Below, one piece after another: positions 1 through 60,197 of a DNA stretch of 60,197 bases. Every line of letters begins with the position of its first letter. The stretch's first letter is position 1. Location: positions 1 to 60,197 of the IMG/VR virus record IMGVR_UViG_3300025137_000038; one strand, given 5' to 3'. The position numbers and the translations under genes were made by a program. Under the pieces are notes generated by a model. That model made no database searches. It was given only the letters and a program-made list of their open reading frames with translations, and had not been told where the DNA came from. The DNA is from a virus (lineage: Duplodnaviria > Caudoviricetes).

Positions 1-147
1 AAAGACTAACCCCAAATAGGGGTCAGCCATAAAATATGCTCCCATACTAAAGACAGTTATCAGGGCGGTAGTTACACCTGCAATAGGTATAATACCAACC
101 AGCATTCCATACATGGTGCCGATTAAAGCCCAGATAACATAATCCAT
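1..147 (-). CDS. tctA: Tripartite tricarboxylate transporter large membrane subunit TctA-like, 5' part (runs off window)
   Basis: Manual translation from ATG at 147: MDYVIWALIGTMYGMLVGIIPIAGVTTALITVFSMGAYFMADPYLGLVF. Hydrophobic, with a GxxxGxxVGxxP pattern like the TctA N-terminus; starts 10 nt after the tctC-like stop. Confidence 0.7.
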   Translation of the reverse strand, partial: MDYVIWALIGTMYGMLVGIIPIAGVTTALITVFSMGAYFMADPYLGLVF

Positions 148-157
148 ACTATAAACC

Positions 158-1213
158 TTACTTTAAAAGTTCTGGTTTATAGATTGAAGGGAAACCGTAT
201 GCTTCTTGATTCCACTTAACCGCATCTTTAAGAGCTTTTTCTGTAATCAAAGATTTCAGTGCCGCTAATAGACTTGGTCCATCTTGGATCCAAGGATAAA
301 CACCTGTTTTAGCATAAATTTCTGCACTTGCAACCGGATCATTAATCATCTCAGTTACAGCCGCTTTAACTTTTGCCGCATTAGGGTTACCTTTGTTCAT
401 CCAAAGTGATTTTTGAATTGCATCACGCCAGTTACGAGTAAGTTTATATGCTTGATATAAATCACCCTTTGGTGCTTCGCCCCATAACTCTTCATACAAG
501 TCTTCAAACTGTGTATTTGGAAAGTTTGGGTCTGCAATTTGTACGTTGTTTTCTAAATCTAGAATACCGTGTGTGAACCAAAGTTCATTACCTTCGATAC
601 CTTCGTAGAAACGTTTCCACGCCGCTGGACTTTCACGTGCTACATCAAATTCGCCGTTTTTAAATCCAAGACGTTTTTCTCCGCCTGATACACCGTTAAC
701 CCAGATAACACGTTCTCTCCAACATTTTAAATAGTCGTCGATTGTGTTGTTACCTTGTGGTCCACATAGTAACATAGCAACTGCCGCCGCATCTGGTTCG
801 AAACCTGATCCGCCTGCAATAGTCCATGTGCCTGATTTTTCATCTGCTCCTGCGTGTTTACCTAAAACGATATCATTATTCATTGAACCAATTAGCTCAT
901 AATCAAAGTAATCGTAATCTACTTTATCTAGTAGATATGATACACCATTACCACCGTGTGCTACCATAATCGTTTTGTCATCAAAACGTAGGTCATTGTG
1001 GAACTTATTGAATCCAGGGATATCTCTAGCACCTGGAATATGGCGTACCACTACTGGTTCACCAATAAACTTTTCTAAGTTTTTTGCAATAATTTCGCCC
1101 CATACTGAAGTACCTTTACCAGGTGCTTGAGGAACGATTAGTGTATAATCAGCGAATGCTGAAGAAACAATACCTAAGGATAGGATTGCTGAAAGTAGTA
1201 GTCTTTTAAACAT
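158..1213 (-). CDS. tctC: Tripartite tricarboxylate transporter substrate-binding protein (TctC/Bug family)
   Basis: Signal peptide ending SAFA|D; LIVPQAPGKGT...LEKFIGEPVVVRHIPGA matches the Bug/TctC N-terminal signature; RBS AAAGGAG. Confidence 0.8.
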   Translation of the reverse strand: MFKRLLLSAILSLGIVSSAFADYTLIVPQAPGKGTSVWGEIIAKNLEKFIGEPVVVRHIPGARDIPGFNKFHNDLRFDDKTIMVAHGGNGVSYLLDKVDYDYFDYELIGSMNNDIVLGKHAGADEKSGTWTIAGGSGFEPDAAAVAMLLCGPQGNNTIDDYLKCWRERVIWVNGVSGGEKRLGFKNGEFDVARESPAAWKRFYEGIEGNELWFTHGILDLENNVQIADPNFPNTQFEDLYEELWGEAPKGDLYQAYKLTRNWRDAIQKSLWMNKGNPNAAKVKAAVTEMINDPVASAEIYAKTGVYPWIQDGPSLLAALKSLITEKALKDAVKWNQEAYGFPSIYKPELLK

Positions 1214-1466
1214 AAATGTTCTCCTTTGTTTTACTACATTAATGTTGGGTCTTTTACAACCCGTTAGCCCATACTAAAAACTCTGTGCAATTACACAGAA
1301 TAAGAGTAGATAATATTGTCTGGAGAGTTTTTATATAAAAAAGCCAGAATTGAGTATATCATTTTCAGTCTCTTGTTTTGTCGTTTGGAATTTTTTTATC
1401 AAAATTTGCTTTTTAAGTATTGCACTTAAAATTATTGATTAGTTAACGTTTTGTTGCTAACAGTTT

Positions 1467-1474
1467 TATTTATC
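1467..1474 (-). promoter_or_regulatory. Late promoter box (GATAAATA) in the loop of a long inverted repeat, upstream of tctC
   Basis: TAAATA core flanked by inverted arms 1443-1466 and 1476-1497. Confidence 0.5.
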
Positions 1475-1505
1475 TAAACTGTTAACAACTACGTTAAAAT
1501 GTGTT

Positions 1506-4016
1506 TTATTTTAATCCTGCTAGGAATAAAATTTCGTCTACTAAATGCTGGTCAGCCGGTGTTTCAACTATATCTGTTGATTCTGTTGATTCAGTTGACT
1601 CATTTTTCTTCTTGTCTTCTGCTTCTTTTTCGGCTTTTTCTTTTGCTTTTAGTTTTTTAACTTCTTCAGGAGTTCCGTCATAAGCGTCTTCTTCTTTGAC
1701 ATCTTCTTTTTCTTCTTCCTTACTATCGTCTTTTTTCTTACCTTTTTTAGCGTCAAGCATTTTTTGGAAAGCGGCTTTTTGTGCCGGACTTTGTGCTTCC
1801 TCAACTGTTTCGCCTTTGAAAGTGTATTCTTCTTTCATACCTAATTGTTGCATTACTTGTTTAACCATAGCACTAATATCACTTGAACCAAGTTCTTCCA
1901 TTGGTGCATGGAATTCAGCAACATCTTCAATAGTTGCTAATAAAGTTTGCATATCTGTATGTTTAAGTATGTTATCTAATGTAACTGGACTTGCAGTAAC
2001 ACGCCATTTAATTGCGTCTGCAATTTCGTCAACTTCATCTTGTGAATGTTCATTAGCGCCTGCCATTGCGTAACCTTCTGATTGTTTTTTCTCATCTGAT
2101 GTATCACCAGTAACTTTATATTTTTTACCGTCTACTTCAAATTCGTCTTTACCGTCATCGATTGCTTTTTTTCTAGCGTCTGTAAATTCATTTCCTTCTG
2201 GAACGTCTGCTTCATCTACACCATTATAGTTGTCGTAGAATTCAGATGCGCCTTCATCGTCTGCGTTTGGTCCACCATGCTTTTTCATAAACTGTTCTTT
2301 GCTCATGCTTTCAGCATCATCTTCCATTGCTCTTTTGACTGCACCTTCATTAGTGGCTCCTGTAACTTTTTGACAAATTGCATGAACTTTACCTTTTAAA
2401 TCTTCTGGTATATCATATCCGTCTAAATTTTCTTTTACCCATGCACAGATAATTGGACGAGCATCACCTTCTGGATTCTTGTCGCCTGCATCACCTAAAG
2501 CATCAAATAATTCGTCGTCACCTATAATACCGTAAATTGAACTTGTTGCATTATCGCCTTCTGCACCGAGGGGTAGTACATCTGCCATTAAGCCTTCTAG
2601 TTCACCTACTGCTTCTTCAGTATCTGGGATTGCCCAAGTACCTTCTGAAAGGTTTTCCATATAATCTTCATACTGGTCTTCCATCGATTTTGCTTTTAAA
2701 TCTCTTTTAGTTGGAATTTCAGTTACGTTTCCTTTTAAGTATTTAGATGCTAGTTGGTAAGCCGCTTTTTTATCTGCTGGATTATCCATAGAACCTAAGT
2801 CACTTATCTGTAAAGAAAGTGCATCGTCAACTGTACGTTTTGCTAACGACATAATAATTTTTCTAACAATACCATCTTGTGGATTCTCAGAAGTTTTTTG
2901 ATTTCTAATAACCATTTGTTTAATATGGTCAATATAATTTTTAATGTCTGCATCTTCTTCTGGATGCGGACGTAATTCTATTTTAGCACTTGGATCTTTT
3001 GCCAAATTGTGTGCCAATTCTTTATTACTCTCTTGTACTTTCATTTTATTAATCCCTCTAGCCAAATTCGGCAGTATTGTATCTACAATGTTATCTTTTT
3101 GAATACGGACTAACTTACTTCTAATGTCTTCTAAATCTGCTTGTTCAACATTATCTTCAGTTGGTCTATATTGTTCTACATAACTCTGATATCCTTTGGG
3201 TCTAGAGATAGTTTTTAATGTTTCTCTAATACCTTTATATCTTTCACGTGCTTGTTCAATAATTTTTGTTGCTTCTTCTATATTTGCAAAATTATCTGCA
3301 CGTTTAAATGCCTTAACAAATCTTTGTAAGTCGTAGGCTTCCTGAGTTAACTCATGTATATGTTGTCCGATTTCATCGTCATATGCACCTTCGCTTGTCA
3401 TATGTTGTGCGATAGCTCTACCGGCAATTAAACTTTTGAAAGGTAATTTAAATCTACCGTGTTCTCCGTTTTCAATAAACAAAGAATGTATTTGTCTACT
3501 ACGAGCACCACGAATAGTTTCATCAACAGGGTTTTTATGCTTAATTATTAAACGAACATTCTCACCAAAACTTTGATAAGATGTTTTTAATGTACCTGTT
3601 AGTTTGCTTTCAAACGTTACTTCTGAACTGTCGTAACTGTTATCATTTGCTTTGATATATGCATAATCAGTTTTATCTAATTGTTGCTTACCAATGTTAC
3701 GAACGTCAAAACTCATTAAATTTCTTTTTGCAAAAAATCTTAATTCTTTTAAGAATGAATACCAATCTTTTTTATCATCATAACGCATATCTTCTGTAAT
3801 ATTGTTATTATAATATATTACTAAAGAACTAGGATCTACGATATTTACAGTAACACTACCATAACTTTTAGCACTTCCACCGTATTCTAGTGTAAAAATT
3901 CTACCTTCACTAGACTCAACAGTGGTTACTGCCTGGCTATCTGCAATAGTCAGTTTATTAAATTTTTTGGCTAATACGCCATATAAGTCATTTGCTACTT
4001 TATTATGTATTTGCAT
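1506..4016 (-). CDS. Large hypothetical protein, probable internal head/core protein
   Basis: 836-aa ORF with an acidic low-complexity C-terminal half; ends ILFLAGLK like the scaffold; TAAATA box 5 nt upstream of the ATG. Confidence 0.55.
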   Translation of the reverse strand: MQIHNKVANDLYGVLAKKFNKLTIADSQAVTTVESSEGRIFTLEYGGSAKSYGSVTVNIVDPSSLVIYYNNNITEDMRYDDKKDWYSFLKELRFFAKRNLMSFDVRNIGKQQLDKTDYAYIKANDNSYDSSEVTFESKLTGTLKTSYQSFGENVRLIIKHKNPVDETIRGARSRQIHSLFIENGEHGRFKLPFKSLIAGRAIAQHMTSEGAYDDEIGQHIHELTQEAYDLQRFVKAFKRADNFANIEEATKIIEQARERYKGIRETLKTISRPKGYQSYVEQYRPTEDNVEQADLEDIRSKLVRIQKDNIVDTILPNLARGINKMKVQESNKELAHNLAKDPSAKIELRPHPEEDADIKNYIDHIKQMVIRNQKTSENPQDGIVRKIIMSLAKRTVDDALSLQISDLGSMDNPADKKAAYQLASKYLKGNVTEIPTKRDLKAKSMEDQYEDYMENLSEGTWAIPDTEEAVGELEGLMADVLPLGAEGDNATSSIYGIIGDDELFDALGDAGDKNPEGDARPIICAWVKENLDGYDIPEDLKGKVHAICQKVTGATNEGAVKRAMEDDAESMSKEQFMKKHGGPNADDEGASEFYDNYNGVDEADVPEGNEFTDARKKAIDDGKDEFEVDGKKYKVTGDTSDEKKQSEGYAMAGANEHSQDEVDEIADAIKWRVTASPVTLDNILKHTDMQTLLATIEDVAEFHAPMEELGSSDISAMVKQVMQQLGMKEEYTFKGETVEEAQSPAQKAAFQKMLDAKKGKKKDDSKEEEKEDVKEEDAYDGTPEEVKKLKAKEKAEKEAEDKKKNESTESTESTDIVETPADQHLVDEILFLAGLK

Positions 4017-4021
4017 ATTAC

Positions 4022-4029
4022 TATTTACC
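4022..4029 (-). promoter_or_regulatory. Late promoter box GGTAAATA (predicted leaderless transcript)
   Basis: GGTAAATA-GTAAT-ATG; no Shine-Dalgarno between the box and the ATG. Confidence 0.65.
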
Positions 4030-4033
4030 TTTT

Positions 4034-5608
4034 TTATATTAATAATGTAGGCATCGGCTCTACTATATCGTCAAAATTATCGCTTAAAAGCTCGTCTATT
4101 CCTGCATCATACTTCTTTAACACCATACTCATGCGGATTGCTAATACCATAGACATAACTAAATCGTCTGTTTCACCCGGTCTTGCTTGGAAACTGCTAC
4201 CTACTGCAACAAAGGATTTAAGTTCTGATATTAAATTTCTGCTATTAATCTTTAATCTTTTAGACTCAATTAAACTTTTTAACTTAGAACAGGCTGAAAT
4301 TTTAGATTTATGTGTAGTATTAAACCCCCTTCTAAATCTTTTTGAATTACCATGTCCTTTAGGTTCACTAATAAAATATCCAGGTATATTCTCTTCTCCA
4401 ATTTCTTGTATTGTAACTAGTGCGGCTTCACCTAATGTATTATTCTCCACACTGTAGTAAACGTCATTGGGCTCGTCTATTTGTTGCACTAGATATTCAC
4501 CTATCTCTTTCATAATTTTTATTTGTTGTACAATAGGTGTTTTGTTGTGCATAAATTCTGCTACTTGTTCTAATGAAGGCATCTCAATAACTTGTATTGC
4601 GGCATTGTCGCCCCCAGTTCCTAAACTAGGATCTAAACTTATTAAGTATATGTTTCCTTTTTTAGGTTTTTTAAACCAACGTACTTGTCCTTGTCTTTCA
4701 ATTGGGTCTTTGCCTTCCATCTCTGCTAAACGTATTGCGTTGATTAATGTTTCATCAAATATAATTGGTTCACAATCCATCTCACGTTTAAAACGTTCTT
4801 CCCCAATACGCCCTAATTCTTCTTTAGCCCATTCTTCATCTCTGTCTGGATGTTCTTGCCATAGTGCTTTAAATCCATGGAATCCGTTAATACCTATTCC
4901 GCCTTTTAACGGATGACCATATTCATCTATAGTCCTATTTGCTTCTGTCCATAGTAACCAAAATTGATCTTCGTCACTGTTAGGTGTACTTGTAATAATT
5001 GCTTTACCACCAGTTGCTAGTGTAGGTGATATACTTGTCCAAAACTCTCTGGCAATAGTTGGTCGCACAAATGCAAACTCATCACAATATAGTAACGTAA
5101 TACTCATACCACGTCCTGTATTTTCTGTAGTTGCTTGGGCTACAATTCTACTTCCGTTTTCGAATTCAATACTGCCTTTGTTGTAACTTGTAACTCCTGC
5201 TCTTATATGGTCTGGCATAAGTTCGTATGCATATCTAACTTTTTGCATAATTTCCTGAGCACCTGCATACTTGTGAGCCGCAATTAAAATTGTACTATCC
5301 GGTACAAACATACCATACCATAACAAGTATCCAGCCGCAGTAGTAGTTTTACCCATTTGTCTACTTAATAAATTAATACTAAATCTATTAGTATGGTAAC
5401 TGTTAACTAACGTTTCTTGATACTTGTATGGCTTGTAAATAATTTTGCCATCGACAGGATGCTGAATATGAAAATACTTGTTTAAAAAATACGCAGGTCC
5501 TGTATCAGGGTCAGCACATTCTTTAAAATCTAGTAATTCTTCTTCAGTCCATCTTAACTTTTGGTGTGGCTTTTTAATTAAGACACCGTCTAGGCTCTTG
5601 CTTACCAT
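4034..5608 (-). CDS. gp17: Terminase large subunit (T4 gp17-like)
   Basis: Walker A SRQMGKTT, Walker B LLYCDE, coupling motif TSTPN, RNase H-like ISLDPSLGTGGD and C-terminal DDLVM. Confidence 0.95.
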   Translation of the reverse strand: MVSKSLDGVLIKKPHQKLRWTEEELLDFKECADPDTGPAYFLNKYFHIQHPVDGKIIYKPYKYQETLVNSYHTNRFSINLLSRQMGKTTTAAGYLLWYGMFVPDSTILIAAHKYAGAQEIMQKVRYAYELMPDHIRAGVTSYNKGSIEFENGSRIVAQATTENTGRGMSITLLYCDEFAFVRPTIAREFWTSISPTLATGGKAIITSTPNSDEDQFWLLWTEANRTIDEYGHPLKGGIGINGFHGFKALWQEHPDRDEEWAKEELGRIGEERFKREMDCEPIIFDETLINAIRLAEMEGKDPIERQGQVRWFKKPKKGNIYLISLDPSLGTGGDNAAIQVIEMPSLEQVAEFMHNKTPIVQQIKIMKEIGEYLVQQIDEPNDVYYSVENNTLGEAALVTIQEIGEENIPGYFISEPKGHGNSKRFRRGFNTTHKSKISACSKLKSLIESKRLKINSRNLISELKSFVAVGSSFQARPGETDDLVMSMVLAIRMSMVLKKYDAGIDELLSDNFDDIVEPMPTLLI

Positions 5609-5618
5609 TTTTTATCTC

Positions 5619-5837
5619 TTAATTGTTTAGACTTTTTATGTGTTTATGTAGTGCATTAACAAGTTTATCTTTTGTTAATCGTCTGTCTAACTCTATTTTG
5701 TGTCTTCTACCTAATGCTTCTAAGTCTTTCTTAGTCATCTTTGATAGATCTTTTTTGCTAGGTACTAACACTAAAGGTTTTTGTTTTACTTCAACTTTAG
5801 GTTTCACTGCAAAAATTTTGTTTAACCATTTAAACAT
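5619..5837 (-). CDS. Small basic protein with Rho-N/HeH-like helical domain
   Basis: DLSKMTKKDLEALGRRHKIELDRRLTKDKLV pattern; RBS AGGAG; late box at 5886. Confidence 0.55.
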   Translation of the reverse strand: MFKWLNKIFAVKPKVEVKQKPLVLVPSKKDLSKMTKKDLEALGRRHKIELDRRLTKDKLVNALHKHIKSLNN

Positions 5838-5885
5838 ATTGATTTCTCCTATTCTAATATGTATTATATATACATATTACTATTG

Positions 5886-5893
5886 TATTTATC
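5886..5893 (-). promoter_or_regulatory. Late promoter box GATAAATA
   Basis: TAAATA core upstream of the 72-aa gene and terminase. Confidence 0.65.
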
Positions 5894-5984
5894 GGTAAAC
5901 TAATTGGGGATTGTTTAATTACACTGTACGGCCCTTAAATACGTCGTATAAGCCCGTTTATTACAACTCGGCTACATTTATGTA

Positions 5985-6215
5985 TTAATTATCGTAGGGC
6001 TTCTCGCCAGTCAACCATGGCTTACTGAACCATAGTCTAAACCATGCTTCTGTGCCTGGCTTTATTTTCTTTTCTTTTTGCTTTTTAGATAATTTATCAG
6101 CAAGACTGCCAAAGTTTTCATTTGTAGATGAGTAAGGGGTCAACCCAGAATATGAATCAACCCCTGCTAATTTTTTTAATTCTAATAATTCGTTTTCAAA
6201 TGCCTTATCAGCCAT
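5985..6215 (-). CDS. Hypothetical protein with ELKKLAGV motif
   Basis: 76-aa ORF tightly spaced in the operon; IKPGTEAWFRLWFSKPWLTGE C-terminus. Confidence 0.65.
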   Translation of the reverse strand: MADKAFENELLELKKLAGVDSYSGLTPYSSTNENFGSLADKLSKKQKEKKIKPGTEAWFRLWFSKPWLTGEKPYDN

Positions 6216-6223
6216 GATAAGAA

Positions 6224-7261
6224 TTACATATCAGATAACATCTTAGCCAGTTTATCTTGTAGATCTACTGCTAAAGGATTATCACCTGGATATTCTTTTT
6301 TAAATTGTTTCTTAGGACCGTTTAGTCCACCTGACATCTTGTTTAGTTGTGTGTCTGCATCGAAGTAATCTTCGTCTGGAGAGTTACTATACTCGTCAAG
6401 TTCAACTTCGCTAGTTGCCTCTACTGGTGCTTCTACTTGTGCCTCTTCAGCCTGTGCTTCTGCACTAATAACTTCCTTGCCTAATCCAGCGAGTTCCAAT
6501 ACTCTCGCCAAATCTTCAACAGCCACTTCTACTGTGTCTTTTTGGGTTGTTTCCATATTTTGCTCCTCGCTTTTCATTTCTAAATTTTCTTCAACTGATT
6601 CTTCAGTTGGTTGTGCTTCTCCGGTACCTTTACAAACTTTACAGTCTTCATCACCGTCTTTGCCATCGCCATCACAGGTAGCACAATCCATATCACGTCC
6701 GCCGCCTTCGTTAACTGATTCTTCAGTTTTCGGAGTACCATCGTAATTTTTTAATGGATCAGGTACAATACTGTTTGCTCTTTCAACGACATCTTGCAAC
6801 ATTTGTATTGCATCATTCATTGTAGTAAGTTGATCTGTTAAGTCACCAGCGCCTGTGGCACCTGGCATTGAATCTGTTTTGCCTAGTAATCTAATATCTT
6901 TAGCAACATCGTCAACTTTTTTCTGTAACTCACCTAAACGGTGAATTTTGTATCCGTCAAATTTATCTTCTGAAAATGATCCTGTATCACCTTCAAGTTT
7001 AGCCTTAAATTCTGCTAGGTGTCCAACAAGATCTTCTACGTTCTCATCAGTTTCTTCATTGTGAAAATCAACTAGTTCATTGTAAAGTTCATTTGTAAGT
7101 TGAAGAATTTTATCTACATCATTTACGCCTTCTTCTACGTCTGCATCTTCAAGAGATAATGCTTTCATAACTGCTGGCTTTTTGTTTAATTCTTTTGCCA
7201 TATTTAAAGGCTTCTTTTTGTTAGTATGAATGCCTTCTAATGCGTCTAATATATCTCTCAT
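6224..7261 (-). CDS. Acidic hypothetical protein (probable head internal protein) with DnaJ-type Zn finger
   Basis: CATCDGDG...CKVCKGTG; LELAGL motif; very Glu-rich. Confidence 0.6.
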   Translation of the reverse strand: MRDILDALEGIHTNKKKPLNMAKELNKKPAVMKALSLEDADVEEGVNDVDKILQLTNELYNELVDFHNEETDENVEDLVGHLAEFKAKLEGDTGSFSEDKFDGYKIHRLGELQKKVDDVAKDIRLLGKTDSMPGATGAGDLTDQLTTMNDAIQMLQDVVERANSIVPDPLKNYDGTPKTEESVNEGGGRDMDCATCDGDGKDGDEDCKVCKGTGEAQPTEESVEENLEMKSEEQNMETTQKDTVEVAVEDLARVLELAGLGKEVISAEAQAEEAQVEAPVEATSEVELDEYSNSPDEDYFDADTQLNKMSGGLNGPKKQFKKEYPGDNPLAVDLQDKLAKMLSDM

Positions 7262-7267
7262 AGTATA

Positions 7268-7816
7268 CTAATCCTTTTTCTTTGTTTCTTTTGCAACTTC
7301 GTCTGCGTATGCTTTTGCTAAAGATACTTCAGGAGTTTCTTTATTTTTTGCTAGGTCTTTTAAAAAGTTTTCGTTATACTTGTCGCCAAAATGCTCTTCT
7401 GCTTTGATCTCCATATCGTCTTTGATCTCACTTCCAAGTTTTGTTTCGTAATCTTTATCTTGTTCTTCTAGATTCTTTTCTCTAGATACTTCGTTAGGAT
7501 CATTTGGATTCATTACAATTAAATGAGAACCAGGTATACCTGCGTACTCTTGTAATTCGTTTCTTAACATATCAACAGTAGTTGGGTATGTAAGTGATAT
7601 ATCCATAATGCTAACTTCTGAATTCTTCATTGTTTGGAAATCCATAGGATGTTCCTGTATTGGTGTAACTTTTGGTTTAGACATATCGTTTAGATTGTAC
7701 TTTCCAAGTGCCATTTCAACTCTATTCAATTGTGCATCTGTTAAAGTACCTGCGTACTTCACACGAAATTTGTATTCTTTAGTGGATTCCATTAAATATT
7801 GCTTAAATGTTTTCAT
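7268..7816 (-). CDS. Hypothetical virion protein with T4-like capsid-targeting N-terminus
   Basis: N-terminus MKTFKQYLMES resembles the T4 internal-protein CTS (MKTYQEFIAE); late box at 7846. Confidence 0.6.
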   Translation of the reverse strand: MKTFKQYLMESTKEYKFRVKYAGTLTDAQLNRVEMALGKYNLNDMSKPKVTPIQEHPMDFQTMKNSEVSIMDISLTYPTTVDMLRNELQEYAGIPGSHLIVMNPNDPNEVSREKNLEEQDKDYETKLGSEIKDDMEIKAEEHFGDKYNENFLKDLAKNKETPEVSLAKAYADEVAKETKKKD

Positions 7817-7844
7817 AGTTGTATTACACCTTCTTTATATTATA

Positions 7845-8348
7845 TTATTTATCCTTTGAAAGCAGTTTTTCCAACAGTGCATTACGGTCTAATATGACTG
7901 CATCACCCTCTTCTTGTACACCATTATCTTTATCGTGTTTAGATTGTACTTGGTCTAACCTTGCTTTTTGGAGTTGTAATTGTATCATTTTTAATTTACG
8001 ATCAACTTTAGCACCTTTGGCATTTAATGCCGTATCTAATAAACGTGCCGCAGTATTAAATATCTCACCAGCATATCTGGCTTCTACGTTCATACCTAAA
8101 TCCATTAAATCCTGGAATGTATCTTTAGCCGTTACGGCTATTTCATCCATTTCTTTATCATTTAGCGATAAATCTTTTACCATTGGCAATGCTTCGTCAA
8201 TTTTATCTGCTTTTGCTATTGCTCGTTGTATATCTTCTGGTGTATGTTGTGGCTTTTCTTCCGGAGTAGGGATTACTTCACTACTAGTAGTTTCTTCTAC
8301 TTCTCTAGCCGGAGCCATATCTAATAATTCTTCTAACTTTTTTGTCAT
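7845..8348 (-). CDS. Probable terminase small subunit (gp16-like)
   Basis: 167-aa helical protein ending VILDRNALLEKL; near TerL and gp4. Confidence 0.6.
   Translation of the reverse strand: MTKKLEELLDMAPAREVEETTSSEVIPTPEEKPQHTPEDIQRAIAKADKIDEALPMVKDLSLNDKEMDEIAVTAKDTFQDLMDLGMNVEARYAGEIFNTAARLLDTALNAKGAKVDRKLKMIQLQLQKARLDQVQSKHDKDNGVQEEGDAVILDRNALLEKLLSKDK
7846..7853 (-). promoter_or_regulatory. Late promoter box GATAAATA overlapping upstream stop codon
   Basis: GAT AAA TAA at the end of the 167-aa gene. Confidence 0.6.
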
Positions 8349-8380
8349 GTTACTTCCAATAAATTATATGCTACTATAAT

Positions 8381-8388
8381 TATTTATC
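8381..8388 (-). promoter_or_regulatory. Late promoter box GATAAATA overlapping the gp4 stop
   Basis: AGA TAA ATA. Confidence 0.55.
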
Positions 8389-8821
8389 TTTTCTTTGGTC
8401 TATGGAATATGTCTTCTTCGGTTACTATTCTAAATATCAGTGAATTTTGTTTACACCACCTGTTAGCCGCTTCCCATTTAGCAGAATTAAGTATAACTTT
8501 TGCCTGTGCTTGTCTACTTCTACCTGCATTTTCCATTGTTGTTTCTTTTTTAGGCTTTACTTCAATAACTTCAGCACGTTTTTTACCTTGTTTATCTTGG
8601 TAAACAACAAGAAAGTCTGGAACATATATAGTATTTTTACCTGTTAAAGGATTTTTGTAAGGAATTTTTATTGCTTCACTGGCCCATTGTATTATACCAG
8701 GATGATTATCACAGAAGTTCATAAATGCCCACTCCCAACTACTTCTATAATTAGGTGTGCGATTACCTGAATACTTCTCTGGATTCTTGACTACATATTT
8801 CCCTTGAGCATATTTTGCCAT
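8384..8821 (-). CDS. gp4: Head completion nuclease (T4 gp4-like, TnsA-like PD-(D/E)XK)
   Basis: YRSSWE...WASE...YVPDF...IEVKP...KWEAA motifs. Confidence 0.85.
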   Translation of the reverse strand: MAKYAQGKYVVKNPEKYSGNRTPNYRSSWEWAFMNFCDNHPGIIQWASEAIKIPYKNPLTGKNTIYVPDFLVVYQDKQGKKRAEVIEVKPKKETTMENAGRSRQAQAKVILNSAKWEAANRWCKQNSLIFRIVTEEDIFHRPKKR

Positions 8822-8826
8822 GGCGA

Positions 8827-9195
8827 TTAAACCAAAATGTTACGGGCGATAGTCTGACTTGGTGTCTTGTTTCTATTAAAACCTAAAATACTTGTATTAG
8901 CTCTTGTTTGATTTATTAATGAAACTAATGCCTGTTGAATATCTGTTAATGCATAATCTGTAAAGTCGTCAATTAAATCCATTGGCGATACATTGTGCAA
9001 GTTGGAAAGTGACATGACTGTACCTGTTAAACCGTCAGCGACAGTTTCGTTATCGTTTGTTTTTCTTAGAAAGAAACCTCTAACTGCATCATATTCGTTA
9101 GCATTAACAACTGATGAGTCAGTTGGTGCATCATACTGATTAAAAAATTCAGTAGTAGCATTTGGTTTATTGCTTTTTGGTAAGTTAGTTGCCAT
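8827..9195 (-). CDS. Hypothetical protein
   Basis: 122-aa ORF abutting its neighbours in the tail/head operon. Confidence 0.65.
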   Translation of the reverse strand: MATNLPKSNKPNATTEFFNQYDAPTDSSVVNANEYDAVRGFFLRKTNDNETVADGLTGTVMSLSNLHNVSPMDLIDDFTDYALTDIQQALVSLINQTRANTSILGFNRNKTPSQTIARNILV

Positions 9196-9196
9196 T

Positions 9197-10630
9197 TTAT
9201 GTTATTTCCGATCCACCTTTTTTATAGTAACTAGAACTATTACTAATATTACTATAACTTGGTTTTGGCGGATCCATATGTGGATTAGTTGTTAAGTTAG
9301 CGCCAACACCTGTAGGTTTTAATTGACTAAAGTCAATGTTTGCCATTTCTTTTTGAGCTTGAGCTAAATCAGAGTTAAACTGATTTTGAAATTCTGCTGA
9401 GTTTACATGAGTACTTATGTTATTTAAACCAGGACCAAATAAACTTTGTAAACTTGCTGGAACATTCTTTGAAATTCCACCTGTCATTGCTCCAACTCCA
9501 CTTACAAGACTTTGTAAGTTTGCACCAGCACCGCCTGCCATTGCGGCTAGTTTGGAACTAATAGGTGCCATACCAACAGTTGATCCATTACTTGTAACAG
9601 ATCTGTTAGATGCTCCAGTTGAAATTGCATTTACTTTAGGCACTTGTGGTAAAGGATTGCCTTGTGAAGATTTACTATTTGGAAAACTAAAGTCTCCAAT
9701 TGGATTTTGTCCTCTTAAGGCATTCATCGCCGCACCTGTAAGTTCTGATTTTAACATACTTTTTAAGTTAGCACCTTTTAAGTTTCCTGCTCCACGTAAT
9801 CCTGTAACAACTGCACCTGCAATATTACCACCGGCTAAATCGGCTCCAATACTACCTACTGCATCTACTAAACCGCCTGGGCCTAATATACTTGTTGTTC
9901 CGCCACCTTGTGGTGTTAATGGGCTAGGTGCTTTATCATAATGTGTTGTACCAAATCCTTGTGGACCATCTCCATCGATAAGTCCTGATTTGTATTTCAC
10001 TGTTTCAAATCTTACTGACATTCTATGTTCTAGTATACCAGTACTATCTGAATAATCGTGATTGTCATGATCAAAAGTTTCAATTATTGGATTAACTAAC
10101 CAATACTCTGTATACTTCTTTTGATATAAACTATAAATTTTTATTGCGTTAAAAAAGGGTTGTGTGTTTCTGTCTAAACCCCATTGACGAGCATTATCCA
10201 TCATTGGTAGATAAGTGTCTTTATAATTGTATGTGCCACTTGATTCGTATTGTGGATCATTGTTGTAGTAGGCATAGTAGGCATACCACATATTTCTTAT
10301 TACATCACTGTTGTCGTCATGAAAGACAATGTTGCAAGGACCATAATTAATTCTATTGTGATGGTATCTTTTTCTATTGTATTGGTTGTGTTCAACCACA
10401 TCGAAGTTATACTTAGGCAAGTCAACATTTTTAACTAAAAAACTTGCTTCTAAGTTCTCACTTCCACTAAATGAAAATCCAAGTCCAGGGTTGACTTGAA
10501 AGACCACGTGAAAGAGGAATTTATGTTTGGGTGAAAGTCTGTAATTCCCGTCGACGAACGTTCGCGATGCGTGTCTAAAATCGCGAACATTATCACCGGT
10601 TGCAAGAGCTTTTAAAAAAGAATTAATCAC
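9197..10630 (-). CDS. Tail tube-like protein (gp19/gp54 paralog) with low-complexity C-terminus
   Basis: LVKNVDLPKY...NQYNRK...YGPCNIVFHDD tube-fold pattern; directly downstream of the tail tube gene; GTG start. Confidence 0.6.
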   Translation of the reverse strand: MINSFLKALATGDNVRDFRHASRTFVDGNYRLSPKHKFLFHVVFQVNPGLGFSFSGSENLEASFLVKNVDLPKYNFDVVEHNQYNRKRYHHNRINYGPCNIVFHDDNSDVIRNMWYAYYAYYNNDPQYESSGTYNYKDTYLPMMDNARQWGLDRNTQPFFNAIKIYSLYQKKYTEYWLVNPIIETFDHDNHDYSDSTGILEHRMSVRFETVKYKSGLIDGDGPQGFGTTHYDKAPSPLTPQGGGTTSILGPGGLVDAVGSIGADLAGGNIAGAVVTGLRGAGNLKGANLKSMLKSELTGAAMNALRGQNPIGDFSFPNSKSSQGNPLPQVPKVNAISTGASNRSVTSNGSTVGMAPISSKLAAMAGGAGANLQSLVSGVGAMTGGISKNVPASLQSLFGPGLNNISTHVNSAEFQNQFNSDLAQAQKEMANIDFSQLKPTGVGANLTTNPHMDPPKPSYSNISNSSSYYKKGGSEIT

Positions 10631-10657
10631 AGGGTTGTAACTCCTATTTGGATATTA

Positions 10658-11275
10658 TTAGCCTGTCACTACCTCACCAATAGTTCTAGCCACTGTAGTT
10701 CCTACGCCTGCTCCTAATGGAGTTTGAACTGCGTTATCAAAACGTATAGCCATTGTAACTGTTGCTGGTTCTGAAGTTGCATAGTTCAAGTCGTTGTAGT
10801 TAACGTTAGTAATCATACAACCGTATAATTCCCAAGTTTCTAGTGTATTTGGTGTACTTGCTCCGTTACCACCATCTAATACTTCACATCTAGTAATGAA
10901 TTTGTAATCAATACCTGATGCCGCAGATGATTGTTCCATCATATCGAATTGTTTCTGTAGTTGTTCTCCAACTAGTTTAGAAACTTGACCTGATGCATCA
11001 TCACGCATATTAACTGTGGCTTGCTCCCAAGTGTGTTTTCCTTGGATATAAACTTTACTGTTGTAAATATCAATCGGCACTTCTTCAAAGTTAACTGAAG
11101 GGCGAGTGAAATCCACAACTTGTTTTGTTAGTTCACTTCTAGGAGTTGAAACACCGAAGTTTTCGAAACTCACTCTGAAGCGATACTTTAATTTTGGCAT
11201 TAACAGCCCTTGAGCTGATGCGGATTGATCCGACGCTAAAGGTACTGTAAATTTGCTTAATGAACTTACTGACAT
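10658..11275 (-). CDS. gp19: Tail tube protein (gp19-like)
   Basis: 205 aa directly after the sheath gene; KYRFRV...GKHTWE...WELYGC...IRFD pattern. Confidence 0.85.
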   Translation of the reverse strand: MSVSSLSKFTVPLASDQSASAQGLLMPKLKYRFRVSFENFGVSTPRSELTKQVVDFTRPSVNFEEVPIDIYNSKVYIQGKHTWEQATVNMRDDASGQVSKLVGEQLQKQFDMMEQSSAASGIDYKFITRCEVLDGGNGASTPNTLETWELYGCMITNVNYNDLNYATSEPATVTMAIRFDNAVQTPLGAGVGTTVARTIGEVVTG

Positions 11276-11300
11276 AATTTTTTGCTCCTGCTCTTATTAA

Positions 11301-11308
11301 TATTTAGT
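11301..11308 (-). promoter_or_regulatory. Late promoter box ACTAAATA
   Basis: Upstream of the tail tube gene, followed by RBS AGGAG. Confidence 0.65.
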
Positions 11309-11342
11309 CGCTTATTTTACCCTGTTCCTAATAAGGCTCTAC

Positions 11343-14300
11343 TTAAATAGAGCCTGTATTTTGGATACGAACTGGAATATAAATGTATTCAACCGCTTTA
11401 ACTGGTTCAATAGCAATATCTATATACAATTCATTACGGTCAATTCTATCATTAGTGTTATTTGTTTCATCACAAACAACCGCATAATCATATAGACCAC
11501 GTTTCGCAACTAAATCATTCATTAATGATTCAACTACTTGCTTAACTTCATCACGTGTTAGTTTATCGTTAGGTTCAAACACAAATGGTTTTGTTATAAC
11601 TGCTAAACGTTCACGAATGTAAGCCGTAAGTCTTGAAACGTTAATACGATCTAAAGCACTTGCAGTAGCCGTTCTAGTTTTGTTACCGTAGTTTAGTACT
11701 CCGTTACCTGGTAAGAATGTAATTGGGTTAATACTGTTTTCGTATAAAGTATCTCTTAAAGATTCTCTAACTCCAACACTAGTAAATTCACCAGTTGCAC
11801 TATCTAGGTAACCTAATCCTGTTGCATTGTCAACAACACCACGTCTTGTACCTGCTGGTGCAAACCATGGATAACTAGCATCATCTGAACGAATTAATGT
11901 TCTTAGCATCATATGACTTGATGGTACCATAATACTTGATCCACCTAAGTCTGTTGTAATACCACTTGGGTAAAATACACCTAAGTAAGTATCAGCAGTT
12001 ACTAATCCATCGTCATTGTTGTCTGTTGCTAGTTTAGTGTTAGTAGCCCAGTTCTGAATATCAGTACTGTTTGCCGCTAATCTAAATGGCGTCTCACCAA
12101 TTACAAAACCGGTGTTACGTCTGTCGTTGTTAAGTGCAACCATGTTAGCCATTAATTCTGGGTAACCTGGTGTTGCCATTACGTTAAAGTTTCTTTGCTC
12201 TTCACGTAACTCTGCACTTGTATCTATTGCACTCTTCATCGCCGCTACAACTACTTGACGTACTGCGTGTCTACCCATGAATGGAGAACCATCATTTTGT
12301 AAACCTGCTTTACTTACCCATGCATCTTTTTCCGTTGGTAATGTTTTACCTGGGAAGTTTGTTGAGTTAAAGTAATCTCTCTTAAACTCTTTTACATTGT
12401 AAGAACTACGTCTTGTGTTGAATAATAACATACCACGTGGGTAGTTAGATGCTAGTGGTACGTCTAAATCAACTACATCATTTGTTAATAATGATTTAAC
12501 TGTTTTAACTGTTCCTGTAATTACATCGGTAGTTGTATCACCCATGTAACGTGCATCAGCGAATAAAACGCCATCTTCACTTGTTTGGTCTGTGTTATCT
12601 ATTGTAACCCACACATCTTCACTTGATACTTGTTCCCATCTTTTAATAATTGGGAAGTTTTCTAAATCACTTGTATCAATCCAAAGGTCTCCATAAACTA
12701 GTGCAGACGCATCTGACTGTTGAGTTGGTGCAGTTGCACTAACTATTGGACCATTTGGACTTGTGTTTGATAGGTTAAACCCTCTAGCATCAGTTGTTAC
12801 ATTTTGGTAACCTTTCCAAGTAGTACCATTATGGATCATAATGTCAATTTCGTCTGTAACATTGTGGAACCATAATCTACCTTCTGCTGGGTTAGTTGAA
12901 GGTTCTATGTTGCCAGCAGTATAAACTAACTGTTGCCAGTTACTTGCTACTAGGTTTCCAGCAGTTGAGCCTTCTCTAATGTATGTGTTTGCAGTTGTAA
13001 ATCCTGCAGTTGCTAAAGGTGTACCACTTGTATTTGCAAGTGACATTGTTCCACCTAATGAGTGTGTTATAGTAAGTGTTCCTGTACTATCATGTGTAGC
13101 AGAAACGTAAGGTATTGCCGCAGTATTGATGTCATTAACTAGTGATGCATTTGTTGTTCCTGTTGCAGTAATCGTGTATACTGTTACAGTGTTTGCACCT
13201 TTAGTTGTAGCACCTATTGTAAATGCGTTACCAACTGAGTAAGTTGGGCTTGTTGCCGTTCCTGTAACTACAGTTGCACCTTTTACTTTTCTTTCATATA
13301 CTTTATATAATGTGAATCCGCTTGAATTTGTAAATGCGTGTGCATAAACTGTACCCGCTTCAATATTCAAACCACCACCTACTGAATCTAAACCATATAA
13401 TGCATATCTGTCTCCTCGATATACATTAACTGTTTTAGCAACAAACTTGGCTAAAGTTGTACTGTAAGAACTTACATCAAACTTTGCTCCGTTATTAGGT
13501 GAAGTTGTTTTAATCCAAACACTGCCGCTTGGCGCCGCGTCAGCATCTGCTGTTTTAAACTCCGGTACTTCAGTGTGAGGTGCCTGAACTACTTTAATAA
13601 CGTTTGTTGTTGCGGCTGTTAAGCCTACATCAGTTAATAATGAACCACTTGCGTTTGCAATAACAATTTGATTGCTTGCCGCAGTACTGGCTCCATAAAT
13701 TTCAATTTTACCGTTTACTAATGCCGCAGTTACACCTGTAATTGAAGCACCATTAATGTCTGCCGCAAATTGTGTAAATGTTGTACCAGTTGAAGAAACT
13801 GCAACACCGTTAATTGTGATGCTATCTCCGTTTGAAACAGTTCCGTTTGATACTGTACCTGTTACTGAAGGAATTGACGTATGCCAATTAGTTGTTCCTA
13901 ATGCTTTCCAACCTGATGCAGTTCTTACTGCTACAGTATTACTTGTTGTAGTAGCGTCAACTGAGTAGTCACCTGCTTTACCAATTGAAGCAATTGGTAC
14001 ACCGGCTGATACTTTAGTAGAATCAGTAATAACTGTTGGTACTTTATTAGTAAATGTTTGTGTACTTGCATTCCATTCAAAAATACCCCATTTAGTTTTA
14101 CTAGTGTCTAACCAGTGAGTACCGTTAACTGGTCTAGCAGTTGGTCTTCCTGATTGTCCTACTAGTTCTCCTAAATCAACATCTGCTCTTACAACGTATG
14201 TTCTGTTACTTGCACCTAAAAGTGAGTAACCTGCCATTAAGCCATATTCGTTTAATTCATAGCCGTGTAGTGCAGTACCTGATGTACTTTTGTAGAATGT

Positions 14301-14519
14301 AGGTTCGCCAAAAGTAGAAACAAGTTCTCTTTGGGAGCCGATTAAATAAGTTTTTTCTGCATTTATTTTTGCAGATCCACTGGCTGTTCCGCCTGTTGTG
14401 GGATCTTTCTTGTCTTGAGCCGTAGCAATAACTAACATAGGGACAGTACCGACTGCGGTACTGGCGTACTGTGATTCGTCTACTACTTTAACCTCAATAC
14501 CTGGTGAGACTAGCGCCAT
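11343..14519 (-). CDS. gp18: Tail sheath protein (gp18-like), enlarged
   Basis: N-terminal LVSPGIEVKVVDES; C-terminal WFAPAGTRRG, DRINVSRL, FEPND, CDETNN, EPVKAVEYIYI. Confidence 0.95.
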   Translation of the reverse strand: MALVSPGIEVKVVDESQYASTAVGTVPMLVIATAQDKKDPTTGGTASGSAKINAEKTYLIGSQRELVSTFGEPTFYKSTSGTALHGYELNEYGLMAGYSLLGASNRTYVVRADVDLGELVGQSGRPTARPVNGTHWLDTSKTKWGIFEWNASTQTFTNKVPTVITDSTKVSAGVPIASIGKAGDYSVDATTTSNTVAVRTASGWKALGTTNWHTSIPSVTGTVSNGTVSNGDSITINGVAVSSTGTTFTQFAADINGASITGVTAALVNGKIEIYGASTAASNQIVIANASGSLLTDVGLTAATTNVIKVVQAPHTEVPEFKTADADAAPSGSVWIKTTSPNNGAKFDVSSYSTTLAKFVAKTVNVYRGDRYALYGLDSVGGGLNIEAGTVYAHAFTNSSGFTLYKVYERKVKGATVVTGTATSPTYSVGNAFTIGATTKGANTVTVYTITATGTTNASLVNDINTAAIPYVSATHDSTGTLTITHSLGGTMSLANTSGTPLATAGFTTANTYIREGSTAGNLVASNWQQLVYTAGNIEPSTNPAEGRLWFHNVTDEIDIMIHNGTTWKGYQNVTTDARGFNLSNTSPNGPIVSATAPTQQSDASALVYGDLWIDTSDLENFPIIKRWEQVSSEDVWVTIDNTDQTSEDGVLFADARYMGDTTTDVITGTVKTVKSLLTNDVVDLDVPLASNYPRGMLLFNTRRSSYNVKEFKRDYFNSTNFPGKTLPTEKDAWVSKAGLQNDGSPFMGRHAVRQVVVAAMKSAIDTSAELREEQRNFNVMATPGYPELMANMVALNNDRRNTGFVIGETPFRLAANSTDIQNWATNTKLATDNNDDGLVTADTYLGVFYPSGITTDLGGSSIMVPSSHMMLRTLIRSDDASYPWFAPAGTRRGVVDNATGLGYLDSATGEFTSVGVRESLRDTLYENSINPITFLPGNGVLNYGNKTRTATASALDRINVSRLTAYIRERLAVITKPFVFEPNDKLTRDEVKQVVESLMNDLVAKRGLYDYAVVCDETNNTNDRIDRNELYIDIAIEPVKAVEYIYIPVRIQNTGSI

Positions 14520-14576
14520 AATTTTTTACCTCGCATAATTATAATTCGTGTAATTCATATTACAAGTTTGTTATAG

Positions 14577-14584
14577 TATTTAGT
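14577..14584 (-). promoter_or_regulatory. Late promoter box ACTAAATA (sheath)
   Basis: TAAATACTA upstream of the sheath gene. Confidence 0.65.
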
Positions 14585-14643
14585 AAAAAACTTGGAAAAG
14601 GGCCTTTTTGCCACCAGGAATCACATCACCTTTAAAGAGCGGT

Positions 14644-14651
14644 CATAAATA
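14644..14651 (+). promoter_or_regulatory. Late promoter box CATAAATA (predicted leaderless transcript)
   Basis: CATAAATA-TTATT-ATG at 14657. Confidence 0.6.
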
Positions 14652-14656
14652 TTATT

Positions 14657-15004
14657 ATGAAAACTAGACCCATTTGTGCTAAATGTAAGAAGAAACCTAG
14701 TGCTATAAATTATAGAAAAGGTGAAAAGGTATACTACCGTCGTATGTGTGATAGTTGCAACCGCAACTTTGTACGAAAACCTAAACTAACAGTATGGGCG
14801 AAAGCAGGATATAAAAAGAAAACTCAATGTGAAAATTGTGGTTTTAACGCAAAGTACTATGACCAGATAGAGGTGTATTTTATTGATGGTAACTTAATTA
14901 ACATCAAACATAGTAATCTTAAATCTGTGTGTTTAAATTGTTTATCTGAGTTAGGACACTCAGGTTGGAACTCTAAGAAAGGTGATCTAATACCTGACGT
15001 TTAA
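14657..15004 (+). CDS. Zn-binding HNH-like protein with degenerate active site
   Basis: Four CxxC pairs; EVYFIDGNLINIKHSNLKSVCLNC mirrors the HNH core xHHxDGxxxNNxxxNLxxLCxNCH but lacks the His residues. Confidence 0.6.
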   Translation: MKTRPICAKCKKKPSAINYRKGEKVYYRRMCDSCNRNFVRKPKLTVWAKAGYKKKTQCENCGFNAKYYDQIEVYFIDGNLINIKHSNLKSVCLNCLSELGHSGWNSKKGDLIPDV

Positions 15005-15608
15005 GGTCTTCTAAGGTTGCATCATTTTCAATAATAGTATCAAATTTTCTATCTTCATCAACCCAACGCCATTCACTTTCGTGTACATCAGGAAATACTA
15101 CACTCATCGAATGTACATTATTTTGTATACTGTCATAATTCTGATTAACACCTATAGCCGTTGCCCACCACAAAGGTTTTTCACCTCTTCGTACTTGCCA
15201 TACTTTTCCACCTAACTCACTTATAGTTGAAACTTCGTTTGGAAAACGTACATCTGGTACTACCCAATTTTTATCAGGATTTGCAAGTATTTTTTGTTTA
15301 ACAAGGCTTACCCAAATACCGTCAAAGAATCCTTGACGCATACATTCTGTACCAAATAATTGTAAAACTAACCTAGGTGTTATTTCTTTACCAGTTTCAT
15401 TAGACCAGAAATCATCTTGTTTTTCTCTCCAATCTCTACTCTCTTTAGTGTCACCTTCAAGCATTTTACGATCCCAGTTGAATATAGTTGATACACCGTC
15501 TTTTAACGAGTCAGCAAAACTTATCTTTTTAAAGCCATGCTCTTTCGTTAGTATGTCGGCAACTGTACCTTTTCCAGACCCGATGAGTCCGCATATTCCT
15601 ATTATCAT
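14973..15608 (-). CDS. gp1: Deoxynucleoside monophosphate kinase (T4 gp1-like)
   Basis: IIGICGLIGSGKGT P-loop; SFADSLK; PRLVLQLFGTE; DVRFPNE; HESE. Confidence 0.9.
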   Translation of the reverse strand: MIIGICGLIGSGKGTVADILTKEHGFKKISFADSLKDGVSTIFNWDRKMLEGDTKESRDWREKQDDFWSNETGKEITPRLVLQLFGTECMRQGFFDGIWVSLVKQKILANPDKNWVVPDVRFPNEVSTISELGGKVWQVRRGEKPLWWATAIGVNQNYDSIQNNVHSMSVVFPDVHESEWRWVDEDRKFDTIIENDATLEDLKRQVLDHLS

Positions 15609-15632
15609 AATTTACCTATTAGTGGTTAGTGT

Positions 15633-16382
15633 TTAGCCAATTACCCAAGTCATCGGCATTTGGCTGTCTGTTAAATTATACAGGTCTTGCTCGAGTTTGT
15701 CAAGCTCTGTTTGTGCCTCTGCCTTTAGGGCATCACCGTTAAGTGATGTACCGCCTTGTGGACCAGCGATAGTGGCGAATTTTGATCTTGCTTCACCTAG
15801 CATATATTTACAACGTGCAAGTGTGTAGTCATATAGCCAACTTTTACAACGATTATCTGTTAATAATGTTACGTCTGGCTTTTCGTTGTATAACCAAAGA
15901 AGTACATTTTCACCTGTATTACGAACTTTTCTAACAATCGTTAGTTTTTTACTTACAGGTTCAAATGTAAAATTAATGTAACCACCAAACATTCTAGCCG
16001 TTAATTCTTGGTATTGAGAAAACATTTCGTAAGAAGCAAGTCCGCCAATTCTACCTGCTTGTAGTAGATAAGTGTTAACGTATCCTGCTTCGAATGGTTC
16101 AAATAATGAACCACTTGCAGTTCCGCCTGTACTTCTACGAAAAACTTCTCTGACTGTTTGTACTTGGTCAGGTAGGATATATTCTTGTTGTTCTTTAACT
16201 AATTCTAAAATTCCGTAACTTTCCTCGACAGCATTACTACTCTTTTGACGATAAACGTCAAACGATTTTTGTAATGATATCTCGTAATGATTAGGGTCAA
16301 GTTCAACATCCACCATGCCTCCGCCTAAACTAGCCTTGACATAATCGAATACTTTATTTTTTTCTGTTGCTAAATCCGCCAT
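15633..16382 (-). CDS. gp13: Neck protein (gp13-like)
   Basis: LGGGMVDVEL; WLYDYTLARCKYMLGEARSKF...GGTSLNG. Confidence 0.85.
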   Translation of the reverse strand: MADLATEKNKVFDYVKASLGGGMVDVELDPNHYEISLQKSFDVYRQKSSNAVEESYGILELVKEQQEYILPDQVQTVREVFRRSTGGTASGSLFEPFEAGYVNTYLLQAGRIGGLASYEMFSQYQELTARMFGGYINFTFEPVSKKLTIVRKVRNTGENVLLWLYNEKPDVTLLTDNRCKSWLYDYTLARCKYMLGEARSKFATIAGPQGGTSLNGDALKAEAQTELDKLEQDLYNLTDSQMPMTWVIG

Positions 16383-16402
16383 TGAATACTTCCTTATTAC
16401 TA

Positions 16403-17692
16403 CTATTTAGCAACTTTCAGTAGGATTGTCTGTTCATTAATTCTACCGTTCATTTTAATGTCTACTGCTTTAATCTCTTCTAGATACTTGCGTAATTGTA
16501 TCTTTCCAGCACTTTTAAACGTCGCTAGTTGCTCTTTAGGCTTACGTAGGGTCTTTTGTACACTCTCATCACTAAAGCCCGTTATAGTAGTTCCTTTAAT
16601 ACTTAAACCACTACCTTCACGTTCTTGTCCTGATGGGTCTATATTGTTTGCTATATACCTTCCTAGTTTACGAGTCTTTGTATTATAAATCCAAAGTTCA
16701 CTAGAGCCAATAATATCAATAGGAGGAATACTAACTAGTCCATAGTCTGCAAATTCTTTTTGATACTTAATTTTAGTAACTAGTTTTTCTTTTACTACTG
16801 GTTTCTTTTTACGTGGCTTACGTTCTGCTTTACCATGCTCAATTAACATTTGACAAGCCATGTCAATTGCTTTATAAATTTCATGCATCTTAGTTTTATC
16901 TTTTGGAGTTAAATTACTATATGCTTCTATAAGTTGATCATACCATTCGTCGTCTTCTTTTTTAGGGCCAATTAACTCTTCCATCTCTGATAAGTTATCT
17001 TTGTATTGGTCTCTAATAATTTTTGCATGGGCAGGTTTACATCCTTGTTTACGGAGTATACTTAAAGGACTAAACTTTTTTAAATCAAATTTTTGTAGGT
17101 CAGCAATAGCATCATCTATTCCTTCTTCTATTTCATCTGTTAAATTTAGTGCCGCAATTCTCAACCTATCTTGAATTGTTAAAACTGGTCCACCTGTTAG
17201 TTTAACTTTTTGTTCTACTTCAAATCCTCGTTTTTTCAAAACTACTTTTCCTAAAACAATATTCTCGTCAATAATCTTTCGAACAAATTCATCTGCTGAA
17301 CTTTGTCCTCCCATAACACCTGGCAGTGTTTCTAAATATGCATCATAGTTTGGATGGGTGTCTGGCATACCTCTTAAAAATGCACAACATAATCCACAAA
17401 CTGTAATACTAGTTCTCCATACTTCAATAGCATTAATGGCTTTTATATCTTCTGCTTTATATCCATTTGCTTTCATCCATTCACGAACTTTTGGAATTAA
17501 GTCCTTTGATGTGTAAAAATGATTGTAATATGTGCTTACTCTAGTTCGTTCTTTATGAAACTTCTCAATAGTCCATGACTGCCAGTCTTCCCATACGGGC
17601 TCTGGTCCAGTGTATTGTTCATCAGCAAAACGTGGTGACCTGACTTTTGCTGGCTTTCTGCGTGGTAATTTCATAGACATTCCTTTAGCCAA
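16403..17692 (-). CDS. Hypothetical protein under a sigma70-type promoter
   Basis: 429-aa ORF, TTG start with GGAG RBS; basic C-terminus SIKGTTITGF...QKTLRKP...NGRIN. Confidence 0.7.
   Translation of the reverse strand: MAKGMSMKLPRRKPAKVRSPRFADEQYTGPEPVWEDWQSWTIEKFHKERTRVSTYYNHFYTSKDLIPKVREWMKANGYKAEDIKAINAIEVWRTSITVCGLCCAFLRGMPDTHPNYDAYLETLPGVMGGQSSADEFVRKIIDENIVLGKVVLKKRGFEVEQKVKLTGGPVLTIQDRLRIAALNLTDEIEEGIDDAIADLQKFDLKKFSPLSILRKQGCKPAHAKIIRDQYKDNLSEMEELIGPKKEDDEWYDQLIEAYSNLTPKDKTKMHEIYKAIDMACQMLIEHGKAERKPRKKKPVVKEKLVTKIKYQKEFADYGLVSIPPIDIIGSSELWIYNTKTRKLGRYIANNIDPSGQEREGSGLSIKGTTITGFSDESVQKTLRKPKEQLATFKSAGKIQLRKYLEEIKAVDIKMNGRINEQTILLKVAK
16404..16411 (-). promoter_or_regulatory. Late promoter box GCTAAATA (gp13)
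   Basis: Overlaps the GCT AAA TAG end of the upstream gene. Confidence 0.6.
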
Positions 17693-17732
17693 TTTACTCT
17701 CCTGTATGCCTTTATATATGCGAATATAATTA

Positions 17733-17760
17733 AATATACAGTGTTTTAGTAATTTGTCAA
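17733..17760 (-). promoter_or_regulatory. Sigma70-type promoter
   Basis: TTGACA-16 nt-TATATT upstream of the 429-aa gene. Confidence 0.6.
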
Positions 17761-17794
17761 CCTTTTTTGGTATATTAGTAAGGAAAATTATTTA

Positions 17795-17802
17795 TATAAA
17801 TA
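17795..17802 (+). promoter_or_regulatory. Late promoter TATAAATA (gp14/gp15)
   Basis: Exact T4 late consensus 20 nt upstream of the gp14 ATG; RBS GAGG. Confidence 0.75.
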
Positions 17803-17822
17803 CTACAAAGAGGTTATAACTA

Positions 17823-19019
17823 ATGCCAAGATTATCCATGTGGAAGCCCGAGAAAGGGCAAGACTACAACTTTTTCGACAACAGGATTCGTGAAATGTTT
17901 ACTGTCGGTGGTACCGGTGTCAACATTCATAAATTCCTAGGTGCCGATACGGCTAATAACGACGGCACGGATAAATCACAACCTAGTTATGCTACACAAT
18001 CAGAACAAAATATACAAGATTTACTGTTTTTAGAGAACAGAGACCGTAAGTATGATACGTCAGTTTACGAGTTAAGAGGTATCTATAATGTTGCAGATAT
18101 AGACTTTGATCTAACACAATTTGGTTTATTTTTGCAAAATGATACACTTTTTATTACGTTCCATATGAACGATATGTTAGAAGGATTAGGTAGAAAACTT
18201 ATTAATGGTGACGTATTAGAACTACCTCATATGAGAGATTTTTACCCGCTAGACTCGGCACTGCCGGCGGCACTAAGACGTTATTATGTTGTACAAGATG
18301 GTAACAGAGCCGCTGAAGGATTTAGTCCAACATGGTATCCGCACTTGTGGAGAGTTAAGTGTACACCACTTGTTGACTCACAAGAATACAGATCAATATT
18401 TGACCAAACTGCCAAAAAACAAGATGGTTCAGATGTTTCTGGAAGTGATAATAAGTTAAGAGATTTATTAAGTACATACAAACAAGAAATTGAAATTAAC
18501 ACTGCAATAATTGAACAAGCAGAAAAAGATGTTCCAAAAAGTGGTTACGATACAAGTTCATTTTTTGTTGTACCTACAAACCCAGACGGTACTCCGGCTG
18601 ACAATGAAGAAGATAGTGCAGATACAACAACTGTAGGAGCAAGTAGTACACTTGTTACTGCTGACGAAATTCCTATAACTCCTAGTCAAGAAGGTTACAC
18701 TGGAACTGGAAGTATGACAGGTGACGGCGTGGCTCCAAATGGCTATCCTGTTACACCTGCAACTGCTTTCCCAAGTGGTGCAAGTATAGGAGACTTTGTA
18801 TTGAGATTAGATTATAAACCAAATCGTTTATTTAGATATGACGGCAAACGTTGGGTTAAAGTTGAAGATGCAGTTCGTACAAGTACAACAGGCGGAAGTG
18901 GAACTACACAAAAAGATAGATTTATTAATAATACTAGTACATACGTCGACGAAGACGGCACAACTAAAAAAGTTAGGCAGACACTTAAAGATGCATTAAC
19001 ACCAGAGGCAGATGACTAA
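17823..19019 (+). CDS. gp14: Neck protein (gp14-like) with C-terminal extension
   Basis: DLLFLENRDRKY...DLTQFGLF...GDVLELP head-closure pattern; position between gp13 and gp15. Confidence 0.7.
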   Translation: MPRLSMWKPEKGQDYNFFDNRIREMFTVGGTGVNIHKFLGADTANNDGTDKSQPSYATQSEQNIQDLLFLENRDRKYDTSVYELRGIYNVADIDFDLTQFGLFLQNDTLFITFHMNDMLEGLGRKLINGDVLELPHMRDFYPLDSALPAALRRYYVVQDGNRAAEGFSPTWYPHLWRVKCTPLVDSQEYRSIFDQTAKKQDGSDVSGSDNKLRDLLSTYKQEIEINTAIIEQAEKDVPKSGYDTSSFFVVPTNPDGTPADNEEDSADTTTVGASSTLVTADEIPITPSQEGYTGTGSMTGDGVAPNGYPVTPATAFPSGASIGDFVLRLDYKPNRLFRYDGKRWVKVEDAVRTSTTGGSGTTQKDRFINNTSTYVDEDGTTKKVRQTLKDALTPEADD

Positions 19020-20410
19020 TGGCTAGACAATTTTTTTACGATAATCAGATTAGAAGATTCTTACTACAATTTGTAAGACTATTCAGTAACTTCCAAGTAG
19101 AAGTTGGTTCTCCAGATGCTAGTGGCAATAGAGACTTAATTAAAATTCCAGTAACATACGGCGACATGAGTCGTAATGTTGCTCAAGTAATGAGAGACGC
19201 ATCTGAAAATAAAGTTTTAAGTGCTCCAAGAATGACCACGTATATTAACAGTATGACTTACAGTAGAGAACGTGTACAAGAGCCAAACTTTGTTGACAAA
19301 CTTCATGTAAGACAAAGAAAATATAATGAAAGTACAAAAACATATAGTCGTACTCAAGGTAACGCAGTTACAGTTGAAAGACATATGCCTGTTCCTTATG
19401 ATTTAAGATTAAACTTAGATATATGGACAACTAATACTGAAATGAAATTACAGATACTAGAACAAATATTATGTTTGTTCAATCCTGCTTTAGAAATACA
19501 AAGTACAGACAACTACGTTGATTGGGCAAGTTTAAGTTTTGTGCAATTAGAAAACGTAAACTTTAGCAGTAGAAGTATTCCTGTTGGTACCGAAGACCAA
19601 ATAGATATTGCAACACTAGAATTTAGTATGCCAATTTGGTTAAGTATGCCTGCTAATGTTAAAAAGATGGGTGTCATACATAAAATTATTAATAGTGTAT
19701 ATGACGGAAGTGGAGACCTAGTAACTTCAATATCAGATGATAACTTAATTATGGGAACAAGATTAGGTGTTACTCCAGGTAACTACGGTGCTATACTTTT
19801 AAACGGACAGGCTGAACTTGTTGATAAGAGTAAAGAAAGTATAAGTGATACTTTAGATACAACTAAAATTACTTCAGAAAATTTAAAAAAGCCAAGTTGG
19901 AGAGCAGTATTAGAGCAGTACGGTCCTATAAATCCAGGTATTACACAAATACGTTTTATACAAGACAATGATTCTGAAGTTGTAGGAACCGTTGCATATC
20001 ACCCAGCAGACCCTCATATCCTTCTTGTAACGGTAGATAGTGACACTATACCCACTAACACCTTACCGGCAATAAATGCCATTATACGACCCTCAAAAGC
20101 AACATCGACATCTGTTGTAAAAACTACAGGAAATCGTTACTTAATATTAGAAGACATAGGTGCGGCTGGTAATACAGATGGTCCAGATTTTTGGAAAGCA
20201 AATAACGGCGACGACTTTACTGCTAAAACTAATGATATTATTCAGTGGGACGGAAGTAAATGGATTATATCTTTTCAAGCAACTGGTACCGCGGATTTAA
20301 GTTACGTTACAAATGCTACTACTAGTATCCAATACAAATGGACTGGTACGCAATGGCTTAAAAGTTTCGAGGGAGAGTATCTTCCAAAAAATTGGAGAAT
20401 TGTAGTTTAA
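19019..20410 (+). CDS. gp15: Tail terminator/sheath stabilizer (gp15-like) with C-terminal extension
   Basis: FFYDNQIRRF...IPVTYG...PRM...MPVPYDL...QILEQILCLFNP. Confidence 0.85.
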   Translation: MARQFFYDNQIRRFLLQFVRLFSNFQVEVGSPDASGNRDLIKIPVTYGDMSRNVAQVMRDASENKVLSAPRMTTYINSMTYSRERVQEPNFVDKLHVRQRKYNESTKTYSRTQGNAVTVERHMPVPYDLRLNLDIWTTNTEMKLQILEQILCLFNPALEIQSTDNYVDWASLSFVQLENVNFSSRSIPVGTEDQIDIATLEFSMPIWLSMPANVKKMGVIHKIINSVYDGSGDLVTSISDDNLIMGTRLGVTPGNYGAILLNGQAELVDKSKESISDTLDTTKITSENLKKPSWRAVLEQYGPINPGITQIRFIQDNDSEVVGTVAYHPADPHILLVTVDSDTIPTNTLPAINAIIRPSKATSTSVVKTTGNRYLILEDIGAAGNTDGPDFWKANNGDDFTAKTNDIIQWDGSKWIISFQATGTADLSYVTNATTSIQYKWTGTQWLKSFEGEYLPKNWRIVV

Positions 20411-21178
20411 CTACTTCCAGTTATATCTTAAATTGACACCTATATCAATGTCACTAATAAACTGTCTATAATCTAAATATTTTACATTTTTACACCACTT
20501 CCAATCATCTGGAAAAGTGTAAGCAGGATTATCATTTACCCAATGAAAGTTTACATTTTGATAATTATCAAACATTACTTTCATATGAGCTATTTGCTTT
20601 TCTTGGTGAGATTTATCTGTTGCTGATGGATAACAAGATGTATCAGCATAAACATTATTTGTCATAGAAGCATCAGGTTGATTATCGAATCCAATTAAGT
20701 AAATTTCTTTGTGCTTATCAAAACAAGCCAAATATGTTGCCACTGTTCCTGCATTGTAGTAACTAAGATTCTGTGGTATTAAGTGAAACTTGCCTGGATA
20801 CTTTACAACATTTTTAGCAGTTGTATAAACAATGTTAGTTTCTGAAAATTTACTTTCTGCTATCTCATCTGTTATTTCTTCAGTAATAGAAACTAGAAAA
20901 TCTGTTTTCATATCTCTATACAAAGCATTACAACCATAAGTTTGAATTCTTTTGTTTGCTAGTAAACCGCCACTGTGATTTTCTAACATAGATAAATTAA
21001 ATTGTTTTCTAACTCTACTAGTTCCATTTCCAACAATAACTGCATAACCTCTATGATCATCATTCATCACTGTTCTAGGAATCCATTCACGATCTTCAGT
21101 TTTTACACCGTCGGTCCAATCAACATTATGTATGACGAATTCGCCTTCGTAATCGTCTGAAAAGTATGGAAGTTTCAT
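20411..21178 (-). CDS. Maf/DUF115-like (GT29-like fold) putative glycosyltransferase
   Basis: AVIVGNGTSR, YGCNALYRD, NAGTVATYLA and EIYLIGFD motifs. Confidence 0.55.
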   Translation of the reverse strand: MKLPYFSDDYEGEFVIHNVDWTDGVKTEDREWIPRTVMNDDHRGYAVIVGNGTSRVRKQFNLSMLENHSGGLLANKRIQTYGCNALYRDMKTDFLVSITEEITDEIAESKFSETNIVYTTAKNVVKYPGKFHLIPQNLSYYNAGTVATYLACFDKHKEIYLIGFDNQPDASMTNNVYADTSCYPSATDKSHQEKQIAHMKVMFDNYQNVNFHWVNDNPAYTFPDDWKWCKNVKYLDYRQFISDIDIGVNLRYNWK

Positions 21179-21202
21179 ATTATATTACCTTTGCTATAGT
21201 AA

Positions 21203-21210
21203 TATTTATA
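21203..21210 (-). promoter_or_regulatory. Late promoter TATAAATA
   Basis: Exact consensus overlapping the stop of the transporter gene. Confidence 0.7.
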
Positions 21211-22246
21211 TGTTTAATAATAATAATGATCCAGCAGTTGTTACAACTAAACCGGCCCAAATACCTAATATCGATATATAATAACGCAATTTAGTTCCAA
21301 AATACATCTTTCCTATTGCTACGCATTTATGCATAGGACTTAACATATAACCTGCAAAGTCTACTGCAAAGAACCAAGGTAAGTACTGAACTCCATATAT
21401 TGACGCCATAATAACTGTTAATGCACCAAACCTAGAACTAGATCCTAATGCAAATGCACCACCAAAACTTGCTAAGGATAAAATAACAAACCCCGATAAT
21501 GTTGTAATATCAATTCCGCTTGTTTCTAAAAACTGTTTGATCTCATTTGTATACTGTCTTGTGAAGTTTGCCGCAACAATGATGCCTGCCACCCATGCAA
21601 GTAATTTCCAATCAACATACCCTAATAACTTTTTAAAGTCAAATGTTTGTGTTACTACCATGTAATATAATGTTAATGCACCAAATACCCAAAGAAAGTT
21701 AACACCTGCAATTACAGATCCAACACCTATAATATAAGGCATTACATACCTAGTGATTCTACTGACTTTTACTACACCGTCTGTAACGTTTATGTCTACG
21801 TCACTTTCTTTTACACCCCAGATTAAGTAAGACAAAATGAATATAACTGTAATTGCCAACAAGGGCCAAAGCATTCCGATAAATTGCCCATATGTTAAAC
21901 CAAGTGCCGCCATTGGTAGTATTACTGTTTTTTCTATAGGTGACCAAAAATAATAATGATGTGTTGACACATAATCTATAGGTCCAAACTTTTCTCTCCC
22001 AGGAGATCCTTTTGGAGGTGCTATAGTATCTAAAATACCAGCACTCACTGTTACCCGTCCTTTGATCGGTAATAGTCCTGTAATAGCACTAACTACTGCC
22101 ACTACTGCTTTTTTACTTTTTAAATTTTTTGCAAAGAATGTAAAAACATCTGAAAATAATTTATTATCTTTAACCATACCTGCAATCATCATTACAAATA
22201 TAATTAAAAACAAATACACTTGACCTTTTAATAACAGATCAATCAT
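21206..22246 (-). CDS. Multi-pass membrane protein, DUF401/IT-superfamily transporter-like
   Basis: About 10 hydrophobic segments; GLLPIKG, HHYYFWSP and GYMLSPMHKC (DUF401-like SPxHxC). Confidence 0.55.
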   Translation of the reverse strand: MIDLLLKGQVYLFLIIFVMMIAGMVKDNKLFSDVFTFFAKNLKSKKAVVAVVSAITGLLPIKGRVTVSAGILDTIAPPKGSPGREKFGPIDYVSTHHYYFWSPIEKTVILPMAALGLTYGQFIGMLWPLLAITVIFILSYLIWGVKESDVDINVTDGVVKVSRITRYVMPYIIGVGSVIAGVNFLWVFGALTLYYMVVTQTFDFKKLLGYVDWKLLAWVAGIIVAANFTRQYTNEIKQFLETSGIDITTLSGFVILSLASFGGAFALGSSSRFGALTVIMASIYGVQYLPWFFAVDFAGYMLSPMHKCVAIGKMYFGTKLRYYISILGIWAGLVVTTAGSLLLLNI

Positions 22247-23027
22247 TTTTCTTTTCCTTTTGTACTGAAATTTTTAACTGTTCCGTTAGTTCTGAAGCAT
22301 TACCTAATTGTGCTTGTTGATTGCTTTTGTGAACTATTTGTTGTAGTCTACGTTCATTATGAACAAATACATCACTTGCAAGTTCTATGGCTTTTTGTTG
22401 GTCTTCGTAAGATAACATTGTTAAACTATCCATGTTTCCAACTCCTACTTTTCCGTATGCAATCATATCCATAGCAGATTGTTTACCTAAACGTTTAATC
22501 CAGTATTCTCTTTCTGCTTGTTCTTGCTTTTCAGGATTGTCAAATATATCAATTAACTTTGTTCCATCTTCTAATGTACCGTATTCACTATTAGACAATT
22601 CGTCAATTAATTTTAAATACATTAAACGTTCTTCACGTTGCCCTCTTAAATTTCTTACAAAGCCATCACGTCTTGCTTCTGCATAATCTATTTCAATTTG
22701 TGCTCTACGTTTATCAAACTCATCCGTTGAGTTATCTCTTTTATCTGCAAACTCATCTATCGCTAGTTCAATTTTTGCAAGTTCATATTCTTGTGATTTA
22801 ATTCCGGATTCTCTACTTTGTATTTCCATTAAATACTGTTTCATTGCACCGTACGGAGTAATATTTGCGTGTCCAACAAAGTGCTTTGCTTTAAACTCTG
22901 GCATAATAAAGTTACTGCTAATAGCATAACCTACTATATCTTTTTGATCTTCTGTTAATTCATCGGTATCAGTTGTTATGTCTTTACCTGTAACTTTCAT
23001 TGAATCTTTTAAACTATCAAACTTCAT
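22239..23027 (-). CDS. Hypothetical coiled-coil protein of the tail-fibre cassette
   Basis: 262-aa helical ORF overlapping the next gene. Confidence 0.65.
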   Translation of the reverse strand: MKFDSLKDSMKVTGKDITTDTDELTEDQKDIVGYAISSNFIMPEFKAKHFVGHANITPYGAMKQYLMEIQSRESGIKSQEYELAKIELAIDEFADKRDNSTDEFDKRRAQIEIDYAEARRDGFVRNLRGQREERLMYLKLIDELSNSEYGTLEDGTKLIDIFDNPEKQEQAEREYWIKRLGKQSAMDMIAYGKVGVGNMDSLTMLSYEDQQKAIELASDVFVHNERRLQQIVHKSNQQAQLGNASELTEQLKISVQKEKKND

Positions 23028-23030
23028 ATC

Positions 23031-23639
23031 TTATTTTCCTCCAATATATCTAGGTGTTTGAAACCTAATATTAAAAGCAACATTGATTCGTTGCATATTA
23101 CTTTTGTTTGTTTCTGTTTCATGTGGCATCCAAGCGGGCCATAATATTAATTGTCCGTCTTCAGGAGACATACTGTATCTACTAGTAAACGGTGCGTGTG
23201 GGTGACAACTTTCTGTTAAGTTCATTGGATTATGCCAAACAATATCACCTGTATCTTTTCCTTGTAAGTAATAAACTGCTACATAGTGATGAAGTCGATG
23301 ATCGTGTAAGGCATTTTTACTATCTAATTCATTTATGTTTGTCCAGTAACTAACTTCTGGTGGTCCATAATGTTTAAGTTTTTCACCATATAACGGATCG
23401 TCTACTGCATAAGTTTCTATTGCACTATTACATAATAAGCGAAGTTCTTCTACTAACCATTGTATATCAGGATAGTCAAACTCGTGTCGCCAACAACCTC
23501 TATTACTAAAGTTTAACTGTTTTTCGTCTGTTTGTCTTTTTATGTCTTGTGCATATTCAATCATTGAAGTACGTTGTTCTTTTGTACCGATATTATCTTT
23601 TACAAAAACATCTGCTTGTAATATTTTAAATTTTTTCAT
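23031..23639 (-). CDS. 2OG-Fe(II) oxygenase (TIGR02466-like)
   Basis: WTNIN...HDH...VYYL...LWPAWMPHET...RINVAFN. Confidence 0.85.
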   Translation of the reverse strand: MKKFKILQADVFVKDNIGTKEQRTSMIEYAQDIKRQTDEKQLNFSNRGCWRHEFDYPDIQWLVEELRLLCNSAIETYAVDDPLYGEKLKHYGPPEVSYWTNINELDSKNALHDHRLHHYVAVYYLQGKDTGDIVWHNPMNLTESCHPHAPFTSRYSMSPEDGQLILWPAWMPHETETNKSNMQRINVAFNIRFQTPRYIGGK

Positions 23640-25248
23640 TTTTTTTAACTGCCATTACATATAATCCATTCCACCATTTAGTCTTATCTTCTATATTGTT
23701 AAGGATCATTTTTTCAAATTCTATCTTATAGTTTGTGTTTAGTACACCTTGTTTACTTCCTTCAATTACCCCTTGCCAATTAGCATCATCAAATATTAAT
23801 ATGGCTTCATCAGCCCAATACTTACTAAAATGTTCAACTGCTTTTGCAGTTAACAGTTTATCATGTGGCCCATCATAAAAGAATAAATCGTATCCTTTTT
23901 CTTTTAATTCAACATTAAGCATATCATCATTATAAACTTTTAAATTTTTATAACTACTTGTATTAGTGTCAAATTGTTTTTTATTGTTAGTTGGTAGTGT
24001 AAAATCACCGCTCTCAGGATTGATATTTTCGTTCCAATTATCTACGCAAGTTACAGGAATATTTGTATCTAAAACACTAATAGCAGTAGAACCCATAGCA
24101 CTACCTACTTCTAAATACATTGTACTATCTTTTCCTAATTCATGCAAGAGTTTTTTTACTCTAGTACTAGTTAATCCTTGTATTTCGTTTAAATAATCGT
24201 TATTTTCGTGTGATACTAATGCTTCTACTAGTGTAATTGCCTTGCTATTATTAAGTTTTCCGGATCTACTTTCATATACTTTGTCACAAAAATTACAATC
24301 CCAACAATCAAATTTACAAGTTTTTATTATTTTTCGCCAAGCATTTATTGGTCTATCTTTTAAATTAGTATCCTCTAAATAAACATTAAAGTCGTCATAT
24401 AGTATTTCTTCGTCATTATGATAACGTTCTATAATACGCATAGTTTCATAAAAACGTGCAATATTTTCTCTTCCATGCATTTTAAATACATCAACATACT
24501 TTGCTAGTTCTAACCAGTCTTCTTTCCATGGTGGAAAGTTTGCACGTTTAAGTGGACTACTAGGATCTTCTACATTCCATTTCTGACAACTAGTACGGCT
24601 TATTGGATCATTAAAATATTGTGGTCCAGTTGTTCTACTATTATTAAATTGAAAATGTTCTGGCATCATAGCACAGCCGCCATGGCAACCTTCATTTGCT
24701 AATAAAGAAATTTTCATATTATATCTATCAGCGGCTTTTCGTATACGAGCAAGACTTTCGTGATCTCGCATTAAATCTCTGTGCAAGTTTACATAACGGA
24801 ATCCGTGTTTACCTAATTCAGCAACATCTTTAGCAGTTTGTACTTGTCTAAGAATTGTATTTTTTATTAAAAGTTCAGGAAACTTTTTTTGTATTTGTCC
24901 TGTTGCTACCCAATGCGTATGAGGTATAGTAACACTTCTTACTCCAGCATCATATAACTGGTCAAAATTGTTTATCCAAATATCTAAATTTTCTTGCGAA
25001 GGTCTAACTTCTATATTATTAAATGTTGCACTTACTGATATATCTGTTGCTTCTTGTACTTTAAGAGCTACATTTATTAATTCATTTGTGTCAGAAGCAA
25101 ACACATCACCCATTGCATCTTGCTCAAACGGAGGCATTCTGCAAGTAAAGTAAATGTCATAAATTACTTCTCGATGATTAATACAAAAATCTACAAAGTG
25201 TTGTATTTGATGATTGTTTAATTTAGGGTTTAGTGGTATACTGAACAT
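23626..25248 (-). CDS. Peptidase-U32-family (Fe-S hydroxylase-like) domain fused to class I SAM methyltransferase
   Basis: N-terminal: VNLHRDLMRD, LLANEGCHGGC, SCQKW, VDVFKMHGRE, CKFDCWDCNFC. C-terminal: YLEVGSAMGST, CVDNW, DLFFYDGPH, LIFDDANW. Confidence 0.7.
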   Translation of the reverse strand: MFSIPLNPKLNNHQIQHFVDFCINHREVIYDIYFTCRMPPFEQDAMGDVFASDTNELINVALKVQEATDISVSATFNNIEVRPSQENLDIWINNFDQLYDAGVRSVTIPHTHWVATGQIQKKFPELLIKNTILRQVQTAKDVAELGKHGFRYVNLHRDLMRDHESLARIRKAADRYNMKISLLANEGCHGGCAMMPEHFQFNNSRTTGPQYFNDPISRTSCQKWNVEDPSSPLKRANFPPWKEDWLELAKYVDVFKMHGRENIARFYETMRIIERYHNDEEILYDDFNVYLEDTNLKDRPINAWRKIIKTCKFDCWDCNFCDKVYESRSGKLNNSKAITLVEALVSHENNDYLNEIQGLTSTRVKKLLHELGKDSTMYLEVGSAMGSTAISVLDTNIPVTCVDNWNENINPESGDFTLPTNNKKQFDTNTSSYKNLKVYNDDMLNVELKEKGYDLFFYDGPHDKLLTAKAVEHFSKYWADEAILIFDDANWQGVIEGSKQGVLNTNYKIEFEKMILNNIEDKTKWWNGLYVMAVKKNEKI

Positions 25249-25253
25249 TTAGC

Positions 25254-25979
25254 CTACACATTAAATTGTGCGGCAGTCGTCGTCCCTGTACTTGTTTGTA
25301 ATGCTACTGGCATTGTCATTTCGAATCTCTGGTGCATTAAAACAAAACAGGCGCTGATGTCTGCACAATTTTTGATTTCTGTTTCTACGACTTGTTTACT
25401 TGCTAGTAAAGTTCTAACTTTCTCATCGTAATTATTGATTGCTTGTCTTATTAGTACTGCCATGTCTGCTTTTTCAATTCCTCTACTTGTTGCTAGTGCG
25501 TCAAGTAATGGAACATTGGCTGAATTGTTATTAGTATATTTGATATAATCTGATTTCTGTTTTTCCCAAGTACTTTCTTCTAATTTACTAACATTAATGT
25601 TTAGTGCTTGTAATCTATGGTCATAAATTTCATCTAATTGTTTACGCATAACTGCTTTCATAAAAGCAGTACAATTTGTAACGTCATCAGTTGTTAGTGT
25701 GTACTTTTCTTTTTCGCCTGTGGGTTCTGAACTTTCATGTAACCCCATTTGCTCATCTTCAAGTGTACCTGGTCTAATGCTTACATGACCCTTCCAGCCT
25801 TGTGTTAGTAACCATGCTTTTGCAACGGTGTCTGTCAATATCGTTGGCTCTAAATGTAAATAGGGTATAATATCAACGTGTGTATCTGGAATGTAGCCGA
25901 CGCAGTACGATTGGAATCTGCCATATATTTGTATAGGTCCTAATTCTTTTTGTGCTTTCATTTTAAATAAAATATACAT
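25254..25979 (-). CDS. Probable tail fibre assembly/chaperone protein
   Basis: EESTWEKQ...VPLLDALATSRGIEKADM pattern typical of fibre-assembly proteins; likely start MYILFK, 2 nt after the fibre stop. Confidence 0.55.
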   Translation of the reverse strand: MYILFKMKAQKELGPIQIYGRFQSYCVGYIPDTHVDIIPYLHLEPTILTDTVAKAWLLTQGWKGHVSIRPGTLEDEQMGLHESSEPTGEKEKYTLTTDDVTNCTAFMKAVMRKQLDEIYDHRLQALNINVSKLEESTWEKQKSDYIKYTNNNSANVPLLDALATSRGIEKADMAVLIRQAINNYDEKVRTLLASKQVVETEIKNCADISACFVLMHQRFEMTMPVALQTSTGTTTAAQFNV

Positions 25980-25981
25980 AA

Positions 25982-27850
25982 TTAAGCTCTCCAAACACAG
26001 TGCCCTGAGCTTCCGCCTGGTACGCCTGTTCTTATTGAACCACTTCCTAGTTCACTTCCTGAGTTAGTTGCATATGTCCACTTCCAACCTCTATTATTTT
26101 GGGCTCCATCATAATTACCCATACTATACTGATGTGCTTGTCCCATATCTAAATTTTCTTCTCCGCAGTTTGTAATTGGTTTGGTAACTGTTGTTGTAAC
26201 TGCTTCTGTAGTATAACTCCAAACTCTTACATTATTACCGCCATTATATGTTCCTTCGTTGCCAGCATAACCATACCCTAGTTTGTCTGCCCAGCCTTTT
26301 TGCTGACTGTTAATACCTGGTTTGTTTGAAGGTGTTGTCATTGTAACTTGTGTCGATGTTGACCAAACAAATTTTCTACAATCATCTGTGGCTTGCCAAA
26401 CATAACCATAATTTTCACCACTGTGACTTGCACAGCCGGCTTGCATATTATCACCACTTAATGAATCCTGTCCTTGGTCGGTATACATAGTTGCGTTTGA
26501 TAGATTCATAACATCTATATTTGCACTACCGCCGCCAACAATCCAACATTTTTCGTGTTCTTTAAATAGTGTGGCACAATCGTTTCTTCCCCAATTCATA
26601 TTTGGTCCATTACTGCCACTGTAGGTTGACATATGGAAATTTGATGTTGACGCACTAGTCCCTGGCCAAGTGTCATCTGCACTCCAAAGGTACCCATGTG
26701 TTAATGTACATACACCAGAAGTATATGCCGCGGCATAGGTCATTACATCACCATTATTAGTCATAACGTCAGTTGCATGAACCATTGTGTTTACGTTTTT
26801 CCATGGACTCGAACTTTGGTAACCGCCCATAACAAATCCATGTGTGATAACTTGTCTTGTTAAGAAAGGTTGTGAACTAGCACTTCCCGAAACTTCTACC
26901 CAGTTACTGCCATCATATAACATTAATTTTTTTGTACCACTGTTATAGTAAACTTGTCCTGCCGCTAAACCGCTTGACGGATTACTTGACAATGATTTAA
27001 AGTCTATCGGTCCACCTAGTTGTGGTGTTGTATCTTCAATAAGATTAGATATACCTGCTGACTGAATAGAACTAATAGAAGTAAATCCAAAGTTACCACT
27101 TCCATCTGTTTTTAAAACCATGTTACTAGATCCATCACTAATACTTAAATCAGTTAATGAAGTTGGTATAGTAGGTTTGTTAGATAGGTTGTTATAATCT
27201 ATTGTGAAACCTGTTAAGTTTCTTGTATTCATTTGTATTGCGTTACCCATGTATGCATGGTTTTCACATTGATAATGAAGTACAGTTGGTGTATCATCTG
27301 TAACTGTAATTTCTGTATATGCTCCGGCTTGACCGGCTGTTCCATTTTGTGTTACATTTGTTGTATATGCAGTTGTTTTATCTGCTTTTAAAAAAAATCT
27401 AATTGCGTGAGTATTATTACTACTATCAGAAGTATCAAAACGATAAGTTCTTCCTGGAGTAAAAATAAGATACGGTGACATAATTCCATCTACAAGGTAT
27501 CCCTTTGACGAGCCTGAACCGTTGTATCTGTGTGCTGATGTTTTATCAACACTTTTAACTATTATTTGTGTAGTACTTCCATGAGGTCTTGCATGGGCTC
27601 CTGCATCAATATATGCTTTAATAGATTGTTGTGTTGCAAGATGATCATTTGAATCAGATGCCATATCATCTTCATCTTTAACTGCACTACCACTAACACC
27701 TGTGTCTAGTTGTGCGTTAGTTAATGTTGGAGATGTATTTGCCGTGTTTAACTGATTCCATACTGACTCAGTTGAGTTGTATACAAAACTTACTCCGCCT
27801 ACTACTACCACTGTTCCATCTGATGGACTACCTGGAAAAACTGCCGCCAT
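25982..27850 (-). CDS. Tail fibre/receptor-binding protein with cupredoxin-like and beta-propeller-like regions
   Basis: N-terminal FPGSPSDG...FVYN...W module; H...YQCENHAYMG; C-terminal Gly/aromatic repeats (GFVMGG, WIVGGG, GYAG). Confidence 0.7.
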   Translation of the reverse strand: MAAVFPGSPSDGTVVVVGGVSFVYNSTESVWNQLNTANTSPTLTNAQLDTGVSGSAVKDEDDMASDSNDHLATQQSIKAYIDAGAHARPHGSTTQIIVKSVDKTSAHRYNGSGSSKGYLVDGIMSPYLIFTPGRTYRFDTSDSSNNTHAIRFFLKADKTTAYTTNVTQNGTAGQAGAYTEITVTDDTPTVLHYQCENHAYMGNAIQMNTRNLTGFTIDYNNLSNKPTIPTSLTDLSISDGSSNMVLKTDGSGNFGFTSISSIQSAGISNLIEDTTPQLGGPIDFKSLSSNPSSGLAAGQVYYNSGTKKLMLYDGSNWVEVSGSASSQPFLTRQVITHGFVMGGYQSSSPWKNVNTMVHATDVMTNNGDVMTYAAAYTSGVCTLTHGYLWSADDTWPGTSASTSNFHMSTYSGSNGPNMNWGRNDCATLFKEHEKCWIVGGGSANIDVMNLSNATMYTDQGQDSLSGDNMQAGCASHSGENYGYVWQATDDCRKFVWSTSTQVTMTTPSNKPGINSQQKGWADKLGYGYAGNEGTYNGGNNVRVWSYTTEAVTTTVTKPITNCGEENLDMGQAHQYSMGNYDGAQNNRGWKWTYATNSGSELGSGSIRTGVPGGSSGHCVWRA

Positions 27851-27852
27851 AA

Positions 27853-29208
27853 TTAACTCCTTTTAAGTAATACTTCTATTACTCCTTCACCTTCTTTATT
27901 ACTATTTAATGCCAAACCAATAATACACCCTGGATTATAGTTTCCACTATATTTTGTTGCTTTGCCTGAAATTTCACTTGTAGTTAATAAGTCACCTTTT
28001 TCAATGTGTCCTACAACTTTAACTGGAACTCTTCCTACAAAACCTACACAAACTGGGTGTTCTGCATCTATATCTTTATTCATTAAGTAAGCCGGTTTAT
28101 CAGAAACTACACCTGCTAATTGTGAACTAGCATATTTGTTACACTCTGTAACTTCGTGTGTTCCTCCAACTGATACTACTGTACCTACTTCGTAATTTTT
28201 ATCTCCTGCATACATCTCAGCCAAGTCAGCATATTGAGCCGATGATGCTTTTCCTGAGAATGATGTAGCATGAACTGTCGCATATAATTTTGACGACGAT
28301 CCTAAATCTCTTGTATTACTTGCATCTGGTAGTATGTTACCTGTTACTGCAACTGTACCGTCTAACATTGGTCCACTTTGTCCCGGTGACCACTCTACCC
28401 ACTGTTTAGTAGTGCCGTCATTAATATATTTGTAAAAATTACCATTATCAGTATCATACCATTCGTCACCATCTGATGGACTGCTCGGTGCACCAGCACT
28501 TGCAGTATAAGTTGTTGCACTTCCGCCGACGCCGTTTACCCAAGCACTTCCGTTATATTTTATAACGTGCCCTGTTTGTGGATTTGATATTGTCAAATCT
28601 GCTAGTTCATTTAATTCATTTACTTCAGCACTATTAACCCAAGCACTGCCGTTGTATTTTAAAATTTGTCCAGTACTTGCACTACTAATTGTTACGTCTG
28701 TTAGTTCACTAATTTCATTTGATCCGCCAATAAGATCATCTACATAACCTTTAGTTGCCGCATCAGATGAAGCAGATGGTGTACCAACTTCTGTTAACTT
28801 AATACCATTAAAGTCTGCCGTACAATTGGCATCTAGATGTAAATGGTTATTTGTAAATCTTACTAAACTATTTTTAAATCTTACTTTTTTATCAAATACA
28901 TTATCAAAAGTATCGTCTTCAGAATCGTAGTCTGATATAGAACTTGCAACCATAGTTTTAGTTGCTAGTACAGAAATATTTCTTTCAATATCTTCTAATC
29001 TTCTTAAATCTGATTTTGCTCCGCCAAATATAATATCGTCATCGCCTTCAGCACCTTCACTAAAGAATTCAATATCGCCATTCTTTTTATAACGCCATCT
29101 TTTTGATTCTATCGATGCTCCACCTAATTCTGAAGATTTTAATGAGACTAGATCCTCCATTGGACGCATCACGCCATTAATTTTAATTTTTCTTCTACGT
29201 CTAGCCAT
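27853..29208 (-). CDS. Tail fibre protein with C-terminal autoproteolytic chaperone (Peptidase G2/IMC-like)
   Basis: LTDVTISS...GQILKYNGSAWVN twice, DAATKGYVD, AQYADLAEMY...GRVPVKV...KGDLL...GLAL. Confidence 0.75.
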   Translation of the reverse strand: MARRRRKIKINGVMRPMEDLVSLKSSELGGASIESKRWRYKKNGDIEFFSEGAEGDDDIIFGGAKSDLRRLEDIERNISVLATKTMVASSISDYDSEDDTFDNVFDKKVRFKNSLVRFTNNHLHLDANCTADFNGIKLTEVGTPSASSDAATKGYVDDLIGGSNEISELTDVTISSASTGQILKYNGSAWVNSAEVNELNELADLTISNPQTGHVIKYNGSAWVNGVGGSATTYTASAGAPSSPSDGDEWYDTDNGNFYKYINDGTTKQWVEWSPGQSGPMLDGTVAVTGNILPDASNTRDLGSSSKLYATVHATSFSGKASSAQYADLAEMYAGDKNYEVGTVVSVGGTHEVTECNKYASSQLAGVVSDKPAYLMNKDIDAEHPVCVGFVGRVPVKVVGHIEKGDLLTTSEISGKATKYSGNYNPGCIIGLALNSNKEGEGVIEVLLKRS

Positions 29209-30176
29209 TATACTTTAAATCCTGTAACTTCTAATTGGTCATCTGTATCTATTATACCAATATTTATCGTTAATGTTGATCCTGACACACTGAATTCAGC
29301 GGGCCTTAAAAGCATTCTATTTAAATAGATGTTAAAATGAATTGAATCGGATAAATCACTGAATGTGTAATTAACACTAGTTGTAACATTTGTTGATGCT
29401 TCACTTGTTGTTACTGTTTGTACTGCACTGTGAAATCTTGTAAAACTGTTTGTAAGAGCAACTGTGCCTGTTGCATCAGGTAATGTAATTGTTCTATCTG
29501 CTGTCGGATCTGTTACTGTAACTGTTGTTTCGTTAGAGTTACCATTTGTACCTTCAAATTTTAAATCTCCGCCTGCATTAATGTATAATCCGTTTTCGTT
29601 AATTCTTACAATGTTGTCTTGCGACCCATTGTTCATTACTGTAAATTCTAAAGTACCATCTTCTGAACCATCTGTAACATCACTGCCTTTTGCAGAAATT
29701 TTACCATATATTACAGTTTGGTCAGTGGAATTTCTTCCTTTAAATTTTAATTGTCCTAAGTAATCTGCGTTAAATGGAGAAGCACTGTTTCTATCTAATT
29801 CTATAATTGGTCCAGCGCCACTGCCGGTTTCTGTAGAAGTTAACTTTCCACCATCTGTAATTGCAGTAAATAATCCTGAAGTAATTCCTGTTAAGTTAGA
29901 ACCGTCACCATGAAATGCGTTTGCTTGTATATCTGCATAACCGCCAATAGTAACATCACCATTAGTTGTTCCATCTTCGCTAGTAGTAATTGCAACAAAC
30001 CTATCCGCAGATTCGTCCCACATTAATGCAACGTTGGTATCACTACCTCGTTCTAAAACTATACCCGCATCTTTATCATTTGATCCACTTTGTCCACTAT
30101 TTAGGCGTATTAATGGATCTGATAGACTTGTAACATCAAAGTTAACCTGAGCGGATTTAGGTCTTGTTAATGGCAT
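29208..30176 (-). CDS. Virion structural/tail fibre protein
   Basis: DAGIVLERG...WDESADRF and PTADRTITLPDATGTVAL fibre modules. Confidence 0.7.
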   Translation of the reverse strand: MPLTRPKSAQVNFDVTSLSDPLIRLNSGQSGSNDKDAGIVLERGSDTNVALMWDESADRFVAITTSEDGTTNGDVTIGGYADIQANAFHGDGSNLTGITSGLFTAITDGGKLTSTETGSGAGPIIELDRNSASPFNADYLGQLKFKGRNSTDQTVIYGKISAKGSDVTDGSEDGTLEFTVMNNGSQDNIVRINENGLYINAGGDLKFEGTNGNSNETTVTVTDPTADRTITLPDATGTVALTNSFTRFHSAVQTVTTSEASTNVTTSVNYTFSDLSDSIHFNIYLNRMLLRPAEFSVSGSTLTINIGIIDTDDQLEVTGFKV

Positions 30177-30206
30177 TTAATCACTTCCTACTTGCTTATT
30201 CTATAG

Positions 30207-30214
30207 TATTTATG
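30207..30214 (-). promoter_or_regulatory. Late promoter box CATAAATA
   Basis: Downstream of a terminator and upstream of the 322-aa gene. Confidence 0.65.
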
Positions 30215-30237
30215 CAGAAGTTATTCGACTTACTACT

Positions 30238-30266
30238 CAAAAAGAAAGGCCCCGTAGGGCCTTTCT
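30238..30266 (-). terminator. Intrinsic terminator
   Basis: 10-bp stem AGAAAGGCCC/GGGCCTTTCT, UACG loop and U-tract on the - strand. Confidence 0.9.
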
Positions 30267-30293
30267 CCGTATAAGTTTAAGTTCTAGTATGGA

Positions 30294-33275
30294 TTACATA
30301 CGTCCAACAACAACTTCAATTACGCCTTCGCCTTCTGCGTGATTTTCAAGTGCTTTACCAATAACAGAACCCATTGCAGGATTTTCTTCTGCACGAGCCA
30401 TTCCGTTACCAGCCGCTACAAGCATATCACCTTTAGCAACTGCACCAGTTACTTTACATGGAACTCTTCCTTGTAATGCAACCGCTACACCGTCAGCGTC
30501 ACTGTTCATCAAGTAAGCAGGATTAGTTGAAACAACACCAGCAACTTTCTTGTCAGCATCTGCCATACAAGTTGTTACTTCTTTGTTTCCACCAAAACAT
30601 ACTACTGTTCCTGGTTCGATGTCTGCATCTGCAGAGTACATCTCAGCCAAGTCAGCGTATTGAGCCGATGTTGCAGTACCACTAAACACACCAGTTGCAA
30701 GTGTAATACCTGAACTGTTAAATGTAGTGTGTGCCGCGTTATCAAGTGTGACAACCGCAGTACCTGTACCAGCATCTACTACTTCAATCTTACTGTCGCC
30801 TTCAGAAATACTGTCTTGTGATAAGCCAGCCAATCCTGCGTCAACGTAAGCCTTAGTAGCCGCATCTTGTGCCGATGTTGGATCTGCAACTGAGTTTAAC
30901 TGTTTAGAGTTGGCATTCATTGCCCCACCTAATGTCATACTGTAGTTACCTTTGATCTCAACGCCTGATGATGTAATACAAGCAACGTAGGCACCCGCCG
31001 CATCAAATCTAATTGTGTCGTCGTCTGCAGTTTCTTCTACTTGTATTTGTGTATCACCGTCTTGGTCAGCAATAGCGATTATAGTTGATGTAGTTGTAAG
31101 TACTCTTGCGTCAATAACATCACCAGTTGCCGGAGCCTCTGTAAATGTTAATGTTGTTCCACTTACTGCATAAGCAGTTGTTGGAATCTGTACAACACCG
31201 TTTAAAGAAACGATTGTTGTTGCAGTTGTACCTGTTACTGTTAGTGTAAATGCAACTGTACTGTCATCACCGTTGAAAGAATCAGCAGTAATTGTAGTAA
31301 AGTCAGCACCTGCGTTCCATTCAGCGCCTGTGTATACTTCGATTTGACCTGTTGTAGTGTTAAATCTAAACATACCTGCTACACCAGTACTTGGTCTTTG
31401 ACCAGTTGTACCTTTTGGTAGCATCATTGAGTCTGTTGAGTCAACAACAAAACTTGCATCAGTTACTGTACCAGTACCACCAGCAGTTAAAGTTCCTGCT
31501 ATTGTGGCATTACTGTTTCCAGTTAATGTTGTTACTGTTGCCGCCGCTGGTGTATTACCACCAATTACGCCATCAGATGGACCAACAAATCCTGTGTTTG
31601 CAGTAATTGTTGTACCTGTAACAGCCGCTGGTGTTGAACCACCAATTATGCCGTCTAAAGCACCAACAAATCCTGTGTTTGCAGTAATTGTTGTACCAGT
31701 AACAGCCGCTGGAGTTACAGAACCGATTGTACCATCGATTGTTGTACCTGCGATTGCCGCCGGAGTTGTACCACCAATAGTAACGCCGTCCATGTTTCCT
31801 GAACTTGCGTCAATATCAACAACACCGTCAACATCTAATGTTTGACCGGAGCCGATTGTAGTAGTTGTACCTGCCGCCGCAGTAAACGTTCCAACAAAAC
31901 TAGTTGCCGATAAGGCACCTGTTCCACTGTTGAAAGTCATACTTGCTGAATCGGAAAGTTCACCGTTTGCACCTGCGAATAGTACTCTTGTGTTAGTTAA
32001 GTCAGTTACACGCATACTTCCGAATGCCGCACTTCCCAAAGATCCAGTGAATACACTTGATGTATCCGTTGCATCAGGGATGAATACGAATTCAGACGCA
32101 CTTTCGTCTAAACCAAAGTAACCATTTTTAGCACTTCCGTCGTTGTGTAAGTATTTGATACCTCTATCTAAACTATCATTTGAATCAGCACCAATTTGGA
32201 ATACTGGGTCAGCAATAGTTACAACTGTTGAATCAACAGTAGTAGTTGTACCAGTTACAGTTAAACTACCTTGGATAGTAACAGTACCACCTGATCCACC
32301 TGGATTAGGGTCAATAGTTAAATCACCTGAAGTAGTTTTGATTGTGTTAGCATCAATATTAATGTTTCCTATAGTTAAACCGTTACTATCGATTTGACCT
32401 TCTGAAGCACCATCAACGTTAAATGTAATTAAGCCATTAGAACCAGTGTCTGTTACTTCAACATTAGAATTCAATTGGAATACTTTGTTGTCAGAACCTG
32501 AAACCTGTGCATCAACATAGGCTTTTGTCGCGGCGTCTTGAGCATTACTTGGATCACTAACGTTAGTAATTGAATTACTACTCATTGTGATTGTTCCATC
32601 AGCAGTTAAGTTTGTAAAAGTACCTGCCGCTGGTGTGTTACCACCAATAATACCATCAAGTGGACCACTGAAGCCAGTGTTTGCTGTAATGGTTGTACCA
32701 GTAACAGCCGCCGGTGTATTACCACCAACTACACCATCCTGTGTACCAGTTACGTTACCAGTTAAATTACCAGCAAAGTTTGTGTTTGCAGTAATTACTG
32801 TACCTGTTACTGCCGCAGGTGTGTTACCACCAATTACGCCATCAACAGTACCTGTTACGTTACCTGTTAAGTTACCTGTTGCGTCTTTGAAATGGATGTC
32901 TCCGTAAGATGCGATTGTTACGTTACCAGCAGTTGTGCCAGCGTCAGTAGTAAGCATCATTGCGAACTCATCAGCACTTTCGTCCCAAATCATTGCCGCA
33001 TTGTTTCCAGTGCCGCCTCTGTTAATGATGATACCACCATCAACGTTTCCAGCGCCGCCTGAACCCAATAGCATGAATGGATCAGCAACAGATGTGTTTG
33101 TTGTGTCAACAGTAGTGGTTGTACCATTTACTGTTAAATTACCTGAGACAGTCAGATTACTGCCATAGGTTAAATTGTTAGCCAATTTACCGGCTGTTAC
33201 GTTGGCGTCTGCTATTTTGGCAGTCGTTACCGCTGAGTCGGTTATCTGATTGGTTTTAATACGAGTTACGGCCAT
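30294..33275 (-). CDS. Long tail fibre protein with internal repeats and C-terminal autoproteolytic chaperone
   Basis: Seven DGxIGGxTPAA repeats, two DAATKAYVD motifs, AQYADLAEMY...GRVPCKV...IGKALE C-terminus. Confidence 0.8.
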   Translation of the reverse strand: MAVTRIKTNQITDSAVTTAKIADANVTAGKLANNLTYGSNLTVSGNLTVNGTTTTVDTTNTSVADPFMLLGSGGAGNVDGGIIINRGGTGNNAAMIWDESADEFAMMLTTDAGTTAGNVTIASYGDIHFKDATGNLTGNVTGTVDGVIGGNTPAAVTGTVITANTNFAGNLTGNVTGTQDGVVGGNTPAAVTGTTITANTGFSGPLDGIIGGNTPAAGTFTNLTADGTITMSSNSITNVSDPSNAQDAATKAYVDAQVSGSDNKVFQLNSNVEVTDTGSNGLITFNVDGASEGQIDSNGLTIGNINIDANTIKTTSGDLTIDPNPGGSGGTVTIQGSLTVTGTTTTVDSTVVTIADPVFQIGADSNDSLDRGIKYLHNDGSAKNGYFGLDESASEFVFIPDATDTSSVFTGSLGSAAFGSMRVTDLTNTRVLFAGANGELSDSASMTFNSGTGALSATSFVGTFTAAAGTTTTIGSGQTLDVDGVVDIDASSGNMDGVTIGGTTPAAIAGTTIDGTIGSVTPAAVTGTTITANTGFVGALDGIIGGSTPAAVTGTTITANTGFVGPSDGVIGGNTPAAATVTTLTGNSNATIAGTLTAGGTGTVTDASFVVDSTDSMMLPKGTTGQRPSTGVAGMFRFNTTTGQIEVYTGAEWNAGADFTTITADSFNGDDSTVAFTLTVTGTTATTIVSLNGVVQIPTTAYAVSGTTLTFTEAPATGDVIDARVLTTTSTIIAIADQDGDTQIQVEETADDDTIRFDAAGAYVACITSSGVEIKGNYSMTLGGAMNANSKQLNSVADPTSAQDAATKAYVDAGLAGLSQDSISEGDSKIEVVDAGTGTAVVTLDNAAHTTFNSSGITLATGVFSGTATSAQYADLAEMYSADADIEPGTVVCFGGNKEVTTCMADADKKVAGVVSTNPAYLMNSDADGVAVALQGRVPCKVTGAVAKGDMLVAAGNGMARAEENPAMGSVIGKALENHAEGEGVIEVVVGRM
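31530..32850 (-). repeat. Coding repeats DG(V/I)IGG(N/S/T)TPAA(VTGTTITANTGF), seven copies in two clusters
   Basis: Seen in the translation and as near-identical DNA copies, e.g. ccaacaaatcctgtgtttgcagtaattgttgtacc twice within 31580-31700. Confidence 0.8.
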
Positions 33276-33327
33276 AAGTGAATCACTCCTCTATTTTTAT
33301 GTCGTTTGTGTCTGGTCGGACCAATAG

Positions 33328-33335
33328 TATTTATT
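33328..33335 (-). promoter_or_regulatory. Late promoter box AATAAATA
   Basis: TAAATACTA upstream of the 993-aa fibre gene. Confidence 0.6.
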
Positions 33336-33409
33336 GGAAACTCGCATTTTTTATATGCTATGTATTGGTTTTAGGAGGATTAAAAAAATATTAATCTTAA
33401 TAGTAGTAC

Positions 33410-34678
33410 TTAATGAAAGTCTACCCAAGCACTATTTGTATAGCCTTGAAACTTGTTTGTTGTAGTATTATATATTATCATACCTGTACTAGCCGATAAG
33501 GCGTTACGTTGTGTTGTTGTCATACTTGCTAGTTGTACTGCATTATTAAATGCACTTCTACTTGTTTGTATATTAACAACTTCGGTACCAGCAGTATCAA
33601 TTCTAACTGTGTCATCGTCTGCACCTTCTTCTACTTGAATACTAGTATCACTATCAGAGTCTACAACAGATCTAATAGTAGTTACAAGTCCTAATTTTCT
33701 TACTTCAATTCTATCACTTGAAACTGGCGCCTGCGTAAATGTTAATGTTGTTCCACTAACACTATATGCCTGTGTTGGTTCTTGTACTACACCATTAAGT
33801 GTTACCATTACTGTGGCACTATCAGCCGAACTGTTTAGTGTAAAGTTTACGTCAGATCCATTTCCAGTAAATGCTTGAGTTGATATTGCTCCTGCACTAC
33901 TTCCAACTGCTACCCAATCAGTACCATCATAAACTTCTATTTTATCGCTATCATCATTAAAGCGAATCATTCCTTTTACAGGACTTCCAGGACGTTGTGC
34001 ATTTGTTCCAACTGGAACTACAAGAGCAGTATCTGTATCAATTATTACAGTTCCTGTTCCATCTACATCTAATGTTAAATCATCACCTGAGCTACTAGGA
34101 GAAATAGTATTACCTGAGAAGCCTAGTGTTCCTGTGCCTCCACCTGTACCATAAGTACCTGTGTATCTAGCACCTTCAATATAAACACTTTTACCACTAA
34201 AGTTTACACCATTAGGATAGTTGCTACCAATAAAATTTAATACGCCTGATTCGTAATCAAAGAACCATTCGTCGTTATTACCACTACCAGTAACAAAAAC
34301 TTTATTACTAATACTAGCGGCGTTGGAGGCATCACCTGCCGTATGTATATAAACATTAACAATATATGTACTTCCAAACTGTGGCGGTATCCAACCTGTT
34401 TGTCCTGTTTTCCAAGTTCTGTTTGCAGTTGCAGTATTGTCTTCTGTACACTCAATTACGTTTGCACCTTTATATACTGTAACAACACCTGAACTACTTG
34501 ACGGACTTACACCTGGAATACTAGACGAATCTCTCCAAACTCTGTCACCTCTAATTAATAGCGGTGATGGAATGGCTTCATTAGCCGCCAACTTGTTAGC
34601 ATTGGTATCTGTTTTAGTTGCACCATAACCTAACTTTTTAAATAGGTAGTCAATTTTTTGATTATCGGATATTGCCAT
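33410..34678 (-). CDS. Virion structural/baseplate-fibre protein
   Basis: VPVGTNAQRP...GMIRFN and FTGNGS...LNGVVQEP...YSVSGTTLTFT modules shared with neighbouring genes. Confidence 0.7.
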   Translation of the reverse strand: MAISDNQKIDYLFKKLGYGATKTDTNANKLAANEAIPSPLLIRGDRVWRDSSSIPGVSPSSSSGVVTVYKGANVIECTEDNTATANRTWKTGQTGWIPPQFGSTYIVNVYIHTAGDASNAASISNKVFVTGSGNNDEWFFDYESGVLNFIGSNYPNGVNFSGKSVYIEGARYTGTYGTGGGTGTLGFSGNTISPSSSGDDLTLDVDGTGTVIIDTDTALVVPVGTNAQRPGSPVKGMIRFNDDSDKIEVYDGTDWVAVGSSAGAISTQAFTGNGSDVNFTLNSSADSATVMVTLNGVVQEPTQAYSVSGTTLTFTQAPVSSDRIEVRKLGLVTTIRSVVDSDSDTSIQVEEGADDDTVRIDTAGTEVVNIQTSRSAFNNAVQLASMTTTQRNALSASTGMIIYNTTTNKFQGYTNSAWVDFH

Positions 34679-37600
34679 TAACTTGCCACTCCAATACTTA
34701 GACTAGATATACTTTGTCCACTTGTTAATGCTATTCTAACTAGTGAAACATAACCAGTTGCATTTGCCATATTTTCTGTTCCAAGTGTCATTGTATATCC
34801 GCCACTTAAACTACTACCAGTTGGAATAACGTCTGCACCTGTATAGGCACAACCGTCTGATCCGTTACCACCGTTACCAGTGTCACTACCAGGTAAACCT
34901 ACTCCACTATATTGTGTTGTACAATCTAACCAACCATTAAGTCCACTTGAACTATCAATGTTAGTGCCAGGTAGTGCAATCCATACACCTGCTACTCCTG
35001 AAGAACTTGTAATCTGTATATCATAGTTTGCAACAATATTTCTTCTAAAAGCAAAAGTAAAATATTGTGTTCCTGTATCACTACTTCTATTTGGACCTAC
35101 TGGTAAATATCCTGTACTATAATTAGAAACATCATATTTTAATGTTCCCCAACGAACTGTTGCTTCTTTTGTTCCTGCAACTGTTTTGTTTCCAGTAAAT
35201 AAATTATTTGTATAAAAATTTGTTGATCCTGAAAATGTAGGATTATTTGTTGTTGCTGATGAAAAGTCAAAAATTCTTTTTCCGTTGTCTACATAAGTTC
35301 CATCACCTAAACTATTTGAAACATCTATATCTTCTTCTTTAACCCCCGATGGAGATTCAGTATGTACTGCAACTAATGGACTAGAAACTTCAGCATAACT
35401 TCCGTTACCGTTCATATTTGTTGCTCTCAATTTGATAGTTTCTAAAGATTGAACATTACTAGAAGTTACATTAATTGTTTGTGTTCCTATTGCATAAGGT
35501 GTTCCTACACCTGTATTTGCTATAGGTATACCACCTGATAAAAATGTACTAGCGCCATCAATATTTGCATAAGTTTTATATTGTGTAGATATAGAACTAT
35601 CACTAGTTCCTTCTGAATTTGTTCCATTAGTAATAGTCAGTACTGAACTTGTATCTCTATATGCTTGTCCCACTAAATTTTCTATTGTTACACCTGTTAA
35701 TGATAATGTTGGACTTCCACTATTGTAATAAGGAATACCAGAAATGTATCTATAAGTTCCTGCTGACGCTTCTGTTAATGAAGCACTTGCAGTACTAACA
35801 GTTGGTGCACTAGTCATGTCATCTCTAACAACTGCAACGTAATTTGTATTACCAGTTGCACTATGTTCTAAACGTTGATCATTAACACCTACTGTATAAC
35901 TAGATAATGATTGAGTAATTTTAGCATCAAACGTTTGGAAAAAACCTGTTGGGTATGTACTAGAACTAATAGTATCATGTGCATCTGCTTGGTTGCTAAC
36001 AACTAAAGAAGTAAATGTTCCATTCTCATTTAATGCAGTACTAAAGGATTTGTTACCTCCATCAGCACCGTTAATTCTAGCAGTAATGGTGCCTGAGAGC
36101 CCGTTATACGCATTATCTACAACACTGGTGTCAATAGTACCACTTGTATATCTTCTAGCAGTTGTAGTAGTTAAACTATCTCCTGCACTTAAAGGATTTG
36201 ATGAACTACTATCTGTAAAGTTTGCCGCTAGTTTAGGACTTGTTCCTTGGTAACTATCTGAAAGTGTTATACTTTTACTACTTAAATTTGCTGGTGCACT
36301 AGGAATTGATCTAACTTCAAAAGTTAATCCAGTGTCTGTATCTGTTTGTGCAGTTATGTCCGGAGTTCCGTTTGCAGTAAAACTTAAATTTTTATTACCT
36401 GCACTAACACCAGTAAAGTCATGGTCTAGTGTTCCTCCAATAGAACCTGGACTTGATCCGTCTTCAGTTACAGTGTCGTTAGAACTACCATCGTTCCAAT
36501 TATAAACATAATCGTCTGCGTTTTGTGAAGTATTTGTTACTCTTACCAACGCACGGTTTATACCATTGTAATCTGTTCCGTCATAAACATCATATTGATT
36601 GTCACCACTTCTGTCACTTGTCGTAATTGCAGTTCCCGAAATATTTGCTCTAACATCTGGTTCAACGTGTACTGAAAATGTACTACTAATAAACGGACTA
36701 CTAGTATGACTACTTAATACTCTAACGTTACCTGTATAGTCTCTGGCTGTTCCGTTTGCTTGTTCACTGTTACTTAATGTGTATGTGTGATTTAATGCTA
36801 CGTTTCTATCTCCTGCAGATCCTGATCCTGCATTAACAGTAACGTTACTTGTTCCATCTCCAAATTGATATTGGTATTGGTTCCCATATGTTGCATAACT
36901 TCCTACTCCTGCTTCAGAAGTATTTGTAAGTTGAACAACGTGTCCGCTTGACGATTCTTCATTAACACCACTAACATCATCTAATGTTACAGTTGGTGTA
37001 TGTGTGTCATAAATTTTATATACATTACTTGTTGGTCCAACTGGTATAACACTTGGATCAGCAGTACTCATTGTGTTTAATGTTAACTGCACTGTAAAAC
37101 TTTGTTCTGTTTCTGTAGCAGTTGGAAAAGTGTGTGCTAGTCTGGCTCCTGATTGAGATCCTGCATCAGTGTCGTTGCTTATAACATCGTTACTGCTACC
37201 GTCTCCCCAATTCCAAGTCCATTGAACTGTTGCTCCACTTATATCTGTATTAGTTGCAGTGTTATCAAAATAAACTGTTGCCCCATCGTCCCAAGTTGTT
37301 ATTGGACTTCCACCTGATGATGCCGCATAAACATTAAATGATACTGTTGGGTTTGGACTATAAACTGTTATGTAATCTGTTCTTGTAAAACTTGCTTGGC
37401 TACCAGAACCTGCTCCACTTGTATTACTGGCTGTTACTGTAATACTATGTGGGCTATCTAAAAAATTTGAATATGTATGACTCGGACTTGTACTAGAAGT
37501 TGTTGTGTTACTTGTACTGTCTCCCCAATCAATTACATATTGGTTTGCATTTCCTGTTGCTGAAATAGATAATGTTGCAGTGTATCCTGCTCCACCTGAT

Positions 37601-38100
37601 GTAACATTTGAAGTAAATGTAACATCTTTAACAAACGTATTATTACGAATATTTTCAGTTACTTCATTTAAATCATCAATAGCATTTGTAACTTTTGTTG
37701 TACTAGTCCAGCCTAAGTATGCGCCGTCTGTTGTTAAACTTGAATCTGTCGGTGTTGCTAATTCTGTTGTCATTCCTGTAACACTGCCAGAAACTGCTGA
37801 CACATCTACCCAACTTAAAGTACCTGCACCGTCTGTTTTTAAAACATAATTATTAGTTCCTCCAGAGATAGTAATATCCGCTGGTGCTCCTAAGTCTAGT
37901 GCCCCGACTGTACTTCTAATTTGTGATGCGTTGATTGTTACGTTGTCTACTTGTAGACTTTGTGTTGGAGAGGCTGTATTGATACCTATTCTGTCGTTCG
38001 TGACATCGACATATAATAAGTTTGTATCTATACTTAAATCCGTGCCTAATCGCTCAAGATTACTCTTAAGCATAGCACCGGAAATTCTTCCAATTGCCAT
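34678..38100 (-). CDS. Large virion structural protein with PKD/Ig-like domains
   Basis: Repeated IDWGD, WNWGDG, YQFGDG and YNWNDG followed by HT(Y/F): PKD signatures; Ser/Thr-rich. Confidence 0.75.
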   Translation of the reverse strand: MAIGRISGAMLKSNLERLGTDLSIDTNLLYVDVTNDRIGINTASPTQSLQVDNVTINASQIRSTVGALDLGAPADITISGGTNNYVLKTDGAGTLSWVDVSAVSGSVTGMTTELATPTDSSLTTDGAYLGWTSTTKVTNAIDDLNEVTENIRNNTFVKDVTFTSNVTSGGAGYTATLSISATGNANQYVIDWGDSTSNTTTSSTSPSHTYSNFLDSPHSITVTASNTSGAGSGSQASFTRTDYITVYSPNPTVSFNVYAASSGGSPITTWDDGATVYFDNTATNTDISGATVQWTWNWGDGSSNDVISNDTDAGSQSGARLAHTFPTATETEQSFTVQLTLNTMSTADPSVIPVGPTSNVYKIYDTHTPTVTLDDVSGVNEESSSGHVVQLTNTSEAGVGSYATYGNQYQYQFGDGTSNVTVNAGSGSAGDRNVALNHTYTLSNSEQANGTARDYTGNVRVLSSHTSSPFISSTFSVHVEPDVRANISGTAITTSDRSGDNQYDVYDGTDYNGINRALVRVTNTSQNADDYVYNWNDGSSNDTVTEDGSSPGSIGGTLDHDFTGVSAGNKNLSFTANGTPDITAQTDTDTGLTFEVRSIPSAPANLSSKSITLSDSYQGTSPKLAANFTDSSSSNPLSAGDSLTTTTARRYTSGTIDTSVVDNAYNGLSGTITARINGADGGNKSFSTALNENGTFTSLVVSNQADAHDTISSSTYPTGFFQTFDAKITQSLSSYTVGVNDQRLEHSATGNTNYVAVVRDDMTSAPTVSTASASLTEASAGTYRYISGIPYYNSGSPTLSLTGVTIENLVGQAYRDTSSVLTITNGTNSEGTSDSSISTQYKTYANIDGASTFLSGGIPIANTGVGTPYAIGTQTINVTSSNVQSLETIKLRATNMNGNGSYAEVSSPLVAVHTESPSGVKEEDIDVSNSLGDGTYVDNGKRIFDFSSATTNNPTFSGSTNFYTNNLFTGNKTVAGTKEATVRWGTLKYDVSNYSTGYLPVGPNRSSDTGTQYFTFAFRRNIVANYDIQITSSSGVAGVWIALPGTNIDSSSGLNGWLDCTTQYSGVGLPGSDTGNGGNGSDGCAYTGADVIPTGSSLSGGYTMTLGTENMANATGYVSLVRIALTSGQSISSLSIGVAS

Positions 38101-38153
38101 GTTATATTTCTCCTACACCACTGTTCATTCCCGGGTGTGCCTGGGTATATAAC

Positions 38154-38161
38154 TATTTATG
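38154..38161 (-). promoter_or_regulatory. Late promoter box CATAAATA
   Basis: Upstream of the PKD protein; RBS AGGAG. Confidence 0.6.
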
Positions 38162-38181
38162 CTAGAGATTAAGAAAGGATA

Positions 38182-38607
38182 TTATGCAATATCTGTAGCG
38201 TCTAAGCCTTCGATTGCATAAATTCTATGTGTGTTTGGTGGTGCACTTGTGAATGTAATATCTCTGCCACTTACAGTATAAGCCGCATCTGGTTCTTGTA
38301 TTACATTACCTACAGTAACGATTACATTATTTTCATCGCTAGGTGCAGTTGTAAAGAAGTTAGAAAAAGTAGTAGTTGTACCGTCGCCAGTTACAACTGA
38401 TGTTTTTGTAATTGCGGCATTACCTGAACGTGATAAGTTTTGCCAAGCCGCACTATCATAGTACTCAACTTTACTAGTATCTGAATTAAAACGAAACTCT
38501 CCAGCAATGGGAGTTCCAGGTCTAGATGCCGTTGGGCCAGTTGCAGGTTTTGTAACCTGTGTTACTCTTTTAATGAAATTCGCTGAAGAAGAAATAAAGC
38601 CAGCCAT
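38182..38607 (-). CDS. Small virion structural protein
   Basis: GEFRFNSD...EYYD and GDGTTTTF...GNVIQEP modules. Confidence 0.7.
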   Translation of the reverse strand: MAGFISSSANFIKRVTQVTKPATGPTASRPGTPIAGEFRFNSDTSKVEYYDSAAWQNLSRSGNAAITKTSVVTGDGTTTTFSNFFTTAPSDENNVIVTVGNVIQEPDAAYTVSGRDITFTSAPPNTHRIYAIEGLDATDIA

Positions 38608-38609
38608 TA

Positions 38610-38918
38610 TTAAATACTCACGTAACTAATAGAGGCAGTAATCGCATTACTTGTTCCTGAAATTGCTTGTATAGTATCAGCATTTCCTAATACCATTTTT
38701 TCAGCATTCATAATGTAAGTATCGCCACCTGGTATTGTTAAGTCTTTAATTATTTGATTCGTTGCTCCAGCAGATCCACCACTCTGTACTACGTTAACAG
38801 ATAAAGTTGCATCTGATCCAGTTGTATTACAAAAGAATATTACTGTAATTGCAGTATTATTTGTACTTGTATACAATGTAGTTGATGTTGTTCCTACTTG
38901 TCCTTGTCCTATTGCCAT
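38610..38918 (-). CDS. Small virion structural protein
   Basis: 102-aa beta-rich ORF in the structural operon. Confidence 0.65.
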   Translation of the reverse strand: MAIGQGQVGTTSTTLYTSTNNTAITVIFFCNTTGSDATLSVNVVQSGGSAGATNQIIKDLTIPGGDTYIMNAEKMVLGNADTIQAISGTSNAITASISYVSI

Positions 38919-38927
38919 CTTGTTACC

Positions 38928-39728
38928 TTAAAATATTAATCCAAAAACTATTGCTTTTGATTTTGTTACTAACTCGTCAGTAGTATTTATGTTAGATACA
39001 TACACTCCAGAACCGCCCGAAGCAGGGGTTTTTGCATATACTTTTGTAAAGCCTGCAACACCCGTTGGGTCTGAACTTTGTTCTGTTACTTTAGTAACGT
39101 CTACTATGTTTATTTCGCCTGTGCCTGTTGTACTTAATATTAAATTCTCATCAGTAGCCTTATTGCTAACTGTATTGCCACTTATTTGTACATTTCCGTA
39201 TGATAAGTTAGTTGCCGTTGCTTCTAGTACATCAGCACCGTCAATATTAACAAAGAACTTACTAGTTCCTACACCGTCATCAAATATTTCTGCTTTAGAG
39301 TTTCCTTCGTTAATTTTATCAACTACTGCTCCTCCGCCTGATACTTGGTTGTCAACATAAGTTTTTGTTGCTAAATCATCACCGCCTACTGGAGTTGCTC
39401 CTCTAATTTTAGAAAAACTTGATCCAATTTTTACTTCAAATACGTCGGCTGTTTCATTATATGTTAGTGTAGCATTGTCTACTGTACCTCTGTCAATTTC
39501 AATACCTGAGGTTCCAGACGTTACGCCTGCTCCACTTTCGCCACTGTTTAAAACAATAACGTTATCTGCCACTGATGTATTAGTTGAAGATACAGTTGTT
39601 GTAGCACCCTGGACATTTAAGTTTCCAGTTATTGTTACTGTTTGTGTATCTAATTCAATAGAGCCCGTACTACCAGAATCTGTCGTTATCTTATAGTCAC
39701 CTAGTACTCTTTTTTCTGTATTTGCCAT
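38928..39728 (-). CDS. Virion structural/fibre protein
   Basis: ITGNLNVQGATTTV...SGIEIDRG...LATKTYVD fibre motifs. Confidence 0.7.
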   Translation of the reverse strand: MANTEKRVLGDYKITTDSGSTGSIELDTQTVTITGNLNVQGATTTVSSTNTSVADNVIVLNSGESGAGVTSGTSGIEIDRGTVDNATLTYNETADVFEVKIGSSFSKIRGATPVGGDDLATKTYVDNQVSGGGAVVDKINEGNSKAEIFDDGVGTSKFFVNIDGADVLEATATNLSYGNVQISGNTVSNKATDENLILSTTGTGEINIVDVTKVTEQSSDPTGVAGFTKVYAKTPASGGSGVYVSNINTTDELVTKSKAIVFGLIF

Positions 39729-39750
39729 GCGATTTAAACCTTATATAGTG

Positions 39751-39758
39751 TATTTAGC
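39751..39758 (-). promoter_or_regulatory. Late promoter box GCTAAATA
   Basis: Between the terminator and the 266-aa gene. Confidence 0.6.
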
Positions 39759-39772
39759 CTTTATAAACTATT

Positions 39773-39800
39773 AAGAAAAGTTGCCCCGAAGGGCAACTTT
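39773..39800 (-). terminator. Intrinsic terminator
   Basis: Stem AAAGTTGCCC/GGGCAACTTT, UUCG loop and U-rich tail on the - strand. Confidence 0.9.
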
Positions 39801-39817
39801 AATACATTTGCCTAAGA

Positions 39818-40270
39818 TTAAGCGTCTTCTGTGAAGTCTGTATCGTCTGTACCTGATGCAGTATCGTCGTCACCTGCTTCTTCAAACTGTACTGCTCCAT
39901 CTGAACCTGAAACTGTGAAGTTCCATGGCTTAGATAAACCGTCTAATGCGTTAGATCCAGTAGCACTTGGTTTTGCTAGTGTTACTTTACGTCCTGCAAT
40001 TTTAGATACACCATAAGTTTCACCATCATCACCTTTTACAGAAATTGTCATTTCTGTACCAGTAACTGCGGCTGGTAGTTTACCAGTTACAAGTGTACGA
40101 GTGTATGCAGTACCAGGTGTTCCAGTTGCTTTAACTGAAAACTTTTTACTACCTAGTTGCTTTGCGATATATCCTTCAACAACGGCTGAACCGTTATGAA
40201 AGTTTACTTTAATTTCATTGCCACCTGCAGTAGGTACGCCGAAAAATCTTTTGTTTATTGGTCTTCCCAT
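39818..40270 (-). CDS. Probable capsid-associated structural protein
   Basis: 150 aa with its own TATAAATA promoter, strong RBS AAAGGAG and terminator; near the major capsid gene. Confidence 0.65.
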   Translation of the reverse strand: MGRPINKRFFGVPTAGGNEIKVNFHNGSAVVEGYIAKQLGSKKFSVKATGTPGTAYTRTLVTGKLPAAVTGTEMTISVKGDDGETYGVSKIAGRKVTLAKPSATGSNALDGLSKPWNFTVSGSDGAVQFEEAGDDDTASGTDDTDFTEDA

Positions 40271-40344
40271 TTTATTTCTCCTTTGTTACGTTCTATGTAA
40301 TACGAGGATGGCTCCCCATAAACTTATCTTATGATAAGCACTAC

Positions 40345-40352
40345 TATTTATA
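40345..40352 (-). promoter_or_regulatory. Late promoter TATAAATA
   Basis: Exact consensus, followed by a hairpin-rich leader. Confidence 0.75.
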
Positions 40353-40508
40353 CTATATACCTTGAAGTTTTGGATTGTTTGGTGCTAGTATATTCTTTTC
40401 AGCTCGGGGTCTTGACAGTGGTCTCTCCATTTGCTTTTTATGGATAGCCTTGTGTGCCAATTTTGTTTGTATTTTTTTACGAGCCGCTTCGAAGTCTCTA
40501 TGATTCAT
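40353..40508 (-). CDS. 51-aa basic peptide downstream of the glutamine riboswitch (IF7/GifA-like candidate)
   Basis: MNHRDFEAARKKIQTKLAHKAIHKKQMERPLSRPRAEKNILAPNNPKLQGI*; RBS AAGGAG 7 nt before the ATG; below the ORF-track length cutoff. Confidence 0.75.
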   Translation of the reverse strand: MNHRDFEAARKKIQTKLAHKAIHKKQMERPLSRPRAEKNILAPNNPKLQGI

Positions 40509-40533
40509 AACACTTCTCCTTTTTACAGTTAAA

Positions 40534-40582
40534 GTGCGTTCCTTCGCTTATGCTACTTCCGTCCTATAATAGGATGAACGTA
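40534..40582 (-). ncRNA. Glutamine riboswitch, glnA-motif class
   Basis: - strand: CGUUCA-UCCUA(UUA)UAGGA-CGGAAGUA-GC(AUAA)GC-GAAGGAACG-CAC. This is the three-way junction P1 CGUUC/GAACG, P2, E-loop (AGUA/GAA) and P3 of the glnA RNA consensus. Confidence 0.88.
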
Positions 40583-40586
40583 TTAA

Positions 40587-40594
40587 TATTTAGT
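40587..40594 (-). promoter_or_regulatory. Late promoter box ACTAAATA driving the riboswitch
   Basis: T4 late geometry predicts +1 at 40581, one nt before the aptamer P1. Confidence 0.65.
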
Positions 40595-40605
40595 CCAAAT
40601 TTAGT

Positions 40606-40634
40606 CAAAAAGAAAGGCCCCGGAGGGCCTTTCT
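40606..40634 (-). terminator. Intrinsic terminator of the major capsid transcript
   Basis: Same 10-bp stem as 30243-30266, with UCCG loop and U-tract. Confidence 0.9.
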
Positions 40635-40682
40635 AATATTGTCATGTTAGTTAACAATAATATCCAAAAAGGATAATATCTA

Positions 40683-41930
40683 TTAACTGAATGATGGGTT
40701 AGCGATTGTTACTCTACCAACATAATCAGCCGCGTTACCTAGTGAACTTGCAGTTTGTGAAAGTTCAGCATAACCGTAACGTGTCATGAAGCCAACTAGT
40801 GGCTCTAATGTTGCTGGATCAAGTACTACACCTGAGCTCATTAGTGGAACGTATGGGCAGTAAAAAGCCGCCGCATCAGATTCACTTGAACCTTTGTAAC
40901 CAACAAGAACTGCTTCGCTGTCAGCCGCATAACTGTCAACATAGATTCTCATAGCACTGTTTAAAGTACCTACAAATTTAGTATTTGTTGGTGCTTCAAA
41001 AGTACCTTCAGTTGTTCTTGCGAACGCTGAAGTTGATGCACTTTGTAACATTGTTAATGCAGTTGGAGAAACAACAGCCCAGTTACCTGCGCCACGTCTT
41101 GTTCTCTGTGCGATTTTGTTACTTACTCTGTTGATTGCTACAGCCAAAGCCGCGTGTTCATCACCTACGTAAGTAGCAGTTCCGCTAACAGCCGCTTGGT
41201 CATATGCTTCAGTGTTTGCACCAAAGGCAGTTGAACCAGCCGCCGCTAAAGTTCTTAAAGAACCTAGAACTTCTTGATCGATTTCTGCAGTAATCTCTTG
41301 AGCTAATGCCGCCATGATTTCTGCTTCAACATCAATACCTTGTTGGCTTTGAGCGTCTTGAGCCGCTTCAAAAGTCCAACGAGCTGATAATCTACGTGTT
41401 TTCGCTTCTACAGTTTGACGTAGAATTTCGATTGACATAGTGTTACCAGGTACACCTTCTAAGTATCCTGATGCAGTAGTACCACCGGCTTTTAAGCCTG
41501 CCGCACTTTCTGTACCTGAATAACCAGCGGCTATATCTTTTGGAGATAGAGCTTCGTCGCCAGCACCTAGGTTTGTACCGTCATTTGTTGTTGCCTGGAT
41601 GGCATTACCATCTGCAGGGTTAATTGTATTTGCTGAGTTATATTTCACTCTCAACGTGTGGATTTGAGCAATCGGACCTTGCATAGGCTGTACACCAACA
41701 ATTTCGTTTGCGATAACTGTAGGCATTACACGTCTAATTACGGGTAAAATTACTTTGTTTAATTGTGCTACACCACCTGCCGCTGTTGCGCCACTAGTTG
41801 CCGCCTCTGTTAAGTGGCGTTTAGTGTTTTCAAGTATGGTAGCCATTGTCTTGCGACGAGTACCTTGAAGACCCTCTAAAAGAGCATCTTTAGTATTGTC
41901 CCAACGACCTTCTGCTAAAATATCAGACAT
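40683..41930 (-). CDS. gp23: Major capsid protein (gp23-like)
   Basis: ILPVIRRVMP...IVGVQPMQGP, VEAKTRRLSARWTFEAAQD, EITAEIDQE, FYCPYVPL, FMTRYG. Confidence 0.97.
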   Translation of the reverse strand: MSDILAEGRWDNTKDALLEGLQGTRRKTMATILENTKRHLTEAATSGATAAGGVAQLNKVILPVIRRVMPTVIANEIVGVQPMQGPIAQIHTLRVKYNSANTINPADGNAIQATTNDGTNLGAGDEALSPKDIAAGYSGTESAAGLKAGGTTASGYLEGVPGNTMSIEILRQTVEAKTRRLSARWTFEAAQDAQSQQGIDVEAEIMAALAQEITAEIDQEVLGSLRTLAAAGSTAFGANTEAYDQAAVSGTATYVGDEHAALAVAINRVSNKIAQRTRRGAGNWAVVSPTALTMLQSASTSAFARTTEGTFEAPTNTKFVGTLNSAMRIYVDSYAADSEAVLVGYKGSSESDAAAFYCPYVPLMSSGVVLDPATLEPLVGFMTRYGYAELSQTASSLGNAADYVGRVTIANPSFS

Positions 41931-41954
41931 TTTTTTAGTCTCCTAATTATTTTT

Positions 41955-43043
41955 TTAGTTTAGTCCCGCTAGACGCTTAATTTCAATGATATTGCCCTCA
42001 TCTTGTGCGTTAGTGGTTGTTGTTTTATTCCCCGTTACTTCTTTGGATTCAGATAAAACTTCTTTATCAGATGCTTTAACCTGGTTCTTCAAAACCGCCG
42101 GTAAATATTTGTTAAAAGTTCCATCAAGTTTATCAGTAATTACGTTTTCAAGTAAATCTTGCATAACTGTTTTCTGATCTTTGCTTAATGGAGCCATCAT
42201 TTCGTTTAACTTTTGATCACGGACAATGCGATCGTTGATTTTACGAATTTCTGCTTCTTTGCTTTCAACTAAAGTTGATTTCGTTTCAGCGTCTTTTTTC
42301 GATTCATCTAATTGTTTTTTAACTTCTGTTACTTCGTCTTGCATTTTTTTAATATCAGCATTTTCATTCAAATGTGATGTTGCAAACTCAGAAGCAAAAG
42401 TTTCAAACAACTTGCGTCCGAAATTATTTTGACGTGCTTGTTCGATATCTTCTTTAAGTTGAGTCAACTCGTTGTTAAGATTCTTAACGACTGAATCCTT
42501 CACTAATTTGCTTGAACGTTCTACAAATTTCTCTTTTAAGTTAGTTAATTGTTTCTTGCCTTCTGCAACAAGTTTAACTCTAGTTTCGACAACCGCTTCC
42601 TTATCTTTGTGGAATTCTGCGATTTCTTCTGCTAGTGCTTTAACAACAAACTTTTGTAACTTATCAAGTGTTTCTGCTTGAACCTTACGATCCTCATTTA
42701 GTTCGCTTAATTCAGCACTTAATTTAGATATCATAAAGTTTTTAACTTTATCAGTTTGTTCATTCATTTTTACATTGAATTTCACTCTATCTTCTTCTAG
42801 TGCCTTGCGTTCTTCTGCAATCTTTTCAAGTTCTTTAGTTAAGTTTTCATTCACCATTTTGTCAAGACTCTCAACCATAGTATTTTTGTCATGCTCATAA
42901 CGACGTGAAAATTCATCACGTAACTCACCGCGGATCTCTTCCCTAGTTTCATTTAACTTGGTTTCCCAAGCCTCCTGAATTTCAGTCTTAGTTTCCTCGT
43001 TGACTATACCGCTATCTAGCAATGGTTTGAGTGCGTCAAACAT
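41955..43043 (-). CDS. gp22: Prohead core scaffolding protein (gp22-like)
   Basis: Coiled-coil protein between protease and MCP; ATG at 43043 with AGGAG 9 nt upstream; ends IKRLAGLN. Confidence 0.85.
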   Translation of the reverse strand: MFDALKPLLDSGIVNEETKTEIQEAWETKLNETREEIRGELRDEFSRRYEHDKNTMVESLDKMVNENLTKELEKIAEERKALEEDRVKFNVKMNEQTDKVKNFMISKLSAELSELNEDRKVQAETLDKLQKFVVKALAEEIAEFHKDKEAVVETRVKLVAEGKKQLTNLKEKFVERSSKLVKDSVVKNLNNELTQLKEDIEQARQNNFGRKLFETFASEFATSHLNENADIKKMQDEVTEVKKQLDESKKDAETKSTLVESKEAEIRKINDRIVRDQKLNEMMAPLSKDQKTVMQDLLENVITDKLDGTFNKYLPAVLKNQVKASDKEVLSESKEVTGNKTTTTNAQDEGNIIEIKRLAGLN

Positions 43044-43048
43044 TTTGG

Positions 43049-43684
43049 TCAACTCCTTAATTTAAGTTCATTGATAAGGTTTACAACCTCATCTTTTAAA
43101 AATTTTTGCACACGAGCATCTTCTTTGGCCTCTGCCGCAACACCTAAAATTTTATGTCCATTTTTCATGTTCATTAAACCTTCGTATATTGCAGTTGGGT
43201 AGGCATTTGGTGCACTCGGTTGTGCAACTACGTCTACTGTGACGATTTCGAAACCGGAAACCTCTCCGGTGTTATCATTGACTTCGCCGCTTCCGCGACT
43301 TGATACTCCCAATTTGACACCGCTTTCTAGCATTGTTCGTACTAGTTGACCCATCGGTGTTGGGAGAATTTTTAATTTACCATAACCATTTGGACCATCC
43401 ATCCACATTTCTGAAATCATGTGGCAAACTCGATCCAAGTTTATTTTTAAATCGTCGGGATGGTCTACTTCTCCTAATACTGAGTTACCTTCTGTAATCT
43501 GTTCGTTAAGAGCCGTAACCGCCGTCGCTATTTGGTCAACTGGGTACATTCTTTGGTTGTGATTCTTTACACCACCTTGAATACAAATGCCTTTAAGGAA
43601 TAAATCCTTTCCATCATTCGCACTTTCTGTAACCATTTTTGCCTGGTCGTAAGTTAAGTTCTCTTTTAGATACATTGAGCTCAT
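43049..43684 (-). CDS. gp21: Prohead protease (gp21-like)
   Basis: NHNQRMY, GEVDHP, TPMG, GVSSRGSG, DVVAQPSAPNA. Confidence 0.95.
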   Translation of the reverse strand: MSSMYLKENLTYDQAKMVTESANDGKDLFLKGICIQGGVKNHNQRMYPVDQIATAVTALNEQITEGNSVLGEVDHPDDLKINLDRVCHMISEMWMDGPNGYGKLKILPTPMGQLVRTMLESGVKLGVSSRGSGEVNDNTGEVSGFEIVTVDVVAQPSAPNAYPTAIYEGLMNMKNGHKILGVAAEAKEDARVQKFLKDEVVNLINELKLRS

Positions 43685-43708
43685 CGGTATTAATCCTTTA
43701 TTAAGTTA

Positions 43709-44482
43709 TTATACTTTCTTAACGTCGGGTTTAGTAGTCATTCCCATATCTACTGGCTTTGGTGCAGGTTTACTTGCATCAGTGCCTTTAGATACTTTCA
43801 TTCCACCTTTTTGTTGCTTTGCAACGGATGAAACTTTATTATCTGCGTGATCTGCCGTGTCCGGTTTTGGAGCCGCTTCAAGTTTACTTTCGTCAACTTT
43901 TTCTTCGTCTTCCGCAACGTCTTCACTTGCTTCTTCAGTTACACCTTCATCAGATGCTTCTTTAGTTGCTTCTTCTACTGCTTCGTCAGTGTCTTCTGCT
44001 TTCGCTTCTTCTACTGCTTCTCCAGTTTCTGCTACTGCTTCTTCCATTTCTGGCTCTTCTGCAGGTGCTTCGTCATCAGCAGAGTCATCTTTGTTTAATA
44101 ACTCTTCAAATTCTTTTTGAAGTTCAGCAATATTGTCTTCTAAATCAACAACACGATCTTCTAGTTCTTCATCTTCTGCTTCCGGAGATTCAGCGCCTGC
44201 TTCTGGCTCCATACCCATTTCCGCTTCTAATTCATCACCAGCGTCTTCCATGTCACCATCTTCTGGTTCCATTTCAGAAATGCCTTCTTCATCTGCTTTA
44301 ATGTCCTGTTCGAAGTCTTTCACTTCGTCTTGTGATACTTTTTCTTCTAAATCTTCTTGAGATATAAGATTTTCATAAATCTCACGTGAGTTCTCAATAA
44401 CGATTTCATGAAACAAGTCACTTGCTTTTGTTTCTTCTTCGTTGACAATATAGTCAACTAGTTGTTTCCATTTGTCGCTCAT
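43709..44482 (-). CDS. Highly acidic prohead core/internal protein
   Basis: Likely start MSDKWKQ at 44482 (RBS AGGAG); Glu-rich with repeated VEEA; sits between portal and protease like T4 gp67/gp68. Confidence 0.7.
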   Translation of the reverse strand: MSDKWKQLVDYIVNEEETKASDLFHEIVIENSREIYENLISQEDLEEKVSQDEVKDFEQDIKADEEGISEMEPEDGDMEDAGDELEAEMGMEPEAGAESPEAEDEELEDRVVDLEDNIAELQKEFEELLNKDDSADDEAPAEEPEMEEAVAETGEAVEEAKAEDTDEAVEEATKEASDEGVTEEASEDVAEDEEKVDESKLEAAPKPDTADHADNKVSSVAKQQKGGMKVSKGTDASKPAPKPVDMGMTTKPDVKKV

Positions 44483-44517
44483 TCTTATACTCCTATTAGG
44501 ATAGTTATCGGTAATAT

Positions 44518-44525
44518 TATTTAAG
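44518..44525 (-). promoter_or_regulatory. Late promoter box CTTAAATA (head operon)
   Basis: TAAATAATA upstream of the core/protease/scaffold/MCP genes. Confidence 0.6.
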
Positions 44526-44617
44526 GTAAATGTGTAGAAAAGGGGTCGAAAAGGTGAAATATTAGTAGTTTTTCGATATCTCAATTAGATATACCGAAAA
44601 TTCGACCTTGTTAACGG

Positions 44618-44836
44618 TTATAAACCGCCTGCATCGGAGTTATCACCTGCTCCGTATTGGGCTTTTACTTTTTGTAATTTAGCAAATGCCTCAAATTTTT
44701 TGGCTTCTTTAATACGTCTAAGTTTATTGATCTGCTCTAAAGTCAACTTGACTTTACGAGTATCACCAATAATTAGTGTACTTTGATCGTCTTCAACCGA
44801 GTAACGGTTCTTTGTAAATAAATCGTTTAAGTCCAT
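44618..44836 (-). CDS. Small hypothetical head-region protein
   Basis: 72 aa, DTRKVKLTLEQINKLR...QYG; late box 7 nt upstream. Confidence 0.65.
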   Translation of the reverse strand: MDLNDLFTKNRYSVEDDQSTLIIGDTRKVKLTLEQINKLRRIKEAKKFEAFAKLQKVKAQYGAGDNSDAGGL

Positions 44837-44843
44837 GATATAG

Positions 44844-44851
44844 TATTTACC
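44844..44851 (-). promoter_or_regulatory. Late promoter box GGTAAATA (near-leaderless)
   Basis: GGTAAATA-CTATATC-ATG. Confidence 0.6.
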
Positions 44852-45398
44852 TTTTATTAAAAAATATATTAAAAGACAAACTAATTCGTGTGTCTTGTGT
44901 AGTGTTTCTATTTACCCCGTGTTTCAGATATCCAGGAAATAATAATAATTTGCCTATATGTGAAGGGTGTTTCCATGTTTGTCCAGAAAACAATGTTGAC
45001 GAATCTGCTTGTACAGTTGGGTTATAAAACACTATATCGCCGTCTTTGTTGTTTGTTTGAAAATAATAAACACCAGAAAGGTCTGCATTTCCGTGACAAT
45101 GTATATGTCCATAGTCATCAGGTTTGTATACTGATACCCAAGATTCAATCTCATAGGGCATTTCAGTTCCTAAGAATTCTTTTATGTTATGATTTAAAAA
45201 CGTTTTAAAGGACGTTAGAGAATACTGCTCTATAATATTATTAGACAGTTTTGATACTTGGTGAGTTTTGCCCCATTGCTCTTTGTACTCAATGGGAATT
45301 TCGTCTACTACTCTTCGTAATTCATATTGTATATCTGCTAAATCAGAACCTTCTGCAATAGCAATATAAAGAGGAGATGGAAAGATATTTTCAATCAT
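44847..45398 (-). CDS. 2OG-Fe(II) oxygenase (TIGR02466-like)
   Basis: IFPSPLY...SWVSVY...HCH...LSGVYY...LFPGYLKHGV...RISLSFN. Confidence 0.88.
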   Translation of the reverse strand: MIENIFPSPLYIAIAEGSDLADIQYELRRVVDEIPIEYKEQWGKTHQVSKLSNNIIEQYSLTSFKTFLNHNIKEFLGTEMPYEIESWVSVYKPDDYGHIHCHGNADLSGVYYFQTNNKDGDIVFYNPTVQADSSTLFSGQTWKHPSHIGKLLLFPGYLKHGVNRNTTQDTRISLSFNIFFNKR

Positions 45399-45409
45399 TC
45401 CTTTTTACC

Positions 45410-47101
45410 TTATAAGTTGATGTCTTCGCCGCCTGCGTCACCTGTGTCGTCTGCAACATCTAAGTCGTCAGCACCGCCTTCGCCGCCTTCTGGCTCTGCA
45501 AGATCAGTTCCTAAACCGCCTGGTGTAACTCCAACACTTCGTAAATCTTCACCTACTGTTTGTTGTGCATCAGTTGTTCCGTTTTCTTCTGCCCACAGTT
45601 TATCATTTTCTGCTAGTTCTTCTTCACTAATTCCTAAGAAACGTTTAAGCATAAATCGTTTGCTCAAATAAGGTGTCTGTGATAAACTAGAGAATAAAGT
45701 TGCACGTTGGTTATCAAGTTCTGCTTGTCTGTATGCCGCAAAGTTTTGAGGTTCATTCATACGCAACTCAAACATACTGCTATCGATATTATAACCTTTC
45801 CAGTTTAAGTACATTTTAAATTCATGGTCAAATGTAGTTGACACTGTAGATTGTAAACGTTTACAGTATTGATTAAATCTGTATTCTTGAATTAACGCAG
45901 TTCCTACTCTACCATCACTTGCAACTGAACTTCCGTCCTCTGCTCCTGTTGGCAAATAAGAACTTGGTATTCTTAATCCTCTAAACAACTTATTAGTAAA
46001 GTATTTTAAGTCATCAATCTCACCTAAGTTTGTTCCACCTGGTAATGTTTCAACTTTACTTCCTCTACCTTCAGCAGTTTGTGGGAAGAAATAATCTTCG
46101 TTAATTGATAATGGATTATATGTAGCATCCATCATACTTCCTGATCCACCACCTTGAGTTGGAATTCTACGTTGGTGAATTTCGTTTTTAACTCTGTTTA
46201 CATATCCCATTGCCATATGTGCTGGCATATTACCTACGTCAATATAAAACACTCTACGTTCAGGTGCTCTTTGTACTCTGTAAATAATAATTGCGTCTTC
46301 TAATAATTCTTTTTGTTTGTATACTTTAAATACACTTTCTAAAACACTAATACCAAATGGCCAATTAGGATCTAAACCTTCTGTTAAACTAATGTGTACA
46401 ATGTGACTGGCATCGATTGCCATTTCATTTTGTGTTGTACTAAATCTTGTTCCACCAGATGTTGCTGAATTTAAGTTATAGATATTATCTTGACCAGCAA
46501 CTGCACCATCTCCACCTGACTGTCTTCCAGATTTTAAATCACTATGTTGAGGTTGCGTTACTGTTAAAGTTTCAAAGTTAGGATTAGCATTTTTAATTAC
46601 ATACTGCTCCGGCTTTTTACCTTTACTTTCGTTTACAATAACTTTAACAATGTCTGCATTGTCTACCCAGTTCCATTGAAACGTTTCTGGGTCTCTAACA
46701 AATACTTGATCTCCGTACTTTAATGTATTACGGAACATTTTAAAAATTCTTTTATCAAAATCGTTTAAACTTACCCAACTGTGAAGTGCTTCTTTAAGAA
46801 CACTTACTTCTGTATCACTTGGTGCATCTTTAAAAAACAAATCAAAAGGTGTACGATTTTCTACGTTTGCTTGAGTGCTAAACTCAGCAAGTATATCTAA
46901 TGCCGCATTAATTTCACTATCACTATCCATTGTTTCGTATTGATTATAACGTTCAACACGATTTGGATGTCCTGTGTATACTTCTGGTAGATGACTTTGA
47001 TAGTTTTTAAAACCTATATCAGCCTGAGAATCCCTAGGCATGGTTACAGATCCTGTCATACTATTAGTATCTACAACTTTAAAATATTTTTTCCAACTCA
47101 T
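45410..47101 (-). CDS. gp20: Portal protein (gp20-like)
   Basis: LLEDAIIIYRVQRAPERRVFYIDVGNMP, EDYFFP, TLPGGTNLGEIDD, LRIPSSYL. Confidence 0.97.
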   Translation of the reverse strand: MSWKKYFKVVDTNSMTGSVTMPRDSQADIGFKNYQSHLPEVYTGHPNRVERYNQYETMDSDSEINAALDILAEFSTQANVENRTPFDLFFKDAPSDTEVSVLKEALHSWVSLNDFDKRIFKMFRNTLKYGDQVFVRDPETFQWNWVDNADIVKVIVNESKGKKPEQYVIKNANPNFETLTVTQPQHSDLKSGRQSGGDGAVAGQDNIYNLNSATSGGTRFSTTQNEMAIDASHIVHISLTEGLDPNWPFGISVLESVFKVYKQKELLEDAIIIYRVQRAPERRVFYIDVGNMPAHMAMGYVNRVKNEIHQRRIPTQGGGSGSMMDATYNPLSINEDYFFPQTAEGRGSKVETLPGGTNLGEIDDLKYFTNKLFRGLRIPSSYLPTGAEDGSSVASDGRVGTALIQEYRFNQYCKRLQSTVSTTFDHEFKMYLNWKGYNIDSSMFELRMNEPQNFAAYRQAELDNQRATLFSSLSQTPYLSKRFMLKRFLGISEEELAENDKLWAEENGTTDAQQTVGEDLRSVGVTPGGLGTDLAEPEGGEGGADDLDVADDTGDAGGEDINL

Positions 47102-47141
47102 ATTATGTTCCTATTTAATGCTTTATTATAACATCTAGTAG

Positions 47142-47149
47142 TATTTATT
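47142..47149 (-). promoter_or_regulatory. Late promoter box AATAAATA (portal)
   Basis: TAAATACTA upstream of the portal gene. Confidence 0.6.
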
Positions 47150-47156
47150 GCAACCG

Positions 47157-49430
47157 TTAAGATGATAGTTTTATAATCTGCCCTGTTTGGCGGTTCATTT
47201 TCTTTAATTCTGCTACAACTTCAGTATTATCAGCACTTCCTGTTTGCATTTGTATTAGTTTTTCAACACTTTTCGTTAAGTCTGCTATTGGTTTTAAGTC
47301 AATATCAACTGGTACTTGACGCCCATTTGGTAGTGGAATAACTGCTTCATCACTAGCACCTTCACCAATCATACCCAACGTTGGTTGTCTAACAATACCG
47401 CCATCTTCAAATCCAAACTTATCTGCTAGCCATCCGCCTAATTTTTTACCACCTATGTCTCCACCAATACCACCTGCGATACCACCTATAATAGCACCAA
47501 TGGCTGTACCAACAAGAGGAACAACTGATCCTGCAATGGCTCCTGCCGCCGCACCAGCCGCCGCACCACTTAATGATCCAACACCTGCTCCAATACCTTC
47601 AGCCGCTACACCAACTCCGGTATCTTGGTCACTAGTCGCCGCCGCTATTCCACCTGATGCAAACGCACCAAGTATTGGAATCTTTTTAACTAAACTACCT
47701 GCAATTTTTGCCGCCGTACTGGCTCCACTAGCCGCAACACCTTTGGCTACGCCTGATGCCGCACTTGTGGCACCTGCTTTGGCTACATCATCTGCACTTT
47801 GTACGGCAATCTCACCTAATGTTTTTGCCGCCGTGTTTGCCGCTTTTGAGAATCCTAACGCGGCACCACCTGCCGCTGAAATATTTGTTTCTAATTTTTT
47901 TAATCCTTCTTTTGTCTCAGGTGACATATCTACACCGTCAACTAAATTTTTTAAATCTTGTACAATGGTTTTCATTGAACTAACTGCCGTTTGTGATACT
48001 GTGTTAATTCCTAGCCTTGTCATCTTACCAACGTCTTCAATCATCATTTGAGTTTGTTTAACAGTTTTAGTATCGTCAGCAACTTTAGGTACTAGTGACT
48101 TGCTATAAGCATCCATGTCGCCTTTAAATGTAGTACTAATAACTTTATACTGTTGATTAACTCCTTGTAGTGCTAACACACTGGCGTTCATTTGATCTGC
48201 TATTGGGCTAAATCCTTGTAAAGAACGCATTCCTTTAAATTGGCTATTTTGCGAATCATATATTGCACCCATTCTCTTAACAACATCTTCTGCTTTAACT
48301 GAACCATTTTGCATTTCCAGTCCAAGTTTGTTAAGTTCTTGTCCCATCGGACTCATCAATAACTGATTACCTTCAGCAGTTGCACCAACTGTAAGTCCTT
48401 GCATACCACGAAGTACAAGATCCATTGCACCTGGAACTTCGCCAAATTTGTTCTTCATTAATTCTAATGAAGCTCTTGTATCTGTGTTTCCTTTAACAGA
48501 CATTTCAGATAACATTAATTCAATGTTAGCCTCTTGTTTTTCTCTAGCCATTCTTTCTGCTAGAGCTTTTCTATCTTGTCCTGTTAATGTTGCAAGTTTT
48601 GTAATTTCTTCTGAGAAGTTTGCCGCCGCTAATGCCTGTTGATTTGCACTCATCGACGCAAATTGAGTATTACGTTGTTGCATTGTGATATATTCGCCTA
48701 ATAGTTCAGCACTTTCTTCAGCACTAATACCAAGCATTCTTAATTTATCACGTGATGTTTCATTCATTGCAACGTTAATTGCTACAAATCTTTTGGCACC
48801 AAGTGCCGCAGTACCACCAAAGACAGCCAAACTTGCTGAGTTTTCTCTGATAATTCCTGTAAACTGTTCTAAGCCTAGATAACTTTTTGCCGCGGCTGTT
48901 TCAATATCAAATAAACTGCCACTAAAGGTTGCACCACTTCTTGTTAATGCATCAAAACTATCTGCTAAATTTGCCGTGTGAGCAATAATGGCTCCACCTG
49001 CCGCCCCTAGGGCCGCTCCTGCGAATGGTATGGCATTACCTAATCTGTCAACTGCACTACCAACGTCTTTCATGTTTAAGCCGACGCCGGCTGTACTTGC
49101 TCCAAATTTTACAATATCTTCAGTAGCACCCATGACTTTATCAGCCATGTTTCCAAGTTTATTACCAAATCCACCGGCTTTATCAGCCGCATCATCTAAT
49201 TCTTCTGCTAAATCATCAGCACTTTTAGTAAGGCCTTTAAGTTCAACGTTGAGTTTTTTAGTGCTTTTTGCTTGTTTGTTAACTTGTGCTTGTGCATCTT
49301 TAAAGCCGACACCACCAGTGGATCCAGGAGATGAACTCTCCATTTTATCCACTAATCTCTTTAATGTGCCTTCTGTAGCAACATCATTTAGTGTGACTGT
49401 GTTATTGTCTATGTTTACTTCTACTGCCAT
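47157..49430 (-). CDS. Tape measure protein
   Basis: Ala/Gly-rich helical protein with a glycine-zipper membrane segment; C-terminal FEDGGIV...IGEG...EAVIPL typical of TMPs. Confidence 0.75.
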   Translation of the reverse strand: MAVEVNIDNNTVTLNDVATEGTLKRLVDKMESSSPGSTGGVGFKDAQAQVNKQAKSTKKLNVELKGLTKSADDLAEELDDAADKAGGFGNKLGNMADKVMGATEDIVKFGASTAGVGLNMKDVGSAVDRLGNAIPFAGAALGAAGGAIIAHTANLADSFDALTRSGATFSGSLFDIETAAAKSYLGLEQFTGIIRENSASLAVFGGTAALGAKRFVAINVAMNETSRDKLRMLGISAEESAELLGEYITMQQRNTQFASMSANQQALAAANFSEEITKLATLTGQDRKALAERMAREKQEANIELMLSEMSVKGNTDTRASLELMKNKFGEVPGAMDLVLRGMQGLTVGATAEGNQLLMSPMGQELNKLGLEMQNGSVKAEDVVKRMGAIYDSQNSQFKGMRSLQGFSPIADQMNASVLALQGVNQQYKVISTTFKGDMDAYSKSLVPKVADDTKTVKQTQMMIEDVGKMTRLGINTVSQTAVSSMKTIVQDLKNLVDGVDMSPETKEGLKKLETNISAAGGAALGFSKAANTAAKTLGEIAVQSADDVAKAGATSAASGVAKGVAASGASTAAKIAGSLVKKIPILGAFASGGIAAATSDQDTGVGVAAEGIGAGVGSLSGAAAGAAAGAIAGSVVPLVGTAIGAIIGGIAGGIGGDIGGKKLGGWLADKFGFEDGGIVRQPTLGMIGEGASDEAVIPLPNGRQVPVDIDLKPIADLTKSVEKLIQMQTGSADNTEVVAELKKMNRQTGQIIKLSS

Positions 49431-49440
49431 TATATACCCA

Positions 49441-49492
49441 GATAAATAACTATATATACTTTATTTAAAAGTATGTTACATAGTTATTTATC
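49441..49492. promoter_or_regulatory. Palindromic bidirectional late promoter
   Basis: Perfect 13-bp inverted repeat GATAAATAACTAT (49441-49453) / ATAGTTATTTATC (49480-49492); each arm carries a late box. Confidence 0.7.
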
Positions 49493-49504
49493 GGAGTCAA
49501 AAAC

Positions 49505-50338
49505 ATGGAAAACAATCAAAACCCACTAGTAGGGTATTTTAGGAAACCAGAAGTTTATATTAGTCTTCCTTCAAAAGGCGACTTTTATGAACAGGGCGTT
49601 TTAGACTTGCCACCTAACAATGAAATTGGGATCTTCCCAATGACGGCTAGGGACGAGTTGGTACTTAAAACACCTGATGCATTACTTAATGGCGCTAGTA
49701 CCGTTGAAGTAATAAGAAGTTGTGTACCAGCAATCAGTGATCCTTGGAAAATACCAAGCCTGGATATGGATACTATATTAATAGGTATTCGTATTGCAAC
49801 ATACGGAGAAGAAATGGATATTACTATTACTTGTCCAAAGTGTGAAGAAAAAAATGAGTTTGCTATTAACCTAGGTGCTCTAATGGATCAAACAAAAAAA
49901 TGGAAGTTCGACGAAACCCTAGAAATAGGTGATATGAAAATTACATTTAGACCGTTAGAATATAAAGAAATGAATGCACAAAGTCTTCGTACATTTGAAG
50001 AAACAAAAATTATGAAAATAGTTAATGATGATCAAAGTGACGAAAATATGAAACGTGAAAAGTTTCAAGAAGCATTTCTAAAACTTACTGCACTAACAGT
50101 AGACCTTATTGGAAAAACAATTCACAAAATTGAAACTCCTGAAGGTATAGTTACTGATCGGAATCATATTTCCGAATTTGTACAAAACGTAGATAGAAAA
50201 ACATTCGCTGAAATTCAAAAGCATTTAGATTTACAAGGCGAAATTAATAAGTTTGAAAAGTTCGAAGGCAAATGTTCAAATTGTGAGAATCATTTAGAAA
50301 CTCCAATTATATTTGATAACGCAAGTTTTTTCGTATAA
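49505..50338 (+). CDS. gp26: Baseplate hub/tail assembly chaperone (gp26-like)
   Basis: YISLPSKG...PMTARDE...IRIATYGE...CPKC...CSNC...SFF; divergent from the TMP gene. Confidence 0.75.
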   Translation: MENNQNPLVGYFRKPEVYISLPSKGDFYEQGVLDLPPNNEIGIFPMTARDELVLKTPDALLNGASTVEVIRSCVPAISDPWKIPSLDMDTILIGIRIATYGEEMDITITCPKCEEKNEFAINLGALMDQTKKWKFDETLEIGDMKITFRPLEYKEMNAQSLRTFEETKIMKIVNDDQSDENMKREKFQEAFLKLTALTVDLIGKTIHKIETPEGIVTDRNHISEFVQNVDRKTFAEIQKHLDLQGEINKFEKFEGKCSNCENHLETPIIFDNASFFV

Positions 50339-50562
50339 GGCTTCTTAGTCTTAGCAATGAAGATATTGCGAAATTAGTCAGTGACTACGACAAAGAAGCC
50401 CGAATTATAAAAAAAGAACTAGCAAGAATAGTATGGTATATGCGAGGTGGTATCACTTTGGATCAGGCATACAATTTGTCGAATAGTGACTCTAAACAAA
50501 TTTCAGAAATTATCGAAGAGAATATTAAGAACGTTAAAAAAACTGGACTACCGTTAATATAA
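50326..50562 (+). CDS. -1 frame extension of the gp26-like gene (gp51-like segment), probably expressed by frameshift
   Basis: Open frame FFRIRLLSLSNEDIAKL...WYMRGGITLDQAY...KKTGLPLI*; no start codon until ATG 50440; begins at the slippery T TTT TTC. Confidence 0.65.
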   Translation, partial: FFRIRLLSLSNEDIAKLVSDYDKEARIIKKELARIVWYMRGGITLDQAYNLSNSDSKQISEIIEENIKNVKKTGLPLI

Positions 50563-50667
50563 TAAGATTCACATTCATAAGAGATATACTTCGTATATCT
50601 AACAACTTCACTATCGTTCGTTGTTATTTTTAATTAGAAATACATATAAGTTAAGAGCGAAGCGATA

Positions 50668-51035
50668 GTCATCATGTAGATTGTTTCAGTCAGACGGAAC
50701 CTGTTTTACGGTTCCGCCCTGTCTTCATGTGAGTTCGCCCCAGCCAGACATTATTGGAAATAGGTGTTTTATCGCAACTCCATGGGTTCTAGTCTTTCCC
50801 GTACCTATACTGATCCTGCGTTAACAGTCTGTAACCTCGTTCCGATTGTTACAGTTTTTAAGAGTTATGTGCGTTTGTCATACGTTAGCATTCGTACTAC
50901 ACCAATCCACGTCCCAATTCTTTTGATGGACATTCACGGTCTGCCGTGTTTCATAGTGTGTTGCGTGTCTTATATCTCTATAAGTTTTTCCACAGTGGAA
51001 TATTAAACTGGCCCACTAACCTTAAGTGCTAATTG
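50668..51035 (-). ncRNA. Candidate large structured non-coding RNA (family not recognised)
   Basis: Many local hairpins plus long-range complementarities; G-U pairs favour the - strand; no credible ORF. Confidence 0.5.
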
Positions 51036-51041
51036 ATTTGC

Positions 51042-51551
51042 CTATGCACACAGAGTCTTAACTCTGTCTGCGTTTCTTTGCCAAAATTCGTCGAAGCCTG
51101 TAATGAGCCATGTTTTGTGTTTGGGGGAATTATATGTGAATTGTCTTGTTGTGATTAATTGGTGTGTTGAGGGAGTTGCTATATATTTGCCTTTGTTATT
51201 AAACTTCATTATTAGTATATTGAAGTCACCATCATCTGCCGCGTCCATTAATTGGTCCAGCCAGTCATCCAGCATTCGAACCTGTGGGGAAGTTAACAGT
51301 TGATGAAAAGGAAAGTCTTTATACGATTTGCATTCTGCATTAAATTTTGGAAATGATTGCCCAGGAACAATGTCCCCTTTGAATCCACGTACTTGACCTT
51401 CGTGTAATACTTCTTTACGGACAGTATTAGATCCGCCTACATAGGCGCCAGAGCCTGGTGCTCTAATAAAAGATTCTTGATATAGATCAGATAAGAAACG
51501 TGCAACGTCTCTTTCCCAATTACTACCTTTTGCTTTTTGTTTGCTTGGCAT
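51042..51551 (-). CDS. Holliday junction resolvase-like PD-(D/E)XK nuclease (Hjc-like)
   Basis: KAKGSNWERDVA...RAPGSGA...GDI...AECK. Confidence 0.8.
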   Translation of the reverse strand: MPSKQKAKGSNWERDVARFLSDLYQESFIRAPGSGAYVGGSNTVRKEVLHEGQVRGFKGDIVPGQSFPKFNAECKSYKDFPFHQLLTSPQVRMLDDWLDQLMDAADDGDFNILIMKFNNKGKYIATPSTHQLITTRQFTYNSPKHKTWLITGFDEFWQRNADRVKTLCA

Positions 51552-51765
51552 TCTTCTTCCTATGTTTGTTTAACAATAACACCTTCTGGTGGTACTCGTC
51601 AATCTTTTTTTCTGCATAGAAAGGAAATAATGTTGGAACAATTCCATGTATGATGCTTATAATACCCGTAAGTATCAAATCCAAACCTGCCACTATAGCA
51701 AACTTGGTGTGTGCAAAATACGATTTTCCGGCTGTTCTTAAATGTGCCCTAATTGCCCTTATCAT
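51523..51765 (-). CDS. Small membrane-associated protein (DUF6356-like)
   Basis: HL...SYFAH...A...IHGIVP.LF pattern. Confidence 0.5.
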   Translation of the reverse strand: MIRAIRAHLRTAGKSYFAHTKFAIVAGLDLILTGIISIIHGIVPTLFPFYAEKKIDEYHQKVLLLNKHRKKNAKQTKSKR

Positions 51766-53080
51766 AGATTCCCTTTAATTTATTGATGTTCGGTTTACCC
51801 AGAACGTTCAGCTCTATTGGTGTAACTAATTTATCGTGTGTTATACCATTATCATCGAGTTTCTGAATCAACTGCGGAACTTCGAAGTCTTTGTGATGTA
51901 AAACCACTACAACGTGTGTCTGCGAAGTGCTGAATATACAACAGTAACCATTTAACGAATATGGTACAAGTTGTTGTGGATTAATAAGACTATCATCAAT
52001 TCTTATTAAATCACTGTTTCTTTTTTCAAAGTAAAACGTATTTCCGTCTGCACTTACTACATCTTGAGTTACAAATAAATCCACAGGCTTGTCGTTTATT
52101 GTTTGACATAAATGACTGCTACCTTTGATTGTAAGTATGTCTTCATCATCAACCGTATATTCGCCTGATTCGTCAATAATGTAACCCATCTCACTTTCGT
52201 TATATTCACTAAGGTTTTCTATATTAACAACCTTATGTATAACAGGAGGTAAACATTCAGTTAATCCGTAAATGACTGCAACGTTTTTAACTCCTTCATT
52301 CTTTATTAATCTCCTAACAAAATGTATAGGAATAGTACTACCACCAGTAAGTACCCAATTTACACAACTTAAATCTAAATATTGTAAACCTGGATAAGAT
52401 TCAAAGTGTGAAGGAAATATTAACATTATAGTAGGTTTATATTTCTCTATAAGCTCTTTGTCGTAACAATTTGCTAATGGTGGTAAAATAATCTTTTTGC
52501 TAGAAAACAATGCAGGAAAAAAGTAAACACTGCTTACACCCAGGTGTACAATGTTATGAAAAAACCAACTAGTGTTTTCTCCTTGCCAGTATTGTTTAAT
52601 ACTTTCTTGAGTAGCACTCCATATACTTTCATGAGTATGAGAAATACATTTAGGTACTCCTGTACTACCACTTGTTAATGCTTCTACTAAAATTTCTGAA
52701 TGATTAATAGTATATTTTTCATTAGACTCAACAACTTCTGCTTCAATATGATTAACATTAGTTGCAGTAACTTTACATGGTTGAATACCACGTGTAATAA
52801 ATGTTTTTATATTTCGTCTAGAGATATATTCGTTAGTAATATTGTGTTCGCCACTTATAACAATTATAAGTCCAAAGTCAATAGCCGCGAATACAGCCGC
52901 CAAGTGATGTGAATCTTCTTGCATAGCAAGACCAATTCTATCTCCTTTTACTAAGGCGGCTTCTCGGAACAGTTGTTGATACCCAGAAGCAAGACTCATT
53001 AATTGAGATTTACTTATCTGGGTATCATTTATACAATCAACTATTTCAAAATTATTAGATAATTTTGTAATAGAAATCAT
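51749..53080 (-). CDS. ANL-superfamily adenylate-forming enzyme (AMP-binding, acyl-CoA synthetase-like)
   Basis: TSGSTGVPK (A3), YGLTE (A5), TQD (A7), RNSDLIR (A8), GK (A10); likely start MISITK at 53080. Confidence 0.8.
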   Translation of the reverse strand: MISITKLSNNFEIVDCINDTQISKSQLMSLASGYQQLFREAALVKGDRIGLAMQEDSHHLAAVFAAIDFGLIIVISGEHNITNEYISRRNIKTFITRGIQPCKVTATNVNHIEAEVVESNEKYTINHSEILVEALTSGSTGVPKCISHTHESIWSATQESIKQYWQGENTSWFFHNIVHLGVSSVYFFPALFSSKKIILPPLANCYDKELIEKYKPTIMLIFPSHFESYPGLQYLDLSCVNWVLTGGSTIPIHFVRRLIKNEGVKNVAVIYGLTECLPPVIHKVVNIENLSEYNESEMGYIIDESGEYTVDDEDILTIKGSSHLCQTINDKPVDLFVTQDVVSADGNTFYFEKRNSDLIRIDDSLINPQQLVPYSLNGYCCIFSTSQTHVVVVLHHKDFEVPQLIQKLDDNGITHDKLVTPIELNVLGKPNINKLKGIYDKGN

Positions 53081-53084
53081 AAAT

Positions 53085-53261
53085 TTACATACTGTTCTTT
53101 TTTTCTTGGATCTCGGCTCTTCTTGCTTTCGCAAGTTTACCCATTTCACCTAAAGCCTTACGAGCTCTTGCCGCCGCGGCTTTTACGCCTTTGGTTTCAA
53201 ATGCTTCGTTTTCTTTAAGGTAGTTGTCGTAGTGTGCTACGATATCATCATGTATTGCCAT
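53085..53261 (-). CDS. Hc1/histone H1-like small basic protein
   Basis: ENEAFETKGVKAAAARARKALGEMGKLAKARRAEIQEKK; RBS AGGAG before MAIHDD. Confidence 0.7.
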   Translation of the reverse strand: MAIHDDIVAHYDNYLKENEAFETKGVKAAAARARKALGEMGKLAKARRAEIQEKKNSM

Positions 53262-53274
53262 TGTTTTATTTCTC

Positions 53275-55044
53275 CTATACAACGTCGATGTCAGTGTTAT
53301 AACTTGTAAACCCGTTTTCTTTAATAACGGATAGTATGTTATTGACCCGACCAGCGAGTTCGTCTCTGTGAGATACTAACCAAACAGATTTTTTACGTTC
53401 CCGACTGATTTTTTTAAGTATAGCCAGACTGTTTTCAACACCCGAGCTATCCATACCAGAATCAACTAGTTCATCAATGAACAGTAAGTTAATTGGCTGA
53501 TATAAGTTCTCCCAAACATCTCTGAACGCCCAACTTAACGAAAGTATAAGTCTATTACGTTCACCTCTGCTTAGGTTGTCAAAATCTAACTCTCTACCTA
53601 ACTCTGTAATTATTACAGTTAAATCATTTTGAAAAACTACACTATGTGGTAATCCAATACGTTCTAAGTAAAATGCCAGCCTCTTGTTAAGGAATGCTAG
53701 ATTTTGGTCTATTATACGTTTACGAATAAACGAATCTTTACTAGTTAAAAGTTTCAACAAGAAGTCTTGATGTTCCTTTACCCTAGTTAATTCGTTTACT
53801 GTATCGTACTTAACCTCCTCAATTCCATGCTCTTCCATTTCTTGAATCTGCTCATGATATGGATCAACCTGGTTTTGTAGGGTAGTTAATTCGCTTTCTA
53901 ACTGTTCTAAACTAGACCTGTGGTTGTATGCATCGTCTAATTTCTCATAGAATACAACAGGTTTTTCACCTAGTTCACCTATATCTGCTAGTTTAGTTTG
54001 CAGTTCTTTTTCTGTAATAATGTTATTATTAACAGTTTCAACTGATTCAGTTAGTAATTCTTTTTTATCTTTTAATATTTCATCTTGTTTATTGTCATGT
54101 AAATCTTGTCCACAAGCATAACATTTATGTTCTTCTAAAGACTTAATCTCTTTCTCTAATTTTTCTTTAGATTTAACGTGTCTATTAGACTCGCTAGTAA
54201 GTCTGTCATATGCATCTTGTAAATCTGTAAATTCTCTTGCTTTATCGATATAATCTTTACGTTGCTTATGTGCTTCAAGTTCTTTAGTAATATCAACATT
54301 ACTTAAAGACTTCAGTGCTTCGTCGATTTTTACAGAGTCGCTTGTTTTCTTATCTGCCCACATTTTACTTCTGCGTTTTAAAGATTCAATTTGTTCTCTA
54401 ATCTTTTCATTTGCATCAGCAACACTTTTAATCTTATATTCTTCTTGTGTAATTAAATCTTTATTAATACGCAACTGTTCTTTTAGCATATCAGACTTTT
54501 CACTTAATAGTGTAATACCTAATAACTGTTCAATTATAACACGTTGCTCATTGTGTCTCAAACTTAAGAAAGGTTGTGTGTAAGTGTTTAACGCCACAAT
54601 GTGTTTAAACATTTCGTGACTCATACCAAGCAACTCTTCAATTGCTTTTTGTGTTATTCTAGAATCACCTTGTGCAGTATCTTCTGCTTCTTGTTCAGTA
54701 TTGTCGATATAAAACTTTAGTACGTTAGGTTTTCTTCCACGTTCTATTCTATACTTTCTACCACCGTATTCAAATTCAACAGTAACTAACATAGCCTTGC
54801 CGTTAGTTTTGTTTACTAGATTATCTCTACGAATATTAGTTAATGCTAAACCATATAGTGCATAACTTAAAGCATTAATAATAGTTGTTTTACCAGTACC
54901 ATTTCTTGCTCCGTGGTCACCGCCACCTGTATCTAAGTTTTCTCCTAAAACAAGTGTTAAGTCGTTTCTATTAAAGTCTAGTGCTTGGGTACTGTTACCC
55001 ACACTCATAAAATTCTTAACTGTTAAGTTGTTTAGTTTAAACAT
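53275..55044 (-). CDS. gp46: Recombination endonuclease ATPase subunit (gp46/SbcC/Rad50)
   Basis: KNFMSVGN, NGTGKTT, CYAC zinc hook, LSRGE, LFIDE, VSH. Confidence 0.95.
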   Translation of the reverse strand: MFKLNNLTVKNFMSVGNSTQALDFNRNDLTLVLGENLDTGGGDHGARNGTGKTTIINALSYALYGLALTNIRRDNLVNKTNGKAMLVTVEFEYGGRKYRIERGRKPNVLKFYIDNTEQEAEDTAQGDSRITQKAIEELLGMSHEMFKHIVALNTYTQPFLSLRHNEQRVIIEQLLGITLLSEKSDMLKEQLRINKDLITQEEYKIKSVADANEKIREQIESLKRRSKMWADKKTSDSVKIDEALKSLSNVDITKELEAHKQRKDYIDKAREFTDLQDAYDRLTSESNRHVKSKEKLEKEIKSLEEHKCYACGQDLHDNKQDEILKDKKELLTESVETVNNNIITEKELQTKLADIGELGEKPVVFYEKLDDAYNHRSSLEQLESELTTLQNQVDPYHEQIQEMEEHGIEEVKYDTVNELTRVKEHQDFLLKLLTSKDSFIRKRIIDQNLAFLNKRLAFYLERIGLPHSVVFQNDLTVIITELGRELDFDNLSRGERNRLILSLSWAFRDVWENLYQPINLLFIDELVDSGMDSSGVENSLAILKKISRERKKSVWLVSHRDELAGRVNNILSVIKENGFTSYNTDIDVV

Positions 55045-55047
55045 TAA

Positions 55048-56061
55048 TTATAGGTTCCTGTATATATCCATTAAAAGTTTTGGATCATATAAATCCGATT
55101 CTACAGATTGAAGTTGGCTCATAACAATGCTATCAACACTTTCAAAATTTACTTCGGCTGTTTCATCATAATTTGTATCTACTTCTTTTTGTGGTATAAG
55201 TGCAAGTTCTCTTACATCATATTGTCCATAAAAGTTTTCTTTTATAAAGTTTGCTTCTTCATAACTAATATCAATATCTAAATTAATCCTAGCATAAGTC
55301 TTTGGTAATAGTAATCCTTTTGGATCATCTAATAACTGACTTAACTTTAAAACTTTATATTTAGGTGCTAGATCCCACTTAATATATCTATGTGGTTCGC
55401 CCCATTCTAATATCATTGCTCCTCGGTCATCATCCCAAGCATCACTGTAGTTGTGTGGAAAAGCATTTCCGATGTATGTAATATTACCTACTTCTTGACG
55501 CTTGTGGAAGTGACCAGTAAACATACGTTCAACACCTCTGAAGTCCGTATGTTTAATCTCTCCGTGGTCCGGCATTTGGACCATAGCATTCATATAAAAA
55601 CTAGGAAGTTCAAAATGTCCTAGCATATACTTTGCTTCAATTTTTTTAATTTTTTTGTACTCATCGCCTACTAGCCATGGTACTATTGCAACATCACCTT
55701 CTGTTATTATCTCATTGATGATTCTTACATTTGGAATATGACTTGCCCAAGTAATACTATTAAAGTCTCTACGGTCTCTGTAGTACTCGTCGTGATTACC
55801 TGGTATAAAGATTACTTGATCAAATGCTTGGCTCAGTAAAGTAATTGCCTCTACACTATGATTTAGTGTGGCTACATTAATACTAGCTCGTTGGTGATGC
55901 CAGTCACCTAAAAACAAACACGTTTCGCATTGTTCTTCTTTGCCTCTTTCGATTACCCACTTAACAAAGTCAACACAATCTTCGTTGTGTGCTTGACTGT
56001 TAGACTTATTTCCAAAGTGAATGTCCGTAAAGGCAATGGCTTTCTTGAATAGATTGCTCAT
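55048..56061 (-). CDS. gp47: Recombination endonuclease nuclease subunit (gp47/SbcD/Mre11)
   Basis: TDIHFG, GDWHH, GNHD, GHFE and GHFH metallophosphoesterase motifs. Confidence 0.95.
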   Translation of the reverse strand: MSNLFKKAIAFTDIHFGNKSNSQAHNEDCVDFVKWVIERGKEEQCETCLFLGDWHHQRASINVATLNHSVEAITLLSQAFDQVIFIPGNHDEYYRDRRDFNSITWASHIPNVRIINEIITEGDVAIVPWLVGDEYKKIKKIEAKYMLGHFELPSFYMNAMVQMPDHGEIKHTDFRGVERMFTGHFHKRQEVGNITYIGNAFPHNYSDAWDDDRGAMILEWGEPHRYIKWDLAPKYKVLKLSQLLDDPKGLLLPKTYARINLDIDISYEEANFIKENFYGQYDVRELALIPQKEVDTNYDETAEVNFESVDSIVMSQLQSVESDLYDPKLLMDIYRNL

Positions 56062-56093
56062 GCTTTTTCCGAATTTAAATTACATACAACTAT

Positions 56094-56122
56094 ATAATAC
56101 TGTAAGTTGTACCAAATGTCAA
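56094..56122 (-). promoter_or_regulatory. Sigma70-type promoter of gp47-gp46
   Basis: TTGACA-17 nt-TATTAT. Confidence 0.7.
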
Positions 56123-56127
56123 CCGGT

Positions 56128-56982
56128 TTATACCTTCTTTTTTACTTTAGTTTTTGTTTTAGTGATTGCGTTGAATTTATCGATCCTGGTTTGTTCAGCC
56201 GCGGTATCGTTGGCGTGTTGTCTAGTAAAACTAGGAGCCAAGTCATTCATCTCCAATATATCATCTCTAATATTCTGGTTACGTTTTTCTATATTCAATA
56301 CTCTAGTAAAACTATTTGTTATCGCCGCCGTGTAATACGCAAAAGGATTATCCGATTTACTTTCATCAAACTGTAAACCAATTTGTGCTAACTGTAATAA
56401 TGCTTGTCCTCGCATCTCGTCAACATAAGTGTATCCTCTCCAGTTATATCTGTGACTGTAACGTTCACAAAGCATCATATACATATTTGCTAACTTGTTT
56501 GTTACTTTGCCACCTTCTAATGTAAAGTTTCCATTATCCATACCACCAGTCCAGTGTGACTTGCCTACATTAACTAAATCATTTTCGTCATTAAAACGCC
56601 AATGTTGAAATGGAGGAAAGTTACATTTAACGTGATGATCTGCAACTGTCTTAGGATTCTTCTTACGTTCACTATCAGTAGGAATATGTTCGTGTGTCAT
56701 TACTCTAAAAATTAATTCACTTTTAGCAAATGATTTTGGGTCAACGGCAAAGTCTGCCATCTTTTTTCCTTTAATAGTATTTTCTTTATATCCGTTCTTT
56801 TGTATTCTGTCTGCTCTATTTTTACGAGCTTGATCGATTGTACTTTTTTTAATTTCTTTTGTCGAAGTTAAAATTATATCAAAAACCTTTGCTTCTTCAT
56901 CTATAAATGAGCCAAAACTGCTCTTAGATTTGTGAATTTCGATTAATAGGTCTCTGTTGTTGAGGTAATTTCTTACTGCCAT
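56128..56982 (-). CDS. gp55: Late transcription sigma factor (gp55-like)
   Basis: NYLNNRDL, NWRGYTYVDEM, FDESKSDNPFAYYT...EKRNQ; adjacent to gp47/gp46 as in T4. Confidence 0.88.
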   Translation of the reverse strand: MAVRNYLNNRDLLIEIHKSKSSFGSFIDEEAKVFDIILTSTKEIKKSTIDQARKNRADRIQKNGYKENTIKGKKMADFAVDPKSFAKSELIFRVMTHEHIPTDSERKKNPKTVADHHVKCNFPPFQHWRFNDENDLVNVGKSHWTGGMDNGNFTLEGGKVTNKLANMYMMLCERYSHRYNWRGYTYVDEMRGQALLQLAQIGLQFDESKSDNPFAYYTAAITNSFTRVLNIEKRNQNIRDDILEMNDLAPSFTRQHANDTAAEQTRIDKFNAITKTKTKVKKKV

Positions 56983-57011
56983 ATATTTGATTCCTTAAAT
57001 TATATACTCAT

Positions 57012-57040
57012 ATTATACACTCGATAAATACTAATATCAA
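57012..57040 (-). promoter_or_regulatory. Sigma70-type promoter of gp55
   Basis: TTGATA-17 nt-TATAAT. Confidence 0.7.
57023..57030 (+). promoter_or_regulatory. Late promoter box GATAAATA (baseplate operon)
   Basis: TAAATACTA, followed by RBS GAGG and ATG 57060. Confidence 0.65.
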
Positions 57041-57059
57041 GAGGAAAGATTAAAAAATT

Positions 57060-58025
57060 ATGGCACCACCAAATAGACGATTTACATCCAACACTGAACC
57101 CGACTTATCCCCTTTTGGAGGTAGTGGTCCAGCAGTAGGTACCAGTTCCAGCCAACAATCCAACACCGGAAACTTTAGTATTAAAGGTGCCGCGGATGCT
57201 TTTGGCAAAGGAATAGAACAGTTTAGCAGTGATTTCACTGGTATGCTTGGACAAGCCAAAGGAGCCATTGACGGTATTGTTAACAGTGATCCTGTTATTT
57301 CTAGGTTAATGGGTGCTGGCATTGACAAAGGTGCTAATCCTAACGATAAATTGGCTCAAATTGCGGCATCAAGTAGTGCAGTAGGTAAAGATAAAGATGA
57401 TCATCGAGTAAGACTTTCGTTGCCACCTGCGGCTAAGATACATTATCAAAAAGCCACTGTCCCTTACTTATTGGCACCGTTGCTACAAACTAACGGTATA
57501 ATCTTTCCATATACTCCACAACTTATATTTCAGCACAATGCTGATTATAGTCGTGTTAGTCCTACACATAGTAATTATCCTTTGAATTATTACAGTGCAA
57601 GTAATGTGAGTGACATTTCGATGTTTGGAGAATTTGTTAGTGAAACAGGACCAGATGCAAAATATGTACTTGCAGTTATAACATTTTTAAGAGCAGTTAC
57701 TAAAATGTTTAGTAATTCAGATGCTTTAGCAGGTAATCCGCCACCAATCTTAAGATTAAGTGGACACGGACAATACTTACTACCAAATGTTCCAGTAGTA
57801 GTAAACACAGTTTCAATTACTATGCCTAATAACGTTGACTATATTTCAATACCAACAGGGTTTAATGCAACGTCAGGTAAAGCGGCAACAACAAGAGTAC
57901 CAAAAAGTTTAGATATTAACGTTGGTCTAACACCAGTATACAGTAGAGAACAGTTACGAAGTTTTGGTGTAGACAGAATGACAGCAGGACAATTAATTGA
58001 TCCTAGCACAGGAGGACACATTTAA
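57060..58025 (+). CDS. Baseplate/tail tube initiator-like protein (gp48/gp54-like)
   Basis: GIIFPYTP...HSNYP...FLRAVTKMF...PPPILRLSGHG...NVPVVV...PNNVDY. Confidence 0.6.
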   Translation: MAPPNRRFTSNTEPDLSPFGGSGPAVGTSSSQQSNTGNFSIKGAADAFGKGIEQFSSDFTGMLGQAKGAIDGIVNSDPVISRLMGAGIDKGANPNDKLAQIAASSSAVGKDKDDHRVRLSLPPAAKIHYQKATVPYLLAPLLQTNGIIFPYTPQLIFQHNADYSRVSPTHSNYPLNYYSASNVSDISMFGEFVSETGPDAKYVLAVITFLRAVTKMFSNSDALAGNPPPILRLSGHGQYLLPNVPVVVNTVSITMPNNVDYISIPTGFNATSGKAATTRVPKSLDINVGLTPVYSREQLRSFGVDRMTAGQLIDPSTGGHI

Positions 58026-58324
58026 TGGCTGATTACAATGCTGACAGTCCTTACTTTAAAACACAAAAATTTGGAACTTATCTGGACGTTCTAGAACAAC
58101 GACCTATTAGTGCTAATCCATCAGATCAAAGATTAGTCATTAATGCAACTTATGAGTTTAGACCAGACTTGTTAGCAAATGACTTATATGACAATCCAAA
58201 ATTATGGTGGGTGTTTGCGGCAAGAAACCCAAACACAATTAAAGATCCAATCTGGGATATGAAAAAAGGAATGACAATTTTCTTGCCCAAGCAAGATAGA
58301 TTATTCAACGAATTAGGAATATAA
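58025..58324 (+). CDS. Baseplate wedge protein (gp53-like, LysM-like)
   Basis: YEFRPDLLANDLYDNPKLWWVFAARNP...IFLP. Confidence 0.75.
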   Translation: MADYNADSPYFKTQKFGTYLDVLEQRPISANPSDQRLVINATYEFRPDLLANDLYDNPKLWWVFAARNPNTIKDPIWDMKKGMTIFLPKQDRLFNELGI

Positions 58325-58325
58325 C

Positions 58326-60197
58326 ATGGCTGACTTTCCTCTCTATGACGAGTTCGGTGATCCAGTAAGAGATAAAAACGGTAAACCCGTTGTTGTCGGT
58401 GACAACGATCCTATTGTATCAACTGGAACAGGACAAGGCTTTCTAGACGAAGGCGGCAACTGGGTTCAGTACGGCATTGAAGGAGTAGCAGACGAATTAT
58501 CATTTGGAGATGGACTACCTCACGCAAGTGAGTTCGAAGGTTTAATAACTGAACCAAAAATATTTCCTATTGACGATACTACAAAGTCAATTGATGCAGT
58601 TGTACAAGGAATAGGATTAGACGAAAACGGATTTATTTCTGCAGAAGGTGGAGTTAACCTAGACGACTTAGATCCATTTGGTGGAGCAGGTCCAGAAGTA
58701 GAAGATATAAAAGCCACAGAGACAAGTACGTCTGCAAATAATACAAAACCCTTAACAATTACTATAGACAACGGCTGGTATGAAAGAAATAACCCATTAC
58801 ATTCGTTAGCCTCTTATACATATAATTTAGAATTGTATTTGTTAACTTATGAAGATTATAATAATTTTGTAAATGATCCAACATTTACTATTGAAAATAG
58901 TCCAGGACGTTTGTTAATTAAATCGGGTGGTGGAAACTATTCGATGAGAAACCCCCATTTTACAACAGATTTTTTCATTGATGATTTAGAAATTGATAGT
59001 GTTATAAGTCCAGGAGGCGGAAACAAAGGATCTGTTAACACAGGTGTAAGTTTTAAAATTACAGAACCTTATGGAATGACATTGTTAAACAGTTTAGTAC
59101 TAGCGGCAAATCATTTTGGTGCATACAATTATATTGAACAACCTTACTTGTTAAAAGTTAAAATTACTGGATACGATACAGAAGGTAAACCGGTAGGTAA
59201 TAAATGGTTAGGACAACGTGTAAGATATATCCCAATCAGACTTACAGATTTTAAATTTGGTGCAAGTGAACAAGGCACAACATATGATGTAACTGCAATT
59301 CCATATCACAGTATGGGCGTTCAAAGTACTGCATCAACTATTCCAGTTGACTTACAAATTGAAGCAAAAACAGTACATGACTTTTTTAATGTTGCATTAT
59401 CTGTTAACACAGGAGAGATGGAGCAACGAGGCGGCGGTCCACCTAATAGTCCATTAACACCAGTCAAACAATTAGAAAAAGGTTTAACAGGATACTTAAA
59501 TAAATTAGAAGATGATCACGTTAAAGCAAAGTTAAAAGGTGTTCCAGACATTTATGCTTTCGAAATTGATCCCGACATTTCAAAATCAAAGATTGTATTA
59601 CAAGAAGTTTTAGATTTATCTAAAACGAAAAATGATTCAGATCCTGCCAAAGTTGCACAACAAAGGTTTATGGAAAATTTAAACTTTGACGAATCAACTA
59701 AAACATATAGTATAAGAGCAGGAACAAGTATTATTAATACAGTACATAGTATATTACGTTCTTGCGAATATATGGTTAACCAAGTTGTTAGTGCAAACTT
59801 AAAAAATGTTGATAGTGCAACTGAAGGTTATGAAGAAGTAGAGGCTAAAGCAATTGACTTTTACAGAATTGTTCCTAAAATTACGTTAGGACCATATGAT
59901 AAGATTAGGAATGCTTATGCAAAATTAATTACATTTGTTATTAAGAAATATCAAATGACTGGTAAAGATTTTGAAAACTTAGGTCAAAAACGTGTTGAAT
60001 TAATATCAAAATACTATGATTATTTTTATACAGGAAAGAATAGAGATATAATAAGTTTTGATGTTGAATTTAATGCGGCTTACTTTCAGACATATACATA
60101 CAATATGTTAGAGAAAGCAGGATCATTTCCAACACCTTTAGCACAAACAAAATTAGACGAAGCATTACACGAAGGACAAACTGCGAAGACAGGTAAC
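58326..60197 (+). CDS. Large baseplate hub-like protein, 5' part (runs off window)
   Basis: ATG just after the gp53-like stop; MADFPLYDEFGDP...NPLHSLASYTYNL...FFIDDLEI...FKITEPYG; appears open to the window end. Confidence 0.6.
   Translation, partial: MADFPLYDEFGDPVRDKNGKPVVVGDNDPIVSTGTGQGFLDEGGNWVQYGIEGVADELSFGDGLPHASEFEGLITEPKIFPIDDTTKSIDAVVQGIGLDENGFISAEGGVNLDDLDPFGGAGPEVEDIKATETSTSANNTKPLTITIDNGWYERNNPLHSLASYTYNLELYLLTYEDYNNFVNDPTFTIENSPGRLLIKSGGGNYSMRNPHFTTDFFIDDLEIDSVISPGGGNKGSVNTGVSFKITEPYGMTLLNSLVLAANHFGAYNYIEQPYLLKVKITGYDTEGKPVGNKWLGQRVRYIPIRLTDFKFGASEQGTTYDVTAIPYHSMGVQSTASTIPVDLQIEAKTVHDFFNVALSVNTGEMEQRGGGPPNSPLTPVKQLEKGLTGYLNKLEDDHVKAKLKGVPDIYAFEIDPDISKSKIVLQEVLDLSKTKNDSDPAKVAQQRFMENLNFDESTKTYSIRAGTSIINTVHSILRSCEYMVNQVVSANLKNVDSATEGYEEVEAKAIDFYRIVPKITLGPYDKIRNAYAKLITFVIKKYQMTGKDFENLGQKRVELISKYYDYFYTGKNRDIISFDVEFNAAYFQTYTYNMLEKAGSFPTPLAQTKLDEALHEGQTAKTGN

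What the first reader, a model, noticed from the sequence alone, without database searches (positions are those of the whole stretch)
40353..40594. Phage glutamine riboswitch controlling an unannotated peptide that resembles glutamine synthetase inactivating factor IF7
Seen: a self-contained unit between the capsid terminator and the next structural gene. It has a late box (40587), a glnA-motif aptamer starting at the predicted +2, an AAGGAG RBS and a 51-aa basic ORF missed by the ORF track. The aptamer 5' strand UUCAUCCU (40578-40571) can pair with the RBS region AGGAGAA (40520-40514), which suggests a translational ON switch when glutamine stabilises P1. Established: glnA-class riboswitches bind L-glutamine, and in Synechocystis one activates gifB (IF17), a GS inhibitor. 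Inference: the peptide segment AR...HKAIHKKQMERPLSRPRAE lines up with IF7 as I recall it (AR...HQFIKNRQQSMLSRAAAE; recalled from memory, not looked up). The phage may therefore sense host nitrogen status late in infection and throttle glutamine synthetase or another nitrogen target.
Basis: partly seen in the sequence, partly recalled or inferred. Interest (0 to 1): 0.9.

Follow-up and report, generated by a model that had tools for sequence, protein, structure and literature searches.

The report
Phage glutamine riboswitch driving a small protein
A marine giant phage carries a genuine glutamine-sensing RNA switch, placed behind its own late promoter, that controls a small, conserved, phage-only basic protein of unknown target; the proposed kinship with the cyanobacterial enzyme inhibitor IF7 did not hold up.

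Summary
The unit is real. Rfam's glutamine riboswitch model (RF01739) hits 40533-40582(-) at 56.5 bits against a threshold of 35. It lies 6 nt after a CTAAATA late-type box and 25 nt before an AAGGAG/ATG that opens a 51-aa ORF (40353-40508). The ORF is a real gene. It belongs to a phage protein family of 816 clusters, is under purifying selection (pN/pS 0.25), and occurs in 164 viral loci. All 61 aptamer-linked copies examined share the box, aptamer and leader layout, including Pelagibacter phage Mosig.

The aptamer stems covary. A 6-7 bp helix between the nucleotides just 3' of P1 and the SD-AUG spacer is the likelier expression platform. It matches the gifB model, so the switch is probably glutamine-ON (inferred).

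IF7/IF17 kinship is not supported. There is no DUF4278 hit, hhalign gives probability 0.1, and the IF7 profile scores the peptides no better than shuffles. Only a marginal motif match remains. The peptide's target is unknown. This is a new variant of a known kind, of moderate interest.

The parts
40611..40634 (-). Intrinsic terminator of the upstream gp23-type major capsid gene (40683-41930). It marks the 5' boundary of the unit.
   Evidence: 10-pair stem (6 G-C) followed by a T-run. Pfam Gp23, 329.5 bits, for 40683-41930.
40587..40593 (-). T4-like late-promoter-type box CTAAATA, 6 nt upstream of the aptamer's CGUUCA.
   Evidence: A TAAATA box lies 6-10 nt before the first aptamer in 61 of 61 aptamer-bearing loci. 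Promoter activity itself is inferred.
40533..40582 (-). Type-1 (glnA-motif) glutamine riboswitch aptamer.
   Evidence: RF01739, 56.5 bits (GA 35), model 1-53; 95.2% of cells paired across 29 leaders, with 14 of 29 sequences carrying double (compensatory) changes at two P2 pairs.
40510..40537 (-). Proposed expression platform: a helix between the aptamer's 3' tail (G40537, C40536-U40531) and the last G of the SD plus the SD-AUG spacer (G40516-G40511, U40510). The SD lies in or at its loop.
   Evidence: MFE fold; helix 5 is 98.3% paired but almost invariant. The window has one extra U and one extra A on opposite arms, which adds a pair. Mosig has a different tail that pairs directly with its SD. 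By analogy with gifB (passages of PMC6212724).
40516..40521 (-). Shine-Dalgarno sequence AAGGAG, 7 nt before the ATG.
   Evidence: A purine-rich SD lies at the same place in all 29 aligned leaders.
40353..40508 (-). 51-aa basic protein (stop codon included): an N-terminal helix plus a conserved C-terminal tail (…RPRAEKNIL…P..Q.I). It belongs to a large unnamed phage family.
   Evidence: 816 clusters at E<=10; pN/pS 0.25; helix 3-28, tail pLDDT about 60; 88.8 bits to the family profile.
40345..40352 (-). TATAAATA box directly after the stop codon. It starts the next late unit (freshwater-2 leader plus the 150-aa gene) and marks the 3' boundary. No terminator lies between.
   Evidence: no terminator-like site downstream of the ORF; freshwater-2 at 40268-40338.

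Best explanation
This is a mobile, self-contained late-gene cassette of marine T4-like myophages, laid out as late-type promoter box, type-1 glutamine riboswitch, SD/AUG, then a 50-51-aa basic protein.

Without glutamine, the nucleotides immediately 3' of aptamer stem P1 form a 6-7 bp helix with the end of the SD and the SD-AUG spacer. These nucleotides include the C that makes the long-range G-C pair in the ligand-bound structure. The helix hinders ribosome access. Glutamine binding locks P1 and captures that C, which shortens the helix and turns translation on. This is the same logic proposed for cyanobacterial gifB.

The product is a phage-only small protein. It has one basic helix (residues 3-28) and a disordered but highly conserved C-terminal tail. 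It most likely acts as a host-directed effector that docks on a partner through that tail once the infected cell is glutamine-replete late in infection. It is not a detectable homologue of IF7/IF17, and its target is unknown. Glutamine synthetase is one candidate among several.

Shown: the aptamer, the cassette architecture and its conservation, and the coding status. Inferred: promoter use, the ON direction, the effector role and the target.
For: Aptamer:
- RF01739 scores 56.5 bits against 35.
- The model is above threshold in 11 of 11 tested subfamily-A loci, in Mosig and in Melnitz.
- Stem covariation: 95.2% paired against 87.1% in shuffles, with 0 of 500 shuffles reaching it, and 14 of 29 double changes at two P2 pairs.

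Cassette:
- The aptamer core motif lies 19-27 nt before the ATG in 61 of 61 loci (59 IMG/VR loci, the window and Mosig). The distance is 25 nt in 57 of them.
- A TAAATA box lies 6-10 nt upstream in 61 of 61.
- The same cassette sits in different neighbourhoods. It follows the capsid gene directly or after speD-like or NifU-like genes, follows tRNAs, and in Mosig lies next to a tRNA cluster.

Coding status:
- 20 clusters with the single query and 816 with the profile.
- pN/pS is 0.248 over 496 pairs and 0.235 over 136 pairs.
- Length is fixed at 50-51 aa.
- Homologues without any riboswitch exist: 21 of the 80 loci kept lack the aptamer motif, and Rfam found nothing in 6 of 6 tested.

Expression platform:
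- The MFE fold shows the tail/spacer helix.
- The helix is paired in 98.3% of cells.
- A bound-state mimic raises SD-AUG accessibility in 26 of 29 leaders, though only modestly.
- Cyanobacterial gifB-type leaders fetched here show the same tail-to-SD complementarity (downstream strings of L086 and L143).
- Klahn et al. 2018 (passages) describe exactly this model and show that gifB is glutamine-ON.

Phage-only family: the profile found nothing in 187 genomes of the order of G001 or in 400 of 400 scored genomes of the class of G002. It scored 88.8 bits on the window as a positive control.

Structure: helix 3-28 with pLDDT 86-96, tail about 60.

Weak hint of expression: in one seawater RNA library, a 475-nt contig with no mismatch covers 40100-40566. 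That spans the whole ORF and most of the aptamer. A separate contig covers the capsid gene's 3' end, 40629-40989.
Against: - The platform helix is nearly invariant, so covariation neither proves nor disproves it. Support comes only from the window's paired insertions and from Mosig's different tail.
- The thermodynamic shift between the free and bound mimics is small: for the window, 0.32 to 0.38 unpaired. It goes the other way in 3 of 29 leaders, among them Mosig L001 at 0.44 to 0.41.
- No ligand-binding or reporter data exist for any phage copy.
- The late-box 7-mer is not enriched in the window as a whole.
- RNA-library contigs can contain DNA and cannot show a 5' end.
- Nothing found here identifies the peptide's partner. 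Pfam, NCBIfam, PHROGs, PDB sequences and the ESM Atlas all gave nothing.
- In Melnitz the same leader precedes a different 32-aa ORF. The riboswitch is therefore not tied to this one protein family.
Confidence: 0.65

Rival explanations
1. One reading: the peptide is a relative of the cyanobacterial glutamine synthetase inactivating factor IF7, and it shuts down host GS when glutamine is high.
For: - Same regulatory logic and aptamer class as gifB (passages of PMC6212724).
- In my genome scan, short IF7-like ORFs of 49-56 aa also lie directly behind glnA aptamers in 10 of the 80 loci examined.
- Similar size, basic charge and predicted disorder of the conserved part.
- The phage profile aligns without gaps to two of the 15 IF7-like sequences over the block ending in …R..AE. 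The best scores 9.5 bits, reached by 2 of 1490 shuffles. The second scores 5.3 bits.
- Marine heterotrophs place the same aptamer in front of GS, Amt and GOGAT genes, so the signal is tied to nitrogen assimilation in likely hosts.
Against: - hhalign probability is 0.11 and 0.10, with one aligned column.
- The IF7 profile scores the 39 distinct phage peptides at 1.7 bits or less (median -0.2). Their 780 shuffles have a median of 0.2 and a maximum of 9.8.
- In the reverse search, 13 of 15 IF7-like sequences score 2.7 bits or less, and the real median (0.6) equals the shuffle median (0.4).
- No DUF4278 hit.
- The IF7 block has three invariant arginines at fixed spacing of 13 and 7, described as essential in passages of PMC6316151. 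In the only register HMMER finds, the window peptide has Arg at just one of the three positions (R33; the other two are I13 and Q26). R10 is not conserved in the family.
- GS inhibition by small proteins is described as unique to cyanobacteria, and this phage clade's host is unknown.
Confidence: 0.1
2. The switch is glutamine-OFF. The peptide is made when glutamine is scarce, for example to slow or re-route the late programme under nitrogen starvation.
For: - The direction was not measured.
- In marine heterotrophs the same aptamer precedes GS and ammonium transporter genes. Klahn et al. consider negative regulation reasonable for these (passage).
- The modelled accessibility shift is small, and 3 of 29 leaders go the other way.
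Against: - The helix that competes with the bound state occludes the SD/spacer, not an anti-sequestor.
- The 25-nt leader has no room for a terminator or a second alternative hairpin.
- The architecture matches the experimentally ON gifB leader.
Confidence: 0.15
3. The peptide serves the phage itself rather than attacking host nitrogen metabolism. It could be a nucleic-acid- or ribosome-binding basic protein, or a head or packaging accessory. The riboswitch would then only match its synthesis to amino-acid supply.
For: - Net charge is about +9, with a single long basic helix.
- In 36 of 60 subfamily-A loci (the window included) it lies within two genes downstream of the capsid gene, inside the late structural block.
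- It is driven by a late-type box.
- Homologues exist without any riboswitch, embedded in operons.
Against: - The slot after the capsid gene also holds metabolic add-ons: speD-like in 25 loci and NifU-like in 13. This looks like an accessory island rather than core structure.
- The most conserved part is a disordered tail, typical of a docking motif.
- The cassette moves between unrelated contexts and between phage lineages. The window's capsid is closest to jumbo phages at 62-65% identity, while Mosig is Kyanoviridae.
Confidence: 0.2

Closest known systems
Type-1 glutamine riboswitch of Synechocystis gifB (IF17), Klahn et al. 2018 (PMC6212724; passages read)
   Same: - Same Rfam family (RF01739).
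- 5'-UTR position just before a small basic protein.
- The nucleotides just 3' of P1, including the long-range-pairing C, are complementary to the RBS region.
- The expected outcome is more translation when glutamine is high.
   Different: - The carrier is a phage under a T4-type late box instead of an NtcA-repressed promoter.
- The product has no DUF4278 domain and no detectable IF7-like domain.
- The helix covers the SD's last G and the SD-AUG spacer rather than the SD core.
- No experimental data exist.
Glutamine riboswitches reported in Methylophilales phage Melnitz, Pelagibacter phage Mosig and related viral contigs, Buchholz et al. 2022 (PMC9004378; passages read)
   Same: Same aptamer class in marine T4-like phages of streamlined heterotrophs. 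Mosig carries the same riboswitch-peptide cassette: RF01739 at 50 bits, 16 nt before the 51-aa Mosig_00116, which is 35% identical.
   Different: - That paper assigns the Melnitz riboswitch to the ssrA (tmRNA) gene. The passages I read do not mention a downstream peptide.
- Here the aptamer in Melnitz (L204 1500-1548) lies after the tmRNA models end (1447 and 1492). It lies directly before an unannotated 32-aa ORF and has the same leader as the window.
- The window belongs to another phage lineage whose capsid is closest to jumbo myophages.
Type-2 glutamine riboswitch / Downstream-peptide motif (RF01704) with short DUF4278 proteins in marine picocyanobacteria (Weinberg 2010, PMC2864571; Klahn 2018)
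   Same: A glutamine aptamer directly upstream of a short conserved ORF of unknown biochemical role, widespread in marine metagenomes.
   Different: A different aptamer family, a different peptide family and cellular rather than viral carriers.
IF7 (GifA), the glutamine synthetase inactivating factor
   Same: Small, basic, about 50-65 aa. IF7-like ORFs also follow glnA aptamers in some cyanobacteria.
   Different: No profile similarity. The three-arginine signature is not reproduced. The phage family's hallmark, a C-terminal …RPRAEKNIL…P..Q.I tail, has no counterpart in the IF7 alignment.

Membership tests
Rfam RF01739 glutamine riboswitch (glnA motif, type 1) | Covariance-model score at or above the curated gathering score over the full model | tested here: met
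   56.5 bits against 35, model 1-53 of 53, E 8.4e-10 (repeated).
Rfam RF01739 glutamine riboswitch (glnA motif, type 1) | Stem architecture (P1 plus two internal stems) maintained by compensatory changes in relatives | tested here: met
   Across 29 distinct leaders, 95.2% of cells pair, against 87.1% in shuffles (0 of 500 reach it) and 54% or less in slid controls. Two P2 pairs change on both sides in 14 of 29 sequences.
Rfam RF01739 glutamine riboswitch (glnA motif, type 1) | Invariant core nucleotides (CGGAAGUA…GAAGGAACGC) and a 5'-UTR position next to an RBS | tested here: met
   The core is invariant in the alignment. The aptamer ends 19-27 nt before the ATG in 61 of 61 loci.
Rfam RF01739 glutamine riboswitch (glnA motif, type 1) | Selective binding of L-glutamine and a ligand-dependent change in expression | not testable with these tools
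   Needs in-line probing or ITC and a reporter assay.
gifB-type translational ON platform | The nucleotides just 3' of P1 (with the long-range-pairing C) pair with the ribosome-binding region in the ligand-free state | tested here: inconclusive
   The helix is present in the MFE fold and paired in 98.3% of cells, but 3 of 6 pairs never vary. Supporting cases are the window's paired insertions and Mosig's different tail pairing with its SD. The modelled accessibility change is small.
IF7/IF17 glutamine synthetase inactivating factors (GifA/GifB) | Sequence or profile similarity to the IF7 domain (the C-terminal moiety of IF17) | tested here: not met
   hhalign probability 0.11 and 0.10. The IF7 HMM scores the 39 phage peptides at 1.7 bits or less, against a shuffle maximum of 9.8. 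The reverse search gives a best score of 9.5 bits, with the median equal to that of shuffles.
IF7/IF17 glutamine synthetase inactivating factors (GifA/GifB) | DUF4278 (PF14105), the N-terminal domain of IF17 and IF17-like proteins | tested here: not met
   No Pfam family at E<=1 for the peptide. The same scan finds DUF4278 at 46-78 bits in the cyanobacterial ORFs behind aptamers.
IF7/IF17 glutamine synthetase inactivating factors (GifA/GifB) | Three conserved arginines essential for GS binding (passages of PMC6316151), invariant with spacing 13 and 7 in my 15-sequence alignment | tested here: not met
   The family's invariant basic residues are K11 and R33 only, with K25, R35 and K38 at 90% or more. 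In HMMER's register the window has I13, Q26 and R33 at the three positions.
IF7/IF17 glutamine synthetase inactivating factors (GifA/GifB) | Binds and inactivates type-I glutamine synthetase | not testable with these tools
   Requires an enzyme assay or pull-down with the host's GS. The host of this phage clade is unknown.
T4-type late transcription unit | A TATAAATA-like box a few nucleotides upstream of the transcript start, in front of late genes | tested here: inconclusive
   A box is present in 61 of 61 cassettes at 6-10 nt, and a TATAAATA box precedes the next leader. The 7-mer is not enriched in the window. The start site is unmapped, and the late sigma and co-activator genes were not looked for in this fragment.
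Unnamed phage 50-51-aa basic protein family (includes Mosig_00116) | Full-length match to the family profile with the conserved C-terminal …RPRAEKNIL…P..Q.I tail | tested here: met
   88.8 bits, E 1.6e-26. Invariant columns M1 N2 D5 K11 A21 R33 N39 Q49 across 116 sequences.

The most novel reading that the evidence does not exclude
Marine phages of heterotrophic bacteria carry a glutamine-gated small protein that is a convergent functional counterpart of the cyanobacterial GS inactivating factors, not a homologue. When the infected cell's glutamine pool is full, the riboswitch turns on a phage effector. Its conserved C-terminal tail then docks on glutamine synthetase, or on another nitrogen-assimilation protein that the hosts themselves put under the same riboswitch (Amt, GOGAT). 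This would redirect ATP and glutamate to virion production. If true, it would extend protein-inhibitor control of nitrogen assimilation beyond cyanobacteria and would give phages a direct metabolite sensor for timing host takeover.
Probability: 0.12. Interest if true: 0.85.

Novelty: new variant of a known kind. Interest (0 to 1): 0.55.

Why it matters
Riboswitches in phages are rare, and what they control is mostly guessed. This work links the phage glutamine riboswitch to a defined, very widespread target: a phage-only family of 50-51-aa proteins. The family comprises 816 protein clusters and occurs on contigs of up to about 220 kb. The cassette architecture is shared between at least two phage lineages.

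The result also suggests the published link to tmRNA in Melnitz should be re-examined.

It offers a compact, testable system in which a virus reads the host's nitrogen status directly through RNA and answers with one small protein. Cultured material exists for the test, namely phage Mosig on Pelagibacter HTCC1062.

It removes an attractive but unsupported annotation (IF7-like) before it spreads.

Tried and rejected
- Family libraries. Pfam, NCBIfam and PHROGs scans of the peptide and of Mosig_00116 gave no family. A PDB sequence search with the family profile gave only a chance coiled-coil hit, geminin at E 0.46. The ESM Atlas gave no usable hit.
- Single-sequence phmmer against 1.84 billion representatives found 6 proteins, all family members or fragments.
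- Longer forms. The search found 14 sporadic proteins of 93-151 aa, 12 of them single sequences, and 3 of the 14 each carried a different Pfam domain. There is no recurrent fusion.
- Complex prediction. I tried the peptide with a glutamine synthetase taken from a marine alphaproteobacterial single-cell genome that has the aptamer in front of its GS gene. The tool returned 'no answer' (score 0.00, mark 0.32, controls not run), which counts neither for nor against binding. One GS chain only could be sent, and the true host is unknown.
- RNA-library contigs. Three of the 4 runs laid (X13, X14, X16) had no contig over the peptide and aptamer. This is no evidence of silence.
- Megablast of 8 kb around the unit against isolate phages found no match.
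- The weak tblastn hit to Pelagibacter phage HTVC023P gp47 (E 0.8) was not pursued. No riboswitch is present in that locus.
- I considered a transcription-terminator platform and rejected it. Only 25 nt separate the aptamer from the ATG, and no terminator-like site is there.
- Literature. Searches for 'glutamine riboswitch' with 'phage' (22 papers) and with 'SAR11' (3 papers) turned up no description of the peptide family. Supplements were closed, including Klahn's Tables S1-S2 and Fig. S3 and Buchholz's Table S1. They may list downstream ORFs that I could not see.
- A search for 'freshwater-2' found nothing relevant.
Full report
WHAT IS THERE

The window is a 60,197-bp fragment of an IMG/VR virus record (CheckV completeness 16%). 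It encodes a T4-like structural block:
- a gp23-type major capsid protein at 40683-41930(-) (Pfam Gp23, 329.5 bits);
- a large terminase;
- a gp15-like tail protein.

The capsid protein is closest to jumbo myophages, at 62-65% amino-acid identity to Sinorhizobium phage Phosso, Vibrio phage 2.275.O and Pseudomonas phage PA5oct.

Downstream of the capsid gene, on the minus strand, the sequence reads in this order:
- a strong intrinsic terminator, 40634-40611;
- CTAAATA, 40593-40587;
- six bases later, a full-length match to Rfam's glutamine riboswitch RF01739, 40582-40533, at 56.5 bits against a gathering score of 35;
- 25 nt of leader containing AAGGAG (40521-40516);
- ATG at 40508, opening a 51-aa ORF that ends at 40353.

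Directly after the stop codon comes a perfect TATAAATA (40352-40345). It is followed by a second Rfam hit, freshwater-2 (40338-40268, 58 bits against 49.9), which runs into the start codon of the next gene (39818-40270). No terminator separates the two units.

IS THE ORF A GENE?

Yes. The evidence is as follows.
- The single-sequence search found 20 protein clusters of 50-71 aa at 66-96% identity, on contigs of up to 219,600 bp.
- A 20-sequence profile found 816 clusters at E<=10. The 120 listed were all at 91 bits or more, none carried a Pfam domain, and the only source names were 'hypothetical protein' or bare gene-call coordinates.
- In IMG/VR, 164 stretches encode a relative. The best 80 were kept.
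- The proteins are 50-51 aa long. N-terminally extended forms start from an in-frame ATG inside the aptamer and are gene-calling artefacts.
- Pairwise pN/pS is 0.248 (32 distinct coding sequences, 496 pairs) and 0.235 (17 sequences, 136 pairs).
- Across 116 sequences the invariant columns are M1 N2 D5 K11 A21 R33 N39 Q49. The most conserved stretch is the C-terminal …RPRAEKNIL…P..Q.I.
- AlphaFold2 with this alignment predicts one helix, residues 3-28 (block pLDDT 88/96/86), and an unstructured tail (about 60).
- Longer forms are sporadic.
- The profile found nothing in 187 genomes of the order that contains a Pelagibacteraceae genome, nor in 400 scored genomes of the class of a SAR86-like gammaproteobacterial MAG. 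It scored 88.8 bits on the window itself. In what I searched, the family is phage-only.

THE CASSETTE IS CONSERVED AND MOBILE

Two subfamilies exist.

Subfamily A includes the window and loci L004-L062.
- All 59 loci carry the aptamer core before the ATG; across the 61 aptamer-bearing loci (these, the window and Mosig) the distance is 19-27 nt, and 25 nt in 57.
- Together with the window and Mosig, all 61 carry a TAAATA box 6-10 nt before the first aptamer.
- Rfam confirmed RF01739 above threshold in 11 of 11 subfamily-A loci tested.
- Four loci (L020-L022, L026) have two aptamers in tandem.

Subfamily B comprises loci L063-L083.
- It lacks the aptamer: 21 of 21 by motif and 6 of 6 by Rfam.
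- It sits inside operons.

Pelagibacter phage Mosig (Kyanoviridae) is the informative exception. Its 51-aa Mosig_00116 is subfamily-B-like (35% identical to the window's peptide). It is preceded by RF01739 at 50 bits, in an entirely different neighbourhood next to a tRNA cluster.

In subfamily A, the capsid gene lies within two genes upstream in 36 of 60 loci. The slot in between is often filled by a speD-like gene (25 loci) or a NifU-like gene (13 loci). Other copies follow tRNA genes. The capsid proteins of these loci are 66-72% identical to the window's. The unit therefore behaves like an accessory cassette in an island of add-on genes, and it is shared across phage lineages.

THE RNA

Across 29 distinct leaders the aptamer's stems are well supported.
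- 95.2% of cells pair, against 87.1% in shuffles (0 of 500 reach it) and 54% or less when partners are slid.
- Two pairs of the second stem switch between U-A/C-G and G-C/G-C in 14 of 29 sequences.

56.9% of its cells pair, against 59.8% in shuffles, with no compensatory change.

The minimum-free-energy fold shows something else: a hairpin in which G40537·U40510, C40536-G40511, A-U, C-G, U-A, U-A and U40531·G40516 pair, enclosing the SD. Several observations bear on this helix.
- It is present in 98.3% of cells but is almost invariant.
- The window carries one extra U on the 5' arm and one extra A on the 3' arm relative to the other 27 subfamily-A leaders, which adds a pair.
- Mosig has a different tail (GCUCUUU) that pairs directly with its SD (AAGGAGU).
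- The cyanobacterial gifB-type leaders I fetched show the same tail-to-SD complementarity (L086 and L143).
- Klahn et al. 2018 (passages) describe this model for gifB. The C just 3' of P1 forms a long-range G-C pair in the glutamine-bound structure. In the free RNA, that C and the following bases can pair with the RBS. gifB translation rises with glutamine.

By analogy, I read the phage element as a translational ON switch. A crude bound-state mimic (P1 forced, that C unpaired) raises SD-AUG accessibility in 26 of 29 leaders, but only modestly. For the window the change is 0.32 to 0.38. The direction is therefore inferred, not shown.

THE IF7 QUESTION

To avoid relying on memory, I fetched real sequences. 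A pattern for the aptamer core was scanned over one genome per prokaryote species.

In cyanobacteria, the ORF behind the aptamer falls into two types.
- A DUF4278 protein (Pfam 46-78 bits). Some of these carry a C-terminal extension, as expected for IF17.
- In 10 loci, a 49-56-aa protein that aligns with that extension.

The resulting 15-sequence alignment has three invariant arginines spaced 13 and 7 residues apart. This matches the three conserved arginines reported as essential for IF7 (passages of PMC6316151). Source databases call these proteins only 'hypothetical' or 'DUF4278 domain-containing'. Their identification as the IF7 domain therefore rests on this architecture and on the literature.

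Tests against this alignment gave these results.
- hhalign with the phage family gave probability 0.11 (20 sequences) and 0.10 (116 sequences), with one aligned column.
- The IF7 HMM scored the 39 distinct phage peptides at 1.7 bits or less, whereas 780 shuffled peptides reached 9.8 bits.
- The reverse search was marginal. One sequence scored 9.5 bits (2 of 1490 shuffles reach it) and one scored 5.3 bits. The other 13 scored 2.7 bits or less, and the real median equals the shuffle median.
- In that register, the window peptide has arginine at one of the three essential positions.

I conclude that homology is not supported. What remains is a short, compositionally favoured resemblance.

WHAT THE SWITCH CONTROLS ELSEWHERE

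In marine heterotroph genomes (SAR11-like, SAR116, SAR86 and other proteobacteria), the same aptamer, often in tandem, precedes nitrogen-assimilation genes:
- glutamine synthetase;
- ammonium transporters;
- a GOGAT small-subunit-like protein;
- a circularly permuted ATP-grasp protein.

It also precedes further unrelated small basic ORFs. Passages in Weinberg 2010 and Klahn 2018 report similar metagenomic associations.

In phage Melnitz, the aptamer (L204 1500-1548, 52.8 bits) lies after the end of the tmRNA models (1447 and 1492). It lies directly before an unannotated 32-aa ORF and has the same leader as the window. The published statement that it controls ssrA (passages of PMC9004378) therefore deserves re-examination.

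EXPRESSION

Seawater metatranscriptome assemblies hold the region. In one run (X8), a 475-nt contig without mismatch covers 40100-40566. That is the next gene's start, the whole peptide ORF and most of the aptamer. A separate contig covers 40629-40989, the 3' end of the capsid gene. The break between them coincides with the terminator-promoter gap. This is a weak hint only, because such libraries can contain DNA and contigs do not show ends.

VERDICT

The new point is its consistent coupling, behind a late-type box, to a very widespread phage-only small protein. The IF7 reading fails the membership tests, but its functional core (a glutamine-gated regulator of host nitrogen metabolism) remains possible and testable.

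Noticed in passing
window 40268-40352 (-); also L023 3190-3274: The Rfam motif freshwater-2 (RF02980, 58 bits against 49.9) begins about 7 nt after a perfect TATAAATA box that abuts the peptide's stop codon. It runs through the SD and ATG of the next gene (150 aa, no family hit). The same motif (71 bits) follows the peptide gene in L023. It looks like a phage late-gene 5' leader in marine, not only freshwater, phages.
   Followed up: partly
L204 (Methylophilales phage Melnitz MZ577097) 1500-1669: The published 'tmRNA-controlling' glutamine riboswitch lies after the tmRNA models end (1447 and 1492). It lies directly upstream of an unannotated 32-aa basic ORF (1571-1669) and has the same leader as the window. 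The record instead annotates a 33-aa ORF on the opposite strand.
   Followed up: partly
L138 7677-7784 (-), in a proteobacterial MAG contig with bacterial neighbours: Tandem glutamine aptamers with a phage-like leader precede a 36-aa basic ORF. Its first 18 residues resemble the Melnitz 32-aa ORF (7 of 18 identical, pairwise E 6e-4). The neighbours are LrgB, hydrolase, monooxygenase and binding-protein genes, so this looks host-encoded. It may be the cellular source of such cassettes.
   Followed up: partly
L085, L097, L104, L130, L132, L134, L145, L149, L150, L161 (cyanobacterial genomes): Short ORFs of 49-56 aa that align with the C-terminal, IF7-like part of IF17 lie directly behind glnA aptamers in 10 of the 80 loci examined. 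The passages of Klahn et al. that I read tie the aptamer to gifB/DUF4278 genes. Databases call these ORFs 'hypothetical'.
   Followed up: partly
L105 2723-2884 (-), L128 2387-2539 (-), L113, L094, L154 7563-7742: SAR86-like and other gammaproteobacterial genomes place tandem glutamine aptamers in front of further small basic ORFs. Two of these end in …PYYL. A Porticoccaceae MAG has a 60-aa ORF with YRG repeats that scores just under the DUF4278 threshold (22.8 bits against 25.3). Small proteins under glutamine riboswitches seem widespread outside cyanobacteria.
   Followed up: partly
L020, L021, L022, L026 (about 2869-2978): These phage loci carry two glutamine aptamers in tandem before the peptide gene (61-66 bits each in L020). 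The second aptamer and the linker closely resemble the tandem aptamers of gammaproteobacterial MAGs (L105, L128, L138). This is a possible clue to the host.
   Followed up: no
L051 2544-2924, L034 394-771 and relatives: Between the capsid gene and the cassette, many related phages carry a speD-like S-adenosylmethionine decarboxylase (25 loci) or a NifU-like Fe-S scaffold gene (13 loci). The site behaves as an island of metabolic add-ons.
   Followed up: partly
window 51749-53149 (-): A 466-aa AMP-binding (adenylate-forming) enzyme is encoded in the phage fragment, next to an SMC/AAA_23-type ATPase (53275-55044).
   Followed up: no

Follow-up and report, generated by a model that had tools for sequence, protein, structure and literature searches.

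What is encoded in the largest gene-free stretch of a Caudoviricetes genome is the question raised by the locus described here. In the window (the whole stretch of DNA analyzed, 60,197 nucleotides), this gap covers positions 50563-51041 and lies between a convergent PDDEXK_15 nuclease gene and baseplate-hub gene. With the homologue of a 72-aa small ORF (ending at 50562) and the nuclease gene (ending at 51042) both counted as genes, the gap measures 479 nt and is, as the first-pass annotation had claimed, the longest in the window, the runner-up having 412 nt; a crude ORF map gives 425 nt because a spurious 80-aa ORF is retained there. The same annotation had described the stretch as less AT-rich than other spacers, in agreement with a GC content of 0.392 in the gap and 0.427 in the span 50668-51035, where the window as a whole has 0.362 and most other spacers have 0.23-0.35, and had proposed that this span holds a highly structured RNA. 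The RNA gene as now delimited, and the gene that precedes it, are as follows.

50583..51042, minus strand: whole RNA gene, about 460 nt, from alignments A1-A3, with ends set by conservation
51042..51551, minus strand: PDDEXK_15 nuclease gene, 169 aa (PF24608, E 1.6e-23), upstream of the RNA on the same strand

Extent, strand and fold of the RNA

A real structured RNA is almost certainly present at the locus, and the proposal of a large structured phage noncoding RNA on the minus strand is borne out by conservation, covariation, and the lack of a conserved reading frame. Conservation starts at GGCAAAUC, which overlaps the nuclease stop codon by that codon's final base, and stops past a terminal hairpin; the span first proposed as the full extent is too short, as the RNA continues about 85 nt further 3', to 50583. 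The minus strand folds better than its shuffled versions (z -2.31, with 0 of 100 shuffles equaling it), and the fold of the plus strand is weaker (z -1.37, equaled by 8 of 100). Of 2071 helix cells in the alignment, 168 hold G-U and 33 hold A-C, and because the former far outnumber the latter, the minus strand is taken as the RNA strand, the one that G-U pairing had suggested at the outset. By comparison of sequences, the gene is shown not to code for protein; the longest ORFs over the RNA have 31-87 aa (median 55), on strands that vary between sequences, and 157 of 593 gap runs in the alignment are divisible by three.

Metatranscriptome contigs from four studies fall on the region (4 of 4 runs), carrying no indication of strand, ends, or level and possibly including DNA. 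One contig of 1656 nt spans 50343-51700, and three of the four runs yield read-sized pieces only, leaving the 3' part of the RNA uncovered. A consensus scan returns 6 promoter-like sites versus 4.9 expected, and the corresponding scan for terminators returns 0.

The structure model comprises 72 pairs in 15 helices with three pseudoknots and is based on alignment A3, which holds 29 distinct related sequences. Its parts, together with the boxes and hairpins of the 3' region, are listed in order of domain.

50880..51042, minus strand: 5' domain, H1-H4 with PK1, from alignment and covariation
51017-51013/50998-50994, minus strand: H1, 5' domain, pairs covary
50993-50991/50967-50965, minus strand: H1b, 5' domain
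50984-50980/50973-50969, minus strand: H2, 5' domain
50959-50953/50905-50899, minus strand: H3, 5' domain, closes two hairpins
50897-50893/50884-50880, minus strand: H4, both-side change in 5 of 5 pairs
51032-51027 with 50890-50885, minus strand: PK1, UUAGCA with the H4-loop UGCUAA, both-side change in 3 of 6 pairs, 98.9% of cells paired
50755..50866, minus strand: central knotted domain, with LR1, H5, PK2, H7, and H8
50866-50861/50781-50776, minus strand: LR1, long-range helix, 6 of 6 pairs changed on both sides
50854-50850/50833-50829, minus strand: H5, with invariant loop ..GGAACGARG, 5 of 5 pairs changed on both sides
50811-50809/50793-50791, minus strand: PK2, both-side change in 3 of 3 pairs
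50808-50803/50765-50760, minus strand: H7, central domain
50800-50798/50786-50784, minus strand: H8, central domain
50664..50769, minus strand: 3' core, family-wide, with H13, box 1, H10, UGAC, and box 2
about 50750-50746/50724-50720, minus strand: H13, UGUCU/AGACA, by eye
50723..50733, minus strand: box 1, CUC followed by the word (CUCACAUGAAG)
50719-50710/50701-50692, minus strand: H10, 7 of 7 pairs covary, 44 sequences
50670..50680, minus strand: box 2, UCU followed by the word (UCUACAUGAUG)
50601..50625, minus strand: H11 hairpin, stem AACAAC/GUUGUU, conserved loop GARCG-NNA-GYGAA
50583..50599, minus strand: terminal hairpin H12, GAUAUA-CGAAG-UAUAUC, both-side change in 6 of 6 pairs

The aligned relatives show a fold of 15 or more helices, with three pseudoknots, that is maintained through compensatory changes. 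The counts, which flatter the 72-pair model because it was picked on the same alignment, give 95.1% of its cells as paired versus 78.4 +/- 0.5 in shuffled alignments (0 of 500 as high), both-side changes in 47 pairs versus 34.3 expected (0 of 500 shuffles), and a covariation score of 0.535 versus 0.224 shuffled. When helix partners are slid out of register, 35-39% are paired. RNAalifold, run unaided, reports compensatory change in 31 of the 51 pairs that it predicts.

Eight helices had been proposed from the single sequence, of which five are retained and two are lost. The CUUAUA/UAUAAG helix shows compensatory change in relatives, CACGG/CCGUG is replaced there by CACUC/GAGUG and CACAC/GUGUG, and both-side changes are found in 5 of 5 pairs of CUGUAAC/GUUACAG and in 3 of 6 of UAGGU/ACCUA. 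The fifth, GGGCGGAACC/GGUUCCGUCU (H10), has both-side change in 7 of 7 pairs across the whole family (44 sequences), its changes being one-sided only within close relatives. The two that fail are UGGAAA/UUUCCA, whose first two letters sit in a covarying GUG/CAC helix and one pair of which is broken in 5 of 29 sequences, and CGCAAC/GUUGCG, with three pairs that are standard in just 11-16 of 29. Of GGCCAG/CUGGCU, only a GCC/GGC part is left, which is invariant, and in 17 of 29 sequences one of the pairs is broken. The pseudoknot that had been suspected is present, but with partners other than those proposed: AACUCU (50866-50861) pairs with GGAGUU (50781-50776), with both-side change in 6 of 6 pairs, and crosses AUAGGU/ACCUAU. 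Beside this knot, in which LR1 crosses H7, stand PK1 and PK2, the latter crossing both H7 and H8.

Two other pairings were considered and rejected. A long-range pairing GGUUAGUGGGCC/GGUUCCGUCUGAC given by RNAalifold has a 5' strand that overlaps the covarying H1, and one relative (L138) breaks it and retains H1 through double changes. A local 5' hairpin, UUAGC/GUUAG, was passed over in favor of PK1, which is Watson-Crick in all four sequence types.

Toward its 3' end, the window RNA carries the terminal module of the family, an H11-type loop hairpin followed by a closing hairpin, with covariation in the inner pairs of the first and in the stem of the second. Within the H11 loop, an inner 2-bp helix (50617-16/50611-10) holds a GNRA-type tetraloop, and both of its pairs show both-side change (GC to AU and CG to UA, in either direction). 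H12, which follows and lacks a U-tail, is likely the 3' end of the RNA or a terminator.

The wider family and Polynucleobacter-1

In this region, the window has no match in Rfam, either at the gathering score or at E<=10. The earlier view that no familiar RNA is involved is upheld: ARAGORN finds 0 tRNA or tmRNA genes, RNase P RNA is not recognized by the Rfam models, and group I and group II introns are absent (no Rfam match at E<=10, with the downstream gene on the other strand). The accompanying claim of novelty stands in part, as the window is without an Rfam match while the 5' third of the RNA in a sister subgroup is a known motif, RF01718 (Polynucleobacter-1). Rfam has no model for the larger RNA, of which the twin-box core forms the 3' part, and no description was found in the literature.

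Relatives are numerous. The 3' domain lies downstream of the nuclease gene, on the same strand, in 54 of 80 loci fetched via the nuclease, and a twin-box pattern (..ACUC and a word, a hairpin, UGAC, ..AUCU and the same word) matches the kin of the window and 41 of 85 loci. Viral contigs give at least 120 pattern matches, 119 of 120 among the matches listed being confirmed by HMM, and genome contigs give 47, of which the HMM confirms 21. In all, the 3' domain is found in at least 205 loci, forming 132 clusters at about 90% identity. An HMM of 25 sequences from outside subgroup A, which excludes the window and its close kin, has a single match in the window, at 50755-50572 on the minus strand (nhmmer, E 5.9e-10, 33.2 bits); the covariance model R1, whose seed includes the window, matches it at 50664-50769 with 66.2 bits. 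Profile and pattern comparison shows the 3' domain to be homologous to same-place RNAs in well over 100 uncultured jumbo and T4-like phages, and to RNAs in bacterial chromosomes.

The chromosomal copies of Polynucleobacter are not matched by R1 at E<=1, and their kinship is drawn from RF01718, weak nhmmer matches, and motifs seen by eye; the H11 module is present in bacterial copies too. At one locus (L017, 3528-3663) RF01718 scores 120.5 bits immediately 5' of the twin-box core, and at two others (L253 and L254) it likewise stands directly 5' of that core. The motif, of 141 positions, corresponds to the 5' domain of the twin-box RNA in subgroup D and the Polynucleobacter contigs, and its model ends before the central and 3' domains of about 300 nt that are the conserved part of the family. 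Against window positions 50300-51300 and the whole record, RF01718 gives nothing at E<=10 (its gathering score being 37 bits). Comparison by eye finds the first loop as GCCAG..AAUAU in the window and GGCCAAUAUCU in the motif, with a second hairpin and then a helix closing two hairpins alike in both; the third hairpin of the motif, in its five-hairpin layout, is absent from the window, which has PK1 in addition. The window RNA very probably belongs to the same family as the RNAs that bear Polynucleobacter-1. In the part of Rfam's source paper available to us, the motif is listed, since 2010, as a candidate RNA without known function and is rated likely cis-regulatory (PMC2864571).

Twin words, neighboring enzymes and the proposed role

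A word of 7-8 nt occurs twice in each RNA, after ..ACUC and ..AUCU, and differs between lineages. The two copies are direct repeats with a box spacing of about 55-85 nt, and their 7-mers are identical in 122 of 126 representatives; those of the window agree in 6 of 7 letters, with one mismatch. Bacterial copies have very different words that are still matched inside each RNA. Each word position shares 0.84-1.11 bits of mutual information with its counterpart in the second box, the value for all remaining columns being no higher than 0.42. Complements of the words are not enriched in the fetched loci (78 found, where 68 are expected and controls reach up to 90); in the window, the word or its complement is found only at the two boxes, and no complement occurs. 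At one bacterial locus (L267), the word occurs a third time, beyond the recombinase gene and with its arms inverted, a single case.

Identical words invite several readings. The selected object could be the DNA, with the boxes as paired recombination or cleavage sites for the neighboring nuclease or recombinase, or as part of a replication origin, and the fold incidental. Tyrosine recombinases require identical overlap regions in both of their sites, which would explain identical words, and a recombinase or nuclease gene is always nearby; the inverted-arm copy at L267, one instance, would suit this too. Yet strand-specific G-U pairing (168 versus 33), GNRA-capped helices, and three covarying pseudoknots point to a selected RNA fold, direct repeats some 55-85 nt apart are too close for synapsis, and phage loci have no recombinase, making this reading very improbable.

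If it is the RNA that is selected, it could be a ribozyme or self-processing RNA whose boxes are matched cleavage or ligation sites, releasing or rejoining the hairpin between them. Large ribozymes typically have such a size, along with pseudoknots, GNRA loops, and unpaired stretches that do not vary, and identical words flanking a conserved hairpin would fit a single internal guide that reads two sites. However, no Rfam ribozyme or intron family matches at E<=10, and from 140 nt upstream to 170 nt downstream no column covaries with the words, so that no internal guide is seen there. Since the next gene is convergent, the RNA has no flanking exons on its own strand, and contigs from RNA libraries cross both boxes without a joint. 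The first-pass annotation had suggested a ribozyme or a replication primer RNA, and none of the results favors either. Self-processing is accordingly given little likelihood. An equally slight chance is given to an RNA decoy or sponge for a host or phage protein (for instance a branched-DNA enzyme, a defense nuclease, or an RNA chaperone), in which the twin boxes would be two sites for a dimer. Two identical sites at this spacing fit a dimeric binder, the RNA is conserved across many jumbo phages, and other large phage RNAs without known role exist, but the preference of the protein would have to shift repeatedly at four or more word positions, very different bacterial words included, and PADLOC finds no defense family nearby, weak homing-endonuclease models apart (these concern the GIY-YIG protein only).

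The neighbors of the RNA are largely enzymes that act on DNA. Directly upstream is a 144-aa SegE-type GIY-YIG domain in 105 of 205 loci and PDDEXK_15, annotated in relatives as a Holliday-junction resolvase, in 69 of 205; a gp46-like gene lies upstream in 144 of 205, and the hub gene downstream, convergent, in 140 of 205. The window has the genome place of the family, behind recombination-nuclease genes and convergent with a small ORF and the baseplate hub. In subgroup B, an extra gene of 267-346 aa separates the nuclease from the RNA. In bacteria, the RNA stands between a divergent DUF6641 gene and the gene of a 188-aa, catalytic-domain-only tyrosine recombinase, the latter downstream of the RNA in all of the Polynucleobacter chromosomal loci that were examined (6 of 6) and, as the same 188-aa type (40-56% identity to the Polynucleobacter group), in 3 Rhodobacteraceae loci. 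This DUF6641-RNA-recombinase module recurs as a unit of about 2 kb, as in genome G013 (72% identity); no empty sites were recognized in a search of 120 other genomes. The link between RNA and enzymes may be one of synteny only and may reflect a place where a resolvase is expected; a functional link with the neighboring nuclease or recombinase is offered as a tentative possibility.

The RNA could also be read as belonging to the 3' untranslated region of the nuclease operon, acting in cis with no role in trans and serving to protect mRNA from 3' exonucleases, to terminate transcription between convergent genes, or to tune nuclease expression. The RNA begins at the stop codon of the upstream gene without a consensus promoter, its terminal hairpin sits between convergent genes, and the likely cis-regulatory rating of Polynucleobacter-1, as given in the accessible text of its source (PMC2864571), would agree. 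On the other hand, an RNA of 460 nt that has three pseudoknots as well as invariant loops and twin words goes far beyond what stabilization or termination needs, the RNA follows unrelated genes (GIY-YIG, PDDEXK_15, radical-SAM-like ORFs), and in bacteria it stands alone, with the divergent gene on one side and the recombinase gene on the other. A purely cis-acting element is improbable.

The reading that is favored, by somewhat more than even judgment, is a minus-strand gene for a stable, independently folding noncoding RNA of about 460 nt that acts in trans with recombination enzymes. Its transcription would accompany, or directly follow, that of the recombination-nuclease genes (gp47, gp46, and a resolvase-type nuclease); the RNA would end at its own terminal hairpin and would form the RNA part of a ribonucleoprotein working with DNA recombination enzymes. 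The twin words would then be a specificity element read twice by an outside partner, for which a nucleic acid is likelier than a protein; that they are read by base pairing in particular is rather unlikely. A more specific proposal, to which we attach only a small probability, would make the RNA a programmable cofactor for catalytic-domain-only DNA enzymes, its words base-pairing with target DNA. Each of the two words might recognize one and the same short stretch, present at two DNA sites or in the two products of a single site, so that the words would set strand exchange by the 188-aa tyrosine recombinase in bacteria and the place of cutting by the GIY-YIG or PDDEXK nuclease in phages.

Large ornate RNAs are rare and have repeatedly been a source of new biochemistry. 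If the present account is true, a 141-nt Rfam motif would be one domain, and an optional one, of a far larger RNA with multiple knots, which is widespread among uncultured jumbo and T4-like phages from lakes and seas and is present in bacterial chromosomes too. For annotation, the result accounts for the largest "empty" stretch at a position that is conserved in these phage genomes. Programmability, if true, would amount to a principle like that of bridge RNAs for enzyme folds not known as RNA-guided. Matched twin words that act like a specificity code, together with neighbors that are minimal nucleases or recombinases, make the function of the RNA directly testable.

Other large RNAs and the cultured phages

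GOLLD, ROOL, OLE, and HEARO are large ornate noncoding RNAs of bacteria and phages, often phage-borne, that were found by comparative genomics and are modeled in Rfam. Their models have no match to the window at E<=10, they differ in size, host, and motifs, and to our knowledge none has matched twin words. A possible likeness, in manner of working only, is offered by the bridge and seek RNAs of IS110/IS1111 elements and the omega RNAs of TnpB and IscB, which are, in the portions of the reports at hand, RNA partners of DNA enzymes (PMC11208158, PMC10691335); insofar as those portions describe them, they share with the twin-box RNA a structured RNA beside a small DNA enzyme and short variable segments in a conserved scaffold. 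Their neighbors, however, are DEDD/IS110, RuvC, and HNH proteins, whereas those of the twin-box RNA are GIY-YIG, PDDEXK_15, and tyrosine-recombinase domains, and no target matching the words of the twin-box RNA was found in the fetched loci or the window.

Among cultured relatives, the corresponding place is occupied by EndoVII in RaK2 and 121Q and by PDDEXK_15 in PA5oct. The available part of one report on PA5oct, a related cultured jumbo phage, describes four abundant RNAs defined by RNA-seq, ncRNA001-004, of 236-619 nt and with role unknown, ncRNA002 having 451 nt and about 5% of phage reads (PMC7318152). By that same account, these RNAs map to other parts of the genome, including two that lie in the terminal repeat. 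As a possible homologue, ncRNA002 was rejected, showing no likeness by eye, and neither R1 nor RF01718 matches PA5oct.

Searches of cultured phages gave no match, and no cultured phage was therefore found to carry the RNA. Blastn with the window RNA and three subgroup representatives against 50,697 cultured-phage records returned nothing; at the resolvase loci of PA5oct, SCTP-2, and Phosso, nhmmer had no match with an E below 1.9, and R1 on the whole genomes of these three had a best E of 0.33. With R1, the best E was 0.29 on RaK2 and 1.19 on 121Q, and RF01718 had no match on RaK2, 121Q, or PA5oct. In 121Q, the syntenic unannotated gap of 836 nt, which has no Rfam match of note, shows a folding z of -2.73, a -10-like box, and a U-tailed terminator, and is a candidate only.

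The locus and architecture of the RNA

The twin-box RNA, a minus-strand RNA of about 460 nt whose 3' core carries one word twice (box 1 and box 2), comes from a genuine non-coding RNA gene, is ornate, and belongs, as a divergent member, to a large family. It lies between convergent genes in 479 nt without a credible gene (50563-51041), the window's longest gap of this kind. As the first-pass annotation had said of this non-coding stretch, it is also less AT-rich than other spacers, with a G+C of 0.392 (0.427 in the span 50668-51035 originally assigned to the RNA) vs 0.362 for the window. The 60,197-base record is rated 16% complete by CheckV, and the nearest cultured relatives of its gp46-like, hub and nuclease proteins are the jumbo myophages PA5oct, Atu_ph07, Phosso, SCTP-2 and the RaK2/121Q group.

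Genes and other features of the window
49505-50338, +, baseplate-hub gene (Pfam T4_baseplate)
51042-51551, -, PDDEXK_15 nuclease gene, convergent with the baseplate-hub gene
51523-51765, -, DUF6356 protein, between gp46 and the nuclease
51749-53149, -, AMP-binding (adenylate-forming) enzyme, 466 aa, between gp46 and the nuclease
40268-40338, -, freshwater-2 motif (Rfam, 58 bits)
40533-40582, -, glutamine riboswitch aptamer (Rfam, 56.5 bits)

The AMP-binding enzyme and the DUF6356 protein are unusual cargo for a gp46-nuclease module. Both Rfam matches fall within the second-largest gene-free gap, 40271-40682. Located 3' of the hub gene, and ending at 50562, is the homologue of a small 72-aa ORF, which relatives have as a separate ATG-started gene; in locus L011, for example, it overlaps the hub stop. 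The window's copy (50320-50562, +) has no ATG, GTG or TTG before 50440, its reading frame, open from 50320, is -1 relative to the hub gene, and that gene ends in a slippery-looking run (..AGT TTT TTC GTA TAA). A frameshift fusion or an unusual start is possible.

Elements of the RNA (all minus strand)
51042-50880, 5' domain: helix H1; H1b enclosing H2; H3 closing a two-hairpin junction; H4
51032-51027/50890-50885, pseudoknot of 5' strand UUAGCA with H4 loop UGCUAA, Watson-Crick in four sequence types
50866-50755, central domain: knotted helices and hairpin H5
50866-50861/50781-50776, AACUCU/GGAGUU, 6 of 6 pairs covarying, crossing AUAGGU/ACCUAU
50769-50664, 3' core: UGUCU/AGACA helix (read by eye from the alignment), box 1, hairpin H10, UGAC, box 2
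50625-50601, conserved-loop hairpin, its loop containing a 2-bp helix with a GNRA-type tetraloop cap
50599-50583, terminal hairpin, last element of the RNA

In the central domain, the three bases immediately 5' of the AUAGGU/ACCUAU helix pair with the loop of a GGG/CCC hairpin (3 of 3 covarying), and the H5 loop is invariant (..GGAACGARG). Beyond the core, a variable linker leads to the conserved-loop and then the terminal hairpin. The span first assigned thus missed the RNA's final ~85 nt at the 3' end.

Comparative evidence for a structured RNA

As a single sequence the minus strand folds better than shuffled controls only modestly (z -2.31, vs -1.37 for the plus strand), so that the case for a structured RNA rests on comparison. 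Among 80 IMG/VR loci collected via the nuclease protein, ten have a gap 71-97% identical to that of the window, with hairpin stems changed on both sides, and RNAalifold on seven sequences gives 99 pairs, 21 with compensatory change. More distant kin were recruited by a pattern of the 3' core, yielding an alignment of 29 distinct sequences with the window-type 5' domain. Here RNAalifold alone draws 51 pairs (31 compensatory), and scanning every column pair without bias revealed further helices, which RNAalifold omits because they cross.

The final model has 72 pairs in 15 helices. Because it was selected on the same 29-sequence alignment on which it was counted, the following figures flatter it: 95.1% of 2071 cells pair (78.4 +/- 0.5 shuffled), 47 of the 72 pairs are changed on both sides (34.3 expected), neither value being reached in 500 shuffles, and the covariation score is 0.535 (0.224 shuffled). 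Sliding partners by 1-3 columns leaves only 35-39% of cells paired. Within helices, G-U outnumbers A-C by 168 to 33 cells, which fixes the RNA strand as minus, in agreement with the earlier remark that G-U pairs work only there. No conserved reading frame was found among the relatives: their longest ORFs span 31-87 aa and switch strand from one sequence to another, and of 593 gap runs just 157 have a length divisible by three.

Five helices first proposed by inspection are borne out by the relatives, namely CUUAUA/UAUAAG, CACGG/CCGUG, CUGUAAC/GUUACAG, UAGGU/ACCUA and GGGCGGAACC/GGUUCCGUCU. UGGAAA/UUUCCA and CGCAAC/GUUGCG fail across them, and GGCCAG/CUGGCU is reduced to an invariant GCC/GGC. 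The pseudoknot proposed at GUUGCG was correctly placed but wrongly partnered, as AACUCU pairs with GGAGUU there.

RNA-library contigs from four studies map to the region, weakly supporting its transcription; strand, ends and level are not readable from them, and DNA carry-over is possible. One 1656-nt contig reaches from 50343 across the entire RNA and into the nuclease gene. This contig (run X1) has a sequencing-adapter tail at 50343, so a fragment in the library terminated at that point, within the convergent small ORF.

Spread of the family and the Polynucleobacter-1 domain

In 54 of the 80 loci, a 3'-domain HMM has a match on the nuclease's strand, downstream of that gene. The core pattern matched at least 120 viral contigs (119 of the 120 matches listed confirmed by HMM) and 47 stretches of genome contigs (21 confirmed), the latter mostly metagenome bins. 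Altogether at least 205 loci, in at least 132 clusters at ~90% identity, carry the 3' domain, combined as a mosaic with at least three types of 5' domain. A model from which the window and its near relatives were excluded finds a single place in the window, 50755-50572 (-), at E 5.9e-10.

The genome-contig matches include three small contigs (1.3-4 kb) of the isolate Nereida ignava CECT 5292, each with the 3' core. All three (L087, L090 and L124) are matched by nhmmer; a search with a covariance model of the core, covering L090 and L124, scores these two at 52-53 bits. The three contigs may represent a multi-copy element or else phage DNA present in the culture.

When three other subgroups were scanned, the initial 136 nt of the L017 locus RNA proved to be “Polynucleobacter-1” (Rfam RF01718, 120.5 bits), and in Polynucleobacter bin contigs ~200 nt separate RF01718 from the twin-box core, both being on one strand. 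The table of the source paper lists Polynucleobacter-1 as a likely RNA, likely cis-regulatory, from Burkholderiales of fresh water or estuary (PMC2864571); a literature search found it named in no other paper, and found none on the larger RNA or on an RNA tied to the neighbouring enzymes. The RF01718 model does not match the window, whose 5' domain, judged by eye only, resembles a diverged version below that model's reach. Rfam covers one optional domain only of the family, and the first-pass description of a new large phage ncRNA holds for the large structured RNA, but for its novelty only in part.

Neighbouring enzymes and the twin words

Phages keep one gene order: gp47, gp46, small nuclease, RNA and, convergent with these, the small ORF and hub. 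Among the at least 205 loci, the nuclease is a 144-aa SegE-type GIY-YIG domain in 105 and PDDEXK_15 in 69, and in RaK2 and 121Q endonuclease VII occupies its place. On a sober reading, the small nuclease is the phage's junction resolvase, replaced repeatedly by other folds, and the RNA adjoins it by synteny. In bacteria, RF01718 scores above cut-off in 13 of 121 Polynucleobacter genomes, including sites in complete chromosomes. At all six loci examined a divergent DUF6641 gene stands on one side of the RNA, and on the other, downstream, is a 188-aa tyrosine recombinase consisting of the catalytic domain only; homologous 188-aa recombinases (40-56% identity) are found close to the RNA at three loci of Rhodobacteraceae. 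The DUF6641 gene, Polynucleobacter-1-bearing RNA and recombinase recur as a ~2-kb module at different chromosome places (L266-L271, e.g. L269:9384-11396), in two copies in two genomes. Because minimal DNA-cutting or DNA-joining enzymes accompany the RNA in two quite different settings, a functional link is favoured, at modest odds.

Other variations in the neighbourhood include an extra 267-346-aa gene that separates the RNA from the PDDEXK_15 gene in subgroup B (e.g. L016:3507-4310, L025:3513-4547) and, farther upstream in 54 loci, a radical-SAM-like family (CxxxCxxC near the N-terminus). In Escherichia phage 121Q an 836-nt unannotated gap between endonuclease VII and the small ORF and hub (L282:4010-4845, record 326509-327344) corresponds to the window's RNA by synteny only; it has a TATAAT-like box, a U-tailed terminator, a fold z of -2.73 and a repeated GAUGAGCA. 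In genomes G055 and G021 the flanking genes of the bacterial module match, with a different RNA middle that may represent a further type of 5' domain.

The two boxes flank H10 (box 1, ..ACUC plus the word; box 2, ..AUCU plus the word). Their 7-mers are identical within the RNA in 122 of 126 representatives and diverse between lineages; those of the window differ at one letter. Each variable position has 0.84-1.11 bits of mutual information with its counterpart in the other box, and no more than 0.42 bits with columns elsewhere. The words of chromosomal copies in Polynucleobacter are very unlike these, and within each RNA the two match once more. Direct repeats that covary in this way would not result from the boxes pairing with each other; an outside reader or concerted evolution is called for. 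The complement of the word is not enriched near the RNA, and the window holds no copies besides the two boxes. The leading idea is that the RNA would partner recombination enzymes and that the twin words would be its specificity element. In a single case, the bacterial locus L267, a third copy of the RNA's 8-letter word lies ~2.7 kb downstream of the RNA start, beyond the recombinase gene and flanked by GAGUU/AACUU inverted arms; it could be chance or a recombination site.
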